From assembly GCA_003971905.1 (NCBI GenBank), contig RSEE01000064.1:360013-380012 (forward strand): DNA of 20,000 bases, given 5' to 3'. Both the position numbers and the translations under genes were made by a program. Positions 1 through 20,000 of the stretch are shown here, piece after piece. The DNA comes from Moniliella sp. 'wahieum' (lineage: Eukaryota). The notes below the pieces were generated by a model that saw only the letters and a program-made list of their open reading frames with translations, searched no databases and was not told the origin of the DNA. Numbering within the stretch: position 1 is the stretch's first letter; each line of letters opens with the position of its first letter.

Positions 1-1
1 T

Positions 2-247
2 ACGACTGGGGCTACCGTCGCGCTCCAACTGTCTGCTTGCACATACGAGGACTCGGCGGTCCAGAGGAACCAGACGTTCGAGGCTGAGGAGGACTCGATT
101 AGTTTCACCGCCGGCGAACAGGGCGAAGCAAGCGCGAACGGGTACTTCCCCGTCCTGTCGGGCGATTCGGTCGTGCTCAAGGTGCAGAGTTACAGCGCTA
201 GCACAGGGTTCTGGTCCGGGAGCGATATCCAGCCTGTTTCGTCATAA
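2..247 (+). CDS. 3' end of a protein-coding gene entering from the left edge, product unknown
   Basis: Stop-free frame from position 2 (TTGATVALQLSACTYEDSAVQRNQTFEAEEDSISF...IQPVSS) to TAA at 245-247, with G/C-ending codon bias and T-rich sequence after the stop. LQLSAC...NQTF is only faintly ricin-B-like. Confidence 0.5.
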   Translation, partial: TTGATVALQLSACTYEDSAVQRNQTFEAEEDSISFTAGEQGEASANGYFPVLSGDSVVLKVQSYSASTGFWSGSDIQPVSS

Positions 248-2159
248 GTTGTGTCGTTTTTATGCAATGTCCGCGCTGAAGCTCGTTGGCGTACTGAGGG
301 CTTCGTCAGCGCCCTGGCTTCAACAAGGCTTGAGGCTCAGGCTTCAGGACGTAGATTGAATTTGATTCGTTTTTATGGACCGTAGACTTCCCATTGCCCA
401 AAGACGACGGCCATCTCCACCCTCTCTTTGCATCGAAACGCTCTTTCGTAGCGTCTTTTTTCTTCTCTTTGGGCTGGGATACTCCATTAAGGAATAAGAT
501 GCACGTCTGTTGGCTCATCAGGTTCAATGTATAGACCTGCATACTCGACAGAAAATTGGACCCGTTCGGGATGCTATACTATACCCACTGAGGTTCTTTC
601 CTTCGGTTCAAACACGTCTTTGGTCCCGACCGAGTCGTTATCAACGATACCGTGGAGATAGGAGCGACGATGCGTTCGGACCATCGATCGGGGTCCCAGG
701 TTCCTGCCTGGTAACCCGCCTAGACAACAGGCATGCAGCTCAAGTGGGTTACCTTTCTTCCTCCAGTCCCTCCGCTGCACCGTGAGGTTCGCACTAGTTA
801 GTAATAACAGCCCACCGTCAAAGAGACCTTGACCGACACTGCAGTCACTGGCAGTGTAGCCAAACTAAAAGTAGAGATACTGATTAGCTCATGATCAACC
901 CATAATAATACGCTCCGTGTCTACCAAGGGTCTACTTCCCTCTCTAGTTACCTTCGACTGCCTACTTCACCCACTGCACTATGCTCCCCCCCCAACCCCC
1001 CTTCTGCTCCACCCAGGAACTTGCATGGTACACTCGAACGGGACGGGGCTGTCTACGATTGGCTATAGACTAGGTTCTCGCCACCACCTACCAAGTTGGC
1101 TCGTACAGGCTCTCACGTGGTCAGTCACGGTATGACCGCAGCCGCTGTGTGGACGACCAACGGCGAGCGGGACGAACCCACCCCGGGCTGGACCTCTAAA
1201 GCAAAACCGACACTATAAACGGCGATAAAGAACTAACGGACAACATCTGGTTGGAGTCTGTCGGATACCATTGGCACCTCTACCAATCCATCTCCTCTGA
1301 CCGTCCCTAGTGGCGTACTAACAGACAAATGGCACCTCTCTCGTAGGCGATCTGGGGACAACATGGTCTTAGTTGGGTTCAACCAACGTCGAAGGTGGGT
1401 GGGAGGGTTGAAATTGCTAGGTGCAGCACGGACAGGCACAGTCGCTAGACCGAATCTTACCCCCAGGGGCAGAGGCGAGAGTGTGCCGGCCAAAGTGGAG
1501 AGAGGGTAGGAACATGAGCATGAGGAACTAACTACGGGCTACTATCATGCCAACCCGTGCAAGTATTACGCCCACACATACGCTACCGCCGGTGAACTGG
1601 GCGGGAAAGGTTGGAGGCAGTAGGTACTCATCTGACCGATCAACGTAACGGACGAACCAATTGATCGGGTCACTGTCATATGACAACCCTCTCTACCTGT
1701 GCTGTCTTCGCCGCGAAACAGGTCCCTGGGGCGCAATCTGAGAGGCAGGGCACGGCAAGAGTTGAGAAGGCGTAATGGGATCTGTGGGTGTGCGGATCAG
1801 CGATGACTTCTGAGCCCTCGGGGCCACTGGACTGTCTGCGCTGCTGAGCTGATCTGTACCTCTGCCGATTTGCTGTGGTACCCCTCGTGTGAGGTGTGGG
1901 CCGCGGGGAAGCTATAGTGCAGAGGTGAGGGGTCTCAATAGCATAAGACGATTCATATACACTGTTGCATTTTTCTGTGGCCGGTGGGTTGTTGGTTTTC
2001 TTTTTCTTCTTGAGCATTGCTAGCCTGGCAGGCAAGTGGAAGGGATGGGGGCACAGTTGCGTTTTGTTTCTACGCCCCCTTTAACACCCTTTCCCGTACA
2101 CATACACACCCCCACACCTCTGCGTGTCTGTCCCCATCTCATTCGCTTCTCCTCGGCGG

Positions 2160-3223
2160 TCAAACGATGCCCCATGCATCCTCGATCGCGCACGTAAAAC
2201 TGGAACCGGGAAACGAGGTCAGAATTAAGTATCGCAACTGACGAGCCTAGCCAGGAAGGGGGGGGGGAGTCAACGTACCTTGCCACACGCCACCGAGGCA
2301 CTAAGGGAGTACTCGGAGATGGAGATCTCTCATCAACAATCGTATCGGCAAAGTTATCCTGACCAGGCCATCGCGCCGACAAACACGGCGAGCGAGTGGT
2401 CCTTGGGGATGGTGGGGATGTACTGGGACAAGGTGGACGGAGCATTGTGACTGAGGGTGATTTTGTGCGTGTTGGGAGGCAAGTGGTCATTGATGGGTTC
2501 TTGATCACTGTCAGCAATCGTTCGTTGCCCTGAACGGAACGGATACTAAGTTTGAGCAACAGCTGAACCATCAGGCCAGAGAAGCGCTTGAACGTGCGCG
2601 GAATGCGCACACGCGGGTTCACTTCAATCAACACCCCCTTGGCCGTGTGGATGTAAACCTGCAGCAAACCAGCCTTGTTGAGCGGCGAGTCGAGCAAAGT
2701 CAAAAGACATTGGTGCGTAATGTCCGGCCTGGCATCCGCAATGTCCCGCCCCATCTTGGCCAGCACGCTCTGGTGGTCATCGCAGTTGAGCAACGCCAAC
2801 TTGCCCCCGGCACCATCCTTGGCGCGCTTCCCGCCGCGCCACCCGCAGGACCATAGCCACGGTAGGCACTGCCGCTGCTCGTGGGCATCTGGTACGTCTC
2901 GAGACACGCCTGCTCCAGGATGACAATCAGACGGGGAGTGTTGGCCTTTTCAGCCTCGGTCTTGGGCACCTTGGGCGCAGTAGGCACCAGCTGGGGCTCG
3001 GCACGCGCACGCTTCGTGCTGCCCGTCTCGTCGGGCTGCGAGGCAGGCGGCTTGGGCGGCAGGCCGTGCGGGCGGCGCGGGGTGAACCTTGGCGTCGGGC
3101 GGATGCGGGGCTCGGAGGGCTTGGCCGCCGCAGCAGGCGCAGCACTGACGTCGGGCACGCGGTAGCCGTCGAGGGCGGCGCGGCCATCTCGGCGTCGCTG
3201 GCAGAGTGCTCGCTGTCGGACAT
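2160..3223 (-). CDS. EMG1: 18S rRNA pseudouridine N1-methyltransferase Nep1/Emg1 (SPOUT family); several apparent frameshifts, one intron
   Basis: Motifs [67 protein letters not shown] and [15 protein letters not shown] are spread over ORFs 2927..3223, 2700..3158 and 2020..2907. ATG at 3223 is in a GCCGCCATG context. The last exon [15 protein letters not shown] ends at 2160. Confidence 0.93.
2200..2278 (-). other. Spliceosomal intron (79 nt) near the 3' end of EMG1
   Basis: Minus strand reads AAG|GTACGT ... CTGAC (branch) ... TTCCAG|. Splicing joins ACGK to the conserved terminal F-x-C-A-I-E-D-x-W, with one extra T in the T-run. Confidence 0.8.
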
Positions 3224-3328
3224 GGCGGCGGTGGTGGGCGGGACGGAGGAGCAGCGGCGCGGGCGGGAAAAAAAAAATGGCCAGCCACTGGGCCGGGAAG
3301 AGTCTGCGCCGGGAAGCGGGTGCGCCCG

Positions 3329-3338
3329 GTCACGTGAC
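3329..3338. promoter_or_regulatory. Palindromic E-box GTCACGTGAC (Cbf1/bHLH-type site) upstream of EMG1
   Basis: Perfect 10-bp palindrome about 105 nt upstream of the EMG1 ATG, near a poly(A/T) tract at about 3268-3277. Confidence 0.4.
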
Positions 3339-3528
3339 TTGGCCGTCCTCTCCGCTGGTAGCCGGCCGAGGAGAAGTGTTTCTTCGAGTGGGGTATATCC
3401 ACTACCGACTATGCTATGACTATCGACTGTCGGCTATCTGATCCATCCATCCATGGGGATAGGCACGATCCAGGCTGGACTTCGAGCATTGGTTCTCCAG
3501 GTAGGCGCGGCCACGTGGACGCGAACCG

Positions 3529-5951
3529 CTAGTCGGCCGCCCGGAGGAGCGCGTCGTCGAGGCGGACCGAGGCGGTGACGCGTGGGGGCGCCAACCCCAG
3601 CGGCGCCTCGCCCGCCGCATCCGCCGCGTCCGCCTCGGCCACAGGCAGCGCGTCCCGCACCATCACCTCCAGCTCCCCTGCCTTCTCCCACCCGCGCCAC
3701 AGCACCAGCACCAGCGGCGACCCATCAGTTCCGCGTCCACCAGCCGGGCGGCACCGACGCCGCCCGGTCGTCCAGCACCACATCTCCAGCGCCACGGGCG
3801 CGGTAGGAAGGTAGCTTGCGCGCGCCGTACGTGCCCTGTGCGGCATCCAGCGCGGCCTGCACTGTGCGCCGCGCCGCCTCGGCATCGGGCGCAGACGAGG
3901 TTAGTAGCCGTAGTACCCGTTCCACTGCTTCGCGCGTGCCTTTCCCATCGTTCGCCTCGTCCACCGGAGGCGCAATCACATACGCCACGTAGGGCGCTAC
4001 TGCGCGTGGCCACACTAGACTTCTCCCCGCCTCGCGCGGCGGCACGTTGGGCCAACGCACCTATCAGGCGCGAAATACCCACCCCATAGCACCCCATTTG
4101 GAACGGCGCTTGGCCCATGTAGCGGTGGTCGGGCAAGCCCAGTGCATCTGCTTCCATCGCACTCACCTCATCTGGCGCAGGTGTCAGACGCGAGCTTCGG
4201 CATTGGCATTGGTATTGGCATCTGCGTCTGGTGAGCGTTGCTCCGTGTCGCGCTCGGCCGCAATTTGCGCGGGGCGAGTGGGGCGCCCGGAACAAAGCCT
4301 ACGTTGAGTGCGTCCGAGTACCGTGTGCCCAAGAGAAACGCGTGAGCGACTTCGATCGATTTGGTCGCTTGTTGTAAGGGCTAGTGATGCCCTTGGCACT
4401 GCACTGTCCACATGCATCGCCGACCTCGGGTTGGGAATAGGCGCAACGGCTCGTGATCGAATGCAGCGTGCGCAGTCGCCCGGTTCAGCCACCGTCAGGG
4501 CGGGAACAGTTCTATAGCGACGGAGGCGGTGCGTTCCAGCCCCCTGGGTCTGGGCTTGAGCTTGGGATTGGGCTGCGCGCCGGTCCAGGCAGCCAAGACG
4601 GCGGTGCGAGACGGCTTCCATCATTTCGCTCGGTCCATCAGTGTGCACTCGCGATCGACATGCAGCTCGAGCCGATCAAAAATGACGGTAGTCCACCGGG
4701 CCCAATTTCCGGCTGGCCCAGACTCACGGGCTGGAGAGCACGCCCTTACTGGCGCGCACGACCGCTGCGTCATTCAACGTGCGCGTGCGCGGGACGACAA
4801 AGGCGTGCAAGGCGGAGGGCGTGGCAGGTGTGCGGCCGGTCTCCTCCGTGCCGGGCAAAGAGGAAAGTTGGTGGTCAGTTGGAACGCCTCCGAGGCGCAA
4901 ATAGGCGTACTTCCACATCCCCTGCTTCCATCGGTAGCGGTACCTCACTGTTCATCGTCCGTGGCGCAGCGGGAGCAGCTCTTGGTTCCACACACCATGA
5001 CATCCCACACGATAACAACGTATCTTCCCCAAGGATCGGGGAAATGGTACTCGTGACTCAGTTCGCCCCCGATTGCCCCGGTATCGGCCACAGCCGAGAT
5101 CCACTGGCCATGCCGCGACCCGAGGATGCGATCCAAGATGCGTGTATATGCCTGGCGAACCGCTTGGTACGCATCTCGTGCCGCGGTAGGATCCGCCTCA
5201 ACGTGTACAGGTCCTTCATTAGGAACTCGCGCGTGCGCAGAACCCTGCCCGCGGCCGCAGCTCGTTACGGAACTTGGGTGTGATCTGGAAGACGCGAACT
5301 GGGAGCTGACGATACGAATGTACATCCTGTGCCACCAGGCGTGTCACTTCTTCTTCGTGCGTCGGGCCTAGGAGATATTCCGTCCCACTGCGCGAGGTAG
5401 CGTCATCAGTTTCCCCCTCCATTGTCTTCCACCGCCCTCGTCCGCCACAGCGCAGAGGGAAGTAACACGGGCATGGCAATTTCGCTCGCGGCCAGGCCGA
5501 GCGGTGAACTCATCTCTTCCCGCACCACATCCGTCACCTTGCGCAGCGTACGTAGACCAGGTGGCAGGAGACTGTACACGCCAGCAGAGGATTGACGTAC
5601 ATGCCCACCACGCAGTAGCAGTTCGACGCTGGCTACCCGCGAGGCGGCCGCACCGCTTTGGCCTGCCCGCCCGGCGCCAAAGGTGGGACGAAAGAGTTTG
5701 CTGGCGCGGACAACGCGGGCGGTACGGCTGGGCTGGAGGGGCGGGGAGAAGGGGGTGTTAGGCGACGACGACGGCGGTAAGAAGGAGGAGAACGTACCAC
5801 TGCGGGCGGCGCGGTGAGGGCGTGGTGTCGAGTAGGCGGCTGGGCGGTCCAGGGCAATGCGCAGGGCAGGAGCCGTGCGGTGGTGGGGGAGAGAGTGGTG
5901 GAGGGCAGGGATGAGGAGAGGGCGGTGGTGAGGACGCAGAAGAGCAGCCAT
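3529..5951 (-). CDS. AIM10: Prolyl-tRNA synthetase, mitochondrial/bacterial type; multiple apparent frameshifts
   Basis: Arg/Leu/Ser-rich presequence-like N-terminus, then [111 protein letters not shown] and VVLDDR, in the canonical class IIa ProRS order across several ORFs. Confidence 0.9.
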
Positions 5952-6317
5952 GGCGGCGGCCCCAGCGGAGGATGGACGAGAAGGGGCGGTGGTGCGGCTG
6001 GGAAAAGAAGGGCGTAACGGGGTTGCCGATTAGCGGAGCCCAGCGGGAGGCCAGTCCAAGGGCCGAAGCCAGGCAGGTCAGGTGACTGGTCATGTGACCG
6101 TCCGGGGGCCGTCCCTGTCTGCTGTCTGCTGTCTGCTGTGGGTGAGGGTTTATTTGTGTTGGGTGAAATGGCGGCGACGATCCAAGATCCACGTCTCCGC
6201 CCGGGTGCCATGGCAGAGAGGAGAGGCGCTGTTCTGGTTCGCTACCGGGTGGGAATCAAAATGCCAGATGGGATGGGGTGCAAGCTAAGTACAGAAAGGA
6301 GACAGGCAGACCGACCG

Positions 6318-6346
6318 ACACACATACACACACACACATACACACA
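6318..6346. repeat. Imperfect (CA)n microsatellite
   Basis: ACACACATACACACACACACATACACACA. Confidence 0.8.
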
Positions 6347-6378
6347 GGTGCCGCCAGCCTGGGCGCTGAAGAAAGTGT

Positions 6379-8233
6379 TCATGACGACGAGTGCAAGAAG
6401 CCTTCGAGCGACGACGCTTTGGCTGTGGCAGACGATACTGCCAATTGGCGTGGCCGTCGAGGAAGCGCTGCGCGGCCGCCTCCACGTCCACCACCTCCTT
6501 GGGCACATTGGCAGTGAGCACCACCGGCTCCTTCTCGCCCACCACCACATCGTCTTCTACGCGAATGCCAATTCCACGGTAGGCCGGGGAAGCGCAGGTC
6601 GTTCAAGGGAATGTACAGGCCCGGCTCGACGGTGACAACCGTATTGGCTTGCAACTTGGTTGCGCGCGACACACTTGGCGTATCGTGCAGGTCGACACCG
6701 AGCCAGTGACCAAGTAGTGCGGGTACAGTACGTTCTCCAACACCCCGCTACTCAAGTGCATCCCCGTAACTGTCGTACCTCGTACGCCAGATTTCCACAC
6801 TGCGCCGGTGCAGGTCAACCAACTGTAATTTGCCCGGGCACTAACCAGCGCCGTGACCTGCTTGGTCGTAGCCAACACCGCCTCGTACACGTCCCGCTGG
6901 GCCGGGGAAAACGTGCCGTTGGACGAGCCGTCCGTGGCGCGCACAGGCCAGCACGCGTAATGTCCGCCGCGTACCCGTCCACTTCCGCACCGGCATCCAT
7001 ACAGATCAAGTCGCCTGGCCGGACAAGATGGTCGTTGGCGGTATAGTGGATGGTCAGTCCATTGGCTCCGCCAGCTACAACCGGTTCGTACGCCGGTAGG
7101 ATCGACATGCCGGCCTGCGCCGCACACGCTACGTAATGCCGCTTGTACATGCGCTTCGGTCGTCTGCCCCGGCTCAATGGGCAGCCCCATGGTGCGCGTC
7201 ATGGCTAACGCCGATACGTCTGCCGCACGTTTCATCAGTTGCAGCTCAGCCGCACTCTTGGTCCATCGCAATCGTTCCACATGCGGCGCGAGACGGTTGG
7301 TGCGCAAAGCATCTTGCACCAACGCAAGTACTTGTCCATGTCGGTCTGCCGCTCAAACATACGGTGATCCAGTTGTTTCGCTATCCTTGCTCAACAGTTC
7401 CCCCAGCCGACTCATCGGTGGGGAGCGAACAGGCTTGCCAGCGCGGGCGGTGCGCAAGAGCGAAAGCGACGGCGGCGGATCAAAGTACACTTGGTCACAC
7501 TCGTCATACAACGCGTAACTTGTTCCGCCAACTTGGCCCCGAGAAAGGGTACGCTTCGTCCGCGCCAAACACGTCGATCGCACCCTCTACGCCGGTGCGC
7601 GGGCCATTCCACAGCTCCTCCGATGCGTCGCCCGAGGGAGCACGAGCATGATCAGTCGGTGGCCCTTGCCCGTTGGAGCATTCGGGTCTTCCGGTAACAC
7701 CAGCGCCGCTGCATCGGGCTCCAAAAAGCCAGTGAGATAGAACATGTTGGATTCTTGCCGGAACCGATAAAAGATAGGACCAGACATGTACTTGATCCGC
7801 CCCGCCGAGGAGCAACACCCGCTCTTAGCAGGCAAACTGGCTAGCAACTTGGCCCGCCGAGTGGCGTACTCGGCACGCGTGATGCCCGGCGTGACCTGGC
7901 TCAGGTCCCATCCGCTTCGCCCGACGCAAGTGTCTTGTGCACCAGGCCGGCCCCGGCACTGAGCGGAAGACGCCGGGGGAACAAGTGCGGATGAGTCCAC
8001 GGCATCGGCTGACCGTACTTGCGTGCACGCGCTCGCGCTGACGGCACCGCCGCCAGCCCTGGAGCCACGGCGGCGGGGCTGCTGCCCGCGGGACGGGGGT
8101 GGCGACCGCGTCGGACGACGGCGGGGGGGACTCATCGGCAGGCGGGCAGAGGAGAAGGAACGCAGAGGAGGGCGCAGGCCAGGCGCAGCAGGACCCCTCG
8201 TCGGGCGAGGCAGGCGGGCACGAAAGACGCCAT
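6379..8233 (-). CDS. ICP55: Xaa-Pro aminopeptidase (M24B), mitochondrial intermediate cleaving peptidase Icp55-like; multiple apparent frameshifts, 3' end approximate
   Basis: MASFVPACLARRGVLLRL presequence-like start at 8233, then EYATRRAKLL, YRFRQESNMFYLTGFLEPDA, ELWNGPRTG, LRWTKSAAEL, AYEPVVAGGANGLTIHY, MDAGAEVDGYAADITR, VVTVEPGLYIP and GIRVEDDVVV (M24 metal-ligand motifs). Confidence 0.88.
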
Positions 8234-8873
8234 GGAACGCACAGACGGCCACGGACTTGTCTGGTGGTCGTGGCTACCGCCTAACCTTCCTTCGCCAGCC
8301 AAGCCGACGTTTGGCGGACAGGGCGACTTTGCACACAGGCGTTGTGCCTCATCACCGCTCCCTGCGCACTCACCGTTCGCCGCCCGCAGGCTTTCCGCCC
8401 TCCCATTCCGCCCCTGCCCACCCCCCCACCCCCGCGCACCAGCCAAGCACACCGCCGCACGGAGAGCAGCTCCCACGGCCAACCCAACGCATTCTGTTGC
8501 GCTTGCCCGCCACCGCCCAGTGGCGCTGAGCTTACGCGCGGGCGGCGTCATCCTCTCGCTGACAACCGATCACTGCCCCCCCCCCCCTCCTTCCCGCGCG
8601 GGCTGCCAAGAATACTATGTTGGAACCTAGTGGCTTGGGCTATAGAGGGGCAGCCACCGTGTCAAAGTACCGAGCCAGATCATTTCGCCTTGGATGTCAA
8701 CCAGTTCCCACTAGGCCCGGAGCGCAGGGGAGCGAGGGACCCTACGCCGCCTCAGACGAGTCAAGCAGGGGCCAACCAGACCCGGCGGGGGACAGGGTGG
8801 AGTAAGCCGAGGCAGAGGCCGAGGGCGCGGGCGAAGCGGGGGCTGGGCCGGTCGGCGAAGCGGTGACGGTGGA

Positions 8874-9208
8874 TTAGCAACACAGTTCTTCCAGTGCGCA
8901 ACACGCCAGCATACCCAAGCAGCACGCACAGCACCCGTCTGCCCATCGTTGCCGCGGGCAGGTTGTTGCTGCACGTACACCGTTTGCGGTGGCTGCTGCG
9001 GGTAGTAGCCTGTTGCGGTGGCGCGCCGTAGCCCTGTTGCGGAGGGGGCGTAGTAACCGCCTTGCTGGGGGGAGCGTTGCCGTAGTACTATACCGCGTGC
9101 GTGGGGGAGCAGTTGTGTGTGCATGCAGGAGGCATGCCTGGATGCATGCCCTGGGTGGCGAGGGAGGGGGGCGAGAGGGTGTGACACGCGACGTACGGGT
9201 TGGGACAT
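8874..9208 (-). CDS. Small CYSTM-domain (cysteine-rich tail-anchored) protein, two exons
   Basis: Exon 1 MSQP (9208-9197), intron GTACGT...TATAG (9196-9088), exon 2 with P/Q/Y/G-rich YYGNAPPQQGGYY...QQPPQTVYVQQQP and terminal GCCACCLGMLACCALEELCC-TAA. Small frameshifts are present. Confidence 0.82.
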
Positions 9209-9484
9209 GGGGCGGGTGGGGGAATGCGGAATGCAGAGACGAAAGGGAAGAAGCAAGAGGAGGAGAGGGAGAGGGAGGTGGTGATGGTGGTTGGAAACGG
9301 CAAGTCCCCTGCAGGTTGGCTTTTGTGGACACCCAGCGGAGAGGGGTGTTCGGGGGAGGAGGGGGGAGCGGGTAGGCGAGCAGGCGGCGAAGCGGCATGC
9401 CGGCCAGGCAGCACACAGGTACCGTGCGGGGTACGCACCGCAGCGGTTAGACATGGTAGATAGCCTCTGGAACAGCAGCTGCGA

Positions 9485-9519
9485 GCACGGGGCCTGCACG
9501 GGGCCTGCACGGGGCCTGC
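9485..9519. repeat. 11-bp tandem repeat, three copies (GCACGGGGCCT)
   Basis: Read directly in the CYSTM upstream region. Confidence 0.85.
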
Positions 9520-11044
9520 GTAGGCCTCCGTCCCGCACGGGGGGGTATGGGCTGGCGCAGCGCTGCCCGCCGCCGGCTGGGCACTGGGTGCTGCACTGCT
9601 GCGCCGGGCGCTGCCAAGCACGAGCCAAGCTGCCCGACGCACGGCGGCTGCCGGGGGTGGAGCACGCGGCAGGGCGCCACTGTCGGTGCCTCCGGCTGCT
9701 CGGCCTTTTGCGTGCGCGGCGGCTGGCTGGCGCCGTGGCCTGCCTGCCTGACAGCCGCCGTGGCGCGCAGGACGAGAGCCTCAGCGCATGGGCCGAGCTG
9801 GCAGGGTGCAGGGTGCAACCCGTGTGCAACCTCTGCCTCGGGTTTCCGTCCCCAGGCCCCACAAGTTGGCTGAGCAGCTGCGCGCTACGCTGCGCTCTTA
9901 AATCTTACCTAAGGCCTAAGGCCTGGCTGCCTGTCTCCGCTGCTCGCCCCCCGTGGAGAGACGGTAATTGGTTGTCTTCGGTTTTCAATTCGGCATCCTT
10001 ATCGATTATCCATCACCGTCCCCCCGCTCCCGCCATCGTCCCCTCGTGCTCCTTCCCACCGGCACCAACTATCGGCTACTGCGGTCGCACTCCAACTATC
10101 GAACCAGGCATGGACCAGCCCAAATATGCTTCGAGACAATGCGGGGGCAGGGGAGCGCAGGGGAGGGGAGGGATTGGCCCAATAGAGGTGAGGTGCGCGT
10201 GGTGGGGACGTTGAGGGAGGGGGCGACTTGCTGCAGAGCAAGATGAAGAATTCCATCCAAGCGCGGCAGGCAGGTACATACGCATGGACGCATGGACGCA
10301 TGGTACTCCAGGGCCGCTGTGGGGCACATGGGGAGAGAGCAAGGGAGGGGAGGGGGCAATGTCTAGCCCAAGCTCGGGTACAACTTCTTGGTTCGTGCCA
10401 CCACCTTCTTCACGTCCTGGCTGCGTGCGCGCGTGGTGACCAGCAACGCATCCGGAGTATCAATCACCACCACGTCGTCGACGCCGAGACAGGCTATTGG
10501 CCGTCCGGCGGCCGGGACGATGATGCCGCCCGCCTGGGACTCGGTGATGACCAACCGATGGTCGCCCAGCACCCTAGCCTCGCCCTTTTCCGCCGGGATG
10601 AGCCCTGCGAGCGAAGCAAAGTCGCCCACGTCGTCCCAGCCAAACGTAGCTGGCACCACGGCCACCTTGCCCAACTTGGCTGCCGGCTCAGCGACCGCAT
10701 GGTCAATCGCAATTTTTTCCAACTCGGGCCAGATCTGAGTAAAGGCAGCTTGCTTGGCTTCGGGGCCTTGGTCCCACGCCGCACCTACCTTGAGCAAGCC
10801 CTGGTGCAACTCGGGCTTGGTGTGCGCCAGCAAGTCCAGTAACACTTTGGCCTGCACCACAAACATGCCTCCGTTCCAGCGGTACTCGCCCGTCTTCAAA
10901 TACGCCGAAGCGGTCTTGGCATCGGGCTTTTCCACAAGTCAGCGACGACGCGCGCATTGGGCGCCGCCTCAACCCCGACCAAGGGCGCTCCCAGCTTAAT
11001 GTACCCGAACCCAGTGCTGGGGTAGGACGGTGCAATCCCAATGG

Positions 11045-11049
11045 TAACC
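11045..11049 (+). repeat. 5-bp target-site duplication TAACC (second copy at 16106-16110)
   Basis: TAACC immediately precedes the 5' LTR and immediately follows the 3' LTR. Confidence 0.97.
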
Positions 11050-11209
11050 TGTTGACATCCGTCCTAGGACCGCGCGGACCCTGAGTCACGTGAGTCAGCT
11101 TTCATTCCTTCCGAGCTCGCACCAGTCTTCTGGACGAGTCAGTCGCAGAAGCTTCTTAGTCCAATACGACGTTCAGTGCTCACATTCTGTGGTAGTAGCG
11201 AGGCCGACA
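11050..11209 (+). repeat. 5' LTR (160 bp)
   Basis: TGTTGACATCC...GAGGCCGACA, identical by eye to 15946-16105. Confidence 0.97.
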
Positions 11210-11263
11210 GAGTTACATCCTTATCTGCTCATCCCTGAGCTGGCCAAAACTACACCCACAACC

Positions 11264-12511
11264 ATGGGCGCCAACGCTAACACCGATCTCTCGGTCAGCG
11301 ACACCACAATGGTGAACAAGCGCGATTACTGGACACCAACCGGTCGCGATCCGCCACCGATTGGCACCGACAACGAGGAACTCATGATGCTTTGCGCCGA
11401 AGCGCACCTGTGGTTCAAGAAGACGAACGACATCGATGTCGTTAAAGAGAAGATCAACAGAGCTATACACGACAGAGCCGAGTGGCTTGGATGGAAGGAC
11501 GAACCTACGTCTATCACGACAAACTGGGTTCGACGGGCTACGAATTTTGTGGTGCAAAACATCCACCAAATGGAAACTCAACCCAACGCAACTTTGGGGG
11601 CACCTACAGGCGCAGCCTCGCGACCCGAGTACGACCTTTACAGATCACTACGCGAGTCTCCCACCAAGAATATCAAGTGGCCTGATCTGAACAAAGACCC
11701 GTCCGCCTACAGCGCTTGGGAAGACGAATTTCTCTTCGCGATAACAGATGCCCACCCCCACGCAAGCGACGTCGTCCAGAATGGTCGCAGCTCCCGCTAC
11801 TTCACCGAGGACCTCGACAGACGCTTGCACAACCTTCTTAGGGAAGCCATGCCGTCAACCCTCTTCCGGACGATCCGCACCCACCACGAAATATCATGCA
11901 CCCAGGACACGCTGAACATGCTGCGTCAGCGGTATGGATATACGCCTACCGCAAACAGAGGGCCTCTACTCATTCGCTACTTTTCGGCCGACCAAGGAAA
12001 CCGATCGGGTCGAGACTACCTCGACTACATGGAAGAGATCAGTGCAAGCCTGACGCGAGCGGGCATCCCACTTACGGAAGAGCAGGAACGCACTGGGATC
12101 CTACTCGGCTTACGCGACATGAGCATTCGCCAGCGTGAAGAGCGCTCGAGTCTAGACAAGTTACGGCAGGCCGTGATGGACATACCAGCCGCCACGTATC
12201 CCGGTGGAGAAAGGAAGAGAAACGGAGGCAAGCCGGTCAACGGAGGAACGCCTTGGACTCGACCCGACAGCGGGGGACGACCCACCAGCGGGGGAAAAAA
12301 CTCCAGCGGGGGCAAAGCCGGCGACGACAACCTCGCGGACACAAAGACCAAGGGGCAAGACCGCACCAACCAACCCTGGCGCAGCGCGACGTCTAATAAA
12401 CCTGTTGTCCCTCCGCGCAACCCAGGCCGAGCCAACGCTCACGTCGCTCAGAGAGCGAGCTCTCCCGAGTCTGAAGTGATTGACGTTGATGCGGGCACAG
12501 CTGACTACTAG
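11264..12511 (+). CDS. gag: Gag (415 aa)
   Basis: ATG in ACCATGG context 54 nt after the LTR. Helical capsid-like region (YSAWEDEFLFAI...LNMLRQRYG...YLDYMEEISASLTRAGIPLTEEQ...LLGL) and a basic G/K/R-rich tail. Ends at TAG 12509-12511. Confidence 0.85.
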   Translation: MGANANTDLSVSDTTMVNKRDYWTPTGRDPPPIGTDNEELMMLCAEAHLWFKKTNDIDVVKEKINRAIHDRAEWLGWKDEPTSITTNWVRRATNFVVQNIHQMETQPNATLGAPTGAASRPEYDLYRSLRESPTKNIKWPDLNKDPSAYSAWEDEFLFAITDAHPHASDVVQNGRSSRYFTEDLDRRLHNLLREAMPSTLFRTIRTHHEISCTQDTLNMLRQRYGYTPTANRGPLLIRYFSADQGNRSGRDYLDYMEEISASLTRAGIPLTEEQERTGILLGLRDMSIRQREERSSLDKLRQAVMDIPAATYPGGERKRNGGKPVNGGTPWTRPDSGGRPTSGGKNSSGGKAGDDNLADTKTKGQDRTNQPWRSATSNKPVVPPRNPGRANAHVAQRASSPESEVIDVDAGTADY

Positions 12512-15500
12512 GAACTCGGGGGCGAAATGCGAATCATCCGGGCATTATATGACAGTGGGGCATTCCCATCCATTTGGAAAGACAAATCCGTCTTCACATC
12601 CATGACCCCTTGCGACGACGAGATAGAGGTTGCTAACGGGACACATGTAAAGGCGGAAGGACGAGGCACGGCCACAATCCGTATCCGATGCTTAGGAGGA
12701 CACCAAATGGAGATAAAACTCCCCAACAGCCTATACATGCCCCGTTTCAGCCGAAATCTCGTCAGTGTAGCACACCTGTCGAACACCGGAATCGCATCAT
12801 ACTTCGCCCCACACCAGAAGGGTATCTGGCTTGGTAACCCAGGATCCACCCTACGAAAAGTAACCGGCAGTGACTATCAATTCACGATCTTACACAACCC
12901 GCGAACGCCACCCACACCCCTGCGGGCCATGGCGACCAAACCGATCAAACCGGCCGACCCACCCTCAACCCCAAACTCCCTCGCAGCATCCCTGGCCCTG
13001 GACCACGTCTCTAAAGCCCACAAACGCTGGAACCACGCAGCCATCGACCTCCTCCCCTGGCTTACACGATCGGAAACCGCAGGCCTCCGCGTCACAGCCA
13101 AGCATATCTCCCTCTGTCGTTCAGAGTGGGATTGCCCAACATGCGCGGTGGCACTAGCGACAGCATCGCCCCATCCGAGCCGGGACCGCCTCCGATCCAA
13201 AAGACCTTTCGAGGTCCTCCACGTCGACGTAGTAGACCTCCCCCGGGTAACCGGCATGGGGCACGGATACGCCCTCGTCGCCGTTGATGACTTCACGCGG
13301 TACGTCTTCACCACAGCGATCCCGACAAAGGGCGCTGCAACGAAGGAACTGCGGAACCTCATATTGCGGGAGCAACGCTACGGCCCGGACAGACTGCTGC
13401 GGACTTTGCGCACGGACAACGCCCCCGAATTGACAAGCGCACTGCAACCTTTTCTGGACGAGCAAGGCATCACGTCAGAACGGACAATCCCGGGGCAGAG
13501 TGCTAGCAACGGTGTGGCTGAGCGTGCCATCCGAACCATAACGACTCGTGCAAGGCAGTTGCTCTTGGGTACAGGTCTTCCGACGTCGGACTGGTGGGAA
13601 CACAGCCTCCACGCTGCGTGCTTCACCCAAAACCAAATGCCACTCAAAACATCCGGGGAAGACAACAAATCGCGATTTGAGCGATACAAAGGCCACGCAT
13701 ACTCGTTACCGATGCAACCCTTTGGCCGCGTTGCATACCTCCATCTGCCCGAGTCACGCCGCGAGCACAAGCTCAGCGGCGGGCAGAGGAAGGTATGCTG
13801 GTAGGATACCACCATCAGCGCGGATCAAAGGGATGGCTCTTCGCCACATACCAACCATCCCTGGGTACCTTCACCTACCGCTGGTCGAAACCGTACAAAT
13901 GGGGCAACGCCATCTACCCCCATCTCCACCCCGACCACTTCCCACCCGACATCTCCAAATCACCTCAAATTAAAATCGACAGTGAAAAAGACGCTAACCC
14001 TACTCCGCCAGCCGCGGCAGCACCCATGCCCCGAACCGCCGCCACACCCCAGACACCCGCTCCCACCACCCCCCCTCCGCGCCGCTACCCCCTCCGCCAG
14101 CGCACCACCCGCACCTCCCTCGACCTGCACACACTCCCAATCGCTGACGACCCCACCGACACGACCTACCATGCTCGTGCTGCAGCCGCCACGCCCCACT
14201 GCGCCGCACCAGAGATCGGCATCGCCCGCCCCCTACCTGACACATCCGCCCCCCCGTTTGCCGACACAGTTCAACCTCCCGAATACGCCGCCATGACTGC
14301 TCTCAGCGCACCCATCCACCCGGACACGGTTCAGCTCACCAAGGATGGCGTACCCCTCGCTCCCAAGACGCTCAAGGGTCTCGAGACTCACCCCTCCTTT
14401 GCCATGGTCAAGCAGGCTATGGCCGACGAGGTGGCCACACTCGCGCGATACGGCACCTACGAGGCTACGTACCCACCACCGGGTGCACAAATCCTCATAG
14501 GACTATGGCGCATCACCACAAAGACGGACGCCGAGGGCCGGTTCCTGCGCCACCGCGCGCGCTTTGTCGCGGGCGGACACCAACAATCGGCCGAGACTTG
14601 GGGCCAGACGTTCGCACCATCGGTGCGCACACCTGCCATCCTGACCCTCGTCGTGCTGGCCGAGAAGTATAAGTTTGGCCTCTTCTCGGCGGACGTCAAT
14701 GCAGCGTACCTGAACGCCCCCCTCGAAGAAGCAGTCTACATCCGCCCACCCCCCTACTTCCCCGAAGCGGGTGGTCGCGTGTGGCGTCTCAAGAAGAGTC
14801 TATACGGGCTACATCAGAGCGGAGCAAACTGGGCACGATACATCCGGAACCTGCTGCGTGACAAGCTCGGCTTCACGCAAAGCTTGACCGAGCCCTGCTT
14901 GTTCGTGCGCGCTGCACCACCGGGTGAGCAGATCCTCCTGGCGGTCCACACCGACGATCTGCTCCTCGCATGCAAGTCACACCAAAAGTACGAGGAGTTT
15001 ATGGCCGAGATAAACACACACATTGATGTTCGTGGTAACGGTCCCCTTCACTACCACCTGGGATGCCAATACGATCGGATCGGTGGGGAGCTGTACCTGA
15101 GCCAACCAAAGTTCATCGAGGAAGTGGTGGCAAAGCACCACATCAAAGCCCCGTGGATCCGGACTCTCCCACATCCCGTACGGATGATACCGCCCCGTGC
15201 CGACCCTGAACCCCCATCCCTCCCAGCCTTGCGCAAGGCATATCAGGGGAAGATCGGATCGGGACTGTGGGCTGCACGAATGGGCCGGCCTGACTCCCTC
15301 TTCGCTATCACGGCCCTCAGCAGAGCCGCTGCCGACCCATCGCAGCAGCATCATCAAGCAGTCGATGACTTCCTTCGCTACCTGTACCATACTCGAGGAA
15401 AGGGCCTGAGGTTGACCCCAACATCAGATGCACCGGCCATTGCGCTGTATACAGATTCCGACTTGGCGGGAGATCCCATCCAGGCACGCTCCACATCTGG

Positions 15501-15951
15501 ATGCCTACTGATGGTGTACGGTGTGCCGGTGTCGTGGCGATCCATTCTTCAGCCGAAGAGCGTTACCAGTACCGCCGCCGCCGAATATACGGCAGGATAT
15601 GATGGACTGGTTGACGCCAACTATGTCAAGAACATCATGATCGAGCTTGGGGCCATCGGCGAGGGTACACCCATTCATTGGTATTGCGACAATAAGTCTG
15701 TCGTCGATCTCGCCCACAAATTTGGCAGCACCGGCAAGCTCCGAGAGCTGAAGATCCGGTACCACAATGTACGGCAACACGTGGACTCGGGCGAGGCCAT
15801 ACTTGTACACATCCCCGGCGAAAGGAACCCAGCGGACGTCCTCACCAAGCCTCTCGGCCGTCCCGCCCTGACAAGCCATCTTGCTCAACTCCGCGTCGAG
15901 GAGATGGATCCAGTCCACATGACTGGGCCCTCCGGTCAGCGGGGGTGTTGA
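12512..15951 (+). CDS. pol: Pol polyprotein (protease, integrase, reverse transcriptase, RNase H); one apparent 1-nt deletion near 13780
   Basis: PR YDSGA and SRNLVSV; IN HKRWNH..CPTC, LHVD, RTDN, NGVAER; RT RARFVAGG, DVNAAYL, LKKSLYGLHQSG, HTDD; RH YTDSD, AAEY, CDN, NPADVLTK. Stop TGA at 15949-15951 lies inside the 3' LTR. First ATG is at 12527. Confidence 0.95.
15939..15945 (+). other. Short polypurine tract GCGGGGG abutting the 3' LTR
   Basis: G-run directly 5' of TGTTG, the expected plus-strand priming position. Confidence 0.7.
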
Positions 15952-16105
15952 CATCCGTCCTAGGACCGCGCGGACCCTGAGTCACGTGAGTCAGCTTTCA
16001 TTCCTTCCGAGCTCGCACCAGTCTTCTGGACGAGTCAGTCGCAGAAGCTTCTTAGTCCAATACGACGTTCAGTGCTCACATTCTGTGGTAGTAGCGAGGC
16101 CGACA
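15946..16105 (+). repeat. 3' LTR (160 bp)
   Basis: Direct repeat of 11050-11209, followed by TAACC. Confidence 0.97.
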
Positions 16106-17960
16106 TAACCAAGTAGCCTTGTTGAGCCACCGCTGTCGCTTCGCGCACAGCCGACTCAAACGCATCCCGACCACTCACAATGTGGTCCGCTGCAAAGCTC
16201 CCAACACAGCGTCGGATCGCGGTGGTAGAGCACGGCAGCGGCCAGACCAATGGCCGCCATGCTTTCTTTGGGCGAAGGTTCGGTGAGTAAGTTCTTCGGG
16301 TCCAAGTCGGGCAATTGATGGGCCACGGCAGGCGCATGCGCTGCGCCCGTCACAATCATCATCCGACTCGGACCGGCTAGGGGCAACGACGGTCCCACGT
16401 GCCTTGCAACAACGTCCGTCCGGCCCCGGTCAGGTCCAAGAGAAACTTGGGGTAACTTTCACGGCTCAAGGGCCACAGACGCGTACCTGCCCCACCGGCG
16501 GGAACGACGCACCACAAGTTGAGCGTGGGCGAGGTGGCGAGCAGCGGCGCAGGTTGGCTCAGCGTCGTAGGTAGTGACAGGTGCGGCGCCATCAGGTCCG
16601 CAACGCCGACCGAGTGGGAGCGCGGCAAGCCCGGGCGCACCAACGGGACGCCGAGCGGCGAGCCAGGCACAGGTCCCGCACCCAGCGCGGCGCTAAAAAG
16701 GGAGACTGCGATTGGTCTCCTCGAGATGGTCCATACGGCTGTGCAAGCCGGCGACTTGGGTTTGCAGGTTCTGCAGGCCAGCCAGGATGAGCGCGAGCGG
16801 GTCCTGCTCGGCTGGACTGGAGCCATTGGCGGGGGACGCAGACGGCATGGAGGGCAGCTACGCTGGTTGGTGGTAGGGAGGTGGGGCGAGCAAGGCGAGC
16901 AAGGCGGGGGGGGCGAGAGGGGAGAGGGCGAAACGCAAGAAGAAAACGCGCGCCGAAGGCTGGGACCACAGGACCAAACGGGACAAGTGCCCGTGTGGGA
17001 TGGCGGCGAAGAAGGGGAGGCGGAGGAAGGCAGGGTGCAAGGGGCATCGACACGCTGGCGCGGCACTTGGCCTGCTCCACGTTTCACCTGCACCGCGCCG
17101 CGCAGTGCGCACCGCACGGGGGCTGTGTGTGCGTGCCCAGGAACGCGCTGGGCGCCGCTGGTCGACACACTGCGCTGGTGCCACGGCAGCCCTGCTGCGG
17201 CACGGGCACGGCGTGGCACAGCATGGCACCACAGCACAATGCAACGCTTAACCCAAGAACCAGTACCTCGCGCTCGCACTCGTGCTCGCGCAGCGGCGCA
17301 GCTGGCGGGGCTGCGCGCTCCAAGTTGGCCCGGCTGGTAACCGCCTCTTTGTCCTCTGCAAGGCAACGTGGGCTTAACGTTCCCTTCGACTGCTGAAAAT
17401 GTACCCGCAAGGTATGAACTCCAAGATGAGCCCCAGTAGCGGGGGAGGGGGTCAAACTCTTGACGCGCTTCGAAATAGTTGAAAGTGATTGATGCTGAGG
17501 GAGTGCTAGAGTGCGTGGACTGACGGTATATGTTGGCCCTCTACGGTCCCGTACGTAGCGCTAGGCACTACCTTATTGTCATCCCCCCATTTTTGACCTC
17601 CGGGAGCCTATATGCTTAGACAGCGGTTCTTTTGGGACCCATATTTCCTCCCGGTGTGGTACGTGCATGAGAAGCGCATATCAGACCTCGAGACCACAGC
17701 TTCGTCTTCGATTAAATTATTCCATGCCCAACTTCTTGGGTTCTCATCCAGTCGTACAAGGCACACTACATGGGGGCAAAAAGCGCGGCAATAACAAACC
17801 AGAGACGCGTGTCGGAGCGATGTCTCTATTACGCCATCCTTCACCCCTGATATGTGTTGCACATCTGTGGCATCGCCTCCATCAGGTAATTGATCTCGTA
17901 AATCATATTAATGAACTCCCGGACTCATAATCTGCTCGGTGGTTCCCTCGGCCACAGAAG

Positions 17961-17980
17961 CCCCCCCCCCCCCCCCCCCC
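17961..17980. repeat. C20 homopolymer
   Basis: Twenty consecutive C; exact length is unreliable. Confidence 0.85.
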
Positions 17981-17992
17981 TTCATACAGCTC

Positions 17993-19561
17993 TGTCAGAC
18001 TCACGCCGTGCTAGGGGCCCCTTGGCCACTAGACCCGTATGGGCACTATGGCGTGATTCTTATCAGTTGGGAGATCCTGTGTCCACCTCTCGACTGTGCC
18101 CCCTTCCTGAGGAGGTACATATACCTCCTCTGCGTCCATAGATGTATGCAATCCATCTGCGCCCTTCCCCCATCTCCGTCTCCTGTCAGGTTAGATCCCA
18201 CTCAGCCTTCCAGGCTCGCGAGCCCCCGGCGGACATCTCTCCTCGGCCTCGGCCGCCCTCCTCCCCGCCCCCGATGTCCGCCCGTCCGCACGGCACACTG
18301 CCGCCGTGCGCTGACTTCTACCAGGACGCCTTGCAGGTCGGCGTCAGGCCCCTCACCCCCCCCCCCTGTGGCCGCTGTCCCCCACGCGGACCCCCTCCCC
18401 GCCACGGCGCGTGAGCCGGCCCCTTCCGTTCCGGAATCCCCTACCCCTGGCCTGGCCGTGACCGACGCTCGCGCCCTCGTCACGGCCACTATTCAGGCCC
18501 TCCTCCCCTACCTCAACTTCCCCGCCCACCCCACCCCTGCTGCCCGCCGCTCCGCCACTCCCCCCTGCCCCACCACGAGGCAACCCCCGCGGACGCCGCC
18601 TTCTCCGGCAGCATTCTACCCCATTCCTCCCGGACGTCATTGCCCCCAACACTGCCGCCGCCATTGCTGTTCCCTCTCCCGGTCCAAGCACGCCGCCGCT
18701 GTTGGCCTCGCTCACGTCCTCCCTTACGGTCCGCCCCTTACTGCCCCCTTCATAGGGCATGTCCCGCGGACGCTGCCAGCTCCGGCAGCCCCTCTTCTCC
18801 CCCATTTTCCCCCCAAGTCGCGCCTCGGGATTTCGTTTCCCCTGCCGTTCATCTCGGCCACCTCGCGCGTTCCCCAAGTAAGCCACTGACGTCTTCGGTA
18901 GGCACCTCGTGCCACTCCTCCCCCCTATTACCAAGGCGCAAAATTGCTTCGCCCCTTTGCCCCGCAAGCCCGCTGACCCGCTCGGTCGCTGCCCTGCTGT
19001 TCGGGACGCCATTGTTGCACGCGTCAAGCTATGGCATGAACGTGCCATGCATCTTCCCGTTCACAAGCTTCCGGGGCTCACCGCGGCCCTCTCACCCCCT
19101 GAGCGAGTTACGCACGATGACGTGCTCGCCGTGAAGGCCGCTGGCTGGCACTGCCCGGCGTGTGACTTAGTTCCCTCTGAACCAATGCCACCCTTGCCTC
19201 AGCTGGGCCTGCAACAGCCATTTCCCTTGCACACGCTTGCTGCTGACGTGTTCGACGACTTCGGCACCTCTCCCAGCGCAACGTGTGCTCTCATCGTCCA
19301 AGACCATGACTCGCGTTTCATCTGGTCTATCTCCCTCAAGTCCAAGACAGACGCCGCTGATGCACTGCAAGCCCACATTGAGTCTCTCGAGCAGCAATTC
19401 TCTTACAAGGGCATGCCCACCCACCCATTCAGGGTTGAGACAACTTTTGACTGGAAGACCACGGGAGTGAGTTAGTTTGAGTAGCCCAAGGCTGTAGCTA
19501 TCCACCCCTACCACTCTCACTGATGCGACGCCTGGTCTTGGTGTGTCGGGGGGTGTGTCAG
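17993..19561 (+). mobile_element. Truncated or internally deleted copia-derived element of a different family (candidate LTR 17993-18188; ORF about 18274-19475 with partial integrase)
   Basis: ORF 18909..19475 has WHERAMH...CPAC (HHCC) then LHTLAADVF...LIVQDHDSRFIWSISLKSK (integrase core N-half) but no later DN/E motifs. Upstream is a TGTCAG...CTGTCA segment followed by PBS-like GGTTAGATCCC. Outer boundaries are inferred. Confidence 0.6.
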
Positions 19562-19920
19562 GCATGGTGGAGGGTGAGGGGGGTGAGGGTTAGGGTGGGG
19601 TGGGTGAGGGGGTGAGGGTTAGGGTGGGGTGGGTGTAACTTTTGAACGGGGCGTCGGATGGGAAAACGGAGGGCATATGCTGCATAGAGCGGACGATTTC
19701 GTAGCGAGCTATCGTCGAGGCCATCGGGGGGGTGTGTCAGGCATGGTGGTGTCGGGGGGTGTGTCAGGCATGGTGGTGGGTGAGGGGGGTGAGGGTTAGG
19801 GTGGGGTGGGTGAGGGGGGTGAGGGTTAGGGTGGGGTGGGTGTAACTTTTGAACGGGGCGTCGGATGGGAAAACGGAGGGCATATGCTGCATAGAGCGAC
19901 GATTTCGTAGCGAGCTATCG
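19546..19920 (+). repeat. Subtelomeric direct repeat, two copies of about 170 bp (19546-19714 and 19752-19920) plus a partial head copy between them
   Basis: Each unit is TCGGGGGGTGTGTCAGGCATGGTGG, then two roughly 30-bp blocks of TGAGGG/TTAGGG/TGGGG, then a tail TAACTTTTGAACGGGGCG...GTAGCGAGCTATCG. Confidence 0.92.
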
Positions 19921-19976
19921 CCTCGGCATAACTCTCTCCCCTTCGGGTAGCTCGCTATCTACCCTCGGCCCTCCCC

Positions 19977-20000
19977 TAGGGTTAGGGTTAGGGTTAGGGT
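19977..20000 (+). repeat. Start of telomeric (TTAGGG)n tract
   Basis: TAGGG(TTAGGG)3T running to the window end, G-rich strand oriented 5'->3' outward. Confidence 0.88.

Follow-up and report, generated by a model that had tools for sequence, protein, structure and literature searches.

The 20,000-nucleotide stretch of DNA analysed here (the window) contains a Ty1/copia element of 5,056 bp at positions 11050-16105, with all of its features on the + strand. It is bounded by two long terminal repeats (LTRs) of 160 nt each, which a direct-repeat search found to be 100% identical (repeat family D1) and which begin with TG and end with CA: the 5' LTR (TGTTGACA...GGCCGACA) lies at 11050..11209 and the 3' LTR at 15946..16105. 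The letters TAACC flank the element on the left (11045..11049) and are read again on the right (16106..16110), forming a target-site duplication. A putative primer-binding site (11210..11225) directly 3' of the 5' LTR and a putative polypurine tract (GGTCAGCGGGGG, 15934..15945) are assigned by position alone, and the window holds no tRNA gene, so the former has no match partner there. The interior comprises a gag reading frame of 415 codons from its first ATG (11264..12508), an in-frame TAG (12509..12511), a first part of pol in the frame of gag (12512..13777) that encodes the protease and the integrase core, as judged by Pfam and an AF2 model, and a second part of pol (13783..15951) with the integrase end, reverse transcriptase and RNase H (RVT_2, E 4.1e-37). 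In the ORF downstream of the TAG, Pfam places Pol_BBD at residues 13-93 (E 4.2e-12) and rve at residues 230-329, giving the order Pol_BBD, rve, RVT_2, that is, protease, integrase and a copia-type reverse transcriptase. The translation of the second part ends ...NPADVLTKPL..., a C-terminal motif of the ADxxTK type described in PMC5445492, and its TGA stop falls in the opening bases of the 3' LTR. The element is a Ty1/copia (Pseudoviridae) LTR retrotransposon, as originally predicted from the sequence: the TG..CA repeats, the 5-bp duplication and the domain order all bear this out.

The insertion is recent. It splits a ManC-like host coding sequence on the minus strand between consecutive residues, and the host reading frame runs unbroken across the target-site duplication. 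Pfam NTP_transferase aligns on that strand at positions 4-35 upstream and 160-236 downstream of the element, and in comparison with ManC-type enzymes of known structure the flanks align to residues 112-139 and 137-165, at weak E-values (1 and 0.035). To call the element young, as the original prediction did, is fair because its LTRs are 100% identical, end in TG..CA and are enclosed by the TAACC duplication, although 160 bp offer little resolution. With its identical repeats, perfect duplication and single stop between gag and pol, the element is intact but for one frame slip.

This slip, which went unremarked in the original prediction, means that pol is not a single open frame in the assembly. 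One base is out of step at about 13775-13785, in the C-terminal part of the integrase, as seen from the frame translations and from comparison with a relative (P0003): the frame-2 reading ends ...HKLSGGQRKVCW*, the frame-1 reading goes on ...RAEEGMLVGY, and P0003 is unbroken at this site, where it reads HKLSPRAVEAMLVGY. Since the host genes of the window carry several such breaks, the slip near 13780 is probably an assembly indel. We considered -1 frameshifting at this point and rejected it, as P0003 is continuous there and no slippery heptamer is seen. The copy thus carries a second reading-frame defect and is not demonstrably intact.

The gag-pol junction corresponds in every letter to its earlier description: the quoted junction string, the TAG, the GTGATT at 12476-12481, the ATG at 12527-12529 and the DSG codons GAC AGT GGG at 12551-12559 were all found where they had been placed. 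The stop-to-stop ORFs 11048..12511 and 12512..13804 share one + frame, the TAG (context UAC-UAG-GAA) is the only stop between them, and Pol_BBD follows immediately, so that a single amber codon does stand at the Gag/protease boundary; the catalytic Asp is the 14th codon after it. The upstream product ends in a Gly/Arg/Lys-rich tail and is a putative Gag by virtue of its position. It has no CCHC knuckle, no Pfam family and no relatives in word-index protein searches; its language-model look-alikes, Ty Gag (TYA, 0.90) and Retrotran_gag_2 (0.88), are leads only.

Relatives of the element are few. An exhaustive protein search gave 14,983 matches, thousands of them copia polyproteins, and only P0003 exceeded about 35% identity; it is 64% identical to the second part of pol, and was also the only close one among the 21 matches to a query of protease through integrase (PR-IN). 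The P0003 protein begins only in the integrase, and the protein searches found none covering its protease or gag. It is encoded on a 5,089-nt contig of sequencing run X1 (depth 30), with about 2 kb upstream and hence, by arithmetic, room for protease and gag. Word-index protein searches with the junction, like those with gag, gave no match, and no DNA relatives were found in metagenome contigs, prokaryote genome contigs or viral contigs. Of three sequencing runs from a single study, X1 gave five contigs that align to the element and X2 and X3 gave none; none of the five spans 12402-12570. PR-IN trees group the element with P0010 and P0118 (SH-aLRT 94 with 62 rows; bootstrap/SH-aLRT 86/94 for this clade with 39 rows), on long branches and with moderate support. 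P0010 and P0118, the nearest relatives that include a protease, are pol-only predicted proteins whose Met lies 8 and 6 residues before DSG, respectively, and the P0010 contigs (4.6-4.7 kb) leave space for a separate gag. Among the 61 remaining rows of the 62-row tree, a start within 21 residues of DSG is seen in only 7. The Met starts of such predicted relatives are imposed by gene callers.

Is the TAG a genuine feature of the family or damage to this copy? It is possible that the family normally has a single gag-pol ORF, and that the TAG is a nonsense substitution private to this copy or its parent RNA, the copy having been mobilised in trans, having mutated once in place, or being misassembled at this base. 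A single ORF is the rule among relatives, as in most of the 118 matches with a protease alignment DSG is preceded by 120-560 or more residues. The integrase slip shows that this copy has one other break in its reading frame, the assembly is demonstrably error-prone in adjacent genes, and identity over 160 bp of LTR is compatible with up to about 1% divergence. However, of the 499 single-base changes that could create a stop in 1,560 codons, only 10 (2.0%) fall within 12470-12550 and 14 (2.8%) within 12401-12550. Because just 2-3% of possible nonsense substitutions land there, a random hit precisely at the Gag/protease linker is a priori unlikely. Moreover, the assembly errors observed in the neighbouring genes are indels rather than substitutions. 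Over its roughly 4.7 kb the element shows a single frame break, whereas the host genes near it show several; it is thus of much better quality than the surrounding unique DNA, and the TAG is unlikely to be a base-call error. The pol-only form of P0010 and P0118 likewise speaks against a private defect, which we regard as a real but rather unlikely explanation. We consider it probable that the TAG is inherited and genuine, and, from its position and the pol-only relatives, plausible that it is functional.

A different argument comes from the predicted fold of the protease. An AF2 model was built for the read-through product, in which the stop is model residue 42; its pLDDT exceeds 89 for residues 51-140 and is below 50 upstream of residue 45. 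Retropepsins match this model with Z of 7.2-8.6. Residues 10-99 (or 4-99) of HIV-1 protease superpose on model residues 37-142 (or 33-142), and XMRV protease and the Ddi1 RVP domain superpose from model residues 34-38 onward, so that the superposition of solved retropepsins begins 5-9 residues ahead of the stop. A PDB sequence search with the junction and protease gave no match. In retropepsins the N-terminal strand belongs to the dimer interface. The coding sequence of the first protease strands therefore appears, from the model, to extend across the TAG, in which case Pol must be made as a fusion. This is weak evidence, because the model upstream of residue 45 has a pLDDT below 50.

The fold bears directly on a further alternative, put forward in the original prediction as reinitiation, in which Pol is made on its own from the first in-frame ATG past the stop (12527..12529), either by termination-reinitiation or from a sub-genomic transcript driven by a weak internal promoter. 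This ATG is 15 nt past the stop and has a purine at -3, and P0010 likewise begins with a Met 8 residues before DSG, albeit at a start chosen by a gene caller. An in-frame ATG occurs by chance within 10 codons at 161 of 835 positions (19%), though, and a protease begun here, 8 codons ahead of the catalytic Asp, would be missing what corresponds in the superposition to residues 4-17 of HIV-1 protease, including the dimer-interface strand. Free Pol would also need its own way into particles. In Tca2 a minor junction promoter is reported, but it does not explain Pol (PMC2194720). We therefore think it improbable that Pol starts at 12527.

The stop is UAG followed by G (UAG-GAA), as in the MuLV-type (type III) signal, and this part of the predicted UAG-G read-through stands; the stimulatory structure expected with it was found neither in folding comparisons nor in a pseudoknot scan nor in Rfam. 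In seven windows compared with dinucleotide shuffles the folding energy gave z of +0.1 to +1.9, no excess structure, so that the proposed AAUGC/GCAUU pairing lends no stability beyond that of shuffles. A crude scan for the suggested downstream pseudoknot returned a best H-type candidate that 48% of shuffles equalled, and Rfam had no match at the junction. Other known contexts do not fit: the stop is followed by GAACUC and not by CARYYA (the motif as quoted in the relevant part of PMC3441728), the stop is UAG and not UGA-CU, and the two bases ahead of it are AC and not AA, which makes the context poor by known rules. For the Ustilago UGA-CU motif, passages of PMC4207609 report that changing UGA to UAG or UAA lowers read-through. 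The codon directly ahead of the stop is UAC. Reassignment of the stop codon was considered and found no support, since in this one window TGA terminates pol itself and TAG the dead-end frame.

Splicing had also been proposed. Usual fungal introns are longer than 36 nt. An in-frame intron at 12476-12511 (GTGATT...CTGAC...TAG), removing the stop from a minority of transcripts, would have GT/AG ends, a branch-like CTGAC and a length divisible by three, but we consider it very improbable: the acceptor comes free with any stop ending in AG, an in-frame GT lies 30-60 nt upstream of 5 of the 12 in-frame YAG codons of gag-pol, the 5' site departs from GTRNGT (T instead of the expected G at +5), and the 4,736-nt interior holds 3 GT..CTRAY..YAG patterns, where shuffles give 10.4 +/- 5.4, and none of the 3 has a GTRNGT donor. 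For Tca2, too, its authors thought splicing of the stop unlikely, in the portion of PMC2194720 that treats it.

The scenario we favour, at a probability of about one half, is that the TAG is a genuine gag terminator passed by in-frame read-through. The TAG would be the real end of gag in an active Ty1/copia family, at which the majority of ribosomes would halt to yield Gag, while a small fraction would pass the UAG in frame, most likely through decoding by a near-cognate tRNA. The resulting Gag-Pol fusion would then be cut into protease, integrase and reverse transcriptase/RNase H. Translational read-through is the most likely means of bypass, a preference that we hold tentatively. Because there is no canonical local read-through signal, its efficiency may come from weak basal leakiness or from a signal elsewhere, as in Tca2. 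Perhaps, as a long shot, the element belongs to a small fungal clade of compact copia elements, marked by short LTRs and DSG-A/T-F/Y/H-PS, in which the gag UAG lies inside the N-terminal strands of the protease and is passed by an element-specific device, such as tRNA-Tyr suppression, that dispenses with known local signals.

Several retroelements offer points of comparison. In gammaretroviruses the stop sits a few residues into the protease, and read-through in MuLV depends on a pseudoknot and an 8-nt spacer. The gag-UAG-pol arrangement of MuLV and XMRV resembles that of our element in its in-frame UAG followed by G, and few structures match the protease model as well as XMRV protease does; however, nothing comparable to the spacer and pseudoknot is predicted here, and these viruses belong to another retroelement superfamily. 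The original comparison with Tca2 (pCal), a Ty1/copia element of Candida albicans, is apt: the two are alike in layout as described, with gag and pol in one frame and a single stop immediately before the protease. According to the parts of PMC2194720 and PMC4139406 drawn on here, Tca2 is active, makes Pol from its full-length gag-UGA-pol RNA and has no known portable local read-through signal; its junction alone gives no read-through in a reporter (PMC2194720, same parts). Tca2 differs in having UGA with a purine-rich spacer and a potential pseudoknot where our element has UAG-G and no predicted structure, and in being 6,426 bp long with 280-bp LTRs, in an ascomycete yeast, as against 5,056 bp and 160-bp LTRs. 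VdLTRE5 of Verticillium dahliae, also Ty1/copia, is similar in layout, with an in-frame stop, 159-bp LTRs and, in the description excerpted from PMC3441728, no CARYYA, but its stop is UGA and its host an ascomycete. Tj1, Tcry1 and Tosmo1-3 of fission yeasts are likewise LTR elements of fungi in which gag is closed by an in-frame stop; that of Tj1 is essential for transposition (PMC10085805, in the sections concerned). They are Ty3/Gypsy elements, however, and their conserved GAA-UGA-CU fits the read-through rules, whereas UAC-UAG-GA does not. Host genes of Ustilago maydis undergo UGA-CU read-through, and smut fungi use programmed read-through, as selected passages of PMC4207609 have it; the UGA-CU(A) motif is absent from our element.

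The gag-stop-pol layout is rare in copia elements but already described (Tca2, VdLTRE5), here with UAG in place of UGA, and no new kind of mechanism is revealed. How Pol is synthesized when an in-frame stop separates it from gag, as in these copia elements, has been a standing question since the 2007 work on Tca2. A further element of this layout, apparently active and seemingly unrelated, with UAG and no local signal, would be a useful comparative system for this question, and its value would be greatest in a fungal group for which read-through reporters already exist. It also counsels caution in annotation, as one stop in gag is no ground for calling such elements dead.

The unit at 11050-16105 is a Ty1/copia element of 5,056 bp, judging by its ORF and domain content, its two identical 160-nt LTRs with TG..CA ends, and the TAACC duplication that flanks it on either side. 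The junction string quoted in the original prediction lies in the window where it was placed, and gag and pol do share one plus-strand frame with a single TAG (12509-12511) between them, in stop-to-stop ORFs 11048..12511 and 12512..13804. Also read directly on this strand are GTGATT at 12476 (a candidate splice donor), ATG at 12527 and the protease DSG at 12551-12559. Pfam assigns residues 13-93 of the second ORF to Pol_BBD, the protease barrel of copia elements, with an integrase core in the same ORF, and recognises an RT of copia type in a third (13681..15951). ORF1, for which Pfam and protein sequence searches returned no family and no sequence relative, has no CCHC knuckle and a tail rich in Gly, Arg and Lys; it is a putative gag, labelled only by position and by its language-model look-alikes, Ty and copia Gag (0.88-0.90). 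A putative primer-binding site (11210-11225) directly adjoins the 5' LTR, and its complement has GTA where a half-tRNA primer would place the anticodon; the window holds no tRNA gene. The Pol C-terminus ...SGQRGC, which in the element extends into the beginning of the 3' LTR, is common to P0003, a relative that has diverged to 63-64% protein identity over IN-RT-RH and is encoded by a 5,089-nt contig of depth 30 in the public metagenome run X1, where low-depth contigs nearly identical to the element also occur. X1 is the one run with related sequence, and none of its contigs spans the gag-pol junction.

The element has inserted within a minus-strand ManC-like coding sequence (10363-11049 and 16106-16520) of the mannose-1-phosphate guanylyltransferase type, with NTP_transferase and ManC_GMP beta-helix domains. 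Pfam NTP_transferase positions 4-35 fall at about 16.4 kb, and positions 160-236 and the ManC beta-helix at 10.9-10.4 kb. The insertion point falls between adjacent residues (...QQGYLV / TIGIAPS...), and the gene's frame carries on through the duplicated GGTTA (5 bp). The flank ending ...AVAQQGYLV and the flank beginning TIGIAPSYPSTGFGYI weakly match two different solved ManC-type enzymes, the former at residues 112-139 (E 1) and the latter at residues 137-165 (E 0.035). The insertion is clean and presumably recent, made by an active family. A degenerate integrase fragment at 18882-19475 (plus strand; 28% identity to the element's integrase over 161 residues), with an HHCC-like WHER...H...CPAC and proline-rich, GC-rich surroundings, is probably the remnant of a different LTR retrotransposon.

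We consider it about 70% probable that the TAG is a genuine family trait, a reading favoured by three indirect lines: position, relatives and protease fold. The alternative that it is a defect private to this copy appears unlikely, though less so than any other rival. A base-call error is argued against by the cleanness of the element (one break in 4.7 kb, identical LTRs), which is unusual beside neighbouring host genes, the window's unique DNA being prone to assembly indels. Profile positions 22-136 of the minus-strand EMG1/NEP1 gene lie in ORF 2020..2949 and positions 119-167 in ORF 2354..2545, overlapping but in different frames, with three breaks in about 190 nt (by eye; region 2270-2570); the ManC-like gene has at least three frame changes (by eye; 10890-10940, 16150-16400). 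Such one-base breaks recur in host genes while protein similarity continues uninterrupted, a pattern that fits indel-prone assembly of unique DNA; perhaps multi-copy sequence was simply polished better. The single break in pol is a one-base slip near 13775-13785, where the first frame terminates after ...HKLSGGQRKVCW and the next resumes with ...RAEEGMLVGY. Because P0003, the only close relative (63-64% identity), reads through this site without a break (HKLSPRAVEAMLVGY), the slip is a lesion or assembly error, and we rejected it as a recoding site.

As to position, only 2.0% of the 499 possible stop-creating substitutions in 1,560 codons fall in 12470-12550, and 2.8% in 12401-12550, a low share that favours an inherited stop. 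No DNA relative of the element turned up in the metagenome, prokaryote and viral contigs scanned. Protease alignments are present in 118 of 152 protein hits, mostly gag-pol fusions in which DSG comes at residue 120-560 or beyond. For a tree, 61 of these were hand-picked, on condition that DSG could be located and was followed by 330 or more residues, and most near-duplicates from one abundant group were left out. The element clusters with two pol-only predicted proteins, P0010 and P0118 (SH-aLRT 94), and does so again with 38 of the 61 (86/94), with long branches and a bootstrap that is not fully settled. This grouping also favours inheritance: their Met starts lie 8 and 6 residues ahead of DSG, and starts within 21 residues occur in only 7 of 61 rows, although such starts are imposed by gene callers and both proteins may carry a frameshift in place of a stop. 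The contigs carrying P0010 measure 4.6-4.7 kb. The protease motif at 12551-12574 reads DSGAFPS rather than the usual copia DSGA(S/T)xH, and the variant DSG-x-(H/Y)-PS is also found in these two nearest pol-only relatives.

The third line is an AF2 model of the residues encoded by 12386-12900, built from a 40-row alignment with Gln standing in for the TAG; its mean pLDDT is 72.9 (>89 at residues 51-140, <50 at residues 14-44). The model matches retropepsins, with XMRV protease as best Foldseek hit (E 5e-4) and VIA Z 8.6-7.2 against Ddi1 RVP, XMRV and HIV-1 proteases; in superposition, model residues 37-142 correspond to HIV-1 protease residues 10-99 (alternatively, 33-142 to 4-99). In model numbering the TAG falls at 42 and Met 12527 at 48, so that the protease's first core strands seem to straddle the stop. 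This again favours an inherited stop, although the stretch concerned belongs to the low-confidence part of the model.

How an inherited stop would be passed is less clear, and read-through is our tentative choice, at somewhat under even odds: the UAG would be bypassed in frame during translation, on signals that may be weak, remote or host-specific. The surroundings of the stop offer no local read-through signal. UAC-UAG-GAACUC fits neither CARYYA nor UGA-CU, as these motifs are quoted in PMC3441728 and PMC4207609, and the latter paper describes, for U. maydis, a fall in read-through when UAG or UAA replaced UGA. The proposed structure-aided UAG-G read-through found no backing in folding, as 12500-12640 folds at -32.6 kcal/mol against -36.8 +/- 4.0 for shuffles (171 of 200 equal or better), six additional windows gave z of +0.13 to +1.95, the best result of a crude H-type pseudoknot scan was matched by 48% of 300 shuffles, and Rfam had no match anywhere in the element. 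The element belongs to neither the MuLV-type nor the TMV-type signal class, whose defining features were sought and are missing. Independent initiation of Pol is improbable, because reinitiation at ATG 12527, as proposed, would yield a protease without its N-terminal strands. Removal of the stop by splicing is hardly credible, as the 36-nt intron pattern occurs at chance level and its donor, GTGATT, fails the GTRNGT consensus.

The gag-stop-pol layout itself is already known from the copia elements Tca2 (Candida albicans) and VdLTRE5 (Verticillium dahliae), both with UGA where the element has UAG. Tca2 is in a comparable position: Pol is made from gag-UGA-pol RNA, but 300 nt around the stop gave only 0.3% read-through in S. 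cerevisiae (PMC2194720). Outside copia, the layout matches that of the fission-yeast Tj1 group, whose stop is UGA, and of gammaretroviruses, which use UAG-G plus a pseudoknot. What sets the element apart from these systems is a UAG at the gag-pol junction of a copia element that has no local signal.
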